DNA of 64,000 nucleotides, taken from the IMG/VR virus record IMGVR_UViG_3300011008_000028. One strand, given 5' to 3'. Positions 1 to 64,000 of the stretch are shown here, in pieces. The position numbers and the translations under genes are program-made. Positions within the stretch are counted from its first letter, which is position 1, and each line of letters opens with the position of its first letter. The notes below the pieces were generated by a model. It was not told the DNA's origin and ran no database searches. It was given only the letters and a program-made list of their open reading frames with translations. The DNA is from a virus. Taxonomy: Duplodnaviria; Caudoviricetes.

Positions 1-1933
1 CAGGGCTAAGATCTGTATTGTATTCAGTGTTATCCGATTCATATATCGGGTCAAATATCACAACAGGTGTTGTTGATTCCATTTCAACGCCCTCCTTTAT
101 TAAAGAATTTGAGATAATAGACTGAACAAATCTAGTGCGTTCACGAGTTCTTTTATCGGGAATAATGTTCGTTTCATTCATAGTAAGGATTGTATCGTAC
201 ATATCTTCTGCTTCTGCAAGACCTTCAAACTCCGGGTTGTCATATAACACATTAAATCCTTCTGATATATACCATGCCAGAACAGTTGGAAACATATCCG
301 CGGGAGTATAATGTGTATTTCCTGATCCATTCTCTATATATGATAGAGATTTTGCTTCTCGATAGATATCCATAATATCGAATGCACAATCATCATCAAT
401 CAATACACATTCTTTGATTTTCGATGGTTTGTATCGGTTTACAATGTCATTTTTGTAATGTGATGCCCATGCACCCATATTCATATCATCAGAAGTTTTA
501 TTGGAATCAATCTTTCCTCTGACTGAATTCTGGAGTCGGTATGCTTTCATCAGCTCTCGATCCCATATCAACTGGGTTGTTTTGTACTTATCCTCCCCAC
601 CAAGTTGGTTTTTGGTATATGTTTCGATCTGCACTTCAGGAATAGACTTTACACTAGCCTTGAATCTGTTGATAAAAGCTGGGGAAGATACCATATCCAT
701 GAATGATACTTCTTGACCCAATGATTTAGATACATTATCTATAGTCCTGGAAACAATTCCAGACATAACCCCAACCATTCTTACAGATTGTAAGGATTGT
801 CCGTCTCTTGTAGTAATTCCGTGCACTTTGAGAGCATGTGTCCGGAAGTCAATATGCCCCCATTGTTTGATCTTCTCTTTCAGCTTTTCAATGCCAGACT
901 TTGATTTGTTATCAAATTCTGCATTTGTTACAGGTGTTTTCCTTACAACTCCTGCAAGTTCAGCTGCAGTACGCTTGATATTGTCGTCTGACACAGCGTT
1001 GATTTGTTCCGGATCCAGTTCAAATTGTACTGCAACTTGCTTCCCTGTATTAATATCAAACCCAATACGGTAGCAATATTTCAGATCATTCTTTGGTCGT
1101 GGTGTATGTGCTTCGTTGATATTCATCCATGATGCTAGTTTGTTTGCATATTCAGTATCTAATTTCAGCTGGTATGTTTCTCCGATTGCCAATGTCTTAC
1201 ATACCATTTCTCTACGCACGGCTTCACTTATCACATTAGCATCTTTGAAACTAATTTCTCCATTGATGGATGTAAGCTCTATGAATCCTAAAACATCTTC
1301 ACCGTTCTTACGAATTGTTACCAGACCTGTATCTGGATTCACCGTGTTCAGACATTCGGTAAGAGCAATGATTGAGGTCTGTAACCCATATGGGAGTTCA
1401 TCAATCCCTGCATATGTATACTCAAGGGATTCATACACCTTTTCGGGACGTTTGATTTTGGTATTCTTTCCTTCGAACTTTTCCCATATCTGTTTGGCAA
1501 CCTTCGACTTGGTCCAGATATCAAATCCTTCGAAGTTCTCTCCATGTTCCGACTCACATGTCAGTGTCACATCATACTTGCGTCTGATCTTTGTCCGTAG
1601 TGCAACATGTGTGTTACGGATGAAGCCGTGAAACATTTCTTCATCTTCGGTATTGCGGTTGTTTACAGGATGTCCTGTTACCTGTATCATGCAGCGATAA
1701 CGTTTCCCCTTCTTATACACCCGGACAGAACCACACAGGGTCCCATCCTTGGGCTCCACTAGGAATTCATCCAGTAACGTTTTCACACGAGGAACATTCC
1801 GAATATCATCATAGAATGATCTCTTCATTTCGGAATTACATGCATCAACGATCATCTTATGAACTCCCATTATCTTAATCTGGATATCTTCTGGAAGATC
1901 CCCAAGATATCCATCTCTGATTTCTTCAGCCAT
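1..1933 (-). CDS. Large virion-associated/head cargo protein, 3' end runs off the window
   Basis: ATG at 1933 after AGGAGA RBS; frame read by hand stays open to position 1 (MAEEIRDGYLG...); shares a domain with 14927..18574 (LKYCYRIGFDI, GHIDF, NQLGG..K.KTT.LIWDR). Absent from the ORF track because there is no stop in the window. Confidence 0.7.
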   Translation of the reverse strand, partial: MAEEIRDGYLGDLPEDIQIKIMGVHKMIVDACNSEMKRSFYDDIRNVPRVKTLLDEFLVEPKDGTLCGSVRVYKKGKRYRCMIQVTGHPVNNRNTEDEEMFHGFIRNTHVALRTKIRRKYDVTLTCESEHGENFEGFDIWTKSKVAKQIWEKFEGKNTKIKRPEKVYESLEYTYAGIDELPYGLQTSIIALTECLNTVNPDTGLVTIRKNGEDVLGFIELTSINGEISFKDANVISEAVRREMVCKTLAIGETYQLKLDTEYANKLASWMNINEAHTPRPKNDLKYCYRIGFDINTGKQVAVQFELDPEQINAVSDDNIKRTAAELAGVVRKTPVTNAEFDNKSKSGIEKLKEKIKQWGHIDFRTHALKVHGITTRDGQSLQSVRMVGVMSGIVSRTIDNVSKSLGQEVSFMDMVSSPAFINRFKASVKSIPEVQIETYTKNQLGGEDKYKTTQLIWDRELMKAYRLQNSVRGKIDSNKTSDDMNMGAWASHYKNDIVNRYKPSKIKECVLIDDDCAFDIMDIYREAKSLSYIENGSGNTHYTPADMFPTVLAWYISEGFNVLYDNPEFEGLAEAEDMYDTILTMNETNIIPDKRTRERTRFVQSIISNSLIKEGVEMESTTPVVIFDPIYESDNTEYNTDLSP

Positions 1934-1984
1934 TGTATCATCTCCTAATGTAAGGTCAAATTATAAAGTCGTTGACAATGAATG

Positions 1985-2020
1985 GAAATAGTACCGGGGA
2001 TTTCTCCCCGGTACTATTTC
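1985..2020. terminator. 16-bp-arm inverted repeat downstream of the capsid gene
   Basis: gaaatagtaccgggga-tttc-tccccggtactatttc. Confidence 0.65.
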
Positions 2021-2063
2021 ATTTTACATAGTATGGAAGTCTCACTATGACTAGTTGGTGAAC

Positions 2064-3959
2064 TTATCCGCCGATGGAGCTAACCGGAACAGTTGCTGTC
2101 GACCAAGGAGCACCAGAACGCTTTGTCGGGGCCTTAGAGTAAACAAGCTCACTGTTAAGCATAACAAGATCCGCACCGATGAACTGAATCGAGATATCCT
2201 GGAATCTCGATGTAGCAGTGATGATGTTGAATGCACCAGCCGGAGCAAGAGGAGACTGATATGCAGTCTGGCTCTGCGATGTGAAGAGGTGAGATGTATA
2301 CTTGAGGTGCTTGTTGCTCATGTGCTCCGGATCAGTCGGATATGCATATACATGGAGTACAAGCTCACGCTTCGTAACTTCATCACCTGCTCTGTTGGTG
2401 TAGGTTATAGGCGCTTCAGTGTAAGCATCGTAGAGGTTGGAAGCAACGATACGTACGTTAGCACCGATACCTGTAGCGAAGCCGTAGGAGCTATTAACTG
2501 TAACGCCGGATACAGCTGTACCAGGAGTGGTCTTCCAGTTAACGAACTCTTCGATCATAGCAGTAGCCATCGGGTTACCTACGATTATGAAGCTCAGACC
2601 TTCAAGCTTGGTATCTTCAGAAAGCTGGCTTATCATAGCCTTGAGCTTGAACTGAACAGCGCTTGCCATGAACTTGAACGGATCACCGGCATACCCATTA
2701 GGAGCCTGGAGATCAGCGAAGTATGTCTTAGCAACGGATTCGAGATCCAGCGGGTCTGTTATAACGCCATTGTACTTCTTGAATTCGTCGTTAAGGAACT
2801 GGATAACCTTCTGGTTCTCGAGCATCTCCTGAACCTTAACTACTTCATCAACCATGCGGTTGTAGTAGTTAATATCAAGCAGAGCAGCAGCGTCTTCGAT
2901 CTCTTCGATCGTGAAAGGCATCTGCATACGAGCGCCGTCTTCGATGTTGAATCTGAGGACACGTCTCTTCTCGCGTACGCTTATCGATCTGAGGTTCTTC
3001 TCGTTGGAGAGATAGCCTTCGAATACGAGGCCTTCAACCTGACCAGTTGTGCTTGCAGCACTTACTGTACCATTCTGGTAGTCAACCTGACCGAGGATTG
3101 TATCCTTGATCTCGGTGCCATTGTGAACGAAGTTCAGCTTGCCGTTCAGGAAGAGACCGCCTGTAGCGAAGTCGATTGTGATACCATTGTCACGGAGCAT
3201 GATTGTTTCGCCGTCAACAACGATACCCTTTATCTTGAACGCCCAAGAGAGCGTATCAACGCCGGGTGTGCCGGTTGTAAGATTGCTTATGATATCATAG
3301 TTGGTGAGTCTGCCGTTCTCGAACATAACAGCCTTCTCTTCAATTGCGAGACCCTTAGCAGCATCCCACATCTCCTGCCATTCGCCGGTGAACATGCAGC
3401 GAGGATACTCAACTTCCTTGGTAGGATCGTTGTTATCAACGATGAATGTTGTACGAACGTGCTTGGAGATCGAAGGTGTCTTAACAACCTCAACTTCGAT
3501 AATATCCTTGATTATGGAGTGAATGTACTGCTTAACGAGTACAGGGAACTCCAGCGTGGATATAGGAAGGTATGCCGTTACAGAAGCAGCTTCGTTAAAC
3601 GCCTTAACCTGGATATCCCAGATCTGGTCGAGCTGGTTAGCAGTAGCCATGATATGAGGATCAACAGTACCCGTCTGAGTGTTCTCAGCCATTACTTCGA
3701 GTTCCTTCTTTATCGGGGAGAGGAGATCCTCCTTATACTGCTCCATGAATGCAGGGTCGCGCATCTTCTCGTGATCCTTCTTAATATCTACCTGCTGTGT
3801 ATCTCTGTACTGTTCCGCAAGAGCATCAAATGCTTCATCAAATGTACGGAGTTCGGTACCGGTGGATACAAGACCGCCAAAAGAGCTCTTCGTAGGGACC
3901 AATGTCGCTGCAGTGTTAGCGTCAGCGGCCTCATAGAACCAGCTATCTTTTCTTGCCAT
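2064..3959 (-). CDS. Major capsid protein (jumbo phage type)
   Basis: 631 aa; strongly biased codon usage (gives a long antisense shadow ORF); N-terminal propeptide-like region with FYEA/FDEA/FNEA motifs; HK97-like C-terminal pattern (IIVGNP...VRIVASN); lies among head genes. Confidence 0.7.
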   Translation of the reverse strand: MARKDSWFYEAADANTAATLVPTKSSFGGLVSTGTELRTFDEAFDALAEQYRDTQQVDIKKDHEKMRDPAFMEQYKEDLLSPIKKELEVMAENTQTGTVDPHIMATANQLDQIWDIQVKAFNEAASVTAYLPISTLEFPVLVKQYIHSIIKDIIEVEVVKTPSISKHVRTTFIVDNNDPTKEVEYPRCMFTGEWQEMWDAAKGLAIEEKAVMFENGRLTNYDIISNLTTGTPGVDTLSWAFKIKGIVVDGETIMLRDNGITIDFATGGLFLNGKLNFVHNGTEIKDTILGQVDYQNGTVSAASTTGQVEGLVFEGYLSNEKNLRSISVREKRRVLRFNIEDGARMQMPFTIEEIEDAAALLDINYYNRMVDEVVKVQEMLENQKVIQFLNDEFKKYNGVITDPLDLESVAKTYFADLQAPNGYAGDPFKFMASAVQFKLKAMISQLSEDTKLEGLSFIIVGNPMATAMIEEFVNWKTTPGTAVSGVTVNSSYGFATGIGANVRIVASNLYDAYTEAPITYTNRAGDEVTKRELVLHVYAYPTDPEHMSNKHLKYTSHLFTSQSQTAYQSPLAPAGAFNIITATSRFQDISIQFIGADLVMLNSELVYSKAPTKRSGAPWSTATVPVSSIGG

Positions 3960-4027
3960 GTTTCATCAATTCCTTTCTGTTATGAGTTAATAAAAAATTT
4001 GGTGTGCGGATTTTACAGATATGTTTC

Positions 4028-4636
4028 TTACTCCTTTATCCCATTGCGGATAATGTTGTCGAAACTGTCATTGAGCAACTTGAGTAAATTCACAGCCTTA
4101 TTGAAGAATAACAGATTCCGAGAGTAGTTCTCATCAGCAAATGTATTCTTCAAATAGTTGCGTAAATTCTCCTCAAGAGTTGCTAATGATTTGACAATTC
4201 CGGCCACATCCGCAGAAATAGTGTATAATATGTCGGAATTGTTTTTGATACTTGTCTGCTGTGAAGCAATCTGGTTTAATAACGACAAGAATCGTTTGTA
4301 CAACGTTTGATTCATGATTGCACTAACTTTCTCATCTAAACCAGCTGGAGCCGAACTGCCTTCAGGCTCATCTCCTGTATCATCCATGTCCCCAGTATCG
4401 AAATCATCTGCCATGTCAGGCGGATTATCATCGACCGGCGGATCAGCACTGAAATCACCAGCATTATCTTCCCCAGGTGACCCCTCAATCGCTGGAGGAT
4501 CCTCTGCAGGTGCATCAGGCGGATTATCATTTGATGCGTCCATGTTGGCATCCGGAGCTTCCTCATCTTCAGGAGCTTCGATTAAGTATCTCTCAAATAA
4601 GGATAATTCCTGTTGATTACTCATATTGTCGGTCAC
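4028..4636 (-). CDS. Acidic head/scaffold-associated protein
   Basis: 202 aa, D/P-rich N-half after YLIEA motif, helical C-terminus, directly upstream of the capsid gene. Confidence 0.45.
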   Translation of the reverse strand: MTDNMSNQQELSLFERYLIEAPEDEEAPDANMDASNDNPPDAPAEDPPAIEGSPGEDNAGDFSADPPVDDNPPDMADDFDTGDMDDTGDEPEGSSAPAGLDEKVSAIMNQTLYKRFLSLLNQIASQQTSIKNNSDILYTISADVAGIVKSLATLEENLRNYLKNTFADENYSRNLLFFNKAVNLLKLLNDSFDNIIRNGIKE

Positions 4637-4648
4637 TCCTTGAGTGTA

Positions 4649-6679
4649 TTATATCATATTAACAACATTTTTGTTTCCGGCAACTCTCCAAAGTTTCTTT
4701 TTGAGCTCCGTTTGAAAACGCATTAATTGATATTTTGCTTGATAATCATTTTTCTGTTCAGCATCTTTGATCTTTTCTTTGATGATTTCCTCTTCTTGCT
4801 GAAGTTCGAGGATCATCTCATTCTTTAGTCTCTGCTCCTTCTTAGAGTTTTTATTATGACTAAGAATTCTGATTCCAAGCAAGAATGGATTCAATAAAAG
4901 ACCAGCTTTGAATAATGCCCCATCTCTAATAGATGTATGGAGAGCTTTGATCAGATTCATTCGCTCTTTAGGTTCCGCAAGGCGTTCTTTGATCTTCGTC
5001 TCTTTAGTGTCATTCCAGCTGGTAATCATATTGTCAACCCATTGTTTAGTACGTTTAGCTGGTTTCACAGCAGCACGGCCAACATTGACGACATTTTGAA
5101 CACCCTTCTTGGCATGCTGCTGAACTTTAGTAAACTTTCGATCAATATCCATCAAAACATCTTTGATAGGATGATCAGACTCGGGTTTATCTTTATCTGC
5201 TGAACCAACCCGATCTTCTTCATCATCACTCCATAAATCATCTTTAGCCGCCTCACCTACCGGCTTAGCGGCTTCATTAAAAACCTCTGGTATACCCAAA
5301 TCCAATTCCCATGGTTGTTTCATGGATTCTGTGTTGATCGAATCATCGTTTTCGTTGTTATCATCCTTAATAACAACCTTTGGTTTTGGCATTCCGTCAT
5401 TATGAGAATTTACATGTTTATCAGAAGAATGATCATCAGTTTGATTGAATGAATGATCATTCTTATTGAGAGAATTCTGATAAGTATAATAGTAGTAGTT
5501 TACCGGGCCAGATGACGTTTGATTGGATCTAGGAGGATGTTCCTCATCACTAATGTCATCAGTAATTGATGTGTCACTTGGTGTGGAAGCCGGTTTATCA
5601 TCTTCATCCGGATGTTTGTAATCATCCAGATCTTTATCACTTTCCGGTTTGTCTTCCTTTGGTTCTTCTTCACCCCAAGAAGTGATGTCATGATTTCTCT
5701 TTAAATATGGAGCTACAGTTGAATGCTTCTTATCAGAAGTTTGTGCCATCCAGGCAGGAGCTTCTGTCTTAGGTTGTGGGAGCATTTCTGCAATATCAGC
5801 ATCTGATTCTGTATTAATCTGATTTATTTCTTCACACAATTCAGTCAATACTTTTGAAATGTGATCAGTATCCATACGGATTTCATCTGACCACGTCAGA
5901 TAGTACTCGTAGAATGAAATCAGATCATGAAGAGCATCAATCTGTTTCTGTGTGTATTCATACACGGCGTCTTCATTTCCCATGATCATCGCCTCACGGA
6001 AAACTTTCTGGTGTTCTTTATGCATATTGGATACGATCATAAATGCACATTCATTCATGAATATCTCGCCGGTTCCAGTTCTTCTCAGTCCGATAATGAA
6101 TTGATTAGCCAGAGGAGTGAGATTCATATGGGACCCAATGTATGTTTCCAAATGAGGAACTGCCATATTTGGGCTGTATGGTTGGCGACTCACTCGTAAA
6201 GCAGTTATGTATGCATCTGGGATGGCACACTCGCCGAACTTCTGGAGCATACCTGATGCAAGATATCGATTCTGCTTTCCTTTTGTCATTCCGTAATAAG
6301 TATTGATGTAAGGACGAACATCATCAGGTCTGTAATACTCAAACATCATGAATCCCTTGATGTTATCTTGGCGGAATTCTTCCAGGAACTTCTTTGCTTC
6401 TTCATATGAATGAGTATCCACTTTGGCGTCTTTGGCCTTCTCCAGGCTGGTGGTTACACATTCATACACGGTATCATATGCAGCAATTGGAAGTCCCCAA
6501 TATTCGATAAATGGGATCAACGTGTTTATGCCAGTCGAAGATTGAATGATATATTCTAACTGGGCGACATAATCACGAGGAGATTCAAGTGCTTGTTTAA
6601 CTGCTTCAAGATAAGCAGAAACATCGCTTTCTGAACCGCTATTTTTCGCGGCCAGAAATAGAGATTTTATATCAATCAT
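4649..6679 (-). CDS. Virion/head protein of unknown function
   Basis: Probable start MIDIKS at 6679 (GAGG RBS); acidic linkers, FREA/FNEA motifs, C-terminal coiled coil. Confidence 0.5.
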   Translation of the reverse strand: MIDIKSLFLAAKNSGSESDVSAYLEAVKQALESPRDYVAQLEYIIQSSTGINTLIPFIEYWGLPIAAYDTVYECVTTSLEKAKDAKVDTHSYEEAKKFLEEFRQDNIKGFMMFEYYRPDDVRPYINTYYGMTKGKQNRYLASGMLQKFGECAIPDAYITALRVSRQPYSPNMAVPHLETYIGSHMNLTPLANQFIIGLRRTGTGEIFMNECAFMIVSNMHKEHQKVFREAMIMGNEDAVYEYTQKQIDALHDLISFYEYYLTWSDEIRMDTDHISKVLTELCEEINQINTESDADIAEMLPQPKTEAPAWMAQTSDKKHSTVAPYLKRNHDITSWGEEEPKEDKPESDKDLDDYKHPDEDDKPASTPSDTSITDDISDEEHPPRSNQTSSGPVNYYYYTYQNSLNKNDHSFNQTDDHSSDKHVNSHNDGMPKPKVVIKDDNNENDDSINTESMKQPWELDLGIPEVFNEAAKPVGEAAKDDLWSDDEEDRVGSADKDKPESDHPIKDVLMDIDRKFTKVQQHAKKGVQNVVNVGRAAVKPAKRTKQWVDNMITSWNDTKETKIKERLAEPKERMNLIKALHTSIRDGALFKAGLLLNPFLLGIRILSHNKNSKKEQRLKNEMILELQQEEEIIKEKIKDAEQKNDYQAKYQLMRFQTELKKKLWRVAGNKNVVNMI

Positions 6680-6743
6680 ATTATTCAACCTCTCTTCTAA
6701 ATTTGTCGAATTTAATAAATGGTGAGAAAGGAGCCGTATTTCA

Positions 6744-8495
6744 ATGGCTAGAGTTGGCAAGAAAAACAAAGAGCTCACTAAAGTAAAAGATATAAAGCTT
6801 GGAAAAATTTCCGTATTTATGAGGAAGTCTATTCTAAAAAGTATATTACGGATTATGACCATGGAACATGGTGGATTTCGTAATTTTAAATCCGTCAAAA
6901 ACATCAATCGATTATTTGCAAATCTTGATATGGGGAAGTATGCAACCAATCAAGAGGCAATTGCATATATATGGGATATTGCATTCATGTCTAAACAATG
7001 GCTGGCCGGAATTGCAACTCCTGATATTGCAGTTGAACTGGCAAAGAAACAACAGGATGCCCCGCCAATGGCGGTGGACATCCTATGCAAGTCATTAGAT
7101 GATAAAAATGATATTACGGCCCCAGAAGCCAAAACGATATTCGATATGATATCCGAAGCACTTCAATATGGTTTCGTAACATCATTGAAGGATGAGTATA
7201 TCAATCTTCTGGATGATGTGAATATGGATGAACCTGGGGCATTACAGACGATAATGCAGCGACTATTTGATGTATCCAAATCCCTGTTGGATATCAAGTA
7301 TAACACCAACATGGTCGCCAACAAGGTGGAATTCAATACTGCCGATATAGACAGTATGAGGAATGCGTTATCTGCAACCATTGAATCATTATCATCCAAT
7401 AGTAGTATATTCAAGACAGGAATCCGGAGATTAAATACATTATTATCTCCCGGCTATATGAACGGCAGACTGTATGTATACTGCGGCGTCCCTGGGGCAG
7501 GAAAGTCGATCATGCTTCTGAAATCTGCATTAGATATTAGAAAGTATAATCCGGGTTATAAGACCAAGACTCCTGGTATGAGACCCTGCGTGTTATATAT
7601 TACAATGGAAAACACTTTCACCGAAACCATTGAAAGAATTTGGAATATGTGTTTTGATGAGCCAGTTACAAACTATACTGAAGATGAAGCATTAAGTATG
7701 ATTTGTAATGCACTTGGTGTTCGTAAGATTCTCAAGGATGATGTCCCAGTTACAATTACAGATGATAATGGTAATCAGACATCTCTGTTAGGCCAGCTCA
7801 TGGAGAAGGAAGATGAACGTGCCCAGCAGAATATCGAAATGGTTATTCAGTATTATCCGTATAAGAGTATCAATACAGATGACTTGTATACCATTATACA
7901 GGATCTCAAAGATGAGAATCTTGAGGTATGTGCATTTGTATTTGACTATATCAAACGTATTGAACCATCTACTCCTGTAAACGATAATGCAAAGATGGAG
8001 CTTGATAGAATCATCAATGAGCTCAAAGCATTGGCTGTAATAACAGATATCCCTGTAATAACAGCTCATCAAATGAACAGAGCAGCCGTCAGTGTTATCG
8101 ATAATGCAGCCAAGAGCGGAAAAGGCGATTTAGGTAGACAAGCAACGAGAGACCAAATCGGAGACAGTATTGACATATTACAAGTGGCAGATTGGTTAGC
8201 AGTCGTGAATGCCGAGTATCAACCGGGAACAGATAACAAGTTTATGACCATAAATGTATTGAAACGTCGCCGTATTGATGCAGCAGAGGCAGAGTTTGCT
8301 AAGTATACATATCTTGCACATCCATTTGCCCCAAAGAATGGATTACGCCTGCTGGATGACATTAATCTGGATAAGGTATTATCATTGCAATCTCTGTCCA
8401 CAGATGTTGATATGATTCCCGACAAGGAAAGAGCAAATGCTGCCCCAAGATTACAAACACTGAATCGAACACCGTTCGATGAAGACTACATATAA
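6744..8495 (+). CDS. dnaB: Replicative DNA helicase, DnaB/SF4 family
   Basis: Walker A GVPGAGKS, YITMEN, FDYIKRI, PVITAHQMNR, DSIDILQVAD motifs. Confidence 0.9.
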   Translation: MARVGKKNKELTKVKDIKLGKISVFMRKSILKSILRIMTMEHGGFRNFKSVKNINRLFANLDMGKYATNQEAIAYIWDIAFMSKQWLAGIATPDIAVELAKKQQDAPPMAVDILCKSLDDKNDITAPEAKTIFDMISEALQYGFVTSLKDEYINLLDDVNMDEPGALQTIMQRLFDVSKSLLDIKYNTNMVANKVEFNTADIDSMRNALSATIESLSSNSSIFKTGIRRLNTLLSPGYMNGRLYVYCGVPGAGKSIMLLKSALDIRKYNPGYKTKTPGMRPCVLYITMENTFTETIERIWNMCFDEPVTNYTEDEALSMICNALGVRKILKDDVPVTITDDNGNQTSLLGQLMEKEDERAQQNIEMVIQYYPYKSINTDDLYTIIQDLKDENLEVCAFVFDYIKRIEPSTPVNDNAKMELDRIINELKALAVITDIPVITAHQMNRAAVSVIDNAAKSGKGDLGRQATRDQIGDSIDILQVADWLAVVNAEYQPGTDNKFMTINVLKRRRIDAAEAEFAKYTYLAHPFAPKNGLRLLDDINLDKVLSLQSLSTDVDMIPDKERANAAPRLQTLNRTPFDEDYI

Positions 8496-8508
8496 GGAGG
8501 AGTAACAA

Positions 8509-8994
8509 ATGAGTTTGAAGCCAGAGGAAATCGTACTGTTCAAAGCAGCATGTCGTCATAGCACAATGTTCAATGGAGACGACATCGACCCGGAGATCGT
8601 CTCCAAGCTTCTTCCAAACCGGTTTAAATATCCCAATTTTGAGACAGTACATGGGTTCATTATAATCGGAGAATTCTTCTCCAATAATAACTCTGGAAGT
8701 ACCATCCGTGACGTATGGGAACCGGCCATAAAGATGATAAATGCTAATCAGGTATACAATTACTTCTGTAAATGGGCAGACAGAAGATTCTATGAGTATG
8801 GTACCAGTCCTAGATCAGGGTGGTTTGACCTGAATGAAATGCAAGACTACCCTGAGTATTTCAAACTATTCGTTGATACCTGCCTCAAGGATAAGCGTAA
8901 TCAGCAATTCAGATATGAACCTGAAAGAATCAAGAAGTTCGAAGAATATATCAATAGTAAATATGCCAATTGGAGTAAGGAGCATGCAATATGA
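8509..8994 (+). CDS. Hypothetical protein
   Basis: AAGGAGG RBS; contains YEYGTSPRSGW. Confidence 0.6.
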   Translation: MSLKPEEIVLFKAACRHSTMFNGDDIDPEIVSKLLPNRFKYPNFETVHGFIIIGEFFSNNNSGSTIRDVWEPAIKMINANQVYNYFCKWADRRFYEYGTSPRSGWFDLNEMQDYPEYFKLFVDTCLKDKRNQQFRYEPERIKKFEEYINSKYANWSKEHAI

Positions 8995-9197
8995 GACAAT
9001 GGTTGTGGGTACTCTATGTAGAAGAGTTTAATAAGCAGAGAAGCATTATCAATGCCGGCTTGGTAGTTGCCGATTCTGAAACAGATGCCAGGGAGAAGGC
9101 CCAACTGCAGATTGGGTTCAACCTGCTGCCTGGAATGGCAATCAATGTTACAGACGATATCATGAATGTATCTGTAGCATCACTGATGAGGAGATGA
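8991..9197 (+). CDS. Hypothetical protein
   Basis: ATGA overlap with the upstream gene, AAGGAG RBS. Confidence 0.55.
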   Translation: MRQWLWVLYVEEFNKQRSIINAGLVVADSETDAREKAQLQIGFNLLPGMAINVTDDIMNVSVASLMRR

Positions 9198-9496
9198 TCA
9201 GGATGTTTAATTTCTGGAAGTCATTTCCCAAGCACCAACCCAAACATGACGGGTGGTATCTGTGCACAGTGGAAGTTCCTAATCAGCAAAGGTATGTAAT
9301 GCCTCTATGGTGGGATGGCGAATTCTTCCTCAACAATTACAGGCAGAATGTCTTTGATACATATAATGTGATCAATATGAAGGGTGAACGTATCTACACT
9401 GATATACTTTACAATCGTACCAAAGATGTCAAATACTGGAAGAATGAACCTCGTACATGTTACAAAGGATTCCGTATCAATAACGAACTACCGTAA
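9194..9496 (+). CDS. Small phage protein, DUF551-like
   Basis: W..FPKHQPKHDGWYLCTVE...VKYW pattern; ATGA coupling. Confidence 0.5.
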   Translation: MIRMFNFWKSFPKHQPKHDGWYLCTVEVPNQQRYVMPLWWDGEFFLNNYRQNVFDTYNVINMKGERIYTDILYNRTKDVKYWKNEPRTCYKGFRINNELP

Positions 9497-9510
9497 ATAT
9501 ACTTGATAAC

Positions 9511-9539
9511 ACCACACCCCGCACAGTGCGGGGTGTGGT
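9511..9539. terminator. Near-perfect palindrome (14-bp arms)
   Basis: accacaccccgcac-a-gtgcggggtgtggt. Confidence 0.65.
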
Positions 9540-9562
9540 CAGGTCTTGGACTATACTACACC

Positions 9563-9685
9563 GGTCGGTTTCAGGGAGAGGCGGGCGCCAATAGTCCAGT
9601 AGGAAACAGACACAGCATCATTCAGGTTGCAATAGAATGCACCAGCCTTAGCACCGTTATTCGAGTTACCACCGAATAGCGCCCC
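9563..9685 (-). repeat. DGR VR/TR-like repeat, copy 1 (orphan, intergenic)
   Basis: 123 nt, 106/123 identical to 34424..34546; translates GALFGGNSNNGAKAGAFYCNLNDAVSVSYWTIGARLSLKPT; in-frame TAA upstream and no start codon. Confidence 0.85.
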
Positions 9686-9778
9686 GTCCCATTGCCCACC
9701 ACCACACCGTATCCCGCCCGCCGATTTTTATAGGGGTATATTTGACTTTGGAGGACCGCATTTTCTTTTGATGAAATT

Positions 9779-9787
9779 ATATATTAT
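9779..9787 (+). promoter_or_regulatory. ATATATTAT candidate phage early promoter
   Basis: The same 9-mer recurs in intergenic DNA at 12006, 14754, 39363 and 45885. Confidence 0.55.
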
Positions 9788-9849
9788 TAATACGCATACA
9801 TATGATATGCGTAAAATTAAGTTAAATTTCATTAAGGAGGAATTGAGAA

Positions 9850-11370
9850 ATGAAATCGAAAAGAATTTGTCGCGGCCAAGTATGGCATTGGAATGATCCA
9901 TTATATGGATCCAAAGCCACAGCATCCGAAACGCCTGATCCTGGTGAAAGCTGCATTCGTTATTCCAGGTATGTGTTGGTAATGCAAACAGAATCGAAGG
10001 ACCAGTCGATACTGGTAATCCCGCTGAGCACAAAGTATGTTGGTACTACTGACTATCGTATTCCTATCACAAAAGAAAAATATGAGACGTTCTCATATGC
10101 CAGAATTGACAGAATATATCCGGTATATCCGGAACAGCTGAATGAGTATATTTGTACATTATCGGATGATTATATGAAGCTGATTGAGGCAGAAACAATA
10201 CGGCTGCTTTGCCCGACAGTATACACTAACACGGAAGTCGCTAAGATCCTGATTGAGCAGGATCTCCCGCTTGACAGAGTATCTGAAGATGCATGGTATG
10301 ACGAAGAGAATGTTAATATGAATTTATCCAACATCATCGGGAAGTTCATCAAAGAATGTGTCTTTACATCTGCTAGGGATTCCGTATATGCAACGACACT
10401 GTACAACGCATATTCAGTGTGGTGTTATAAGAAGGGCAATGACTACATCCCGCCGGAAAAGAAGAACTTGTTCTGTGACCTGTTCTGCATCATGATGCAT
10501 CTTGACAAGCAGCAGAACTATGACAACTATCTTATCAAGAATATCCGGATCGATAATATCGACTTCGAAGATGGTCCAATCGAGAAACAACCTATCGGCA
10601 TATCGAAAAAAGACGAACTGAAGAAAGATGCTATAGTAGTTTCGAATAGAGAGCCCGATAACCGTGCGAAGGATTCCAACAAGAAGAACCATTGGACTGA
10701 AAAGAAGAAGAGAGCATTCATGGCATTCGTTGAAACTCATACAGCAGCCGAGGCAGCATCCAAGTATGAAATATCAATTAACTCGGTTTACAAATACAAG
10801 AAAGCATTCCAGCCGATCATCGACGATGACGAGATAGTGTTACTGGACGCCGATCAGATAGTAGATAATACTGCTGTAATGGATGTTGTAAAGAATACAT
10901 TGTCAGCTGTGTCTAACTTCATCAAGGAAGATGTTGATACCAACGATGCATACAGATATCTGAAGACTGAGGGGACCGGTAAAGATGTTAATATCGGCAA
11001 GAAGGAATTCTATAAGATGATCTCTGCTTCGGTATATTACTCTCTGATGCAATTCCTGGAGATTACAGAAGACTATACAACCAAAGCATTGGTGTCTCCG
11101 ACCCCAGGAACTCTGGTTGAGAGCAGAAACTATCTTTCGATAGCTAATTTGTATCTCATGATTAAACAACTCATGACACCATATGAGATTCGAAATACAA
11201 TCAAGAGAGATAATGGCGGTATTAGCAGAAACTGGATCAACTATCTTACCAACCAGCTGTCAAACCGGCTTCCACTTTCACATACAGGCATTCAATCGAT
11301 CGTTGATATGATCGTAAATAATTACTGTGAATCGAAAGAAGCCCCCCCCCTCATCCGTAAAATAGCATAA
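9850..11370 (+). CDS. PemK/MazF-like N-terminal domain fused to putative DNA-binding domains
   Basis: RGQVWHW...SRYVLVMQ...ILVIPLSTK...ARIDRIYPV is PemK-like; central FIKEC...LYNAYSVWC is winged-helix-like; AAEAASKYEISINSVYKYKK is HTH-like. Confidence 0.6.
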   Translation: MKSKRICRGQVWHWNDPLYGSKATASETPDPGESCIRYSRYVLVMQTESKDQSILVIPLSTKYVGTTDYRIPITKEKYETFSYARIDRIYPVYPEQLNEYICTLSDDYMKLIEAETIRLLCPTVYTNTEVAKILIEQDLPLDRVSEDAWYDEENVNMNLSNIIGKFIKECVFTSARDSVYATTLYNAYSVWCYKKGNDYIPPEKKNLFCDLFCIMMHLDKQQNYDNYLIKNIRIDNIDFEDGPIEKQPIGISKKDELKKDAIVVSNREPDNRAKDSNKKNHWTEKKKRAFMAFVETHTAAEAASKYEISINSVYKYKKAFQPIIDDDEIVLLDADQIVDNTAVMDVVKNTLSAVSNFIKEDVDTNDAYRYLKTEGTGKDVNIGKKEFYKMISASVYYSLMQFLEITEDYTTKALVSPTPGTLVESRNYLSIANLYLMIKQLMTPYEIRNTIKRDNGGISRNWINYLTNQLSNRLPLSHTGIQSIVDMIVNNYCESKEAPPLIRKIA

Positions 11371-11375
11371 TGAAA

Positions 11376-11399
11376 CCACCCCGGGATATCCCGGGGTGG
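11376..11399. terminator. Perfect 24-bp palindrome between convergent genes
   Basis: ccaccccgggatatcccggggtgg. Confidence 0.65.
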
Positions 11400-11422
11400 A
11401 CAATTCTAAATTCTGAAACACA

Positions 11423-11668
11423 TTAATGGCGCTTCTCCATTATCGAGTATACTTGATTTATTGCAATGATCTGTCTATTTCCGGTTGATACGTATTCATC
11501 AACCGACCTATCCCATTCGTATTTTTCAATCAAGTAAAAATGATCATCTTCGGCCAAGAGTTTCCCTGTATAAACTTCGTCGAATTTATTCTCTTTCTTG
11601 ATCATGAATTTTAATACGGTGCCATTCTTCTTGGCATCTTCGATGAAATCTCTCCAAACAGCCATCAC
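11423..11668 (-). CDS. Hfq/LSm-like small protein
   Basis: DFIEDAKKNGTVLKFMI...YTGKLLAEDDHFYLIE...GNRQIIAINQVYSI follows Hfq Sm1/Sm2 spacing. Confidence 0.5.
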   Translation of the reverse strand: MMAVWRDFIEDAKKNGTVLKFMIKKENKFDEVYTGKLLAEDDHFYLIEKYEWDRSVDEYVSTGNRQIIAINQVYSIMEKRH

Positions 11669-11952
11669 TCCACCTCCTCATCCAAAAGATCTATTGACTC
11701 CTCAACATGATAGTCCTCGAACTTCAGGTCAATATGTTCGGCCATAAAGTCTTCTTCATCACATTCACGGTTTGTCATGTTGATGATAGTAGCCATCATG
11801 TCTCCAATCACATCCGAGATATATGCGAAGTTCTGTTTGTCTTCGTCATTGACTTCGTCATCAACCATGATTTCATGTATATCCGTCTTTGCAGCATCTA
11901 ACGCTGCAACACAATGTCTGCATATTCCTAGTGGAAGTTTAGATTCGTTCAT
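11665..11952 (-). CDS. Acidic hypothetical protein
   Basis: Probable start MNESKL after AAGGAG RBS; CRHC motif. Confidence 0.55.
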   Translation of the reverse strand: MNESKLPLGICRHCVAALDAAKTDIHEIMVDDEVNDEDKQNFAYISDVIGDMMATIINMTNRECDEEDFMAEHIDLKFEDYHVEESIDLLDEEVE

Positions 11953-12005
11953 AACGATTCTCCTTTCCGATACCTTATTAAACCGGAGTTCTCTAATTCT
12001 TGAAT

Positions 12006-12014
12006 ATATATTAT
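12006..12014 (+). promoter_or_regulatory. ATATATTAT candidate promoter of the tRNA array
   Basis: Ends about 30 nt upstream of the first tRNA. Confidence 0.5.
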
Positions 12015-12045
12015 ACTTTAGATACATACATATTTATATTAGTAT

Positions 12046-12121
12046 TGGCCTATAGTCAAGCGGTGAAGACAACAGACTTTGACTCTGTCACACGCTGGTT
12101 CGAATCCAGTTAGGCCAACCA
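12046..12121 (+). tRNA. tRNA-Gln(UUG)
   Basis: Acceptor tggccta/taggcca, anticodon arm acaga-ctTTGac-tctgt, GGTTCGAATCC, encoded CCA. Confidence 0.92.
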
Positions 12122-12158
12122 TAGGACACCCCCATTGGAAACAATGGGGTTTATATTT

Positions 12159-12235
12159 CGAGGCGTAGCGAAGCTTGGTATCGCGCTTGCTTTGGGAGCA
12201 AGAAGCCGCAGGTTCGAATCCTGTCGCCTCGACCA
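12159..12235 (+). tRNA. tRNA-Pro(UGG)
   Basis: Anticodon arm cttgc-ttTGGga-gcaag, T-loop, CCA. Confidence 0.93.
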
Positions 12236-12238
12236 AAT

Positions 12239-12322
12239 ACCGATGTGGTGAAATGGCAGACACAAATGACTCAAAATCATTCGCAGCAATGCATATCGGT
12301 TCAAGTCCGATCATCGGTACCA
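12239..12322 (+). tRNA. tRNA-Leu(CAA)
   Basis: Anticodon arm aatga-ctCAAaa-tcatt, long variable arm, CCA. Confidence 0.9.
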
Positions 12323-12327
12323 ACCGT

Positions 12328-12410
12328 GCAGGTATGGCGGAACTGGCAGACGCACTGGATTTAGGTTCCAGCGAGAAATCGTAAGGGTTCGAGTCCCTTT
12401 ACCTGCACCA
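12328..12410 (+). tRNA. tRNA-Leu(UAG)
   Basis: Anticodon arm ctgga-ttTAGgt-tccag, long variable arm, CCA. Confidence 0.92.
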
Positions 12411-12422
12411 TTAATATTAATT

Positions 12423-12499
12423 GGTCCCGTAGTGAAGTGGTCTAACACGTCGCCCTTTCACGGCGAAGGCGGTGAGTTCGAATCTCCCCGGGATCACCA
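12423..12499 (+). tRNA. tRNA-Glu(UUC)
   Basis: Anticodon arm tcgcc-ctTTCac-ggcga, CCA. Confidence 0.92.
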
Positions 12500-12504
12500 T
12501 ATTT

Positions 12505-12591
12505 GGGCAAGTACGCATAGTGGCGATTGCAGCGGACTGTAAATCCGTCACGTAAGATACACCGTAGGTTCGACTCCTACCTTGCCCACCA
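12505..12591 (+). tRNA. tRNA-Tyr(GUA)
   Basis: Anticodon arm gcgga-ctGTAaa-tccgt, long variable arm, CCA. Confidence 0.92.
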
Positions 12592-12607
12592 ATAATGGAA
12601 ATGATAA

Positions 12608-12639
12608 TAGGATAGCCAGGGATTTCCCTGGCTATCCTA
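12608..12639. terminator. Palindrome between the tRNA array and the convergent helicase
   Basis: taggatagccaggga-tt-tccctggctatccta. Confidence 0.7.
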
Positions 12640-12648
12640 CATTTCTTT

Positions 12649-14658
12649 TTACATATCAATGACTTTGAATGATTTAGACTTTCTTTTATATACGTCTGCT
12701 CTATTACGTGCCCAGGCTCTGGCTTGTGGAATTTGGGAGTCCGTCACATCCCACATGTATGTCTCCTTACCATCCGGCCGTCTCCGGAGCCTCCCCGATA
12801 TCTGATCCGAAAGTATCCACGATGACCACATCACGCAAGTAATAAGTCGTGACAAATCTTTCATATCAAATCCTGTGCCGGCAGATGATATGGTAGAAAC
12901 CAGAATATCACATTCGGCTTTATTCTTGGCATTCTCTTCTTTGGTATTCTTGGAATGATATGTCCCAATCTTCTTATTCGGAAACATTTCCTGGAGATAC
13001 TTCTGGAATGTGAATGTAGATGATATTGTGGAAGTAAGCACAAGAGTACGTCCGTAATTTACTTCTCTCTCGGCGATCTTAATCACCTTCAGACAGGTTC
13101 TCAAGAATTTAGTCATTCTGCCATCAGAAGGGAACACAGCTTCAGAGTATGCAGGAACGGAAATCCCGAATCTCATCCATTTTCCTTCGCGTTCAGAATA
13201 GCGCATTGACGATGTAACCTTCTTGATTTGAGAAGGAGATAGCTCGGCTGAAGTCCAGATCATCTTTACATTCATATGCGGTTTCATCCCATAGATGTTA
13301 CCTGGCTTAGGGTTGAGAAGTGTTGGCTTCTTATCCTTCTCCCTGAAGATTGCCAGATCGCCGAACATCTCCTGATACAGTTTATTCTCCGTATATCCAG
13401 ACCGACCGAATGTTCCGGTAAGATACCAGTTGTTTGCAATGTTGCAATTGGCATCTACCTGAACGATATTCTTGAACCACATTTGAACTTCATCTATGAC
13501 CTTGATACCAAAACGGTTATCTTTCATAATTGCCTCAAGATCATAATTCTTATTTAGAGAAGCTAATGATGCCTGAGATATAACAACGAAGTCTGCTTTA
13601 GTCTGAACGAAGTCCTTAGGAGATCTTACGTTCAGAACCCGGTTCTTCGGAACGTTGAACATTCCGGTCAATGTATCGGCCCATTGTTCTTTAATTCCAG
13701 ATGTCGGAGCAATGATGAGGGTTTTTTGCTGTAACGCAATGGCACAATAACATGCCATGAATGTGTTGTGTGTAACCACGTACTGTTCAGTGAGGTATAG
13801 GTGGTCTGGAGCATCTACCATGATACAGCGGGCATCTTCTTGACCAACCAATTCAATTGATATAATCTCAACTGGACCTTTGATACAACTTCTGGTATCA
13901 ATACCATCATAATCCTTCAAATATTTACTGGTCTTTTCGTATTGCTCATAGATTGAATCATTAGTATACAGGAAATAGCCATCATGAGATGGTTGAAAAT
14001 TTGGGATTGATATGACATTCTTGAAATCTCTCAATTTCAAAGTTATGATATCTTTTAACATCATAACTTCGTATTTCGCCGAGTAATTGAGTGAAACAGG
14101 CCAAAGGTGTTCATAGGTACACAGGCTATACCTTCCATCTGCAAAAGTTACTTTATAAATATCTTGAACACCTAATGGAAATATCTGTGTAACAGTAATC
14201 GGACTTCCATTGCTACCAAATACCAAATCCCCTGCTTTCAGATCGCCCATTAGTTTATATCCTTTTGGATCTTCGGGGGACGGAATTTTTGTGCTTACCG
14301 GATGTCCTTTTCCTGTCCCGGGACTTAAGATGCCTGCAAGTTTTTGTTTCTTCTTCGATTGTTCCAATGCAAAGTTTATGAAATCAATCTGTAATTGATT
14401 CCTAGGTTTTGCGTTATGCTCTACAGGCTCGATTCTGGCATATGGCCAGTAGTCTGTACTTTTATCTATGAACTTGGCATTCTTGAATACCTTGCGGAAT
14501 GTCTGCTCCATTCCCGTTGGTAATCCGATGAGTTTCTTATATTTATCATAATACATGAATACATTATCCATTGCAGCTACAAGATCTTCTACTTTCTTAT
14601 ATTCAACATCTGTGAATTCAGTAATCAGAAGTCTTGTACGTTCTTTGGTAATTATCAT
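12649..14658 (-). CDS. SF2 (UvsW-like/DExD) helicase containing an intein
   Basis: Split Walker A SPGTGK|T, IIAPT, VIDEVQ, LTGTFGRS, GTGFDMKDL, QISGRLRR. Confidence 0.88.
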   Translation of the reverse strand: MIITKERTRLLITEFTDVEYKKVEDLVAAMDNVFMYYDKYKKLIGLPTGMEQTFRKVFKNAKFIDKSTDYWPYARIEPVEHNAKPRNQLQIDFINFALEQSKKKQKLAGILSPGTGKGHPVSTKIPSPEDPKGYKLMGDLKAGDLVFGSNGSPITVTQIFPLGVQDIYKVTFADGRYSLCTYEHLWPVSLNYSAKYEVMMLKDIITLKLRDFKNVISIPNFQPSHDGYFLYTNDSIYEQYEKTSKYLKDYDGIDTRSCIKGPVEIISIELVGQEDARCIMVDAPDHLYLTEQYVVTHNTFMACYCAIALQQKTLIIAPTSGIKEQWADTLTGMFNVPKNRVLNVRSPKDFVQTKADFVVISQASLASLNKNYDLEAIMKDNRFGIKVIDEVQMWFKNIVQVDANCNIANNWYLTGTFGRSGYTENKLYQEMFGDLAIFREKDKKPTLLNPKPGNIYGMKPHMNVKMIWTSAELSPSQIKKVTSSMRYSEREGKWMRFGISVPAYSEAVFPSDGRMTKFLRTCLKVIKIAEREVNYGRTLVLTSTISSTFTFQKYLQEMFPNKKIGTYHSKNTKEENAKNKAECDILVSTISSAGTGFDMKDLSRLITCVMWSSWILSDQISGRLRRRPDGKETYMWDVTDSQIPQARAWARNRADVYKRKSKSFKVIDM
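13765..14307 (-). mobile_element. 181-aa mini-intein (class 3-like) in helicase Walker A
   Basis: GHPVSTKIPSP...MGDLKAGDLVFG...EHLW...ARCIMVDAPDHLYLT..VVTHN followed by Thr; no endonuclease domain. Confidence 0.88.
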
Positions 14659-14708
14659 ACATACCACTTCCTATGATTTGATTAATAGAGCGTTGGTTCA
14701 AAATGAGA

Positions 14709-14742
14709 CAATATTCCCGGAGAATATTCTCCGGGAATATTG
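14709..14742. repeat. Perfect 34-bp palindrome between divergent genes
   Basis: caatattcccggagaatattctccgggaatattg. Confidence 0.75.
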
Positions 14743-14926
14743 GCGTGCCAATTATATATTATATAGTAAAAAGGAGGAGAATACCTATATCCATCGTCAC
14801 TTGGATATAGGGAAGAACTTATGATACCTGACAAGGAGTATGCCCGTTTATCCTTCCAGGGTTACTAAATTGTATCTGATCAAAACCGGGTTAGTAACTT
14901 ATAATAGTATATAGGAGTTGATATTT

Positions 14927-17900
14927 ATGAAGATAGATAATTCTCGAAATGGAGCCATTATGAGTGGCAAGTGGTCCAAACCAGGATCAGGCTTTTATAA
15001 TGCATTGATAAAAGAAAACAATGCACTTGAGTTGATTGAAGAAGCATATCTGATACATGGAAAGATCGCTACCAAGTGGCATCCCACTCCACTCTCTAGA
15101 TCCGGGTGCAAATATCCTCATCATGCAATCAAGAATGGTAAGCTGGTTGTGTCGGCACCTGGTGTGAAGGCTGCATATGCCAGAGCTAAACAGATGGGCA
15201 TATATAAAGGTGATATTAAACGTCATCTTGATTATCATTTGAAAGAGCTGGGTCTGATGGATAAGAACGGTGTTCATTATGAAGAAGCCATGGAAGAAGG
15301 ATTCCGTTTCGTCGAATCTACCATAGATGGTGTATTGGGAACCCATCTTGTTGAAGAGGAAGACAAGCTGAATGGCATCAAGATTCCATTCACCGAGGCA
15401 GTGAACCTGGCGGATCCCACTGGCGAGAAGCAGCAGGAATGGTTAAAGAATCATCCTGCTGAACAACATGATCTTTCTGAATATATCGATGAATCAATCG
15501 AAGATATTGAGAATTGGATGAGTAATATAGTAACTGAAGGGTGGAATGCTGTAAATGAGTTCGATGATAAACACAGCCCTGCTGCATTCGAGAAGATATT
15601 CGAATCAACTGGATCTGAAACTCTACTTCCTAGTATACATACTCCATCCCAGTTATTATCATATATGAGCAATATCAACTATGGATGGATTAGTAAGAAT
15701 GGTGAAATGTATAAAGATGCAGATGATGGAGACTTCTTCAAAGATTACACATTACAGTCACCATTTGAACTTATCAAATCCAGGTATGGAGTATGCTGGG
15801 ATCAAGTTGAATTTGAACGTCAATGGTTTATTGATAATGACTATAACTTTCGGACGTACTTCCTAGTCATTGATGATAACGAGAATAAACCCTCCCACAC
15901 ATTCTTGATATATCAGGAGAATAACAAGGTGTACTGGTTTGAGAATGCATGGTATGATCAACGTGGTATCCATGTATTCAATTTATTGTCTGAAGCAATG
16001 CGTGAAATCATCGATAAATTTAACAAATTCAATCATAATAAAACTAACGATGTATATCTTTATAATCTCCCGAAGATGCCGACTGGAACCAGCTGTGAAG
16101 AATTCTACCGAATCGGAACCGATTCTAAGAATCTACTGAAGCATATTCAGATGTCGGAAGTGATCAAGGAAGCATGTGAAGATAGTGATATCGAGAAAAA
16201 GTGGTTTATCATATCTGATGATGGAGTTGATAACTGCTGCATCAAAGTCAAAGGGTATGATAAACCAATGAGGGGAAGATCATCCATGATTACTCTCAAA
16301 CTTGACTCAGATGAGGATAAGTGGTATGTGCTCTGTAAGAAGAATACAGACGACTATGGTGTACCCGGCGGCGGCTGGAATAAGGGAGAAACACCTGAAC
16401 ATGCTGCTGTTAGAGAGCTTCATGAAGAAACTCTTTCCAAAGTCAAAAACGTAAAGAGAATGGGTACCCTCATTGAATATCATGATACTGTAAAAGACTG
16501 GGTCAAGGAACATGTTCCAAACAATGATGAATGGTGGTATGGATACTACTCGGCCGTATTCGTAGGAATATATGACGGAGAGTTCAGAGGCAAAGTCAAG
16601 GCCGAAGATCGGGAATCCGGTTATATATGGAAGAAGGTGGATTCTAAACTCATGAAAGAATTTCCCAAAGAATATCAGGATGCAATCAATGATTATATCA
16701 ACAAAGAGCATCCATTCAAAGAATCAGTGTTTAATGAAAAATCTCACGGTGAATTGAAGTATTGCTATCGAGTTGGATTTGATATTAAAACCGGCGAAGA
16801 AGTATGTGTTCAATTCGAAATTCCTAAGGATGATAAAGAGTTTGTACAGGATGTGGGCGATCCGAAACTTACTCGAAACACATATAATGATTTAACTGGT
16901 CATGATATACCTGATCATCTATTGAAGAAGATTCATACTAATGCAGTCGACTCTGTCCGGAAGACTTTCAAAAAGTTAGGTCATATCGATTTTGTCACGA
17001 AGCCAGCGAAGGTTATATCAATCTTTACCCGAGATCATCGATCTTTGAATCATGTTGCGATGATAGGATTATTTAGCCAGAGAGTCATTGATATTCTGAA
17101 TAATTTTGTGCGAGATCCTAATTATGGCAAAAAGATTATTGATGAATATCGTAAGAAGACAGGCGATCCTACATCTCAGCCTCCTTCTGCAGAGGTTCTT
17201 TGTTCCCCTTTGATGAAGGCATATATGAAACGGGAACTAGCGTTGAACGCTTCTGGGACCGAAGAATACACTGTTAACCAGCTTGGCGGCGACGGCAAAC
17301 ACAAGACCACGAAACTTATATGGGATAGAGATGTATTTATGTCTTATAAATACACGAATGCCTTTAGAGGTTTCATGGGAGATCGTTCGGCAGGTCGTGG
17401 AGAAAACTCCAAAGACAAGCTTGATATGTTTACCAATAATCTCAATAATAAATATCATAAAACACCTGAAGAGAAAAATGCTTATAAGAGTACTATAGAA
17501 AGTGCAGTATTCGAAGAGTTCCTCAAAGATGCATCTATGTCAGATGGTATTCTCGATCTCTGCTCTATTATGGAGAGCATGGTATCTATTGAAGGTATTC
17601 ACCTTGGTGGGATTGAAATCACTGCTAATAACCCGAGCAACCCACACCGATTCATTTATCGTGAATCGTATATAGCAGATCCCATAGATCTCGAGAAGAT
17701 GTTCTTCGAGACCGGAACCAACTTCCGGAATTTTCTGATCACAGAAAATTCTAATCTGTTCACAGAAGCTGAAAATGATCCTCCTCCTGTAGATGATACA
17801 GAACAGCAGAAACCTACTTCAGATGAAGAGCAGTCTGCTGAGGAGGATCTTTCCAATAAAGGAGATGAAGAAGATGGAATGGTTGATGGAACCAATACCG

Positions 17901-18574
17901 GAGGAACTCAGACCGTTAGCGATAACTCTAGTGATGATATTGGTGATAATTCTGATAACATTCCCACTGTGGAGCCTGATCCTGGCAGCGATTCTGGTGA
18001 AGATGGAGGATCACAAGAACCGCAAACTCCAGAAGAAGAACCACCGGTAATCAAAACTCCAATCTCCAGACCAAAACAATTCGCCTCCCAGGAAAAGGAT
18101 AAGAACGGCGTAAGACGTAAGAACCTATACATTGAATTCATTAGATGGGCTAAAGATTACAATAGCAAGAACATCTTCGGATCCAACTTTGATAAAGACA
18201 TATTCAATGGATCATACCCGTTCGTGCCTGAGGAAATGAGATACTTCTATCGATTGGCTGATCCCACCCTATGTATCCTTTCTGGTGGTTTAACCTTCTT
18301 CCCCGTAATCCAGCTGCGAAAACTGAATTCAGAAAATAAACATCTGGATCAGTATATGATCTTCGCTGCAACGGATAATGATCTTCGTCTATTCAATCGG
18401 GAAGATGGTAGGGTATATCTGGCAACCGTTCAAAATGGTGAGATTACATTAGCAAAGCCATTGGCAAACACATTCGATACATATATTCAGATCATGATTG
18501 ACAAGGGAGATATCCTGAACGGACCGAGAGAGGATACAACTCTCGAATATGTAGAGGATATAGATAGTATCTAA
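14927..18574 (+). CDS. Multidomain (polyvalent) virion cargo protein: transglutaminase-like + Nudix + paralogous domain + SMI1/Knr4-like
   Basis: GVCWDQVE...HTFL...YWFE putative triad; Nudix box GGGWNKGETPEHAAVRELHEET; C-terminal PEEMRYFY...DGRVYL...LANTFDTYI; AGGAG RBS before ATG 14927. Confidence 0.7.
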   Translation: MKIDNSRNGAIMSGKWSKPGSGFYNALIKENNALELIEEAYLIHGKIATKWHPTPLSRSGCKYPHHAIKNGKLVVSAPGVKAAYARAKQMGIYKGDIKRHLDYHLKELGLMDKNGVHYEEAMEEGFRFVESTIDGVLGTHLVEEEDKLNGIKIPFTEAVNLADPTGEKQQEWLKNHPAEQHDLSEYIDESIEDIENWMSNIVTEGWNAVNEFDDKHSPAAFEKIFESTGSETLLPSIHTPSQLLSYMSNINYGWISKNGEMYKDADDGDFFKDYTLQSPFELIKSRYGVCWDQVEFERQWFIDNDYNFRTYFLVIDDNENKPSHTFLIYQENNKVYWFENAWYDQRGIHVFNLLSEAMREIIDKFNKFNHNKTNDVYLYNLPKMPTGTSCEEFYRIGTDSKNLLKHIQMSEVIKEACEDSDIEKKWFIISDDGVDNCCIKVKGYDKPMRGRSSMITLKLDSDEDKWYVLCKKNTDDYGVPGGGWNKGETPEHAAVRELHEETLSKVKNVKRMGTLIEYHDTVKDWVKEHVPNNDEWWYGYYSAVFVGIYDGEFRGKVKAEDRESGYIWKKVDSKLMKEFPKEYQDAINDYINKEHPFKESVFNEKSHGELKYCYRVGFDIKTGEEVCVQFEIPKDDKEFVQDVGDPKLTRNTYNDLTGHDIPDHLLKKIHTNAVDSVRKTFKKLGHIDFVTKPAKVISIFTRDHRSLNHVAMIGLFSQRVIDILNNFVRDPNYGKKIIDEYRKKTGDPTSQPPSAEVLCSPLMKAYMKRELALNASGTEEYTVNQLGGDGKHKTTKLIWDRDVFMSYKYTNAFRGFMGDRSAGRGENSKDKLDMFTNNLNNKYHKTPEEKNAYKSTIESAVFEEFLKDASMSDGILDLCSIMESMVSIEGIHLGGIEITANNPSNPHRFIYRESYIADPIDLEKMFFETGTNFRNFLITENSNLFTEAENDPPPVDDTEQQKPTSDEEQSAEEDLSNKGDEEDGMVDGTNTGGTQTVSDNSSDDIGDNSDNIPTVEPDPGSDSGEDGGSQEPQTPEEEPPVIKTPISRPKQFASQEKDKNGVRRKNLYIEFIRWAKDYNSKNIFGSNFDKDIFNGSYPFVPEEMRYFYRLADPTLCILSGGLTFFPVIQLRKLNSENKHLDQYMIFAATDNDLRLFNREDGRVYLATVQNGEITLAKPLANTFDTYIQIMIDKGDILNGPREDTTLEYVEDIDSI

Positions 18575-18629
18575 AATCTGGGTAAATATATATTCTTCTA
18601 TAGAATATAAGGAATGGAGGAACTTGCCA

Positions 18630-18695
18630 ATGGGACCTGAAACAGGTAACAGAGATATGAATGACACAGACGTGGTCATTCAAGACGAGGAATGA
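18630..18695 (+). CDS. 21-aa acidic micro-ORF (MGPETGNRDMNDTDVVIQDEE)
   Basis: ATATATTCT motif at 18588, GGAGG RBS, stop abutting a palindrome. Confidence 0.4.
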   Translation: MGPETGNRDMNDTDVVIQDEE

Positions 18696-18731
18696 AATAT
18701 ACGACCCCGGGAATCCCGGGGTCGTATATTT
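18695..18731. terminator. Palindrome between convergent genes
   Basis: aaatatacgaccccggga-a-tcccggggtcgtatattt followed by a T-run. Confidence 0.7.
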
Positions 18732-18737
18732 TTTGTA

Positions 18738-20993
18738 TTATCGAGTAATTGTACCGGCGATTGGTACCCAACCAGGTTTCCGATATCCGTAACCGAATGC
18801 AGGATCACTCTTAGTTGCACTATTGTAAACGAACTGCACACCTGTTGCGACATTGATATACAACACATTTTCTGTGATGTCAATGATTTCAACTTTTGAT
18901 GTTACAGGGTTTACCCACTGAGACGTGAACCGTCTGTTCTCGGCAGGATCAATCTGATCCTTGTGAATGTACAACATTGATGCTGCATTTGGATTGTTTG
19001 TAACAACACCGTCTGAATTTCTTCTCATGAAGTCGAAGAAGATGTCCAGCATGAACTTGTAATAGTTATTGAAATTATTGGTGTCGGTATTGCTGAATAG
19101 GAGAGCCTTAATATCGCACGGCCTTTCAAGACCCATCGGCCCTTGATCAACCCATTTGCCTGTGAACACCTGTACTCCATCTACGATTTCATATGATGGA
19201 TTCTGTGTATTGATTACATATCTGAATAGGTGGACTTGCACACCTGCTGTTGCATTTCCACCGTGTTCATACAGAGATGTTGTAGATATGGTTGAATCGG
19301 TTTCAGGGCCACCCTTACCCGAGTTGATTCCGGAATATGCAGGGCCTGCTGCAGTGGACCTTACACCTACAAGGCCACCTTGCGTATCAGGAAGATTCAC
19401 ATCCGACCAAGGTGTTGAGTTATCTGACCTAACTGTAGGTGTGATATCTACATACGCATACAGATTATTTTTGATCTGGGATGCCGTGCAGACGATCTCC
19501 GGAGTAGCGTTGATTGCCAGCTTTGCTCCTCTTCCCACAGACGTGGTGTTTATGAATTCAACACCTACTCCATGTGTGGAAGGATCTTGGTCATACACAT
19601 TCTCTTCAGAAGGAACGAATACTCCTCGTTGAATATCACCAACGGCTCCTACACTTGTTACTTTGAATACGAATGAGTCATCACCGAATGACCATCTTAG
19701 AATATCTCCAACACGGTATTCTCTGCCGGCAGATACAATATCGATTGAAATCCCAGTCACAGGGTATTTGATGTCAATTCGGTTATATCTCCACTGGTAC
19801 AGCTGAGAACGGTCAAATGTATTCAATGACCCATATGATACCGGCTCAATGCCTTGAACAGCCAATTCCATGTTTGTTGGATTCATCGGTTCTGCCAAAT
19901 ATGAATCAGGATATACTTCCCGATTGTACCAGTTCGAACTCCAACGTCCATCCATGATGTAGTAATTCACAGGACGTCTTGCACCTGGGTTCTTGGCATT
20001 GGTTCGTGGAACCTGTTTCTGACGCAGCAAATCTACCTTTTCCAGTTCCTCTAAAGATCTGAATATCCCTGGAAGGTATCCATCTGCATGTGTTAGTCCA
20101 GAGAATGAACTTCCTACGTTATATGAAGAGATTGTATCACCTTTGCGGTCATTCATTGGATCGGCTTGGGTATTCTTCTTGATCATTCCGTCTCCCTCAC
20201 CATATCCATCAATGCCATTTAAACCAACCCTGATATTGGCTACATAATTTCCTTCGATATCTTTAGAGATCTCAGGATACAAGAATGTACGGTCATCAAG
20301 GTTATCGACAACATATCTATTCGAATGGGTAAAGTTGTTATCCGAATGATGGTAATCAGGATCAGATACATAGTCCAGATCATTGATAAGCTGTGTAGTT
20401 CTTGTAGGAATATCACCGATTCGAGCAACGGTTCTTTCCGGAAGTCGGGTATCTGCACTTCTGGATTCATTATTTACATATACCGGATCATCATTCGTAA
20501 ATGCATAGATACGCCCGTCTACAGGGTCGAACAGCATTGCCGCACTACGTTCGGTAGTATCATTTGTCATTTCCCCAGATGAATTCAGTCCATATCCATG
20601 TATATCAGGAATGGTTGCCGTTGTACCGATTACAACACGATTTACGATTGTTTTCATAGATGATTCCGATATCGCCTTGTCCCATTTAGTCCAGCTGTGT
20701 GGAATTCCGAATAGACCGGAATCGATGTTTACTCCAGCATAGCCCGGAATTGCTCCATTGTCTGGGAATGTACGGATCTCCATACGCTGGTAGTATCCAC
20801 CATTATGGATTTGAGAAGTGTATCTGAATAGTCTTTCTGAATCATAGTAATCGCTATCTTTATTTACTTTGAGATGCCATGTCAATCTTTCCTGTCGCAG
20901 AAGCTGTCTTAATCCGTCTGGGTTAAGATAGCGCAGGATTTCTCGAGGAGTTACATTTAACTCCTCGCCAGATGGCAGAATTGTGTTAGACAT
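18738..20993 (-). CDS. Virion structural protein (tail/baseplate-associated)
   Basis: 751 aa beta-rich; SAGREYRVGD..., SVGRGAKLAI turns typical of tail proteins. Confidence 0.45.
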   Translation of the reverse strand: MSNTILPSGEELNVTPREILRYLNPDGLRQLLRQERLTWHLKVNKDSDYYDSERLFRYTSQIHNGGYYQRMEIRTFPDNGAIPGYAGVNIDSGLFGIPHSWTKWDKAISESSMKTIVNRVVIGTTATIPDIHGYGLNSSGEMTNDTTERSAAMLFDPVDGRIYAFTNDDPVYVNNESRSADTRLPERTVARIGDIPTRTTQLINDLDYVSDPDYHHSDNNFTHSNRYVVDNLDDRTFLYPEISKDIEGNYVANIRVGLNGIDGYGEGDGMIKKNTQADPMNDRKGDTISSYNVGSSFSGLTHADGYLPGIFRSLEELEKVDLLRQKQVPRTNAKNPGARRPVNYYIMDGRWSSNWYNREVYPDSYLAEPMNPTNMELAVQGIEPVSYGSLNTFDRSQLYQWRYNRIDIKYPVTGISIDIVSAGREYRVGDILRWSFGDDSFVFKVTSVGAVGDIQRGVFVPSEENVYDQDPSTHGVGVEFINTTSVGRGAKLAINATPEIVCTASQIKNNLYAYVDITPTVRSDNSTPWSDVNLPDTQGGLVGVRSTAAGPAYSGINSGKGGPETDSTISTTSLYEHGGNATAGVQVHLFRYVINTQNPSYEIVDGVQVFTGKWVDQGPMGLERPCDIKALLFSNTDTNNFNNYYKFMLDIFFDFMRRNSDGVVTNNPNAASMLYIHKDQIDPAENRRFTSQWVNPVTSKVEIIDITENVLYINVATGVQFVYNSATKSDPAFGYGYRKPGWVPIAGTITR

Positions 20994-21092
20994 TTTAACC
21001 CCACCTTTTTATTGATATATTTTACCTGTGAATGGTACGATTATAAAAGCAGTTGAGTCGTACTGTTTATTATCATTATCCAGAAAGGAAGT

Positions 21093-21830
21093 ATGAATAT
21101 GCAAATTAATTTACCTGATTTATTGAAACGACCATTGTTCATTGTATTCGAAGGTGTAGATGGAATTGGAAAGTCGACACAGGTAGAGTTGCTGAAGAAA
21201 CATCTCGAAGAAGAGGGTTTTAATGTAAGTACAACAGCAGAAGCCAAGGGAACACCATTGGCTGATGTAATCCGTGCTGAATATCTCTCAGGCAAACGGG
21301 ACGTTAATAACCTAACCAATGCGTTTTCATTCAGTGCAGATCGCTATGATCGCTTCACTAACACGAACGGTGGTGTTATTCAGAGACTCAAATCTGGCCA
21401 GTCGGTGATTGCTGACAGATGGATTCATTCGTCAATGGTATACTCAGCAATCCAATATACGGATTATAAGGAGATAACGTCCTGCATGCAGTTAATGAAG
21501 GACGTGAATATGCCGCTTGCGGATAGAGTTATGGATGTGGCATATCTGCTCGAATTCCATCTCAGTACAACTGAGATATCTGAATTGGTCAATAGAATCA
21601 ATGAAAGATCTGATAAACCTCAAGAGATTTACGAATCACGAGATCAAATATTAAAACAAGAGTCGCTATACAATCATGCCATAAGAGTATGGACACAAAA
21701 CCGTATTTACGTGAAAGTATCTGTCAATGAATCTGCTGAAGAGGTTCATAACAAGATATGGGATTATCTTACAAAACGAATACTTCATATAGCCACAATC
21801 GATTATGAAGATAATCATGTTATAGTATGA
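21093..21830 (+). CDS. tmk: Thymidylate (dTMP) kinase
   Basis: FIVFEGVDGIGKSTQ, SADR, VIADRWIHSSMVY. Confidence 0.9.
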   Translation: MNMQINLPDLLKRPLFIVFEGVDGIGKSTQVELLKKHLEEEGFNVSTTAEAKGTPLADVIRAEYLSGKRDVNNLTNAFSFSADRYDRFTNTNGGVIQRLKSGQSVIADRWIHSSMVYSAIQYTDYKEITSCMQLMKDVNMPLADRVMDVAYLLEFHLSTTEISELVNRINERSDKPQEIYESRDQILKQESLYNHAIRVWTQNRIYVKVSVNESAEEVHNKIWDYLTKRILHIATIDYEDNHVIV

Positions 21831-21844
21831 AAGGAAATACAATT

Positions 21845-22852
21845 ATGAATATCATCAATCAATCAGTGAAGCTAATCGAAAAACCGGAATTTGCAGATCG
21901 TATGAGTGTACTTAAGTACATCGAGAAGATCGGTCGTGTATGTTACAAGTCCGAGGACAAGATCACAGATGAGTCCTGTGTGAAATTCGTCAAGATGCTC
22001 CGTGACAGGAAGCACTGGGCAATGCTGGAACATTTCATATTCACTTTCGATGTTCCGGAAGCAGCGTTCGAACTATATCGATATGCGTTATCTACGATCA
22101 ATGATGCGAATTTACAGAAGTTCTCCAGATACATAAACACATCAAAGTATTTGGATCCGGACAGCGGAATGCATTTCTTAATATCTGCGTCGGCTACCGC
22201 ACTTAACAATATGCTGCATATCCCAGGGGTGAGCATTGCAGTGATCAATGCTCTGGCAAAGAGATTGTGGGAAGAGATCCCGGAACTTATTCTTCCTAAT
22301 GAAGATCCTGCCAGACGGGCTGACTTCGATAATGCAGATACATCTGGGTTTGTAATAATGCAGCCACATAACGTGTCAAAATTGCCGTTGAATATCCGTA
22401 TTCAGCACGACTGGTTCACGGCATTCTTTATCACAAATAGAGGGGTAACCCACGAGATAGTGAGACATCGTCCCTACTCTTTCGCACAAGAGAGTACACG
22501 CTATGTGAAATACGGTGATATGACTGTAATCAAGCCTCTGATCAATTCATCTACTACAGCAGATGAAGTTGAACTTCAGAAGTATGCAACATGGATACAT
22601 GCAATGGAAACGGCCGAACAGTCATATGCCAAACTTATCGATCTTGGAGCTAAGCCCCAGGAAGCAAGAGGCGTTCTTCCGAATGATGTCAAGACGGAAA
22701 TCAACATGACAGGACGTCTTGAATCATGGCCTCATTTCTTCAATATGAGATGTGACAAAGCTGCTCATCCCCAGATGAGGGAAGTTGCTTTATCCCTGTA
22801 TGATCAAGTCCATGCGGCAATGCCTGAAATATTCCCTGAGAAGGAGTGGTAA
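21845..22852 (+). CDS. thyX: FAD-dependent thymidylate synthase ThyX
   Basis: GRVCYKS, HWAMLEH, NRGVTHEIVRHR..SFAQESTRY, EARGVLP, AHPQMRE. Confidence 0.93.
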   Translation: MNIINQSVKLIEKPEFADRMSVLKYIEKIGRVCYKSEDKITDESCVKFVKMLRDRKHWAMLEHFIFTFDVPEAAFELYRYALSTINDANLQKFSRYINTSKYLDPDSGMHFLISASATALNNMLHIPGVSIAVINALAKRLWEEIPELILPNEDPARRADFDNADTSGFVIMQPHNVSKLPLNIRIQHDWFTAFFITNRGVTHEIVRHRPYSFAQESTRYVKYGDMTVIKPLINSSTTADEVELQKYATWIHAMETAEQSYAKLIDLGAKPQEARGVLPNDVKTEINMTGRLESWPHFFNMRCDKAAHPQMREVALSLYDQVHAAMPEIFPEKEW

Positions 22853-22853
22853 T

Positions 22854-23207
22854 ATGTACGAAGCTAAAGAACACGAGAAGCTTTTCGGTGTTCGTCCTAT
22901 CGGAGTGAAGTTCATATGCCCATTCTGTAATGAGGGTGAGATGAAGTCTGATCTTGACAACCCAGAACGTATGCCTCATATGTTCCCTCACAAGTGTACA
23001 AAGTGTGCTAAGACAATGCAACTCAACAAGGTATACCCATATATTGAATGGGATGAAATCACCGAAGAAGAGACTAAGAATGATTTCGTTGATGCACTGA
23101 ATGAGGTAATGGGAAAGTTCAATACGTTAATGGAACAGAAGGAGGCCAATCATGATACACATGACGCAACCGGAATTCATATGGAAGATGAAGTCGAAGG
23201 GGATTGA
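22854..23207 (+). CDS. Zinc-ribbon protein
   Basis: CPFC...HKCTKC; AAGGAG RBS before ATG 22854. Confidence 0.6.
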   Translation: MYEAKEHEKLFGVRPIGVKFICPFCNEGEMKSDLDNPERMPHMFPHKCTKCAKTMQLNKVYPYIEWDEITEEETKNDFVDALNEVMGKFNTLMEQKEANHDTHDATGIHMEDEVEGD

Positions 23208-23460
23208 TGTCGTTCAACGTACCGATACAGTTGTTCAGGCAGTACTTGCACCAGATGTGTTATTGGAGCATTATACAACATATGCTCTAGGAACTCTGGT
23301 TCCAGGAAGTAAAACAATGATAACACTCATACTTGGGGAACTTGGTACGGAAACAGAAGTTGACTACCCTGTTGACAACGATCTCAAGCAGATTGATTCC
23401 ATATTGAAGATTCATGAATCCAACGGTACGGTGGATGACTATCGTAAATTATTCTATTAA
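23152..23460 (+). CDS. Hypothetical protein
   Basis: AAGGAGG RBS; ends just before a palindrome. Confidence 0.55.
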   Translation: MIHMTQPEFIWKMKSKGIDVVQRTDTVVQAVLAPDVLLEHYTTYALGTLVPGSKTMITLILGELGTETEVDYPVDNDLKQIDSILKIHESNGTVDDYRKLFY

Positions 23461-23462
23461 AC

Positions 23463-23491
23463 AATGCACCCAGGTTGAACCTGGGTGCATT
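23463..23491. terminator. Palindrome between convergent genes
   Basis: aatgcacccaggtt-g-aacctgggtgcatt. Confidence 0.7.
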
Positions 23492-23498
23492 TCTTTTG

Positions 23499-25298
23499 TT
23501 ATCCTGAGTATGTTGAAACTTGTATGAGGTCTCTGATACGATCTGCCATTCCATCTGCCAGGTCATTGGCCATCTCGGAGTTCTCCAGATCCTGCTCGAT
23601 GAAGTTACCCTTTTCATCTGTCTTGATACCCATGTATGTTTGCAATGCATTAAATGATTGCTCACGTTGTTTGGTATATGTATCCATGCTGGGAACAAGC
23701 CCTGACAGATTTGCCATGTAATCATTCAATGTTTCATTAAACATGAATGATGCAGGGTCTGATGCAGGAGATATGCTCATAGCATTGTAAAGCTCCGTAA
23801 TTGTAAACTTTACTTGGACATCCAATGGGAATCCATGTACGGATATTCTGTTACCGTTTGGATTTTTAATGATATCCATATTGGTTATCATTCCAAGTTG
23901 ACATGTACAAGTTCCAGGTATGAAGGCCTGTACGAGGAATGGGGAGGTAAGGCTGTTTGCAGATACCATTCTCGGTGCAGTTAATGCAATGAGATGCATA
24001 AGTGGCACTATGATATGTAGATAGTAATTATACACATCCCCATATGGGGTGGATAAGTTCACAGTGAAGTTGTAGTCCATCTTGGAGTTAGATGATTTAT
24101 ATATTTTTGGATATATCATCTTTTGACCTTTAAGAGAGTTCAGTGCTCCATTGAACATGTTATGGACGAAACCGCCTGTAGCCGGTTCAACCAAACCTGC
24201 AACGAAGTCTGTTACGCCTGTAGCTGCATTTCCCAAGAATGAAGCCATATCATCAATCAATCCCGTATCAACATTGGAGCCGGTCATGAATGCAATCTCT
24301 TGACCAAGGCCCTGATTGATTCCATCGAGAGTTGCTTCAATCTGAGAATCGGCAACTTCATTTGTTAAGTTCTCGGAGAAAGAGCCGGGTTCGACCATGA
24401 ACATTACGGCAGTTACTTGTTTATCGAGCACGCCTTTAATCGTTTTTCTTGTAACGGCATCACCTATATTTGAGATTGCTTGTTCAGCGCTGTCTAAGAA
24501 ATTAGCCGTGTTCTCCCCCATTATTGATTCCAAATCTCCATCTCCTCCTCCCAGGCCTAATGCACCTGCAATGGCAAGAGCAGTATTCTTGACAGCAGTG
24601 TCAATTCCCCCGCCCAGTATCGTTCCAATTGCAGATGCAGTTGATCCAAGAAGAGTAGAATCAGACATGTCTTTTAATTCCTCTAGGGCATTCTGAGGAT
24701 TTACGTTATTCAACATTCGGTAATTTTCCCATTTGAATTGTTTGAATTCTTCCAACTCTGTAGTGCTAGCATTTGATACTGCTCCTGCAGGGAAATCTTT
24801 ACCAGATGTAAGAGTTAGGAAGCATGCCATACTTCTGCACATATAGTTGACATGCGACATATACTTCTTAAATTCGGATTTGAATCCAAACATTCTGCGT
24901 TGCAGCTTCTTACCTGCTGAAAAGAAGGTGTCTTTCATCAACTGGGTTACGGTACTATCTGCGCTTCCACCGTCCGAAGCATCACTTACGATAGTACGAA
25001 TCAAATCTGCGAAATCTTCTTCCTTACCCATGTACTTTGGAAGGCCAGGTTTAATATGAAGAATCGGGCTGTTAAGCATAATATTCTTAAGATACTGATT
25101 CCCTAGATTCGGGTTTATTTTTCCAATTCGTTTGTCAACGGAATTCATCAATTGGAACGGAGCACCAAACAGTCGGTTTGTGTAGTTTTCCAGGAATGAT
25201 TGGCTCTCATGCAAACCGGCGCCTGTATCTATATTCTGACCATGGATAGGTTCAAGTGAAGTATACTCATTGAGTAGTACTTGTTCCATATCTGCCAT
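23499..25298 (-). CDS. Tail-tube-fold baseplate protein (T4 gp48/gp54-like)
   Basis: PKIYKSS...YNFTVNL...SPFLVQAF...GMITNMDI...GFPLDVQVKFTITEL tube-like pattern; next to the baseplate wedge gene. Confidence 0.5.
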   Translation of the reverse strand: MADMEQVLLNEYTSLEPIHGQNIDTGAGLHESQSFLENYTNRLFGAPFQLMNSVDKRIGKINPNLGNQYLKNIMLNSPILHIKPGLPKYMGKEEDFADLIRTIVSDASDGGSADSTVTQLMKDTFFSAGKKLQRRMFGFKSEFKKYMSHVNYMCRSMACFLTLTSGKDFPAGAVSNASTTELEEFKQFKWENYRMLNNVNPQNALEELKDMSDSTLLGSTASAIGTILGGGIDTAVKNTALAIAGALGLGGGDGDLESIMGENTANFLDSAEQAISNIGDAVTRKTIKGVLDKQVTAVMFMVEPGSFSENLTNEVADSQIEATLDGINQGLGQEIAFMTGSNVDTGLIDDMASFLGNAATGVTDFVAGLVEPATGGFVHNMFNGALNSLKGQKMIYPKIYKSSNSKMDYNFTVNLSTPYGDVYNYYLHIIVPLMHLIALTAPRMVSANSLTSPFLVQAFIPGTCTCQLGMITNMDIIKNPNGNRISVHGFPLDVQVKFTITELYNAMSISPASDPASFMFNETLNDYMANLSGLVPSMDTYTKQREQSFNALQTYMGIKTDEKGNFIEQDLENSEMANDLADGMADRIRDLIQVSTYSG

Positions 25299-25350
25299 TA
25301 TTATCAACTCCCTTGTCGAAATTAACTATCTAGTTATCTGGGCGGTACGA

Positions 25351-25384
25351 ATGAAGACACCCGGGATTTCCCGGGTGTCTTCAT
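25351..25384. terminator. Palindrome
   Basis: atgaagacacccggga-tt-tcccgggtgtcttcat. Confidence 0.65.
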
Positions 25385-25386
25385 GG

Positions 25387-26274
25387 TTAGCCGAGTATAG
25401 AAGTGCCGTCTGTGTTTGCATTTTCCACAAGGTATGTGATTGCGGATTCATTGATCACAATACCATGACCTGTGCGGATCACCTTTGCAAATTCGGTGAA
25501 GGGTTGTGCAAGATTGAGTGCTCTGTTCATCTCGTACATGGTTGCTTCACGAATTGCAATGTTAAGAAGATCGTCTTTATGAGTATGCTCTACATTTTCC
25601 TTGAGATTCTTCTGGAGATAGTCAAAGCATGCGAGAACAACGGACTCACCAACAGGAGTATCCGGAGTATCAAATGTCATATCATTCTTCTCCTTCTCAC
25701 CTTCAATGAGCTCAGATACATCATTCACGATCTTTGCAATGGTCTTCTTCTTAAGTTCATCGACGAAAGATTCGTAATCCCCGTCCTGCTTGATATCAAC
25801 CAGCTGGCTCTGGATATCATCTGTATCTTCGCTGGGCTCATCTACAGTCGGAAGCTCTTCGTTGTTGGCTTCAGCATCCTTAAGCTCTTCTTCAGCTTCT
25901 TTCAGATACACATCTCCAATGAGATCTGTGTTACGAATTACGAACTCAAGCATTGGTGCCTTGGTCTTCTCATAGGCAGACGTAAGATACTGTGTCGGGG
26001 AATCACCCTTTACAGCAAGCATCTTGTCGACATCATCTCTGAGAATTCCCATGTGACCCGCCTTCCATTCATCATCCAACGGAAGAATCTTGGCATAGAT
26101 ATCCAGTATGATATGCTTTCTGCACTTGTCCTTGAGAGCAGCGCAGTTATCTCCACATACCTTATGGAACTGAATTACCTGGTTCTTAGGGAATTCGATC
26201 GGCTGAGCAGGCTGGTCCTGATTTAAGTTTGCCTTAAGTGTATCGTAAAATTGTGTGAGAGTATTAGGTTCCAT
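25387..26274 (-). CDS. Hypothetical virion protein
   Basis: GGAGG RBS, acidic, within structural cluster. Confidence 0.5.
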   Translation of the reverse strand: MEPNTLTQFYDTLKANLNQDQPAQPIEFPKNQVIQFHKVCGDNCAALKDKCRKHIILDIYAKILPLDDEWKAGHMGILRDDVDKMLAVKGDSPTQYLTSAYEKTKAPMLEFVIRNTDLIGDVYLKEAEEELKDAEANNEELPTVDEPSEDTDDIQSQLVDIKQDGDYESFVDELKKKTIAKIVNDVSELIEGEKEKNDMTFDTPDTPVGESVVLACFDYLQKNLKENVEHTHKDDLLNIAIREATMYEMNRALNLAQPFTEFAKVIRTGHGIVINESAITYLVENANTDGTSILG

Positions 26275-26310
26275 TATTACACCTCCATGGGTTATTTGTT
26301 ACTAAGGTGG

Positions 26311-29052
26311 TTAGACCTCCTCGGTTATTTCGATCGAGTCAATATCTGCTCTGATTATCTCAGGTACAGCATTTTGTAGCTGATACTGATTCATATCAGA
26401 TATCGGATATTTAATGAATATACTTTGCATATTCGCATCCCGATCATTAAATCCTAAGAATCGAATGTATTTTACATTCGGATGGTTGGTATAGATGTTA
26501 TGAATTACATCTGATGCATGGATATCAGTGTTGTCCGAATTCAATGCTTCAAATGTTTTGATGATTTCATTCTTCACATCTAATACTGTTTGAGTATACA
26601 ATGATCTGTCATATACAGCAATACGCAGTTTCACATTGACATACACATTGTCCAAAAGCAGTGTGGAATTCCTGAGGACAGGATCCCCATCCATAGGACC
26701 GATGTAATAGTTGGAAGATCTGCCATATGTGTTATACAGCTTCATATCAATGTAATCATTCCCGTTCAACTTGTTCAAAACAGGCTTCATTGCAGCATAC
26801 TGTGTTGAGAATGCCGTCACGAAGTATTTCATCTTTTCCTCATCCAACGGGATATCGTATCTCAACATTGGGATCATCGATGCATTGATTACATATGACC
26901 CATTTGACCCTTCAAATGAAATCGTTGATCTCATCATTGTCATTGGGTTATACAACACCAATGACCGGTGATCATTCCGGAAACGGTTTGTAATCATATA
27001 CCCTGCATATGTTGGGTTATCATACAGGGTAGTTGTTGAAGGATGAGCTGGGTCATCCATCAGGCATATGAAGCTGAATGATGCTTCTTCAGCGTCAATG
27101 AATACCTTGCCTGAGTTTTCCCTATCATCAGTGATCAGAGATATCATCCCAGAGGTCTTATTGAGATCAACTTCCATCAACATATCGGAACGCAGATTAT
27201 CTGTAACTGCAATATCACATGCAAACACATATGATCCAGAGCTACGTTTGGTGACAGGCGTCATCTCAATGTAACCAGTATCACCAAACTCATCCGTTCT
27301 GCATACCAATACCAATCTCAGATTGTTATCAGACTGCTCTGTCTCACCTTTCAAAGACTCGACATATTCCATTGATGTATCTGAGGTTACTGTAGGAACA
27401 CATATGACTTCAATGTGATACATGTTGTTATGCTTATTGGACAGAGTACGCTCAATGCTGAACTGAGCGAGCTGAAATTGGTAGAATGAAGTTGTATTGG
27501 TAATCTCATCTTCCGGCATCGATGTATGATCTATCAGGTAATTATAGTTCTGACTGATGTTCGGATCTCTGTATATTCGGATGAAGAATGGGTTTACGAA
27601 TATGAACGGTCTGGAGTCAGTGATAACCGGAATATCCGTGTCTGAGATCATTACATCTGGAATCATCTTCACAGTGTTTCTGGATACTGAATTTTCAGTA
27701 TCGTTGTATTCCCAAAGATGGCCGGGCTTAATGATGAATTCATTTGCATTTCCGTTGCTGTCGTAATTCACAATGTCTGCTTCCGCCTGCTGCACAACGA
27801 TGTTCAGGGTATTCGTAGGATACATGTAGCTGTCATCGGTTATGGCAATGAACTGGGAGAAGAGACGGCCGGATGGATCATCCCTGCGCTTGAAGAAAGT
27901 TGCCTTTGTCCCATATCGTTTAGCATAGTTTTCAAACCACATTTGAAGATCGTTGTCTGTTGTCAACACGTTTGTCGTAGTATATGCCAGGTGGATATCA
28001 TCACGCAACTGCTCAATATCTCCCTTGTCGGCACCGATTACGGATGCACTATAACAGAATGCATTCATTCGGGTATCATCGTTGTATGAATACCGTTCTC
28101 CCTTTGTGACGTCCAATGCGGTCTTGCTATTGTATGAATTGAAGTTTGCACTCTTTCCGTTACATGTATAAATAGTATACTCAACTTTGGAATTGAACTC
28201 CGGTGCCCAATATCCTTCATTGCTACAGAATGAAAGAGCAATAGTATAGTCATCGATGAAATGATACCAAGCAAATGGCTCTGTATCTGCTTTGGTATAT
28301 TGAGGCTTAAGCTTCATAGGAAGTCTTTGTCCGGATGGGCTGATGTATATCAGATCAAGACCCGCAATTTGATTCACCCATTTCAGAATAATGTCTGAGT
28401 TGGTCGTCAGTGTATTATCTGTAATGGATTCATCATCTATCTTCCTATCGAACTGCTGTAAGTTCACAAACAGTACCAGCCATCCGATGCTTGTTACAGC
28501 ATGCTTGATGAACTTGGTTGTATTATTTGCAATTACACAAGGTTCATCTGTATTATAGTATACATTGAAGACCCTTTTCCCATCGATGTACGTGAAATCG
28601 ATATAGATGTCGTAGTTCGGACGATACTTAGATTTGTCTATAACGATTGCTGTATCGCGATCGAGAATGTACCTCATCGTACTTGTATTGGGAACAGGCT
28701 GGGCAAATTCCAGAACATCATCCAGATTCAGTTGCAGAGCAAATGATGCAACAGCTGGTGTTGCAAATGTATAGCCCAGTTCAAACAATGCACCGTGGGC
28801 ATATATCGAACTTGGCAATTGAGCTTTGGTAATGAATGATTCATTCATCATCAATGCTGCTGTGGCAACAGAGTCCTCGATTCCCTGAGATACATACTCC
28901 GCATGTATACCATTCAATGATAAGTTTGAATTACTTAGGATAAGATCTGGGAATGCCTTGGCAATAAGCACTTCTTCCAGATACTCTTTGATTGCCATAT
29001 TTTCCGTATAATTACGGATTATTACATCATTATCTCCAATTTTCTCCAACAT
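26311..29052 (-). CDS. Baseplate wedge protein (T4 gp6-like)
   Basis: ESFITKAQLPSSIYAHG..LGY..ATPA; YTCNGKSANF; GADKGDIEQLR...LTTDNDL. Confidence 0.7.
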   Translation of the reverse strand: MLEKIGDNDVIIRNYTENMAIKEYLEEVLIAKAFPDLILSNSNLSLNGIHAEYVSQGIEDSVATAALMMNESFITKAQLPSSIYAHGALFELGYTFATPAVASFALQLNLDDVLEFAQPVPNTSTMRYILDRDTAIVIDKSKYRPNYDIYIDFTYIDGKRVFNVYYNTDEPCVIANNTTKFIKHAVTSIGWLVLFVNLQQFDRKIDDESITDNTLTTNSDIILKWVNQIAGLDLIYISPSGQRLPMKLKPQYTKADTEPFAWYHFIDDYTIALSFCSNEGYWAPEFNSKVEYTIYTCNGKSANFNSYNSKTALDVTKGERYSYNDDTRMNAFCYSASVIGADKGDIEQLRDDIHLAYTTTNVLTTDNDLQMWFENYAKRYGTKATFFKRRDDPSGRLFSQFIAITDDSYMYPTNTLNIVVQQAEADIVNYDSNGNANEFIIKPGHLWEYNDTENSVSRNTVKMIPDVMISDTDIPVITDSRPFIFVNPFFIRIYRDPNISQNYNYLIDHTSMPEDEITNTTSFYQFQLAQFSIERTLSNKHNNMYHIEVICVPTVTSDTSMEYVESLKGETEQSDNNLRLVLVCRTDEFGDTGYIEMTPVTKRSSGSYVFACDIAVTDNLRSDMLMEVDLNKTSGMISLITDDRENSGKVFIDAEEASFSFICLMDDPAHPSTTTLYDNPTYAGYMITNRFRNDHRSLVLYNPMTMMRSTISFEGSNGSYVINASMIPMLRYDIPLDEEKMKYFVTAFSTQYAAMKPVLNKLNGNDYIDMKLYNTYGRSSNYYIGPMDGDPVLRNSTLLLDNVYVNVKLRIAVYDRSLYTQTVLDVKNEIIKTFEALNSDNTDIHASDVIHNIYTNHPNVKYIRFLGFNDRDANMQSIFIKYPISDMNQYQLQNAVPEIIRADIDSIEITEEV

Positions 29053-29066
29053 CTTATCATCTCCTC

Positions 29067-30989
29067 TCATTTAGATTTAAATAGATTCGTATCACTACGG
29101 ACACTAGCAGTATCTTTTCTGAACTTAAGACGGATGGATTCAATATCCTTCCCGCTGCTGTATACATGGTTATTACCCTTGGCCATTGTTGGTTCCTTTT
29201 CAATAAGCTCGATGTATGGAGCTCCTACTAATGGCCTTGCACTTCCAGGTAGGAAATGATCATATGATTGATCCCATGTAACACCACCGGTGATTCCTGC
29301 GGCCTGATTGAATTCCATTAATGCAATAGGACTTAGGTCTTGTTTGAATGAATATGCAAAGGATATATCAAGCTTAGGGGTACCTTGATCACCGCCCATA
29401 TCAAAGCCTAAAGCAGAAGCACCTGTTGTTAGAGGGAATATACCATAGTATTTCGTCCAATACAGAACATCTTCTCCATCAGGTCCTACTTTAAATACAT
29501 ATGCAGAAGCAGCATAGTCTAGAGCTTTATCATGTACATGACAGTGTTTTCCGGGTATTGTCAGAGGATATGTTTCTCCTTCCTTCGGTCCATAGAATGG
29601 AACCATTGCTCCCCTAGATACATTGTCGATATAAGTTATCCATAATTTGATTAGATTGATTATGGAATAATCATTAGTTTCATTGAAAGTGCAAGAAAAT
29701 TCTCCAGCGAATCTTCCGGTATATCCATCTCCATATACCATCTTATGATCGTTCCATGACTTTCCAACCTCGAGTTTGTTAAGCCCTTCAGAAGTAAGCT
29801 GGAATGATGTACACTGGTTGGATAGTAACATATTGAAGTTATTTCCATCTTCCATCTTCTCTCCATCACACAGTAATCTTATCAGATCAGGATGACGACG
29901 GTATATCATTTGCACCTCGCTCTGTTTACTAACCTGATCAGCAACATGACTTGCATCGTCCATCAGATATAAATCTGGTCTGGTGAAGAAGACATGTGTG
30001 AATGTTCTGTTATGAGCTAATCCAAGGTCAGGCGTCTTGAAACGGTTATACATATAATATTTCACGTTTCTTTCCAGATCAGGATTACCATGAACCTGAA
30101 TGCCGTATTGCATATGAACTTTAGTTAGCAACTCTTCTAGACTTTTAGCAGGACCGGATTTAAGTCTAGGATCATTAGGGATGAAACGGTAATCATACTT
30201 GGCAGCATTACTGCCAGATGGGCCCTGTAATAGTACAGGATAGTTATTACCGTTTTGGATCAGGGTCTTATCCCCGTTGAGCATTTCTTTCTTTCGACCA
30301 CTTTCTTGCCATGAAGTTTTATGCTTTGCCTGATACACAGGATACCTTTTCATGTTATGCGGCGTCGTAGCATACTTACTGGGCTTCACAGATACCTGCT
30401 GATATGTAGGAGTAGAACGATCTGCATCACCTGAAAACATTGAAGAGGATATCTTGGCAGTTTTAGGCCAACTTACTTTTGTTTCTTTACTGGATTTGCC
30501 AGCAGTACTCTTTCCACCTTTAGCCCAGTTAGAACTTTTCTTGGATGGAGCATATGCTCCTCCCCCTTTACCACCAGCAGTGGTACCGTTCTTCTGAGCT
30601 TCTTTCATTGCAGCCGCAGCTAGTTCAAGCATCTTTGTTGCAGCCGACTTCATCTTTTCTTCACCGCTCTTAGTTGGAGCAGGTGGCTGAGGTTCCTCAG
30701 GAGGAACTTCTACTTTTGTCTCATCTGTTTTATGGACATTCGATGCAATGTCCTGAGGCTGTACTTGCCATACAACAACCCCCGAGTTTGAACACACAAC
30801 CTTGGTCACCTTCTGAGGAAGACCAAACTTTCCCCCGGTTGACCATTCTTCTACTATATTAGTTACGGTGGCCCATAATGGACCTCCTTCACCATACATA
30901 CTTCCAGCTTTAGCAGTAACACCATTTGTGACATCCATTCCGCTTGCACGGATTTGGACTCTATCGCCTACTTTAACGCTGTCAGCCAT
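29067..30989 (-). CDS. Baseplate/tail-tube-like protein with N-terminal SH3-like domain
   Basis: Start MADSVKVGDRVQI (AGGAGG RBS); K/G/S-rich linker; C-terminal FFTRPDL...LLSNQ...YYGIFP tube-like region. Confidence 0.5.
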   Translation of the reverse strand: MADSVKVGDRVQIRASGMDVTNGVTAKAGSMYGEGGPLWATVTNIVEEWSTGGKFGLPQKVTKVVCSNSGVVVWQVQPQDIASNVHKTDETKVEVPPEEPQPPAPTKSGEEKMKSAATKMLELAAAAMKEAQKNGTTAGGKGGGAYAPSKKSSNWAKGGKSTAGKSSKETKVSWPKTAKISSSMFSGDADRSTPTYQQVSVKPSKYATTPHNMKRYPVYQAKHKTSWQESGRKKEMLNGDKTLIQNGNNYPVLLQGPSGSNAAKYDYRFIPNDPRLKSGPAKSLEELLTKVHMQYGIQVHGNPDLERNVKYYMYNRFKTPDLGLAHNRTFTHVFFTRPDLYLMDDASHVADQVSKQSEVQMIYRRHPDLIRLLCDGEKMEDGNNFNMLLSNQCTSFQLTSEGLNKLEVGKSWNDHKMVYGDGYTGRFAGEFSCTFNETNDYSIINLIKLWITYIDNVSRGAMVPFYGPKEGETYPLTIPGKHCHVHDKALDYAASAYVFKVGPDGEDVLYWTKYYGIFPLTTGASALGFDMGGDQGTPKLDISFAYSFKQDLSPIALMEFNQAAGITGGVTWDQSYDHFLPGSARPLVGAPYIELIEKEPTMAKGNNHVYSSGKDIESIRLKFRKDTASVRSDTNLFKSK

Positions 30990-31050
30990 GGGAAACCACC
31001 TCCTAATAATATTTAACATTAATGAAGAGTAAAGGAGGTTGGGCTGAATT

Positions 31051-33789
31051 ATGAGTGAATTAAGAAATAAACGCGTCCAAGTAATCCGTACATATATCGA
31101 TCCTACTGCACCGTCCATACCGGTGTATGATTACGATGAAATATATCCGGTTACTACATATGACGCAGTCCGGAAAACAACGGACGAATATTCAACCACA
31201 CTTACAGCCGAGCTTGAAGCAATATACAGACTGATTTCAGAGAAACAGGAAAAGGTCTTTGGCGGAACAAATGGTACACTCATGACATGGACAACTTCTG
31301 CCGGTGTCATTGGTGAGACCGAAATTGTTCGTACCATTGCATCAGAGCCATCTGATCGTTCGTACAAAAAAGTTGTTTCGGAGCGAGCAGCGGGTGCAGC
31401 ACTTGATCTCAAGGTTGGGTATACTGATTTCAATTCTCATGTTCGAGATGGTGATATTCATATCACTGCTGCAGAACGTAGCAGATGGAATGAAATGACA
31501 CCTATCTCTGCGTTCAGAGAACACAGTGGAGATTCTGATATTCATATTACAGCAGAAGAACGGACAGAATGGAATGCGAAAGCATCCCAGTCCGATTTTG
31601 ATTCTCATCTTGCGAATAAGAATAACCCACACTCTGTAACAGCTCATCAGATCGGTGCATATACCCGTTCTGAAATTGATGAACTCTTTGCCAATATCAG
31701 AGAGACATTCTTCAACTACAGAAACATCCAGTATGATGACAGACGGAATATTGCAACATTGGAAGAATATGATCCTGAAGCATGGAATCCGAACTACGTC
31801 CTAGCATATGGAGATGCTCTACCTGAGCCTTCTAATACAGCGTTGACGTATTTCGCCCTTCGTCCATTGACGGACTACTCTCTGAATGAGACTCAGGACT
31901 GTACCATCTGGATGAAGAAGCCGGGTCTTGCATGGCAGAACGTTGGTCTTGTTTCAATGGAAGCTGGAGACATGGTTATCCGTTATCCAGATACGACAAT
32001 GTGTGTATGGCTTCAGGGTAGATTCGTTAGTATCTATACAGGATCATCTGCAGTTGCATCAGGCTCTACTGGAAGTTCCGGACTTATATGGAAACCAGTA
32101 GTACGGGAGATAGATGGTGTTCGTTATCTGTCGTTCGTACTTAGTGCAGAGACAGAGGCTCCAGATCTGATCGATATCTCTGGTACTCCTGGTTATACAC
32201 CTATCAAAGGTGTGGATTATTTCGATGGAGCATCTGGACTAGGAGTTCCTTCTGGTGGTGCTGTAAATGATATCATGATCAAATCCACCAGCAAAGATTA
32301 TGATGTGGAATGGATATCGTTTGAGAATTTCATCACACAGTATGTCGCCAATGGTGGTACACTCCCGGCAGCGAATGCAAGATGGGATTCCATAACCGGA
32401 AGACCGATGGTTTACCAAGCCACGGGTCATGATAACACTGCGCTGATGTCTCAGGATGCTATTACCAATGAAATTGAATCGATAACAGCTAGAATCAATC
32501 AGATCATTAGTACTATCAATTCATCATCTGGTATTGCCGGTCTTACAGAAATCATCAACAACCATATTCTGAATCATAACAATCCACATGACATTACAGC
32601 TGTTGCAATAGGAGCAGTGTCCACTGATGAATTCATGAATCATAGCTTGAATAAGAATAACCCGCATAATGTTACAGCGGCACAGATCGGTTTAGGGAAC
32701 GTTGATAATACTCGTGATATCGATAAGCCTATATCGACACAGGTACAGGATGCCCTGACTAACATCAGGTCGGATATATCCAACATCAATGATGCTCTCA
32801 ATGGTGATCAGGTACTATCGAATGTACGGTGGAATTCTTCGAACTGTACACTGACGTTTATGTTCAGGGATGAAAGCGAAATGGATGTTGAGATTCCGTT
32901 GATCGATATATTCAGGACATTTGAGTATGATGAAGTCAATAGTGAACTTCTGGTAGTTCTTCCGGATGGTTCTGAACATAGAATCAGTATCAGATCCTTA
33001 ATCACCAACTACAGAGGATCTGATTCTTCGAATATCAGACTCACTGTATCCAAAGGTATTATCCATGCAGAGATTCTGCCTAACTCAGTTGATGGATCGA
33101 TGATCCAGGAGTCGGTTGAACTCAGAGGAGCCCCGACTGCACCAACACAGTCTATTTATGATAAGAGCAACAAGCTTGCTACTACAAAGTGGGTGAAGGA
33201 TGCAACTGTAGACAATCTTGAATCTACGGAACAACAGCTTCCACTGAGCGCGAATATGGGCAGGATTCTGAATACTACCAAAGCATCCAGAGCAGATGTC
33301 CTACAGATGATTGCCGATTCTCCGATGCTGAATGTAATTGACAATCTTGGTGCAGAAGATTCTTATGCAGCTCTCAGTGCGAACATGGGCTTCGTATTGA
33401 ATGCGACGAAAGCGCCGTGGGTACATACGTCACCTTCTGGATCTACTTATGGCCGAGCAACAGTGAATCTGTTTGGTCATGCCAGAGCGTCTGACGTTGA
33501 TCCACTGATGGATGGAAACGTATTCATCGGTACGGACAACGGTTACTATGCAAGAGCAGACCACAGACACCCGTCTGATATCAATAAGGCTCCTGTACAT
33601 TGGCCCGATCCTGAAACAGGAATTGCATCGTTTACAGGTGAACCTAAGTCTACACTCCCGCCAGATGGAGACGAATCGGATAGAATTGCGACTACACTAT
33701 GGGTAGCACGGAATCCTTGCGTTACACCGTTAACATCAGACGAGATCAGGACGGTTGTATACACAGCCTGGGACGTTGCTAATAGATAA
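31051..33789 (+). CDS. Tail fibre protein
   Basis: Repeats HxxDxDIHITAxER (x2), HxxNxNNPHxVTAxxIG (x3), GLGNVDNT, DNL...LSANMG (x2), ARADHRHP. Confidence 0.75.
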   Translation: MSELRNKRVQVIRTYIDPTAPSIPVYDYDEIYPVTTYDAVRKTTDEYSTTLTAELEAIYRLISEKQEKVFGGTNGTLMTWTTSAGVIGETEIVRTIASEPSDRSYKKVVSERAAGAALDLKVGYTDFNSHVRDGDIHITAAERSRWNEMTPISAFREHSGDSDIHITAEERTEWNAKASQSDFDSHLANKNNPHSVTAHQIGAYTRSEIDELFANIRETFFNYRNIQYDDRRNIATLEEYDPEAWNPNYVLAYGDALPEPSNTALTYFALRPLTDYSLNETQDCTIWMKKPGLAWQNVGLVSMEAGDMVIRYPDTTMCVWLQGRFVSIYTGSSAVASGSTGSSGLIWKPVVREIDGVRYLSFVLSAETEAPDLIDISGTPGYTPIKGVDYFDGASGLGVPSGGAVNDIMIKSTSKDYDVEWISFENFITQYVANGGTLPAANARWDSITGRPMVYQATGHDNTALMSQDAITNEIESITARINQIISTINSSSGIAGLTEIINNHILNHNNPHDITAVAIGAVSTDEFMNHSLNKNNPHNVTAAQIGLGNVDNTRDIDKPISTQVQDALTNIRSDISNINDALNGDQVLSNVRWNSSNCTLTFMFRDESEMDVEIPLIDIFRTFEYDEVNSELLVVLPDGSEHRISIRSLITNYRGSDSSNIRLTVSKGIIHAEILPNSVDGSMIQESVELRGAPTAPTQSIYDKSNKLATTKWVKDATVDNLESTEQQLPLSANMGRILNTTKASRADVLQMIADSPMLNVIDNLGAEDSYAALSANMGFVLNATKAPWVHTSPSGSTYGRATVNLFGHARASDVDPLMDGNVFIGTDNGYYARADHRHPSDINKAPVHWPDPETGIASFTGEPKSTLPPDGDESDRIATTLWVARNPCVTPLTSDEIRTVVYTAWDVANR

Positions 33790-33804
33790 GGAGGGAAATG
33801 AAGT

Positions 33805-34317
33805 ATGAAGATGGAACTGGTTAGTTCATATGCAAAGATGATCAATGATGGTCTTTGTGTAATATCAGATCTACCGGAAATGTATAGGCAACCCGTCCAG
33901 GATTATATCGATAACCCTCCGGAGACTACAGTCAACAATGAAATCCATACTCCAGTTACAGCTCAAGAAGAAATCAATGGAGCTCTGTTTCTGGGAAATG
34001 GGGAATATAAAGTTCCCGTATCCGATACTACATATTGTGAAATCAAAATGGATGAGGTATTCCAAGAATATTCATCTCAAGGATACCCAATTCCGATCAA
34101 CCCAATATTCGGCATTACGATGGTCGAGAATACATTTGGCAAGTTCACAAGAACTCCGGTAGTCAATATAGCAAATAACCAATCAGGATGTGTATTGGCG
34201 GTAAAAGGAGAAATAACAAATGTGGTATCAGGGGATAAAGTTCTCAGGGTCGATCTCGGTATATCATCGGGTAACTATGAAGCGATGAGGTACACGGTAT
34301 ATATCAAAGCAAAATAA
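33805..34317 (+). CDS. Tail-fibre-associated protein
   Basis: Follows the fibre gene; N-terminal YAKMINDG..ISDLPEMYR..V small-domain pattern. Confidence 0.5.
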   Translation: MKMELVSSYAKMINDGLCVISDLPEMYRQPVQDYIDNPPETTVNNEIHTPVTAQEEINGALFLGNGEYKVPVSDTTYCEIKMDEVFQEYSSQGYPIPINPIFGITMVENTFGKFTRTPVVNIANNQSGCVLAVKGEITNVVSGDKVLRVDLGISSGNYEAMRYTVYIKAK

Positions 34318-34324
34318 TATTGTA

Positions 34325-34355
34325 AACACAACGCCCTCAATGAGGGCGTTGTGTT
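34325..34355. terminator. Palindrome after the fibre operon
   Basis: aacacaacgccctca-a-tgagggcgttgtgtt. Confidence 0.65.
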
Positions 34356-34423
34356 ATCTACCAAAAATAAAGTATACCATATAAAGCCGGGCGCCAGGGA
34401 TGGACGGGGCAGGATGTGGAATA

Positions 34424-34546
34424 GGGGCGCTATTCGGTGGTCACTCGGATCACGGTGCTAATGATGGTGCGTTCCGTTGCGACCTGGATAGTACTGTGTC
34501 TCATTCCTACTGGCATATTGGCGCCCGCCTCTCCCTGAAACCGACC
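34424..34546 (+). repeat. DGR VR/TR-like repeat, copy 2 (orphan, intergenic)
   Basis: Translates GALFGGHSDHGANDGAFRCDLDSTVSHSYWHIGARLSLKPT; 17 substitutions and no indels versus 9563..9685. Confidence 0.85.
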
Positions 34547-34605
34547 GCGGAAGGGAGAATGGGTGTCATGTTTATGGAGAGGACAAACGTAGAAGTGTAT
34601 CAAAG

Positions 34606-36462
34606 TTATACATATGCTTCGATCTCATCCTGGTGACTGGAATTGATATCGGCATCCATGAATATGCACTGATTACCAGATATCAGGATTTTGATCAGCT
34701 CTGTTGCTGCAGTAAGTACCATGGTATCTGTCTGGGAAGATGTTATTATTTTAGGATTATAATCACCTATTTCCAGATCAAATACTTCCTGTCTTTTTAC
34801 AGAGTCGTTCAGAATTTGATTTGTTTTCTGGTTGGCCATCTGTTTGAGTTCCGGTATACCGCCTTCATTGATTTTATTCCATAGTGGAATGGTCTTAAGT
34901 ATACCGGTATTATCCGGACCCCGGAGTACTCTGGCGTATGTGTCAAGAACTGCGCCGTATATCATATCGATGATCACATACTCAAGCTTACTGTCATCAT
35001 CTTTCAGATTTTCAAATTCCCCAAGGTCATCAATATACTCATTACATGCCTGGGCAATGGCCAGCTGGCATCCAGGTACAACACCGTACTTTACAGCCGA
35101 CTTAAGACATTTAATTACGTCATCTACGGCGGCTTCCAGTATCTGTTTCTGGAGATCCGAATCGGCACCGATGTAATACAGATAGTTCTTCATTTCTAAC
35201 TGCATTACACGGGTTCTGGCATCGTATACCTTTGCAGCCATGTTCTGTCTTTCAACATAGGTATGATCTTCGGCATCTTTGAGTTCTGCCAATGCACGCT
35301 GATATGCATTTTTATACAGATCATCTTCAAAGATATCCTTATTGGGATTGAAGATGGAACCGTTCTTCACCGATATGAGGACGGAATCACATTGGCCTAT
35401 TGCTCTCCAGAATTCATTGGTCGGGTCATCAATGGTCTCAACAAACATTTCTGGACCGACTTCTTCGATCTTCGCAATAATTGACTTCGAAAGTTCCGGT
35501 GTGATTACGCGGGTCTTCAGTATCGTTGCCAGATCATCAAGCTGGGAAGGAAGAAGCTTGGAAAGTCTGAACTGTGTGAGGACAAGATTCAGTCTACGGT
35601 ACTTCTGTGTCTCCAGGTTTATATACTGCTTCAGTACAGACTCCATGAAATATTCATCATATGCCGGGGCAAGTATTATCAGCTTTTTGCCCATATCGCG
35701 GAATATTTCATTCATTGGTCTGATGAAAGCGTTGAACTCATCTGTTGTGATTGAGTGGTTGCTGACAATGACCTTTACATCTGTCTCTGTAGAAGAGAGA
35801 TCCTGGTCACGGACATAAACCACATCAATTGCGTTTGCCGGGAATTCGAAGCCATTGATCTGCTCCAGATACGACTTATTTGTCAAGGAGTCTTTGATCT
35901 TGATTGCCGGACTCTTCGCTTCCTGATATGCCTTCGCTATCGAGTCTGATACTTCTTTGTTACCGTTGGATACCACATACGCAATACTATAGATAGTATC
36001 ATAATCTGAGGGATCGATCTGCTGTGCCTTTGCTTCAATTCTGGACTTAATGTTTGCTACTACCTTGTCCAAAGTTGCCGTGAGCTGTCTCGGAAGTCTA
36101 TACAGCATCGCAATATTTTCTTTATACTTCTCATACCTGCTAAACAGGTTGTGAGTAAGTGTGATCGCCGTGGTTGTACCGTCACCAACGGTATTGTTCA
36201 TCTTGGTACAAGGCTGCTTTATGAGGTTATATATCATTCTCTTGTAACGATTATGGAATATATATTTTGAGAGTATGGAATAGCCATCTTTAGTGGCTTC
36301 AATATTCATACCATCAAGAATGGTTGCAGAAGAACCAAGAGGACCAAGTGACTTAGACAGGTTGGTCGCAATGACGTTGAATACCTCCTGAGTTAACTTC
36401 TCGAAATCTTCCTGAGGTATAATATTAATATGATTTTCATTTGAGTACTTGAGTGCATTCAT
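34606..36462 (-). CDS. groEL: GroEL-like phage chaperonin
   Basis: SLGPLG, TKDGYSIL, VGDGTTTA, GVVPG motifs; 618 aa. Confidence 0.9.
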   Translation of the reverse strand: MNALKYSNENHINIIPQEDFEKLTQEVFNVIATNLSKSLGPLGSSATILDGMNIEATKDGYSILSKYIFHNRYKRMIYNLIKQPCTKMNNTVGDGTTTAITLTHNLFSRYEKYKENIAMLYRLPRQLTATLDKVVANIKSRIEAKAQQIDPSDYDTIYSIAYVVSNGNKEVSDSIAKAYQEAKSPAIKIKDSLTNKSYLEQINGFEFPANAIDVVYVRDQDLSSTETDVKVIVSNHSITTDEFNAFIRPMNEIFRDMGKKLIILAPAYDEYFMESVLKQYINLETQKYRRLNLVLTQFRLSKLLPSQLDDLATILKTRVITPELSKSIIAKIEEVGPEMFVETIDDPTNEFWRAIGQCDSVLISVKNGSIFNPNKDIFEDDLYKNAYQRALAELKDAEDHTYVERQNMAAKVYDARTRVMQLEMKNYLYYIGADSDLQKQILEAAVDDVIKCLKSAVKYGVVPGCQLAIAQACNEYIDDLGEFENLKDDDSKLEYVIIDMIYGAVLDTYARVLRGPDNTGILKTIPLWNKINEGGIPELKQMANQKTNQILNDSVKRQEVFDLEIGDYNPKIITSSQTDTMVLTAATELIKILISGNQCIFMDADINSSHQDEIEAYV

Positions 36463-36563
36463 AAAGTTACTCTCCTTTCAATTGAGCAATTATAATACAA
36501 TGTAACGTTTAAGTATTATATTACCAGATAACCGTCAATCATAAACAACCGAGGAGGTGTAGT

Positions 36564-37229
36564 ATGAGTAAGAAACAGGTTGAATTAGAAAACAAAGAAT
36601 ACGAATCAACATACCGAGATGTCCCACGGGACACAATGGGACGGATTCAATACATATTAGGACGGCATGTAAATAATGAACGGATGAATGATGACATTCA
36701 AAAGTCGGCAGTGTCCATCAAACGTATTAAACGTCATAAAGTATCATTCGTGATGTATAAGGTATTAAAACCATCTGCCCGCCCCAGAGCAAATACTTCC
36801 ATGGGATACGTGAAGATGTATGTACCCCATGCAGCAGAGAACGGGGAATGGTTTGAGGATTTCATGCGGAAGAATGATCTCCCTCATATAGCAACCCCAT
36901 GTCGTATAGACATCATTGTATATGAAAAATGTCCTTCGAACTTCAGTATCAAAAATAAGATACTAAGCGAACTTGGGTTATTGAAGCCATGGTTCCGCAC
37001 AGGGGATGTGGATAATTATGCAAAATCCGTATTGGATATGATCCAACATGGAATGTTGGAAGACGACTGTCTGTGTGTTGACTCGGAGCAACATTTACGG
37101 TATTCCATATTACCACGGGTAGAAGTTCAGATCGAATACATGGATAGATACCCATTCGAATTAATGCCTAAGGAACTCCGGGCTCAGAATGTAAAGAAGG
37201 TAACTAAAAAGAAGAAACGAAAGAAGTGA
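36564..37229 (+). CDS. rusA: RusA-like Holliday junction resolvase
   Basis: KPSARPR, GDVDNYAKSVLDMI, EDDCLCV, PRVEVQI. Confidence 0.85.
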   Translation: MSKKQVELENKEYESTYRDVPRDTMGRIQYILGRHVNNERMNDDIQKSAVSIKRIKRHKVSFVMYKVLKPSARPRANTSMGYVKMYVPHAAENGEWFEDFMRKNDLPHIATPCRIDIIVYEKCPSNFSIKNKILSELGLLKPWFRTGDVDNYAKSVLDMIQHGMLEDDCLCVDSEQHLRYSILPRVEVQIEYMDRYPFELMPKELRAQNVKKVTKKKKRKK

Positions 37230-37235
37230 TCAGAT

Positions 37236-37865
37236 ATGATGGGTAAGGACATCGAAAGGATGTTATCGGAAGTAGATGCCGTTAAGAAGGTAACGCTTGA
37301 TTGCATTAATGACTTTGCTGGGAGAACGGCATATCAGTTAACACATTATGGTCCACATGATGTCGTGCTGATACCATGGAGCCCACCCTGTTACCCAATC
37401 GAACTGGAATATCCAGTAGGACCAATAATGCCTCCGATTGATGCAGCCATGGTACCACTATTGATTGACATGGGTAAGATGGATACCTTGAAAGGACTGG
37501 TGTATGCTGGGGCAGGTTCGTTAAATAACTCTATTTCTTCTCCATGGACGGAATTGGAAGATCTGAAGAAGGCATGGACCAATGCGGACATATATCATGG
37601 ATCGTATGTCCCATTCAACTATCTAGGAGAGAAGACAGGCATGCTTGCACATCTGAATGCAGTATATACAGCATGCGTCGACTGTAAGGCTCCGCTGATG
37701 GTATATTACCATACTATTCAACAGGGATGGGATCATAACATGAACGGCAATAGTCCTTCCATCTCATGGAACGATGATCTGAATGGTCGGAAAACAATCG
37801 GCCTCGGGTCTCAGTCTTATAGTGGAGCAGTAGCTGTCCCTGGCAAATCAAATGATCCATACTAA
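37236..37865 (+). CDS. Hypothetical protein
   Basis: 209-aa ORF in operon with rusA. Confidence 0.6.
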   Translation: MMGKDIERMLSEVDAVKKVTLDCINDFAGRTAYQLTHYGPHDVVLIPWSPPCYPIELEYPVGPIMPPIDAAMVPLLIDMGKMDTLKGLVYAGAGSLNNSISSPWTELEDLKKAWTNADIYHGSYVPFNYLGEKTGMLAHLNAVYTACVDCKAPLMVYYHTIQQGWDHNMNGNSPSISWNDDLNGRKTIGLGSQSYSGAVAVPGKSNDPY

Positions 37866-37874
37866 GGAGGAACT

Positions 37875-38108
37875 ATGGAAGAATTCATAATCGCTAACTG
37901 GTTGCCATTGTTAATAATCATTGTATCGGCATTCAACGATGTGAGATACAGCGTGTTCTTCGCACTGGGTTGTATGATATTTGGCACAGATAATCTGGTA
38001 TGGTTATGGGTTAATCTGATCATAGTTGGATTATCAACGGGGACGAATACATACCAACATATCCGCAAAAAAGAAAAGCCAAAGGATACAAGTAACTGGG
38101 AAATGTAA
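37875..38108 (+). CDS. Small membrane protein
   Basis: AAGGAGG RBS; hydrophobic segments plus basic tail. Confidence 0.55.
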   Translation: MEEFIIANWLPLLIIIVSAFNDVRYSVFFALGCMIFGTDNLVWLWVNLIIVGLSTGTNTYQHIRKKEKPKDTSNWEM

Positions 38109-38114
38109 ATATGA

Positions 38115-38141
38115 TCATCACCACCCAATGGGTGGTGATGA
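38115..38141. terminator. Palindrome between convergent genes
   Basis: tcatcaccaccca-a-tgggtggtgatga. Confidence 0.7.
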
Positions 38142-38149
38142 CATTGCTA

Positions 38150-39319
38150 TTATATTTCCAATGGAGAGTTGATGTACTTTTCTATGACTTCAGATGTTAG
38201 ATTCTGAACTTCTTCGGGAATAGTTCCTTCATCATTCCACCTACGTGTATTCAGGAAGGAATGGATCTTATCAGGGATAGACATATTGTTATCCAAAACG
38301 AAACTGAATTCATCGGACACCGAGTTATCCTCTTCGATAACGGTATGTTCAACTTCTTTGACCAGAGGTGTGATAAGATTGTCAGAAGTTGTAACAGTCT
38401 TGAGGGCTTCAAAGAATGCTTGATCGGTTCCTTCCGGGGCATGGAATACAACACGGATCTTACCAACTGTATCACCGCTGAAGATTCCCTCGTTCTGTTC
38501 TTTGATCTCGTTGATCGTTTTCATGAGTTTATCAGGGGACGAGAACACGTCTGAAGTTTCATCAAATTCATATGTCTTATATATGTAGGCATTTTCATTT
38601 GGAATGAACTTCCATTCCCCATCTTCTATTACGGCATATCCTTTGGCTTCTTCCTCACCAAATGATTTCCTAAACAGGGATCCGACATAATGCACGTTCC
38701 CGTCCAAATCGACATGCCTATGGTAGTGTCCCCAGACATTTAATTTACCTGCCTCCGCAAGTTCTCCTGCTTTGAATCGTGGAACCTGCTTCTCCATCTT
38801 GTCTGATGCAGATTTTACTTTTGCTCCGATCCCCATTCCTTCTTCAATTATACCATGGCCGAATATGTAATCATACTTCTTTCCAGAGTACAGAGTATTC
38901 TTGTAGAACTCATACTTGTCATCGATATACTCCTCAGGTATGTATAGTACATTCACACCTGGGAATAACTCTTCTTCTGCTACTGTTGTAAACAGCTTGA
39001 CATCTACATGAGATGATGTGAAATGATAATTGAATAGCCGATACTGATTCATCTCATGTGATTCTGTTCCATATATAATACGTATTTTGGTCTTCTGTCG
39101 TTTACATGCCCTGATTAGAGCAGACATTACATTGATAGCCAACGACACATATTCTTCATTTACTTTGAATAATCTATCAAAGTAATCTCCCAGTAATATC
39201 ACAGCATCGGTATGAGTCATAATAATTTCATCACTGATGATCTTATTCATATTCCGATAATAATAATCTGTATCTTTGATACTTCCTATATGTAAATCTG
39301 CAAGTAATAATAATCTCAT
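38150..39319 (-). CDS. sbcD: SbcD/Mre11-like metallophosphoesterase nuclease
   Basis: ADLHIG, LLGDYFD, GTESHE, FGHG, WGHYH, YVGS...FGE. Confidence 0.88.
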   Translation of the reverse strand: MRLLLLADLHIGSIKDTDYYYRNMNKIISDEIIMTHTDAVILLGDYFDRLFKVNEEYVSLAINVMSALIRACKRQKTKIRIIYGTESHEMNQYRLFNYHFTSSHVDVKLFTTVAEEELFPGVNVLYIPEEYIDDKYEFYKNTLYSGKKYDYIFGHGIIEEGMGIGAKVKSASDKMEKQVPRFKAGELAEAGKLNVWGHYHRHVDLDGNVHYVGSLFRKSFGEEEAKGYAVIEDGEWKFIPNENAYIYKTYEFDETSDVFSSPDKLMKTINEIKEQNEGIFSGDTVGKIRVVFHAPEGTDQAFFEALKTVTTSDNLITPLVKEVEHTVIEEDNSVSDEFSFVLDNNMSIPDKIHSFLNTRRWNDEGTIPEEVQNLTSEVIEKYINSPLEI

Positions 39320-39362
39320 TGCCTTCTACCTCCAAGGTAAAATTTCATCTTTACAAACGATA

Positions 39363-39371
39363 ATATATTAT
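39363..39371 (+). promoter_or_regulatory. ATATATTAT candidate early promoter
   Basis: Recurrent 9-mer upstream of 39418. Confidence 0.5.
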
Positions 39372-39417
39372 CGAGTTATGACATAAGTCAAATTCAACAA
39401 TGAAAGGAATATGAGAA

Positions 39418-40251
39418 ATGATTCATGAAAAATATCCTGAGTATAAAGCCAGACTTAAAAGAACGGCAACACCAACCATGCCCAGAGACGGTAATGTTTT
39501 CATACTTGCCAAAGCATGGGTATGCATTGGCTGGAGAGATTATGATCATGAGATATTCGATCGAATCCCCGTAGAGTCTAATATCAACGTTCATATCGTT
39601 ATGACGGGCAAAGAGTGCCTGGTAGGAGATATGCTTGATGTAATTGAGAAGATCCTCGAGGATGCCAAGTTCACCAAGATCACAATTCATACACCATATG
39701 AATTACATGACATATGGAATTTCCTCAATAACAAAAATGAGATCACATTGATGAGATGGACAAAACTCATCGGTGATAAGAATTCTGGGGTAAGACCTGA
39801 ACTGAAGAGGATCTCATTCGAATATAACAGAGGAGATCTAGTATTCGGAACAACCAAGCACCCTCCCAAACATAAGACACACAGCCTTGATCTGCGTAAG
39901 GTAAACTATAAGCTCCGAGTTCATTATGAAGGTGGGAAGATCAGTTGCACAACTCTTCTGTATGAGGACAAAACAAATATTCCAACATCTTCGAAGGGGG
40001 CAATCCAGACACGGGCACAGCAGATCGATCCTGAAGCTCACAAGGAAGAGATCATTGCCAACTTCAAATCTGTGACCCGTTTAGGGATTCTGAAAACATT
40101 CCGTGATGAGAATGACATTTGGAATTACATCATGAAGCAGGGACCGTGGGCAAACAAGGAAAAGTCTGACACAGAAAAGAAGTCAATGTCAAACATGATC
40201 AATGAAAAGGCAATGGCTGATCTCAAATTTCGCATGAGCAATAAGAAATGA
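39418..40251 (+). CDS. Hypothetical protein
   Basis: 277 aa; own promoter motif and a downstream palindrome. Confidence 0.6.
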   Translation: MIHEKYPEYKARLKRTATPTMPRDGNVFILAKAWVCIGWRDYDHEIFDRIPVESNINVHIVMTGKECLVGDMLDVIEKILEDAKFTKITIHTPYELHDIWNFLNNKNEITLMRWTKLIGDKNSGVRPELKRISFEYNRGDLVFGTTKHPPKHKTHSLDLRKVNYKLRVHYEGGKISCTTLLYEDKTNIPTSSKGAIQTRAQQIDPEAHKEEIIANFKSVTRLGILKTFRDENDIWNYIMKQGPWANKEKSDTEKKSMSNMINEKAMADLKFRMSNKK

Positions 40252-40256
40252 TCATC

Positions 40257-40286
40257 AATTCCCACCGGGAATTCCCGGTGGGAATT
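40257..40286. terminator. Perfect 30-bp palindrome
   Basis: aattcccaccgggaattcccggtgggaatt. Confidence 0.65.
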
Positions 40287-40345
40287 TAATGTGTCTCACA
40301 GATAAACTATGTTTCATAACATTTTGAAAAATATTAACGGAAAGG

Positions 40346-40537
40346 ATGATGTATATGAATTTCTTAAACACAGATTGGTTTGGAATCGACTCAGGCGGCA
40401 CGTCTCCGCCTGAAGATGGTCCTTATTATCCCGATGTCAGAATAAAGTATTCCGGTTGGGATACGGATGAAGACGATGACGACGCAGACGTCGCTAAATT
40501 GTATGATGAAGAAGGTGATCTAACGTGGCAAAGATGA
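40346..40537 (+). CDS. Small acidic hypothetical protein
   Basis: AAGGA RBS; overlaps the next gene. Confidence 0.45.
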   Translation: MMYMNFLNTDWFGIDSGGTSPPEDGPYYPDVRIKYSGWDTDEDDDDADVAKLYDEEGDLTWQR

Positions 40538-41064
40538 TAGACTTGCATAATCAAGCAAAGTTTATGATCGACGAATGTATGCAATCGCTTATAAAATGGA
40601 TTAAAGATAACTTTATCACCATTGAGCAGCATGAGCAGGATCTGGCAAACTTGCGGGCAGAATTAATGGGTGTTCCGAAACTTTCCAAGACTATCTCTCA
40701 GGGCATAGACGCAGGGCGAATCATAACAGAGAATGACGACAACGATCGGGTTTACAGGCATTACTGTATCATCGATGGCAAGAAGGAGTTAATCGAAGAA
40801 ATCCCATACGATCAGTATCTGAAAGATTCCAACAACCCCGAACTTGGTCGAGGTGGCTATAGTAATGTAGCTGCGTTGAACATGATGAGATCTATACATG
40901 ATACAATGGATAAAGCCAGACCAATTCCTGACGGTTACGCTGACGAACAATTCAAGTACACGGAGGCTGCTCAGAAACAAGGTGCAACAGCATGGGCGGA
41001 AATCAACCAATCCATTGCAAGTCAATGGAATGACATGATAGGAGGTAACCATGGGAACGATTAG
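40525..41064 (+). CDS. Hypothetical protein
   Basis: 179-aa ORF in operon. Confidence 0.55.
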   Translation: MAKMIDLHNQAKFMIDECMQSLIKWIKDNFITIEQHEQDLANLRAELMGVPKLSKTISQGIDAGRIITENDDNDRVYRHYCIIDGKKELIEEIPYDQYLKDSNNPELGRGGYSNVAALNMMRSIHDTMDKARPIPDGYADEQFKYTEAAQKQGATAWAEINQSIASQWNDMIGGNHGND

Positions 41065-41296
41065 TACCGAAAAGGTAGGAGGCATAACACGTACACTTGC
41101 AGAAGTCAACGCGGAGGCAATACAGGAACTGCAGAAGATGGTTCAGACTCTTTCCAATCAGATCTCATCATTACAGGATGAGAATGACCGTCTTAAGAAG
41201 CAGATCAGATCTCTGCAGGAGCAGATCAGATCTCTGCAGGAGCAGATTGATGATCATGATATGCAGATAGCTGGTGTTAGAGCGTGTTGTATGTAG
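41051..41296 (+). CDS. Coiled-coil protein
   Basis: AGGAGG RBS; heptad repeats. Confidence 0.6.
   Translation: MGTISTEKVGGITRTLAEVNAEAIQELQKMVQTLSNQISSLQDENDRLKKQIRSLQEQIRSLQEQIDDHDMQIAGVRACCM
41199..41247 (+). repeat. 21-bp tandem duplication (one heptad, QIRSLQE)
   Basis: agcagatcagatctctgcagg x2 plus agcagat. Confidence 0.85.
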
Positions 41297-41306
41297 AGGT
41301 GATGAC

Positions 41307-41723
41307 ATGAGTATCAATCGACACTTTTATGACTATGAATACATAGATCATGGTCTTGCTGATAACATCGCAGATGTAATGAGATGGCATACACCATCAG
41401 TTCGGGAGATGCTAAAACAGTGGATAGATGCCGTTGGTATAACATCAGATCCTATTGAACTGTATCCGCCAGTCAATGATCTACGTACATCAGCCGAAAT
41501 TCTGTCAGATCCTGAAACGGAATTCACTGAATTACCATTATCCGGAGGACATATCACATCAGCCGATGGGAAAGACCGTATCATCGAGAAAGCGTATACA
41601 ACAGGTAACAATGACCTGATTGTGAAGTTTGATGATGGTAAATACTGCCACTATACCGGACTAATACCTACTTCATTTATCAGTAGATCAGAAGAGGAGG
41701 AAACAAACAATGATACCATATAA
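41307..41723 (+). CDS. Hypothetical protein
   Basis: GAGGTG RBS before MSINR. Confidence 0.55.
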   Translation: MSINRHFYDYEYIDHGLADNIADVMRWHTPSVREMLKQWIDAVGITSDPIELYPPVNDLRTSAEILSDPETEFTELPLSGGHITSADGKDRIIEKAYTTGNNDLIVKFDDGKYCHYTGLIPTSFISRSEEEETNNDTI

Positions 41724-41824
41724 ACCACATGACCCAGAGCAAATCAGTAGGGCATCTATTGCCATGGAACGGATGATGCAATGGATCCAATTAATATCAA
41801 AAGAAAGGAGACTATTCGAAGCAT

Positions 41825-44800
41825 ATGTTAGCATATTTAAATGATTTGCCAAACGAGTTCCGTGAAATGCTGAATCATGATCTCATGAACAAGACATTTG
41901 ACAAGCCGTTGGAAGAGTTCATCTTCGATGCCTTCAAAGGGTTTGAGATTCTGCCCAACATCAAGATTCTGGGATATGAATGGGTCCCAGATGAAGATAA
42001 GTATGACGTCAATGACCATGTCATTCGCAGAAACTCAAACAAGAATAAGGTCATTAAGAACATCTCCGAGACACGTTGTGGTGTACTGTACTTAGACGTT
42101 GAAGTTACAGGTACAGACAAGAACGGAATTCTGAAGACGGTGGTGCTGAAGAAACCGTTAATCATCCCAGTTGCCGACAAACACGGCTACTACACTATCA
42201 AAGGCAAGAAGTGCTATCTTATATACCAGATGGTGGATAAGATGCTCTATCCTTCCTTCGGTGCTGTAACGGTGAAGTCACTGATGCCCATCTGTGTCAA
42301 AACATCCAAAGATGATTTCACTGATACCAAGGGGAATGTATACACCATTCCGACCTACACCATTCAGATCTTCAAATCGGCAATCAATGTTCTGCTGATG
42401 TATTCCAATCTCTGTATTACCAAGTCACTGATGTTTCTTGAAGTAGATAGATTCATCAAGGTTGAGCAGAAGAACAAGGAGTACCCGGAATCTGATAACA
42501 TCATCCGTTTCGAATGTGATAACAAGACGGATGTTGTGATTGCTGTCAAGAAGAAGGCATTCGATGATCAGATCTACATTCGTTCCATTGTAGGATGCTT
42601 GGTAAAGCTCTTCAATGAGACCCATGTTCAGTATGCAGATATTGATAACTGGGAGAACTGGATGATCATCGTAGGCGGAAAGAATACAATTAGGAGAGGT
42701 ATATACCAACATATCTTCTTCAACAGATTACTGGATGAAGTTACCAGGAAAGAGTTAAAGATCAATGACTATGATAAGCAGGACATATACCATTTACTCA
42801 AATGGGTTATAGGCAATTTTCATACGTTGTGGGCGAAAGATAACCTTTCCATGATAAACAAACGTCTCAGATGTAATGAGTATATTTCATCATTCATAAC
42901 CGCAGAGGTATCAAAGCGTATAAACCGCATCGTGTCATTAGGAGATAAAGCCGGATTAAGTGACATGCTTAAGGCGTTTAAATTCCCTGAACTCTTTGGG
43001 GTTCCTTTCGAAATTGCGGGAATATCTTTAGAGCTCTAATTACTAACTCATAGTAGTGATACATATGAGGGCTGAACTAATCATTCAGGTATAGTAAAAA
43101 GATTAGAGATTAGACAATCCGCAGTGAATCAACATTAGCTATCAAAAAATATAAAAGGAGGTGTTAATATGGGAAAATATAAACTTACTAAAAGCGAAAA
43201 AGCCATCTTGGATTTGACAGAAACCTTGACATGGAAGCCTTATATATTCAATGGAAAAGAAACGATGTATGAAGTATCTGATTTAGGAATAGTTCGTAAT
43301 AAGAATTCAAAAGTTATATTGAATGGCTCTCCTGATAAACGTGGCTATATTATGCTAACATTACACATTGATGGAAAAAGTAGATCTACTTTACTGCATC
43401 GAATTGTAGCCAAAACATTTATACCAAATCCTGATAACAAGCCTACTGTAAATCACAAAGATGGAAATAAACGCAATAATGCGGTTTCCAATCTAGAATG
43501 GGCTACTCATCAGGAGAACATAACCCATGCCCTGAGGACTGGTTTAAGAGATCTACGTGGGACCAGAGCTATTAGTAATAAATATAGTGAAAAGCAAGTT
43601 TGTGACATGTGTGAATTATTACAAAAAGGATATTCAATGAAAGATGCAGCAGAGTTACTCAATGCGAATATCAATCTGGCAAGAAGAATCCTCTATTTCG
43701 GAAAATGGGCACATATCACAAAAGATTACATATTCCCAAAATACCACTTTAACAAAGATCTCGTAATAAAAACCAATGAAACGTATGCTAATGTTGAACA
43801 TTCATCGACTATCCCGAAAGGGAGTACACAGTAAGCCAATGACTGTGGAAGTGAAAGGCTCATGTAAATGAGAAGATATAGTCACAACGTACTACGAGAG
43901 TAGTAGCAGAGTTAAAAGCTCGGCCATGAACTTGCGAATCATGGTGAAGATAATTGGAAGATTTGTTTATTTCCAGATTGTATAAATCTGGAGTTCTAAG
44001 ATATATCGAGAATGATTCTGATATCGACATAAGCTCCAAGTTTGCATACACAGCAAAAGGCGAATACATTGGGGACAACACGAATGAGTACCCTAATTGG
44101 CCTTCTCTCTCATAATTGCGGGAACACCCTTAGAGCCTAACTAACCGCGGCTACTGGTGACAGATAGTGAATTTACTATATTTAATTTCTATACAAGGAG
44201 ATGATAATATGAATCCTGAAGAAATTAACAATATGAATGTTCTTGGCAAAATATTAGTTCAGGAATTAATAGATGGAATTAATTCTGGTAAATATGTAAA
44301 ATTAAAAATGAATACAATTCCACGTGATCAGGTAATTCCAGTAAAGGTTCAGCCACCTAAATCAAGAGCAAAAGAGATGGCAAGTAAACCATTCATAATA
44401 GATTGAATATAGTAAAAAGTTCAACGACTATCGACCAACACTAGTATTGGAGAAATACCATACATAGTGTCAGTAGAGTACGGACCAGGGATATTAGGTT
44501 CATATACACAATGGAGCGGTGTATATCTAAAGCGGAAACGAGAGACCCTGTATATTGGTAACAGATATACAGGGAAGATATAGTCTCAGCATGCACCGAA
44601 AGGTGTAGCAGTTCATAAGAGAACGTTATTATCTCCCAAAGATAATAAGAAGATAACTGCCAAATTCGTTAGGTGGTAAAGACACCAGAAGAATTCCAAT
44701 CCGCCAAAGAGCGTTACACCCATCCATGTTGGGCTGGCTCGATGTAGCCGCCACCAGCAGTTCGGACCCAGGACGCTCTGGTAGCTTATCTCCGTATAAT

Positions 44801-45094
44801 GAAATGAAATCAATGTATTTTGATGATTCATTATATGAGAATCAAATGCACTATGTAATAGCAAAGATGTTGGAATCTGAGGAACTTGATGATGATTGCG
44901 AGGAAATCAGAATCCACTGCGACTCTGAAGAAGAGTATAACAAGACACTGGATTTGTTGTACCATGCAGGGGAAGGTAAGATCAAAATGTTTGGCGTTAC
45001 AAACATGCCTTTCGACATTATTATTGAAAAAGATCCGAGAGTTAAGTACAGAAAATTTGATGAATCCAACCTTCTGAACAGCAATCCAGAATAA
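41825..45094 (+). CDS. Phage multisubunit RNA polymerase beta-like subunit, N-terminal half; exons 41825-42988, 43957-44061, 44660-45094 (567 aa spliced)
   Basis: GYYTIKGKKCYLIYQ; spliced joins FKFP|EDLFISRL and YTAKG|PNSLGG stay in frame; RALHPSMLGWLDVAATSSSDPGRSGSL matches the beta H(P)S...G conserved region. Confidence 0.82.
42989..43956 (+). mobile_element. Group I intron 1 carrying an HNH gene
   Basis: Exon ends ccct pairing with gggg (U.G); P aaattgcgggaa, Q aatccgcag, R ttcatcgacta, S aagatatagtc; terminal G. Confidence 0.88.
43169..43834 (+). CDS. Intron-encoded NUMOD4-HNH homing endonuclease
   Basis: YEVSDLGIVRN; HRIVAKTFIPNPDNKPTVNHKDGNKRNNAVSNLEW; AAGGAGG RBS. Confidence 0.9.
   Translation: MGKYKLTKSEKAILDLTETLTWKPYIFNGKETMYEVSDLGIVRNKNSKVILNGSPDKRGYIMLTLHIDGKSRSTLLHRIVAKTFIPNPDNKPTVNHKDGNKRNNAVSNLEWATHQENITHALRTGLRDLRGTRAISNKYSEKQVCDMCELLQKGYSMKDAAELLNANINLARRILYFGKWAHITKDYIFPKYHFNKDLVIKTNETYANVEHSSTIPKGSTQ
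44062..44659 (+). mobile_element. Group I intron 2
   Basis: P aattgcgggaa, R gttcaacgacta, S aagatatagtc; 3' end aagataactG mirrors intron 1 aagataattG; internal guide aattggcctt. Confidence 0.8.
44209..44406 (+). CDS. 65-aa intron-borne ORF of unknown function
   Basis: AAGGAG RBS; enclosed by inverted repeat tttactatatttaat / attgaatatagtaaa. Confidence 0.5.
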   Translation: MNPEEINNMNVLGKILVQELIDGINSGKYVKLKMNTIPRDQVIPVKVQPPKSRAKEMASKPFIID

Positions 45095-45111
45095 TACAGA
45101 AAGGCTCAAGT

Positions 45112-45837
45112 ATGAAGCAAATAGTAAGATACAAATTCCTGTCGATACCGCACAAGTTGGCAGGTGAAATCCGTTTGACAATTGATAGCAAGTCCGTTGC
45201 CTATACCAGCACATACGAGGGAGGAAGGTCCACAAATGTTTCCATGATGCCCTCTGTGGTGCTGACCATCATGAGGGAATCAGAACGAGATGAGAATGGA
45301 AGATTCGTAAGACCACCTTGGAATCCAAATGACTCCATCCCTCTCACTCGGTATCATGTCCCTCTTCTCCTCATGGAAATGAAAGAGATATATAAGGATA
45401 TGAAGATCCCCGAGATGTATAAATACCATGGGGATAGGTTGGAGCTCAATGAGACCTTGGCATCGAAATCCCGCAAGGTGTTCATCATCGGCTCCGTGAC
45501 TGTGGAGTTGGTTCCAGTTGTAATCCAGAGAGATGAGACAACGGCAATCGAGGGAATCAAGATGAAGTTCAACAATGAATCTTCCACGGTTGCTCTGACA
45601 TTGAATGAGTTCTACTCCCTGATATATCAGATAGAGAAACTCAATCTGGATGTCATGGTCACATGGATGTATGATAAGTACATCACGGATGAGGCGAAGG
45701 AACCATATCAGAGAAAGCCCCGTGTTCGTCCCGCAATTGTGGACATTGAACCCAAGACCAGAATGGACTCTATCTTGGCGGAGACGACTGCAACTGAAAC
45801 CAAGGATATGTCATCTATGTTTGATGAGGAAGAATAA
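45112..45837 (+). CDS. Hypothetical protein with acidic C-terminal tip
   Basis: 241 aa, ends MFDEEE. Confidence 0.6.
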   Translation: MKQIVRYKFLSIPHKLAGEIRLTIDSKSVAYTSTYEGGRSTNVSMMPSVVLTIMRESERDENGRFVRPPWNPNDSIPLTRYHVPLLLMEMKEIYKDMKIPEMYKYHGDRLELNETLASKSRKVFIIGSVTVELVPVVIQRDETTAIEGIKMKFNNESSTVALTLNEFYSLIYQIEKLNLDVMVTWMYDKYITDEAKEPYQRKPRVRPAIVDIEPKTRMDSILAETTATETKDMSSMFDEEE

Positions 45838-45841
45838 CATC

Positions 45842-45867
45842 ATGCCCAGGGATCAATCCCTGGGCAT
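45842..45867. terminator. Palindrome
   Basis: atgcccagggat-ca-atccctgggcat followed by pyrimidines. Confidence 0.7.
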
Positions 45868-45884
45868 TTCCTTTCACTTCAAAT

Positions 45885-45893
45885 ATATATTAT
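45885..45893 (+). promoter_or_regulatory. ATATATTAT candidate early promoter
   Basis: Recurrent 9-mer upstream of 45921. Confidence 0.5.
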
Positions 45894-45920
45894 TACTATA
45901 GAAAGGGAAGGTGATGTTAT

Positions 45921-46808
45921 ATGATTGGAGTAATTCCGAGTGGCTCCAAAACATACGAAATATTCGGAGACATAACATGTGTAGAGCCTGTTGAAGGGAA
46001 GCTGTATTATGATCCGGCAACCAGCCGGTTATACTATTACTCGAAGAAAGAAAGTCGATCGAATCCAAACACGGGATATTTTCCGGTGTGGGATGGTAAA
46101 CGAACCTATGTTACGTCAATATCCAATGCCAAATATTTCGATAAAGATGCGATTAAAGTTGACTTCAATACGATGAGTAATAACATCAGTTCTGATGTTG
46201 CAGCAGATATACGGTATAAACAACGGCATGCAACAGATGAGGATATTCTGAAACCGGCGATATCTGATGGGGATAATGCATTCACCCAATGTGTGAAAGG
46301 TGTCATCTCCGCCATGAATATCACGATGGTGGATCTGGTTGATATGACCAATCCACATATGGAAGAAGTGGCTGTGGAGAACTTCTACAATGCCCTGTCG
46401 AAAATCACATTCATGCGGAATGATAAATGGGATATTTGGTGCAATGTGATATTGCATATTCACTATGATATCAATGTTTACAAAGACGGCAAACGGATTC
46501 TGATGTACAAACACCCGGAGCAGACATTCGACACGGGAATCGTGAAGTATGATGATATTGCAAATTCCAAACAGGATCCACTGAAGAAGATCGTCAAGAT
46601 ACTGATGGTAATGTGCAATATCAGTAAGAAGCAGCTCCAGTTATCGGGGATTGATGACTACACCGTCAACAACATGATGACCACCATCAACAGTACGAAG
46701 GTGTTATCTGCACAGCTATTCAGCAGATTCATACGGCTGTCCGAACTCTCGTATGATATCCAAATCTATGACAGGAATAAGAAGTTCCTGTTCGAATATT
46801 CAGAATGA
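45921..46808 (+). CDS. Hypothetical protein (possible tandem HTH-like regions)
   Basis: 295 aa; two helical segments of similar spacing. Confidence 0.55.
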   Translation: MIGVIPSGSKTYEIFGDITCVEPVEGKLYYDPATSRLYYYSKKESRSNPNTGYFPVWDGKRTYVTSISNAKYFDKDAIKVDFNTMSNNISSDVAADIRYKQRHATDEDILKPAISDGDNAFTQCVKGVISAMNITMVDLVDMTNPHMEEVAVENFYNALSKITFMRNDKWDIWCNVILHIHYDINVYKDGKRILMYKHPEQTFDTGIVKYDDIANSKQDPLKKIVKILMVMCNISKKQLQLSGIDDYTVNNMMTTINSTKVLSAQLFSRFIRLSELSYDIQIYDRNKKFLFEYSE

Positions 46809-46825
46809 CATAAGAGGAGTTACAA

Positions 46826-47008
46826 ATGCAACTTGAAGTGAAGTATGACAGAAACAACCACCGTGTTATTGTAGAAGATATCTCATCTGGGATAATTGGT
46901 CGAATAATCCGGGTCAAAGATGACGATGATGCATACCGTGTCATGTCATCCATCGACTTGGAGGAAGCGGCTAACCGTGTTAAAGAAATATCTCTACATA
47001 ACACTTGA
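46826..47008 (+). CDS. Small hypothetical protein
   Basis: GAGGAG RBS. Confidence 0.55.
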   Translation: MQLEVKYDRNNHRVIVEDISSGIIGRIIRVKDDDDAYRVMSSIDLEEAANRVKEISLHNT

Positions 47009-47023
47009 AAGGAGTAATGTAAA

Positions 47024-47662
47024 ATGAAATTCAGATCTAAAGATGGTAGAATCCATAACAACCGTGTCAGCATGCTGCTGGCAAACATCAAGTCCAAAGT
47101 CAGTAATCGGAAAACAGATGAGGATGAATTTCTCGATTTCGAAGAATTTGACGACGATCTCTTTGATGAGGACGACGATGATTCAGATCGGTCAATAAGC
47201 GAAATCGATAAGAATATACTCATCTCGAGTGCCAACAATCTCTCTGAAATGAGTAGAGCCGCAGACGAATCTTTGAGATCAAATACTAAAACGGTATATG
47301 ATGCTGATGCTGTTGATAAAGCAATCAATGATCAGCTTAATGCGGCTGCTAACGCTGGTATCATAAACCCTCCGGATGGGTCTTCAGCAACTGTCATCCT
47401 GGAAGATGGCAGGAAGATCGAACTCCGCAACCTACAGGCTGTAGATGACAGTACTGATATTCTGGATGAACCCATTGAAGATGATCCTCCTATACGTGTC
47501 ACTGAACATCCGGTTGAAGGTAGTGTAGACGTCTCTATACTCAGAGGCTATGCCAATGAGGATGATCCCGAGCTTGCGTATAAGCTCAAGAGGGATGCAG
47601 AGCGAGAGCGTTCCATGAGTGAAGAAGAGACGAATGACTCGGATGATGGTGAACAGCTTTAA
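47024..47662 (+). CDS. Acidic hypothetical protein
   Basis: AAGGAG RBS; D/E tracts. Confidence 0.6.
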   Translation: MKFRSKDGRIHNNRVSMLLANIKSKVSNRKTDEDEFLDFEEFDDDLFDEDDDDSDRSISEIDKNILISSANNLSEMSRAADESLRSNTKTVYDADAVDKAINDQLNAAANAGIINPPDGSSATVILEDGRKIELRNLQAVDDSTDILDEPIEDDPPIRVTEHPVEGSVDVSILRGYANEDDPELAYKLKRDAERERSMSEEETNDSDDGEQL

Positions 47663-47722
47663 GGAGATATACGATGGACGAGAAATTTTACAAAATTCTA
47701 TCGGCATGTTATCCCTGTAGGG

Positions 47723-48343
47723 GTGACTGAATGCATCGAGAACGTTACTGTGCATGATTTATTTGATATGCTTAAAGTCGAAGCTCCACTGTCGAAGAGT
47801 GACTTGCCGGATAAAGTTCTGGCTGGCATGCTGTGCAATGTCAACTATGATGCGGATACCCACAGCGTGTTGTTAAAGATTTTCTGTCATCATAAGCGCA
47901 ATGGCAACGTTATCGAAAACATTATCCCTGTCCGTTTCGAGGTATATGAAGCCACTATTGACATTAAGGAGATTATATTCGATTGCAAAAAGAAAAGCAT
48001 CTATCTCATATACATGAGTGGTGGGCTCGACAATGTTGAGATGGTGTTGACCGATGCATGGGCTTCTCCATTCCCAGATAACAAGGTTATCAAAGAAAAT
48101 CATTTGAAGGTCAAATTCAATTCATACGTTACATTGAATGAAGCTGAGTTGTGGTTCATAGAAAACTACAGACGGATTCCTGAAGAAGATGACGAGGGTC
48201 TTGATAACGTTGATTTCTGGAGGACGGAAGGTGAGAGGGGATGTAATCTACGGATTCGACCGATATATCCCTACAGCAAGGGATATCGAACCATCAGTAA
48301 TGAATGGGACTTCATCTATACCGGCAAGATTGCCAAGAAGTAA
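47723..48343 (+). CDS. Hypothetical protein (5' end possibly frameshifted)
   Basis: 206-aa ORF; the RBS-linked ATG at 47674 is out of frame by +1. Confidence 0.5.
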   Translation: MTECIENVTVHDLFDMLKVEAPLSKSDLPDKVLAGMLCNVNYDADTHSVLLKIFCHHKRNGNVIENIIPVRFEVYEATIDIKEIIFDCKKKSIYLIYMSGGLDNVEMVLTDAWASPFPDNKVIKENHLKVKFNSYVTLNEAELWFIENYRRIPEEDDEGLDNVDFWRTEGERGCNLRIRPIYPYSKGYRTISNEWDFIYTGKIAKK

Positions 48344-48351
48344 CAAAGAAC

Positions 48352-48380
48352 CCACACCACCGGAACTTCCGGTGGTGTGG
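48352..48380. terminator. Palindrome between convergent genes
   Basis: ccacaccaccggaa-c-ttccggtggtgtgg. Confidence 0.7.
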
Positions 48381-48449
48381 TATTCATTTTCTTTTGTATT
48401 TCTATCGAATATACTCAAGCGCCGCGACTATTGCCACGATGCGAGCTGC

Positions 48450-49277
48450 TTATTTGCAGTCGAGCTTTTCGGTTGCAGCAGTGATGTTCTTCAGAGCAGC
48501 ATCAACCTTGGTTGCAGCAGCAGATATTGCCTTGATACATTCCTTGGTTTCAGGACACTCAGTCTTCTCTGCCTTAAGCGAGTTGAGCTTTGTCGAAGCA
48601 TCTTCGATAAGTGTCTTCGCCTTGGTGATCTTCTTAAGAATTGCCGAAACCTGAGAATGGAATTCACCGAGCTTCTTAGCTGCATCTTTCTCCTTCTTAG
48701 CATCTGCTGCTTCCTTAGCCTTATCCATATCTGCCTTCTCACCGAATACAGATTCAAGCCAAGCCTGAAGCTGAGCAGGCTTTGTCTCCGCCATTTCAAG
48801 TACAGTATCCATTGCAAGATTCTCGAACTCGTCGATTGATGCTTCCTGGACAACTGTTACTGTCTGTAATGCTTCACATATATCAGCAGCTTCTTTGAAA
48901 GACTGTTGGAGCTGCTTGATTGCGTTGTTGTACTCAGAAGCTGTAAGAGTTGCTCCCTGAGGAACGGAAATTGAAGCGGTGTCATAGGGTTTTGCCGAAG
49001 GTGTTTCAGAAATGCTGTTAGGATTAACAGGTCCCATCTCGCCATTTGCAGGCTTTGCTGCGGGCTTTTCAGCAGGCTTAGGAGCTACATCCTTCTCTCC
49101 AGAATTGTTAGCATCGAAATGCTCTGCAGGAGCTGCCGGGCTCTTTGTGTCGAACTCCTGTTCACTCTCCGTGATAGGTTCGTCAAGTATGTTCAGTTCA
49201 GGCGCTATTGTTGCATCTGCATCAGCACTTTCAAATGCTGTAAGATTAAATAATCCTTTTTCCATGATTAAATTCAT
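48450..49277 (-). CDS. Internal head protein, A/K-rich
   Basis: AFESA, ITESE, VQEAS, WLESV motifs; shares LTxSEYN segment with 50705..51598. Confidence 0.5.
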   Translation of the reverse strand: MNLIMEKGLFNLTAFESADADATIAPELNILDEPITESEQEFDTKSPAAPAEHFDANNSGEKDVAPKPAEKPAAKPANGEMGPVNPNSISETPSAKPYDTASISVPQGATLTASEYNNAIKQLQQSFKEAADICEALQTVTVVQEASIDEFENLAMDTVLEMAETKPAQLQAWLESVFGEKADMDKAKEAADAKKEKDAAKKLGEFHSQVSAILKKITKAKTLIEDASTKLNSLKAEKTECPETKECIKAISAAATKVDAALKNITAATEKLDCK

Positions 49278-49296
49278 CCTTTCAAAAAATAATTTG

Positions 49297-50691
49297 TTAT
49301 TTCCGTATTCTCATGGCCATGCCATAATCGATTGTTACAGCATTTCCATCTTCACGGAATCTGACGTTGTCAAAATGCATATCGGCATTAATATTTAATG
49401 GGATATCCATTTCCTTTATAACCGTTGCCAGATCAGAGCGGAACTCGGTTAGCTCTTTAGCACTTGGTTTCCGTGGATTTGTAATTTTTTCCATCATTGT
49501 GATACATTTATTTGGTGTAAGCCCTTGAACAGCTGCAAAGTATTTACTTGCTTTGCTATTCTTTACCTTTTCATATATTTTTTCTTCAGCCTCATTGGCC
49601 CTTGCCCCCATTTTGGAAAGAGCAACTTTCATCACGTATCCTTTCCCCGGAGGAAATAGTACGGTCCTCGTTTGCCCTAATATGGGTTTAAGCGGATTTG
49701 CTTTCTCGCCTTTAAGAGATTTATCCGAAGCAAGAATGATATTTAGAGCAGTATACTTTGCTGGGATACCTGCTTCAATACATTTCTCGGCAAATTTAGA
49801 AAGTATACCCGGACTCTTAATACTATCAATATATGATGCATCAATTGAGTAGATATTCCTCATACATTCTGCGATCGTATTAATACCGAACTGAATCTCA
49901 TTGCACAGTTCAGCAAACTCATTTATCTTTTTTAGATCATCCATAAATAGACCTGATTCCGGAATATCATATTCCTGCATTCGCTCATGAACGTAGTTGA
50001 TGGTTTTCTGAAATTCTGTAAGCCGACTTGACTTAATACTGAACTTCTTCAGTGGAGTATTCATAGCGATTAGGCTTGATAACGCAGCATTTCCTTTATA
50101 TGATAACTTATGAGTGGTTGCCAATTCGTCAGCAACCAATTTAAGTTTATTATCATTCTCAGGATCCTCAATTAGTTTGAACACTAAATTGTGAACGCCT
50201 TTAATAGGGAAATAATAGTTACCTTTCCTGCCTTTGATGGGGGTAGTAGAACCATGCTGGAGAGCATTTGATATCACTGCTGTAGATGTGATTGTAAAAT
50301 CATCTTTATTAAATGCAGCAATCAGTGGCTTGTATACAACATGAACATTTCCGAATGTTATCTTGGAACTACTATCAATTTCAGGAATCTCAACATCCCC
50401 TGTATGCTTGCCGGAAACTCCCAGCTCATCAAGTATTTGGTCAGCACTCTTTGTATCCTTTTTGAATAGTCCAGTTATAAAACCGATCAGCTTAGAAATA
50501 GCAGTTCTGATAAGGCTGAGTATCTTCTTAATGATGTCAATTATTTTTGTCCCGAAATTCTTTTTCTCTACAGGCTTCTTAGCTTCAAGAAGAATTTCAT
50601 CATGACGGTAGAATAGATCTTCACAATCAGAAGAAAATGTTTCATATAAGTAATTAGTAGGATTAAATGGTAATTCCCAAATATCAGTCAT
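49297..50691 (-). CDS. Head cargo protein with C-terminal kinase-like motifs
   Basis: LLEA then amphipathic helix KIIDIIKKILSLIRTAISKLIGFITGLF; C-terminal GQTRTV...VMKVA...NEAE...DMHFDNV...IDYG resembles a protein-kinase-like fold. Confidence 0.55.
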   Translation of the reverse strand: MTDIWELPFNPTNYLYETFSSDCEDLFYRHDEILLEAKKPVEKKNFGTKIIDIIKKILSLIRTAISKLIGFITGLFKKDTKSADQILDELGVSGKHTGDVEIPEIDSSSKITFGNVHVVYKPLIAAFNKDDFTITSTAVISNALQHGSTTPIKGRKGNYYFPIKGVHNLVFKLIEDPENDNKLKLVADELATTHKLSYKGNAALSSLIAMNTPLKKFSIKSSRLTEFQKTINYVHERMQEYDIPESGLFMDDLKKINEFAELCNEIQFGINTIAECMRNIYSIDASYIDSIKSPGILSKFAEKCIEAGIPAKYTALNIILASDKSLKGEKANPLKPILGQTRTVLFPPGKGYVMKVALSKMGARANEAEEKIYEKVKNSKASKYFAAVQGLTPNKCITMMEKITNPRKPSAKELTEFRSDLATVIKEMDIPLNINADMHFDNVRFREDGNAVTIDYGMAMRIRK

Positions 50692-50704
50692 GTTAATCCC
50701 ACCT

Positions 50705-51598
50705 TTACTTACCTACAACATCCGTATACTCTTCTGAATCACTAACGATGCCATCATTGAGTTTGGCCAGTTCCGAATCCAACTTTCTATCAACAAGAAG
50801 GAAGTATGACTTTCTCTGATCTTTCCAACCAAAATGAGTTTTGAATGCATCGTGTATCGTTGGGATGGACTTCAGCGAAATTATTTTATATTCTCCGAGA
50901 GTTTCAGCAAATTTTTCGGTAAGTTGATTACATAGAGAATTGATATTTGCATCCTCAACATGTACAACTCCTATTACCTGCCAAAGACGAGTCTGAAGAA
51001 CCTGCTGAATGCCTGATATAGCAGTTTTAGCTCCTTTGGCACCGGCAACTCCAGCAGCAGCTGCTCCAGCAGCTCCTGCTGCAACTTTCGTCGCCGCACC
51101 TGCTGCCAGATGGGCACCGATAGCCTGGCCAGCTACAGGAATAGCCTTCGATGCTATTGCTCCTTTTGCAAGTCCTGCAGCACCACCTAGAATTGCTTTA
51201 CCTGCAACACCACCGGCGGCGATACCGCCTGCAGTTATGAGTCCGCCAACAATTAATCTTGCAATGAGATTAGGCCTATAAAAGCTCACCTTGTCTTTTA
51301 CAAGGGTTTCTTCGATCTTGGGGCGAAGAGTTCTGACAATCGACTTGATACGTTCCTTGTCCTTACGAGTAACTGCTTCAAACAACGGACCATCTTCGTA
51401 TGATTCAAGAATAGCCGTACTAATGGCTTCATCTATTGCCGATTCAGTATATAGCTCTTGTCGTTCTTCAGGAGTACTAATGATAGTCTTTTCAGATAAA
51501 GCTTCAAGTGTATCAGATGCACTTTCAAAACATGCATGAAGCTGCTTTAGTACATCATTATATTCTGATCGTGTGAGCTTTATGGAATTACCTTCCAT
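50705..51598 (-). CDS. Head protein with Gly/Ala-rich hydrophobic insert
   Basis: FESA, YTESA, ILES, LFEA motifs; ~80-aa G/A tract. Confidence 0.5.
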   Translation of the reverse strand: MEGNSIKLTRSEYNDVLKQLHACFESASDTLEALSEKTIISTPEERQELYTESAIDEAISTAILESYEDGPLFEAVTRKDKERIKSIVRTLRPKIEETLVKDKVSFYRPNLIARLIVGGLITAGGIAAGGVAGKAILGGAAGLAKGAIASKAIPVAGQAIGAHLAAGAATKVAAGAAGAAAAGVAGAKGAKTAISGIQQVLQTRLWQVIGVVHVEDANINSLCNQLTEKFAETLGEYKIISLKSIPTIHDAFKTHFGWKDQRKSYFLLVDRKLDSELAKLNDGIVSDSEEYTDVVGK

Positions 51599-51643
51599 AA
51601 GTATCACTCCTTTCATTTGGAATTAACTTTCGTTATGATCTTG

Positions 51644-52966
51644 TCATTCAAGCCCATTAAGCTCTTTGACAAGATTATTGATATATTCAGTAGATACCGA
51701 AATTAGCAATCTGTATGTCCTGTGGGTATTTGGTCTGGTAATATGGAGCTCATATTTATACCAATCAATGTAGAACATTTCCTCATTCAAGATCTGCCCA
51801 TTCTCTCGGAATTGGATAGATATGAATCTATCCATTGGAATTCCCATCTTCAAATGGTAATCGATCACCGATTTAATACTGAGATTCAGTATCGGTTCCA
51901 ATGAGATTGAAGATTCATTTTCTCCCAGTTTGAATATTGGCCATCCCAATATCTGCCATCCGATTGGCAACTGGAAATCATCCAAATTAATTACATCGGA
52001 GAAGATCGGAACTACCACATCTGAATCAGGAGCCTGAATGTTTACAGGACGTTTGATATCAGGTGAATTCAATGTGAAGTAACCAATAGTATTGAAGTCA
52101 CACCTTACAGTGAATGAGATATCAAAATTTCTTCGGATCTGTCCATCCTTCACGCCCTGACCTTGATTCACATCCTGGAATGTGAGATCGATATCTGTCA
52201 AATAGTACATGAAGAACTCGTTGGTGTTCGATCCACCCTTCAACTTGTATGTGATGGGGTTATACATCATCGTATTCATCAATGACAGGAATTGCTGTAC
52301 AGATCCATTCTCATCTGTAATAGGTACACCTGCATAGTGGGATATCAACGAGCAGAATTGCCCTGGAATGTACAATTCTAACGGCGCGCGTACGGATTGT
52401 GGGTGTCCAATCGGAAGCACATTGTACAAGTACGACATCATATTCACCTGTTCGGAATATGTATTGAATGACATTACAATGTCAACGAACATCACAGCAC
52501 GGTTGTAGTGACCATGAATATACATATTCTTTTCCCGATGGTGCCCGAGTTCCAATAGGGATCCATCTCCCCACATTGAGTGCAGATTCGTGACACGTTC
52601 ATTGATCAATGTATGTCCCAGGAAGCGGTTGTCATCTTGACCGAATGATGGTCTTGGAACCAGAACCATGATCGGCATTTCCTTTTTGATGAGCTTGTTA
52701 GGCAGTCGTTGCAATTGCCGGGAAGAGATGGTTGTCGATGCTGTTACAGTCTTGAATCTGTCTTTTGGGAATTGATCTAAAATGAACTTCTCAACGATCC
52801 CCAACACATTTCCGTATGTATGGGAAGCAGACGAATTACATATTGCAGATGTCTGCCGAATATGTTCCCCGTACTCTGCTCCGACATTCTTCTCGTATTT
52901 CCTACCGGGGATATTTACATCCGGATTTGCCACGGAAGGATTCGCATTATAATCTCTAGGTAACAA
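51644..52966 (-). CDS. Virion structural protein (neck/tail completion-like)
   Basis: 440 aa, TTG start with GAGGTG RBS, next to gp53-like gene. Confidence 0.4.
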   Translation of the reverse strand: MLPRDYNANPSVANPDVNIPGRKYEKNVGAEYGEHIRQTSAICNSSASHTYGNVLGIVEKFILDQFPKDRFKTVTASTTISSRQLQRLPNKLIKKEMPIMVLVPRPSFGQDDNRFLGHTLINERVTNLHSMWGDGSLLELGHHREKNMYIHGHYNRAVMFVDIVMSFNTYSEQVNMMSYLYNVLPIGHPQSVRAPLELYIPGQFCSLISHYAGVPITDENGSVQQFLSLMNTMMYNPITYKLKGGSNTNEFFMYYLTDIDLTFQDVNQGQGVKDGQIRRNFDISFTVRCDFNTIGYFTLNSPDIKRPVNIQAPDSDVVVPIFSDVINLDDFQLPIGWQILGWPIFKLGENESSISLEPILNLSIKSVIDYHLKMGIPMDRFISIQFRENGQILNEEMFYIDWYKYELHITRPNTHRTYRLLISVSTEYINNLVKELNGLE

Positions 52967-52972
52967 TCTAAA

Positions 52973-53365
52973 TCACCTCTTATCTTCTCGACGGAAAAAT
53001 ACCCGAATCAAATCTGCCAGTTCCTGGGGTTTATAGATTTTGATGATCGGTTTACAGAATTCCGGGATCGTTTTCATATTATTGCATCTCAACAGTGCTA
53101 ACCACAGTTCTGTTGTCCCGTACAGGATATCTGATACGGACTTTGGCTTGTAATAGTAATGCTGATCCAGCTGTACATATTTTTCGATTGATTGAAGTTC
53201 GTTGTGATGTTTCAGAAAGAAATCATCAAATGGTGTACGGTATATATGGGTAGGATTATTTGCATCCATGATCAACTGGGTATCATATAAGTTGTGTAGG
53301 GAAACGGTTGCCTTATTTCCTTCGCTGATGAATGTATCCAAATACATGATTGCGTTTTCTGTCAT
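52973..53365 (-). CDS. Baseplate wedge protein, T4 gp53/LysM-like
   Basis: YYKPKSVSDILYGTTELWLALLRCNNM. Confidence 0.65.
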   Translation of the reverse strand: MTENAIMYLDTFISEGNKATVSLHNLYDTQLIMDANNPTHIYRTPFDDFFLKHHNELQSIEKYVQLDQHYYYKPKSVSDILYGTTELWLALLRCNNMKTIPEFCKPIIKIYKPQELADLIRVFFRREDKR

Positions 53366-53802
53366 GCCATTTCACCTCCACCCGGCCATGTTGTAAGATC
53401 CATACCGCCACGGTTTGCACCATGAATGACGGATTCAGTGCCAAACATTCTGTAACGTTCTGTCGGGATACCATTTCTACAGAGTAACAGGAATTCTCTT
53501 CCTTTCTTAGTATACTCGCCAGGGTTGTACCAGTGCAATGGGGCTTGACCAACATAACGTGTCGTCAGAAAATTCTGAGTTGGAATCTGTGTTGCTACGG
53601 AAAGTTTCGTTTCCTTGGCATTTAAAAAGATTGATTTATCTATACTCTGTGGAGTGGACATTGCTTCTCCAAATGGGATCAATGGCATCAATGCAACAGA
53701 GTGTATTTTATATACTCCGATATCTGTAAAACGGTAGTCTTTAGACGATCGACATGTTGATTCTTCAACAACACGTTCTACGGCAAATGTTCCAGTTAAC
53801 AT
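53362..53802 (-). CDS. Hypothetical baseplate-region protein
   Basis: AAGGAG RBS; ATGA coupling with gp53-like gene. Confidence 0.5.
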   Translation of the reverse strand: MLTGTFAVERVVEESTCRSSKDYRFTDIGVYKIHSVALMPLIPFGEAMSTPQSIDKSIFLNAKETKLSVATQIPTQNFLTTRYVGQAPLHWYNPGEYTKKGREFLLLCRNGIPTERYRMFGTESVIHGANRGGMDLTTWPGGGEMA

Positions 53803-53855
53803 TTCAAATACTCCTTTCTAATGGATTATCTGAGTCTGTTCCATAAGAACGAAAT

Positions 53856-53893
53856 TATCAACACCCGGGATCGATCGATCCCGGGTGTTGATA
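53856..53893. terminator. Perfect 38-bp palindrome
   Basis: tatcaacacccgggatcgatcgatcccgggtgttgata. Confidence 0.65.
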
Positions 53894-53947
53894 CAATGTT
53901 ATTTCTTTTCATCTTCGGAATTCTTTTCAGGTTGCCCTGAAACTTTC

Positions 53948-55003
53948 TCATTTTTTTAATTGATTTATTTGAGAAAGTGATCCGTTAATAGCATTCACAG
54001 ACGATGTGTATATCTGTATACCTTGCTGCTCTAGCTTAACCACGTTGGCTAAAGCTTTAGCGAGGATACTATATACTTCATTTAACAATGAATATTTAGT
54101 AGCTATCTCATTAGGTACCGATTTTCCATCATTATTGATCTTTTTCATCTTCTCTGAAAGATTAGTTAACTTGTCGTTCAGGCGTGAAAGCTGATCTTCA
54201 AAGCTCTTGATTTCTGTAAAACTTGGGCCGGTATATGTCTTGAATGAATATACAGGGTTGCTCAATTTTTTCCGTAACTCTGTAAGGGAATATTCTCCAT
54301 CGATTACTCCAGATGCTATAATAAACGCTTCGTCCATACCAAAAAGATTGGAAGGACAATACTGATCCTGAACAGGGAGTTTTATAACGCCGCTGTCTAT
54401 TATATGTACGAGCCTCTTTAAGAATTTGCGATTTATCTGGTCTTGGTGTTCATCCGAAACCTTTTGATCGATTGATTTAGCTTTATCAATTTCTTCTTCC
54501 ATCGACTTGACGGATTTTCTCCCTATAGCCTCTATTGAAACTCCGATGACACCGGTAAGCAGGGCGAGTACTCCAACCTTTTTGAGACCACTGATTATAT
54601 TTGAAGCATTCTCTGCAGGAATTTTTCCATTAGTTATGTCTTCAACACTTACGGCTAGTTTACCGAATTTTGCTTCTTTACGCTTCCTTAAAAATCCGGT
54701 AAACTTTTTAAGAAGCCCCTTGATCATCTCTATGATTCTGGATATTAATCCTTCCTTCTTCTTACCGAAAGCTTCGGTGATAGCCGCAAAATCAGTATCA
54801 GCAGCAGCCTCAGCGAAGTATGTTGCCGACACAGTCATACCTGCAGCTTCAAGCATGGGAACATCTTCCTTCAAGAACTCCTGATTGCGGATATACATTC
54901 CCATGAGATCCAGTTCATAACCTTCCTTCATGAGTTCATAGTATTCCTTACTATACTCATACAGTTCACATTCCGTTATGAACTCTCTAAATGTAGTAGC
55001 CAT
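53948..55003 (-). CDS. Internal head protein paralog 1
   Basis: MATTFREFITECELYEYSKEYYELMKE leader; amphipathic helix after ITEA. Confidence 0.6.
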   Translation of the reverse strand: MATTFREFITECELYEYSKEYYELMKEGYELDLMGMYIRNQEFLKEDVPMLEAAGMTVSATYFAEAAADTDFAAITEAFGKKKEGLISRIIEMIKGLLKKFTGFLRKRKEAKFGKLAVSVEDITNGKIPAENASNIISGLKKVGVLALLTGVIGVSIEAIGRKSVKSMEEEIDKAKSIDQKVSDEHQDQINRKFLKRLVHIIDSGVIKLPVQDQYCPSNLFGMDEAFIIASGVIDGEYSLTELRKKLSNPVYSFKTYTGPSFTEIKSFEDQLSRLNDKLTNLSEKMKKINNDGKSVPNEIATKYSLLNEVYSILAKALANVVKLEQQGIQIYTSSVNAINGSLSQINQLKK

Positions 55004-55005
55004 AT
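54923..55005 (-). repeat. 83-bp exact direct repeat, copy A
   Basis: Identical to 56369..56451. Confidence 0.92.
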
Positions 55006-55027
55006 ATCATCAATTCCTTTCCTGTGA

Positions 55028-56449
55028 TTATTTACGTTTGATATCATCCGGATTCTCTCCAGCATCGATCTTGGCTTGAGCTGCAGCTCGATCCGACTTG
55101 GCTTTATCAGCAGCCTTCTGTGCAGCAGATGTAGCCTCTTTAGCTTTGTTTTTCACAGAATCGGCTACACCCTTCTGCATATCGGCTCCAGCCTTCCTAG
55201 CCTGAGCATCATCGACAGCTTTCTGAGCCTTTTTCTTAGCACTACTGCCGGCATTAGGATTTGCTTTGACAGACTTAAGATTATTTTCAGCTTTCTTAAG
55301 ATCTTTATCAGCATCTCTGGCTGCTTTACCCTTTTCATCTGCCGCAGCAATCGCTTCATTCTCAGCTTTCTGTGCTTCTTCAACTGCTGCAACAGCAGCT
55401 TCAACAGCTTGATCATACTCGGCCATTACACCCATCAGAGCAGCGATCATTTGATTTGCAATCTTGATAGCCTGTGTAGCAGCTTCAAGCTGCTTACGGT
55501 CAGTTTCATTGGTTGCACTCCAAACATCGTTCGCCTTAACTTCAAGATCTGTTTTGATCTGCTGAAGATGATTTCTGTATGTTGTAAGTTCACTTATGAT
55601 TTGATCTTTCTGCTCAGAATCAAGATCATCTATAAATGTCTTATTGGCCTTCCAGCCACTAGTGGCTGTAGTGATATAATTTATGGCTTCAAGATAATGC
55701 ATCTTATTCTCATTATCTTTCATACCTGTAATCATACCAAAGAATCCTTTGATGACAGAGAATCCTTTTGACGCAGCCGGAGGAAGAAGTGGCACTACCA
55801 TATCACCTGCGGATGTAACTATCTGCTTGATCGGAGCACCTTTATCTTGCAGAATAGAAGAAAGCTCATTGACTATATTACCGGTCTTTTCTTCGATTGT
55901 ATCACCTTCAGTAGAATCAATCTTTTTATCGATTGCTTTTTTTGCAGCGATACCGCCTGCAGTAGCTAAACCTGCCCCGCCTGCTCCTAAAATTATGTAC
56001 TTGAGAGTCTTCGGTCCATGTTCATCCCACCAGTCTTCCATAGCAACGATCTGCCTCTTGGTAAAGAGCTTCTTCTTGAGACGATCCCATTTACTTCCTC
56101 TGATTGCTTTGGAAATATTCTTCTTAGCTCTCTTAAGGAACTTGATGAGAATGTCAATGAGCTTAGTGATCCCATCCCATATCTTACTAAAGAACCCCTT
56201 GATACCCTTGGAAGCCTTTTCCTCAAGTACCTGTATACCAGAATCCTCTATAGATTCTGCAAAGAACCCATCTCGAACGGATAACTTTGTAGCCTCCATG
56301 TACGGGATATACTGAGAAGTGAACTGATGGTTTTCTACGAACTTAGAGATCAGAGATATCTCAGTACATTCCTTCATGAGTTCATAGTATTCCTTACTAT
56401 ACTCATACAGTTCACATTCCGTTATGAACTCTCTAAATGTAGTAGCCAT
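55028..56449 (-). CDS. Internal head protein paralog 2
   Basis: Start at MATTF (AAGGTG RBS); same leader; A/K-rich C-terminal coiled coil. Confidence 0.6.
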   Translation of the reverse strand: MATTFREFITECELYEYSKEYYELMKECTEISLISKFVENHQFTSQYIPYMEATKLSVRDGFFAESIEDSGIQVLEEKASKGIKGFFSKIWDGITKLIDILIKFLKRAKKNISKAIRGSKWDRLKKKLFTKRQIVAMEDWWDEHGPKTLKYIILGAGGAGLATAGGIAAKKAIDKKIDSTEGDTIEEKTGNIVNELSSILQDKGAPIKQIVTSAGDMVVPLLPPAASKGFSVIKGFFGMITGMKDNENKMHYLEAINYITTATSGWKANKTFIDDLDSEQKDQIISELTTYRNHLQQIKTDLEVKANDVWSATNETDRKQLEAATQAIKIANQMIAALMGVMAEYDQAVEAAVAAVEEAQKAENEAIAAADEKGKAARDADKDLKKAENNLKSVKANPNAGSSAKKKAQKAVDDAQARKAGADMQKGVADSVKNKAKEATSAAQKAADKAKSDRAAAQAKIDAGENPDDIKRK

Positions 56450-56451
56450 AT
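56369..56451 (-). repeat. 83-bp exact direct repeat, copy B
   Basis: Identical to 54923..55005. Confidence 0.92.
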
Positions 56452-57521
56452 TATTCACCTTCCTTCTGTTTCGGCGTGATCTTGGCGTGTTCATTCACGA
56501 ATGATGTTAATGCCGTAATCATTGCCTTCCTATACGTTGTATAAAGATCATACATATGAATTGTATTTGTTACACAGAGTTTGATATACTGAATATTATC
56601 AGAAATCTGCTGGAATTCGGCACCAGACGGATTCTCAAACTCCTTAGCATTGATAGCTTCTACTTTAGGCTGAAGTTCTTTGATCTTGGCTCCATTACTC
56701 TTCAGAGTTTCGGAATCAACCTTAACAGTTATCTTCTTAGACTTGGCAATGGAAGATGTTTCGAGATGACTTCTTACCGCAGCAATCTGGGATGTTGATT
56801 TTGCCGTTATGAAATCCTCTATTGCAGGGATAAGACGTTCCTGAGATACAGCATCCGGAATATCTTTACCTCTAAGCGCTGAAAGCCAATCCTTCGTCAG
56901 AACGACTTCAGTGTTGCTCATTACCAACGAAAGAAGCCATAGTACAGTCTTGAGTTTCTCATCTTTCTGAACATCTGTATCGAATTTCAGATTCAGAGAA
57001 CTTTCAAAGGGCTGAGATGACGTAATGATAGACTTATAGTCGACATCTTTACCATTCTTAAGAATAGTATACAGCTTATCGACATCTGCTTGATTAAATG
57101 TAGCTTGCTGAAGCCGCCCGATCAGACTGGACGATGCTGCGTTTACATTTGCTGCAACTTCATCAAACTTATTTAAGAAGCCGAGGATATTCCTGCAGAT
57201 TACTTTAATTATCTCAAGAATTTTGCCCAGCAGCTTCGGCTGCTGGTCATTATATGCCTGCATAGCCTTCTTGCCCATGGTTGTATTCAGAGCTCCATTT
57301 GCCAGATTCGCCGCACCTTGAGCAACATCATCAGCCAATGCCTCTATGAAATAAGACTCTGTAAGAGTAACACCAGCTTCCTGGAGTTCTGCTGCTTTCT
57401 TGCAGTTCTCAATATATTTCTCAGTAAGAATGAAACTCATGATATCTCTTTGAAGATCATAATTCTGCTGAGAATACTCAAAGAATTCTGCTTCAACGAG
57501 GAAGTCACGTATACTAGCCAT
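56451..57521 (-). CDS. Internal head protein paralog 3
   Basis: Diverged leader MASIRDFLVEAEFFEYSQQNYDL; LTESYFIEA; amphipathic helix. Confidence 0.6.
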   Translation of the reverse strand: MASIRDFLVEAEFFEYSQQNYDLQRDIMSFILTEKYIENCKKAAELQEAGVTLTESYFIEALADDVAQGAANLANGALNTTMGKKAMQAYNDQQPKLLGKILEIIKVICRNILGFLNKFDEVAANVNAASSSLIGRLQQATFNQADVDKLYTILKNGKDVDYKSIITSSQPFESSLNLKFDTDVQKDEKLKTVLWLLSLVMSNTEVVLTKDWLSALRGKDIPDAVSQERLIPAIEDFITAKSTSQIAAVRSHLETSSIAKSKKITVKVDSETLKSNGAKIKELQPKVEAINAKEFENPSGAEFQQISDNIQYIKLCVTNTIHMYDLYTTYRKAMITALTSFVNEHAKITPKQKEGE

Positions 57522-57533
57522 GTCCTTCCCTCC

Positions 57534-58238
57534 TTAATGCTGTGTCTGGGGAAGCAGGTCATTTGCTGCCTGTCTCGCCACAGACGAATTGTTTGTATTT
57601 GCGACCATCAGAAGATACTTCTGTGCAAGCATTTTTGCATCATTGTATTCTTCAGACTGGATTGCAAGCTTTGCCTTGTTACGTATCATTGCAGCCTTGG
57701 AGAACATCTGCCACTGAGGAGTGTTCTTCTTCTGTGCAAGGAGAAGTGCACATGTTGCTACCAACTGTGCATAACGTGTCTCATCATCAAATGCAATTAC
57801 ATTCTTTTCGGTCATTACATTTGCTTCCGTGAGTTCCTTGGTCTTATGATCTGCAATGTCCTGTTCAATCCCCTGACTTATCAGGATTGGCGTGAACATG
57901 TTATTGAGCTTATCCAGCAAGGACGAATCATCCAGAGGATTTGGAGAGTCATCTTCGATGGGCTCATCGAGTACATTAGAATCTTCTTCCGCAGGGTTGT
58001 CGAAAGTCTCTTCGATTTCACTCATTGCTTCAAGCATCTTCGTGAAGGTCATAAGAGGACTTTTCATCACACCACCATCGGTCGTTTTACCGTCCGTCGG
58101 TACACCCTTCGGCTGATCCTTAACTTCAGTAGTATCCGAATCAGCAGAGTCTATCTGCTCATCCAGCAGAGATTTGAAATGATTATTCATCTTTTCATCA
58201 CCTGCTGGATTGTGACCCAGCTCGGCTGTTTGTGCCAT
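57534..58238 (-). CDS. Head-associated protein
   Basis: Acidic N-half, MLEA/LTEA motifs, downstream of portal. Confidence 0.5.
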   Translation of the reverse strand: MAQTAELGHNPAGDEKMNNHFKSLLDEQIDSADSDTTEVKDQPKGVPTDGKTTDGGVMKSPLMTFTKMLEAMSEIEETFDNPAEEDSNVLDEPIEDDSPNPLDDSSLLDKLNNMFTPILISQGIEQDIADHKTKELTEANVMTEKNVIAFDDETRYAQLVATCALLLAQKKNTPQWQMFSKAAMIRNKAKLAIQSEEYNDAKMLAQKYLLMVANTNNSSVARQAANDLLPQTQH

Positions 58239-58274
58239 AGGTTATTCCTCCTTTATTATGGTATTTCACTGAGG

Positions 58275-60581
58275 TTATTCCTCTGTTTCTTGGACGGATT
58301 TGATATCCTCATTTGAGATCTTAGCCTCATCAACCTTCTGCTGAAGTTTCTCCTCAGGAGTCTTTGCATCGATGTCCTCAAAGATTTGATCAAGTTTAGC
58401 AAAGTCAAGCTGTGGCAGATTTATCTCTGCAAGCTTCCGTCTAAGAAGAACTCTCTTTATTGTTGCATTGCCATCTTTATCTTCCAGATCACTCTTCTTG
58501 AAGTTGGTACTTTCAATGAGCTCTACTGTGGTATTGAAGTTAGTAATCATATCATTATTGATTACCAGCTCAGGCTGCTTAATCTGATTGAATTGGAATC
58601 GGAACGATCTCACGATTTCATCCGGTATATCCGTCTCATATTTAATAAGTCTCTGATACAGCTGGGTGATACCATCATTCATATCGATCTTATATGAAGA
58701 TACGGTTGATAGGTATCGGCTGTTTGCAATCTCCATTGTCTTTGCGAAGTCAACTTCATCAATTGCATTGATGATCATCAGGCTTGGGTTACCTGTACCA
58801 GACAGAGCCTGTCTGCGATGAATGTCCAGGAAGTCATTATCAAATGGACGTTCAACCGCCGGAACGGTCTCGATATCGAACGGTTTGAAATCGCCACGTC
58901 CCGAAGGAAGTACTACTTCACCCATACCACCTATCTTATTCAATACTCCGGAGTATGAATAGATATCATCAATGGTAATTCTTCTGGACTGCAGCTTGCG
59001 CATCAACCTCTGTATTGAAGGAGCATAGTCCTTATTCAAACCAGATGACCTCATCTGATAGTAACGGATGGTGTTGTTATTCAGAGTATACATCAGGTTG
59101 TACATTACCAGCATCAGATATGTTCTGGCGGGGAATAGAGACGGCTCCAATACGGAATGTCCTCTACCGTTCTCATCTTCGTTAATTACCAGACGAACAA
59201 CTTCAGATTCAGGAATATATATGAAGGAGAGTTTTCCTTCGGAGAACTTGTGAGCCATTATGATATCGGCTATCTCATTCTTGAGCTTGATATTCTTCTC
59301 CAGAACCTTCTTGTCGAAAGATCTGATAATGATGTTCGCCAGTGTCTCGACCATGTTCCGATCACGGGTATATGTCTGGTATGACAGATCAACAATGCCA
59401 TTCGGATTCGCCGGGTTAGTCTGAAGATCCATCGTGGTACTAATATAATAGTATCCGATAATTCTTCGATCGATTCTGATTGGAACCATCCTCAATCCAT
59501 CCAGATACCGGATGTAACAGCCTTTGATCTGGGAATATGCAGAAAAGTCAATCGCGTCCTGATCAACATTATCGAAGATAGAATTTCCACTGTTGTGGAA
59601 TGATTGATTCATTGCTTCATTGAAATGTTGATCCTGTGATGTTGGACAGTGTCTCTTATACTCTTTATATTCGGATATCAATGTCTCTTTCAATCCATCA
59701 TATCCATATTCTGAATATAATAGAGATGAGCCATTACATACTTCAATATTCTCCAGCAGACTGGACAGTTCCCCGCTTACAACAGTTGAAGTCTTCAGTG
59801 TTGCTTTGCCCGTTTCAACTTTCGCATCAAGAGTTGCTTCCCGAGCACTTGCAGCCGTAACAGCTTCGGTCAGAACCTTAATGTTCTCTTCAGAGTTGAG
59901 GTTCTTGATAGGTCTGAATCCCTGAGCAATACCACTGGGGACCGACTCTTTGAAATGTTTCCGAGCATTTGTAATCTCATGGGAATCATGTAATGCTTCC
60001 AATTCAGCGAAGAGCTTGGCGAACGGTACCACATGGGCATACATTTCACCATGCATCAACGTCTTCATTACAAGAGTATTCTTGATTGCAATGAGAAGTC
60101 GATGTCTCTTTTCAATCTCATTTACTTGGTCAAGAAGAGTGTCATCATCAGAATGATTTTCGAATGTTAACGAACGGGATACCTCACCTGTTGCGACATT
60201 GCATTCAATGATGTTATCGCGCATCATTTTAATGGCGTCCTGCATCTCAGGCATCTGGGTGCAAATGTTGTATATATCACGCCTCAGAAGAAGTTCATTC
60301 TGATTCAAAACATCTGCTGAAATGTAATCACCCTTGATCCCATCAAGAATGGATTTCATCACGTCTTCATCATTCTGCCCTGTATTATATTCACCCATTC
60401 GTTTGATGAACCCGTCATCATCAAATGCGTTAGAGTTATATGATTTTAAAGCGTCAGACAATGTCTGATTGAACATGGAGGCAATATGGTCCAGATCCTT
60501 TTCGGGGACGGCACCTGTCGTTCGGCCGATATCATCCTCCAATTCCCGAATTATATCATCCCTTGTCGGCATTTGAATCAT
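58275..60581 (-). CDS. Portal protein (jumbo phage type)
   Basis: 768 aa; MPEMQDAI..MRDNII, LMHGEMY, GHSVLEPS, ALSGTGNPS match portal helical/clip landmarks. Confidence 0.62.
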   Translation of the reverse strand: MIQMPTRDDIIRELEDDIGRTTGAVPEKDLDHIASMFNQTLSDALKSYNSNAFDDDGFIKRMGEYNTGQNDEDVMKSILDGIKGDYISADVLNQNELLLRRDIYNICTQMPEMQDAIKMMRDNIIECNVATGEVSRSLTFENHSDDDTLLDQVNEIEKRHRLLIAIKNTLVMKTLMHGEMYAHVVPFAKLFAELEALHDSHEITNARKHFKESVPSGIAQGFRPIKNLNSEENIKVLTEAVTAASAREATLDAKVETGKATLKTSTVVSGELSSLLENIEVCNGSSLLYSEYGYDGLKETLISEYKEYKRHCPTSQDQHFNEAMNQSFHNSGNSIFDNVDQDAIDFSAYSQIKGCYIRYLDGLRMVPIRIDRRIIGYYYISTTMDLQTNPANPNGIVDLSYQTYTRDRNMVETLANIIIRSFDKKVLEKNIKLKNEIADIIMAHKFSEGKLSFIYIPESEVVRLVINEDENGRGHSVLEPSLFPARTYLMLVMYNLMYTLNNNTIRYYQMRSSGLNKDYAPSIQRLMRKLQSRRITIDDIYSYSGVLNKIGGMGEVVLPSGRGDFKPFDIETVPAVERPFDNDFLDIHRRQALSGTGNPSLMIINAIDEVDFAKTMEIANSRYLSTVSSYKIDMNDGITQLYQRLIKYETDIPDEIVRSFRFQFNQIKQPELVINNDMITNFNTTVELIESTNFKKSDLEDKDGNATIKRVLLRRKLAEINLPQLDFAKLDQIFEDIDAKTPEEKLQQKVDEAKISNEDIKSVQETEE

Positions 60582-60631
60582 CTCCTTTTAATTACGAATT
60601 TACATTCCGGTGCGGTAAGAATGCATGTTTA

Positions 60632-60666
60632 AATCAAGAAGGGACTGTAAAAGTCCCTTCTTGATT
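60632..60666. terminator. Hairpin
   Basis: aatcaagaagggact-gtaaa-agtcccttcttgatt. Confidence 0.65.
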
Positions 60667-60672
60667 GTCATG

Positions 60673-61929
60673 TTATTTAGATGAATCAATGACCAGGGTT
60701 TTCGTATCCTCGAGTGCCTTAGAGAGATTGGCAAGCTTCTTCAGAATTGCTTCCTTAGATGATGCCGCGTTTGTTTCGCCATCGGATGCATTCATTTCTC
60801 CAAGCTTGTCCTTAACAGCTGCTGTCACGACATTGTCCGTCTGAGCAGTATCTGCAGCAGGTTCCTCAGCAGGAGTATCAGTTGAATCAGTATCAGCTGC
60901 TGCATCTCCGCCATCGTCGCCTATGGATATTGCCTCGACGAACTTGTCAAGAATTCCAGCAGATTCAAGCTTTGCTTTGAACCCAGGGAGCATTGCGTTC
61001 TTGATCTGATCAGGTGTCATACCGTTGACATCACCAATCTTGTCAAAGATAACCTTGGGCTTTTCCTCTTTATTCTCCGTCTTCGGAGTTGTCTTAGTTT
61101 CAGTTTCTTCTGTTTTAGATTCAGGGTCCTTGGATTCCTCCTTGGGTTCTTCTTCCTTAGACTCTTCAGTTGGAGCAGCGGGTGCAGGATCGCCACACTC
61201 TTCCTTGGTTTCTTCCTCTGCAGATTCCTTCTTCTCGGGTTCATCGTCTATCTCTTCATCAAGAAGATCTTTGGCCTCTTTGAACTCATCCGTCTTCTCC
61301 GTAGGAGTAGCAGCTTCTCTCTTCTTTTCTTCACCCTTTTCTTCCTTCTTGGCTACACCATTGGGATCAGGGATTTCAACTTCCTCATCAATAGGAAGGT
61401 CAAGAAGATCTGTCGCTTCATCCTCAGGGACAGGATCTCTGGAGTCTTCGGGTTCCGCAACATCTGCTGTACCGAAGCCAGAATCAACCTTCTGAGCATC
61501 TCCTTCAGGGACGACATCTGCAGCACCTGCAGGTGGTGTAGGAAGAATGTCCTTGGGAGTATTCGACTGAAGATCAATGTCCATAGAGAGGAGATCCGAG
61601 TCTCCAAGCTGAGCAGGTTCTCCTGTCTGTGCTCCTATGGGCTCAGGAAGAGTCTCTCCTCCTTCAGGATTTTCAGCCGGTGCAGGTTTGCCTTCAGCAG
61701 GGGGTTCAGCACCATCTTCAGGAGTATCCTCCTTAGGTTCCTCTGTGGAAGCATCCCCTTCCTTAGACTCTTCTTCATTGCCTTCTTCCTTCTCAGGGAG
61801 CTCCAGTTCATCAGGGCCTTCACTGATAAGAATTAGCGAATCGTCAAGCTCTGTATCTTCAAGAAGAAGATCAGCTGCTTCATTGAATGTTTTCTTTTCC
61901 TTAATCAAGGATTTAATGGTATCAAGCAT
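60673..61929 (-). CDS. Highly acidic scaffold-like/head protein
   Basis: 418 aa, E/D/P-rich; FNEA, FKEA, KLESA, FVEA motifs. Confidence 0.5.
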   Translation of the reverse strand: MLDTIKSLIKEKKTFNEAADLLLEDTELDDSLILISEGPDELELPEKEEGNEEESKEGDASTEEPKEDTPEDGAEPPAEGKPAPAENPEGGETLPEPIGAQTGEPAQLGDSDLLSMDIDLQSNTPKDILPTPPAGAADVVPEGDAQKVDSGFGTADVAEPEDSRDPVPEDEATDLLDLPIDEEVEIPDPNGVAKKEEKGEEKKREAATPTEKTDEFKEAKDLLDEEIDDEPEKKESAEEETKEECGDPAPAAPTEESKEEEPKEESKDPESKTEETETKTTPKTENKEEKPKVIFDKIGDVNGMTPDQIKNAMLPGFKAKLESAGILDKFVEAISIGDDGGDAAADTDSTDTPAEEPAADTAQTDNVVTAAVKDKLGEMNASDGETNAASSKEAILKKLANLSKALEDTKTLVIDSSK

Positions 61930-62277
61930 GATTTATTTCTCCTTTGCTATAAATTTTTAAAATCAATGACTCATCGATATGAGGATTATTAAACAGTCAC
62001 CCTTTATATATAAATAGTATTTAGTACGCGTTGAAGTACCCAATCATAAATTCCTAGAAAGGGTGTGAAATATATGGATGGAGTAATGACAATATTGACA
62101 AAATCTATCATACGTAAACGTCAACAACCAGAGAAGACCGAAAAGAACCGGAACAAAGTGACCGTACGGTCACGAACAGGCTTAGTATTAGCCATGCAAG
62201 GAGACAGAATATCAGATGAAATCGCTCGGGTTCTATTATCAGATAACCCAAATGAAAAGTGAAAGGAGATATTTGTT

Positions 62278-62460
62278 ATGATAAACCCAAAAAACATAGA
62301 CTTCACAAACCCAGATTCAATCAAGAATCTTCCACCAGAGTTTCTCAAGGAGATGGCGGATGGAAGAGATGAAAACGAAAAGCTGGCAGCTATTACTAAG
62401 TCGGCCTTAGATCTGGCATCCATAGCCATCAATGAAGCAAAAAAAGAAAGGAGTTGGTAA
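62278..62460 (+). CDS. Small hypothetical protein
   Basis: AAGGAG RBS; directly upstream of the amidase. Confidence 0.5.
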   Translation: MINPKNIDFTNPDSIKNLPPEFLKEMADGRDENEKLAAITKSALDLASIAINEAKKERSW

Positions 62461-62463
62461 CTA

Positions 62464-64000
62464 ATGGCTGCAACGCAAAAGTTCACTAACTCAGGATTGG
62501 TTACCTATACCAAGCTGAGTTCACATCATTCCGGCCAACGAGTTCAAAACATAGACACAATAACACCTCACTGCATGGCAGGTAATATGACTGCTGAAAA
62601 CTGTGCAAACTTCTTTGCATCTGATTATACCCAGGCATCTTCCCAATACACCATCGGTTCTGATGGACATATTGCATTATCTGTAGAAGAAAAGAATAGG
62701 TCATGGTGTTCTTCATCCAACGCAAATGACCAGAGAGCTGTCACGATCGAAGTTGCCAACTTGACAACATCTGAGCCATTCCCTGTTTCAGCTCAGGCAT
62801 GGAACGCTCTTGTCGACCTCTGTACGGATGTATGCCAGAGGAATAGCATCAAGGAGCTCAAGTGGAAAGCCGATAAGACCCTGATAGGTCAGCCGGATAA
62901 ACAGAACATCACTGTTCATCGTTGGTTCACCAACAACCGCTCCTGCCTTCCTATCGACACGAAGGTACTTCGTAGACCCTCCAAGGATGCTGTATATGTA
63001 GATGATGATCATACCGTCTCTGGGGACTGGATCACCTTGGAAGATATTCAACTCAATGATGAAATCCTTTCTGTAAATGATAACGGTGAAATCGTTGGTT
63101 GGTATCCTGTGTTGGACAAGATTGAGATCGAGCCTGATAGAGTGTATGAATTCCAATGTGGTCTTACAGCTACTGGAGATCATAAGCTTCTCGTCAAGAG
63201 ATCTCCTACCGAAAGCACATACGCTACGATGTCGGTGGATGAGATTCTGGATGAAATGGACAAGATAGGAACTTCCTTCTATGTACCATTCTTGGATCCT
63301 ACGGTTACCGACATTCCTCTAGGTAATATAACCAGAACTTATAGCACAGAAGTTTCCTGTGTGACTGTATCTTCTGGTTATATTTTCATCAAGCAGAATG
63401 ACAAAAAGTTCTATGTAGGTAATTGTCCTGGTGAATACATGTATTCCAGAATGGGTCAATTGGCATCCGAAGTCAATGCAAAGTTGAAGGCCAAGAGTCA
63501 GGAATTGTCCACAACAACTACAAACAATCTCACCAAGATGACCAACGAGGAATTTGTTCAATCCTATCTCAAGGGCAAACAGCTTAATGACTATGCAATC
63601 TGTGCAATTATGGGCTGTATGCAGGCTGAGTCCGGATTCATTCCGAACAACCTTGAGAATACAAAAGAAAAGACCCTGAACCTCACGGATACAACATATA
63701 CTCTTGCAGTTGATAAGGGAGCATATCCTAACTTCGCAAAGGACGGTGCCGGATATGGTCTTTGTCAATGGACATATTCTGTTGGCAAACAGAGACTCCT
63801 TGACTTCGCTAGACAGAGAAAGAAGTCTGTAGGAGATCTGTATACCCAGTGCGAATTCTTCTGGTGGGATCTCAATAACAACTTCAAGAATCTTAAGACG
63901 AAACTTGTTGCAGCAAAGTCTGTTGCAGAAGCTCTTAGAGCATTCCTTGATACTTATGAATATGGCGGACATGCTCCGGATAATATCTATAACAAGAGAC
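62464..64000 (+). CDS. Cell-wall hydrolase: N-acetylmuramoyl-L-alanine amidase (Amidase_2) with intein + phage tail lysozyme domain; runs off the window
   Basis: Hand translation: TITPHCMAG, ASSQYTIG, VTIEVAN, TVHRWF..RS|CPG; later AIMGCMQAESG...GYGLCQWT. Confidence 0.88.
   Translation, partial: MAATQKFTNSGLVTYTKLSSHHSGQRVQNIDTITPHCMAGNMTAENCANFFASDYTQASSQYTIGSDGHIALSVEEKNRSWCSSSNANDQRAVTIEVANLTTSEPFPVSAQAWNALVDLCTDVCQRNSIKELKWKADKTLIGQPDKQNITVHRWFTNNRSCLPIDTKVLRRPSKDAVYVDDDHTVSGDWITLEDIQLNDEILSVNDNGEIVGWYPVLDKIEIEPDRVYEFQCGLTATGDHKLLVKRSPTESTYATMSVDEILDEMDKIGTSFYVPFLDPTVTDIPLGNITRTYSTEVSCVTVSSGYIFIKQNDKKFYVGNCPGEYMYSRMGQLASEVNAKLKAKSQELSTTTTNNLTKMTNEEFVQSYLKGKQLNDYAICAIMGCMQAESGFIPNNLENTKEKTLNLTDTTYTLAVDKGAYPNFAKDGAGYGLCQWTYSVGKQRLLDFARQRKKSVGDLYTQCEFFWWDLNNNFKNLKTKLVAAKSVAEALRAFLDTYEYGGHAPDNIYNKR
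62944..63423 (+). mobile_element. 160-aa mini-intein in the amidase
   Basis: Starts CLPIDTKV, block B TATGDHKLL, block F EVSCVTV, ends FYVGN before the Cys of CPG. Confidence 0.88.

Follow-up and report, generated by a model that had tools for sequence, protein, structure and literature searches.

The 64-kb stretch of phage DNA analysed here (the window) encodes, among others, RusA, a DnaB-like helicase, and a tail fibre (31051-33789; Phage_fiber_rpt). The tail-fibre gene pair is closed by a 170-aa gene (33805-34317) and followed by a hairpin (34325..34355, + strand), read from the sequence, which separates the tail-fibre operon from a first repeat cassette. A scan with the terminator consensus did not call this hairpin, which is without a T run. 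A chaperonin-like gene lies at 34606-36462 on the minus strand, and the cassette occupies the interval between the hairpin and this gene. A second copy of the repeat lies about 25 kb to the left on the minus strand, beside a 506-aa ORF (9850-11370, +) with a PemK/MazF-like toxin domain (E 3e-7) that also weakly matches poxvirus-D5-like. Six tRNA genes (Gln, Pro, Leu, Leu, Glu, and Tyr) are clustered at 12046-12591 (+). These tRNAs were the only matches when the whole window was searched with Rfam, with no family found at the cassettes.

Realignment of the two copies, at 34424-34546 (+, copy 1) and 9563-9685 (-, copy 2), confirmed the 123-nt ungapped homology with 17 mismatches from which a preliminary description of this DNA had started. 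The adenine split given there also stood, with A in one copy at 14 of the 17 mismatched columns and in neither copy at the other 3, while its assignment to the copies had to be reversed: among those 14 columns, the 34.4-kb copy has the adenine in 5 and the 9.6-kb copy in 9. The last 30 nt at the 3' end are the same in both copies, as had been reported, and occur nowhere else in the window (shuffled sequences: 0 expected). No third copy of the 123-nt repeat was found in the window by a sensitive, low-stringency blastn search. Upstream, the homology between the copies runs past the 123 nt into a leader of about 65-75 nt. It was likewise correct that neither copy forms the C-terminus of a gene. 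Neither lies within a long ORF, and in the frame of the variable repeat (VR), which reads GALFGG...IGARLSLKPT, a TAA is found 14-20 codons upstream of both copies, the stop-to-stop frames being 83 and 58 aa long.

The window matches NODE_13 and NODE_131 of ENA ERZ3810914 and several contigs of JGI 3300010998 at 100% identity, the sole exception being a 41-nt indel. Contigs were joined through exact-protein look-ups; all of them are metagenome assemblies, prone to break at these repeats. NODE_13 (147,105 bp; its coordinate is the window coordinate minus 9572) begins inside copy 2 and finishes inside a VR that closes a 545-aa gene, and NODE_131 (41,662 bp) spans the left part of the window. Two IMG/VR contigs that both contain a reverse transcriptase gene, G001 (118.7 kb) and G002 (71.5 kb), share 99.99% identity. 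G001 extends past the end of NODE_13 and overlaps, at its end, with the far end of NODE_131, so that these three contigs close a map of about 297 kb, the genome of a jumbo phage. At the DNA level G001 and the window have only cassettes in common, and G001 was considered as a separate phage sharing just these; the idea was dropped, as its reverse transcriptase (RT) gene sits on NODE_13, which contains the window. No match was found when 12 kb of the window was compared with GenBank phages by megablast. A 27-mer of the 3' element had no matches in metagenome_contigs or genome_contigs, and its matches in viral_contigs were confined to contigs of the window phage. Outside the window, at about 68.8-72 kb in window coordinates (L156:9020-12182), the anaerobic ribonucleotide reductase (NRDD) is encoded by two ORFs, split by an HTH-domain gene in a manner that resembles an intron or homing element.

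Diversity-generating retroelements (DGRs) are generally seen as machinery for rewriting gene ends. The preliminary description had recognised the repeats as DGR sequence, had found no RT close by, and had placed the target elsewhere. All of this was borne out: a tblastn search with the RT gave no hit within the window, and an RT, its template repeat (TR), and an in-gene VR are present in the same genome, with the RT about 121 kb to the right of copy 1. The RT gene (NODE_13 145246-146355) encodes 369 aa, is 100% identical to that of G001, and matches PF00078 (E 1e-21), although it reaches no NCBIfam cut-off. Its best solved relative is 8ub7_A (E 3e-24), which we take to be the BPP-1 enzyme, ahead of group II intron RTs. 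Motif 4 reads LGFYTSH, not the usual SQ; SH is among the motif-4 variants listed by Schillinger 2012 (PMC3521204). The RT clade reads LGFYTSH(W) at this motif, and the peptide pattern GFYTS[HQ]W is found in more than 550 viral contigs.

About 235 nt separate the TR (91 nt, 27 adenines) from the start of the downstream RT gene, and the order of the locus is VR, ending a 536/545-aa gene, then TR, then the adjoining RT. The N-terminal part of this target resembles the tail fibre of the window. A model of its C-terminal domain (~200 residues, pLDDT 71) matched the DGR variable protein TaqVP (5vf4; Foldseek E 1.6e-4, probability 1.00), and the match to Mtd (1yu0) was weak. The canonical 545-aa target thus has its VR at the C-terminus, in a domain modelled as a C-type-lectin fold, and neither the window copies nor the other gene-less copies (orphans) are placed in this way. 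An accessory protein, Avd, is common among DGRs without being universal. None was recognised in this phage, in contrast to BPP-1: two small ORFs beside the locus, of 121 aa before the target and of 82 aa after the RT, have no Pfam or NCBIfam match.

Comparison with the TR indicates how the window copies arose. Mismatches to the TR number 13 in copy 1 and 9 in copy 2, and each of these falls at a TR adenine (13/13, P about 1e-8; 9/9, P about 6e-6), with none at the 64 non-A sites of the TR. Over the same 91 nt of TR homology, the in-gene VR has 13 mismatches at A sites and 1 at a non-A site, and the other orphans have 14-17 and 0, respectively. As their mismatches are restricted to TR adenines, the cassettes carry alleles made by adenine-mutagenic reverse transcription. 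The third, A-rich template that had been postulated as the common source of the two copies was therefore located: the TR has A at all 17 columns at which the copies differ. That neither copy served as template for the other was also upheld. A VR-type 3' element of 21 nt follows the shared GGCGCC in the copies and in the in-gene VR, and is the point at which the TR diverges. The copies thus have the 3' element of a VR and no TR tail, and are therefore target-type repeats, not templates.

This bears directly on the earlier suggestion that the copies are stand-alone template RNAs, or additional TRs. Their location outside genes would suit such a role, as TRs usually lie outside genes (PMC8144416). 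Yet a TR would be an A-rich master, with its tail and spacer beside an RT, while the window copies have 9-13 fewer adenines than the TR's 27, end in the VR-type element instead of the tail and spacer adjoining the RT, and have no RT within 64 kb; the true TR sits next to the RT gene. We consider additional templates to be scarcely credible. Rather, the window repeats are gene-less DGR VR cassettes, served by a distant TR and RT. In BPP-1, the IMH together with a hairpin was enough to make a foreign gene a target, with no need for sequence upstream of the VR (PMC3240598). By analogy with that standard, the cassettes would qualify as complete target modules.

Cassette 1 opens with a type-1 leader (34361..34426, +), common to the cassettes G1_92176 and G1_118550 of G001. 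It consists of an AT-rich part with the in-frame TAA (34361-34385) and a G-rich part (34386-34426) in which there are four G3+ tracts and whose sequence complements the 3' element. The duplex of leader and tail was calculated at -33.9 kcal/mol, compared with -25.2 +/- 4.4 for shuffled leaders. The VR follows at 34427..34525 (+), where 34435-34525 are the 91 TR-homologous nt and 34427-34434 are common to the other VRs and not to the TR. The 3' element (34526..34546, +) is IMH-like, identical across the full cassettes and the in-gene VR, and different in the TR. The cassette is completed by the type-1 tail and the right arm of a palindrome (34547..34572, +), the tail being 34547-34560. In NODE_13, a perfect 40-nt palindrome with a 20-bp stem lies 25 nt after the 3' element (L035:3758-3798). 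The window is without 41 nt of this palindrome and has kept only the right arm, with ATG microhomology at the junction (34561/34562).

Cassette 2 has the same architecture on the minus strand. Its type-2 leader (9683..9756), common to G1_23190 and to N131_10820 of NODE_131, is made up of an AT-rich part (9756-9723), where the in-frame TAA occupies 9730-9728, and a G-rich part (9722-9683) that begins with 8 nt exactly complementary to 8 nt of the GC-rich 3' element. RNAfold predicts that the stem of leader and 3' element closes the VR. The VR spans 9584..9682, TR-homologous at 9674-9584, and is followed by a 3' element (9563..9583) identical to that of cassette 1 and by the type-2 tail and hairpin (9511..9562). 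The tail (9562-9543) recurs downstream of the orphan at the NODE_131 end, and the hairpin, of 11 bp and GC-rich (about 9539-9511), begins 24 nt past the 3' element. An 11-mer, CCAAAGTCAAA, which lies 27 nt upstream of the TR (G001 about 10272, -), also starts the type-2 leaders; the type-1 leaders begin with the similar CCAAAAATAAA.

Cassettes of this kind are dispersed through the genome, as the preliminary description had proposed from two copies. At least eight gene-less cassettes were found, including the two in the window, and no cassette lies in a gene. The further members fill six rows of our list, G1_118550, at the end of G001, and its 3' continuation at the far end of NODE_131 being entered separately. 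The others are N131_10820, which precedes the left end of the window by about 1.2 kb; a cassette at about window coordinate 82.2 kb (L157:8368-8489, -; the 82-kb cassette); G1_23190 in G001; and the pair G1_71592 and G1_92176, counted as one (G001 71592-71704, -, and 92176-92337, +). They share a layout of leader, VR of ~100 nt, VR-type 3' element, and tail of ~20 nt, in most cases followed by a locus-specific hairpin. In most full cassettes these hairpins, with stems of 11-20 bp and differing sequences, start 24-27 nt past the 3' element; the spacing at the in-gene VR is 32 nt. The large genes beside the orphans are related neither to one another nor to the target, and the orphans are therefore not obviously stumps of deleted targets.

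Could the cassettes be coding after all, through small ORFs, an alternative code, or recoding, or could they be chimeras of assembly? Copy 1 does contain a possible ATG ORF of 78 aa, the contigs of all assemblies break at some cassettes, and G001 is anomalous at three. Against coding, no start codon is present in the type-2 leaders, and one type-1 paralogue has its ATG frame interrupted by a 1-nt indel. The stops that block the VR frame are TAA, and the long ORFs across the whole window use the standard code (table 11). Moreover, about 45 residues are too few for a C-type-lectin fold, which requires a domain of ~200 residues such as that modelled for the target. Against an artefact, copies 1 and 2 are the same, with their unique flanks, in three assemblies. 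Both possibilities together seem to us very improbable.

The leaders are distinctive. Over 183 kb scanned (the 64-kb window and the 118.7 kb of G001), G-quadruplex-type motifs, defined as four G3+ tracts with loops of <=15 nt, were found in cassette leaders only, at 34389-34427 (+) and 9719-9688 (-) in the window and at 23156, 92203, and 118577 in G001. Among the orphans, duplexes of the G-rich leader with the C-rich 3' element amount to -20 to -38 kcal/mol, 1-2.5 SD beyond shuffled leaders, and no such complementarity was found for the in-gene VR. Scans with sigma-70 and terminator consensus sequences gave nothing at the cassettes or their leaders. The AT-rich leader motif was also considered as a recurrent promoter of the phage and was rejected as such.

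Several cassettes are damaged or rearranged. G002 is without 137 nt of G1_23190, the missing segment lying between GGCG microhomologies. In the 82-kb cassette the leader has been shortened by a deletion and the 3' element is truncated; a new tail of 13 nt, followed by a 16-bp hairpin, is an inverted repeat of its own leader, as if it had come from a fold-back event. The G001 pair (71592-71704 and 92176-92337) represents one allele inverted, with 75 identical nt at a distance of 20.5 kb; the leader is present in one copy only, and the 3' element with its tail only in the other. The start of G002 falls at this site and has the arrangement intact, and the pair would be either an inversion isomer or an assembly chimera.

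The leader motifs and the fold-back tail raise the question of whether the cassettes act in cis as structures, with no coding store involved: as stem-loops or G-quadruplexes, they would titrate the cDNA or RT of the DGR, or would mark boundaries in replication or transcription. The complementarity of leader and tail in the orphans and its absence from the in-gene VR, the changed tail of the 82-kb cassette, and the restriction of G-quadruplex-type motifs to leaders are all in line with such a decoy role. The folds of whole cassettes are ordinary, however (RNAfold z about -1, one cassette excepted), and no Rfam family was matched. In addition, cassettes of a related phage described below (G007) have AT-rich leaders without such motifs, and their reading frame is still open. 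A purely structural function is therefore improbable in our view.

The cassettes also share parts in a way that suggests exchange. Two leaders (L1, L2) and two tails (T1, T2) are found in each of the four possible pairings: L1-T1 in copy 1, L2-T2 in copy 2, L2-T1 in N131_10820, and L1-T2 in the orphan at the ends of G001 and NODE_131. N131_10820 has the 3' half of the VR and the tail in common with copy 1, including nine non-TR bases, and a 5' half of its own. Partial retrohoming, which in BPP-1 reportedly runs from the 3' end, should produce the reverse arrangement. The L1-T2 orphan carries the expressed VR allele over at least 76 nt, followed by its own tail and palindrome, in three assemblies. 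Contig breaks fall exactly at cassettes with such twins, as expected if the shared tracts are real. Taken together, the combinations of leaders and tails, the common half-alleles, and the presence of the expressed allele in one orphan show that the cassettes recombine. The alleles were the same in every assembly compared, for the orphans as well as the gene, and thus give no sign of current activity or switching; the protein cluster of the target has two members only, and the gene has no other allele on record.

A second case was found among five related large contigs that were examined. One of these (G003) is uninformative, having only ~260 nt between its RT and the end of the contig; three others, which together with G003 form a set of 90-141 kb, have the canonical single VR only. 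Of the four informative contigs, only G007 (IMGVR_UViG_3300033463_000006; L143-L155; 244 kb, 99% complete, RT 45% identical) has extra VRs. This second jumbo phage contains about 50 gene-less VRs, grouped in about 12 tandem arrays whose period is about 155-165 nt, in addition to two in-gene VRs. Each gene-less cassette corresponds to the last ~55 codons of the target gene, and there is 1 stop in 2150 in-frame codons, compared with 14 and 151 in the other two frames. There are no frameshifts; in six cassettes the codon register is not the standard one, and these too remain readable in frame. At a pS of 0.31, scaffold residues are still near-invariant, and dN/dS is 0.55 at scaffold codons and 1.0 at TR-adenine codons. 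Such conservation of the frame is what one would expect if the sequences come under selection when they serve as coding donors. The orphans of G007 differ from the TR at 2-22 non-adenine sites, and the two in-gene VRs at none. From this drift, the DGR does not seem to rewrite the orphans there.

The G007 cassettes weigh on what we regard as a serious rival, namely that the cassettes are neutral relics: functionless partial duplicates of target 3' ends, produced by recombination or repair at a site that is often nicked or invaded by the DGR, tolerated by a large genome, and kept TR-like by occasional retrohoming or gene conversion. Decay between near-identical genomes is what this predicts, and the 137-nt and 41-nt deletions, the truncated 3' element, and the deleted leader are of that kind. 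The cassettes are also non-coding, no promoter consensus was found, and most orphans of G007 have drifted at non-adenine sites. It accounts less well for some 50 cassettes in frame with near-invariant scaffolds at the divergence given above, for the retention of the 3' element and of a hairpin at constant spacing in most full cassettes despite differing hairpin sequences, and for G-rich leaders that hold the only G-quadruplex-type motifs in 183 kb. We consider neutral relics rather unlikely, while granting that they take the larger part of whatever likelihood the alternative below leaves.

That alternative is that the cassettes form a store of alleles of the tail-fibre tip, which would exchange with the expressed gene by homologous gene conversion, adding recall and reshuffling to the random writing of the DGR. 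It is modestly favoured over neutral relics because of the frame conservation in G007, the constant spacing of the hairpins, and the special leaders, and we put it forward tentatively. The silent donor cassettes that the preliminary description had offered as a second possibility are plausible in this light: one orphan has its whole allele in common with the expressed VR, the cassettes are mosaics, and the G007 cassettes conserve their frame, all of which is indirect evidence. Several observations count against it. No transfer from an orphan to the gene was observed, with every assembly carrying the same alleles; beyond the VR, orphans and gene are homologous over a short distance, 15 nt on the upstream side and about 23 nt on the downstream side; cassettes have been lost or damaged, as in G002, the window palindrome, and the 82-kb cassette; the leaders show no promoter consensus; and the G007 orphans have drifted.

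As to how alleles entered the cassettes, direct retrohoming would be the probable route by analogy, all cis elements that are sufficient in BPP-1 being present. Gene conversion from the expressed VR is a somewhat less probable route, although it is compatible with the allele shared between gene and orphan, with G007, and with the 82-kb cassette. More speculative, and rather doubtful as a whole, is a two-tier system of receptor-binding diversity in jumbo phages, in which the DGR would write random variants, a genome-wide gene-less library would store them, and gene conversion would trade whole or half alleles with the tail-fibre gene, possibly beginning at the G-quadruplex-prone, self-complementary leaders. 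Overall, we lean, if only slightly, towards gene-less, recombining VR cassettes that may serve as an allele store for the tail-fibre gene as the best explanation of the data.

The closest known counterpart is the target module of BPP-1 (mtd VR, IMH, and hairpin/cruciform; Guo et al. 2011, PMC3240598). In both systems VR and TR differ at adenines only, a 3' element tells VR from TR, a hairpin lies downstream, and the target is of the tail-fibre type with a C-type-lectin fold. Unlike in BPP-1, the module of the window phage also occurs without a gene, at least eight times over ~300 kb, and the leaders of its cassettes are G-rich and complement the 3' element; a gap of 24-27 nt precedes the hairpin, which in BPP-1 follows the element immediately. 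DGRs with multiple or remote targets (PMC3521204; Wu et al. 2018, PMC5758913; cyanobacterial, PMC7517822) likewise combine one TR and RT with several VRs, some of them far away. There, however, the VRs end paralogous genes, whereas in the window phage gene-less copies outnumber genes and recombine.

Surveys accordingly describe several or remote VRs as sited in genes (PMC3521204, PMC5758913, PMC6642488). The only gene-less VR that we found in print is one of four in Pelodictyon phaeoclathratiforme, in a one-sentence mention. Our full-text search of the literature found no family of gene-less VRs described, and no published description of a dispersed, gene-less cassette layout. To our knowledge, surveys discard or ignore repeats outside genes.

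A further likeness is to silent-cassette antigenic variation, as in Neisseria pilE/pilS, with its G4 element, and Borrelia vlsE/vls. There, too, partial copies without promoters keep an open frame and form mosaics, the allele of the expression site is shared, and a G-quadruplex-type motif is linked to the system. The source of diversity differs, being reverse transcription in the window phage and inherited differences between cassettes in pilS and vls. The G-rich motif is also placed differently, at the silent copies in the window phage and not at the expressed gene.

These cassettes matter for DGR detection pipelines, for metagenome assembly, which breaks at them, and for directed evolution with DGR target modules. 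Gene-less target modules would show that sequence made by a DGR is kept, and probably rewritten, in DNA that does not code for protein. Hypermutation and cassette recombination may be joined in one system, which bears on how large phages change hosts. If the two-tier reading were true, such a phage would carry a memory of its past specificities.
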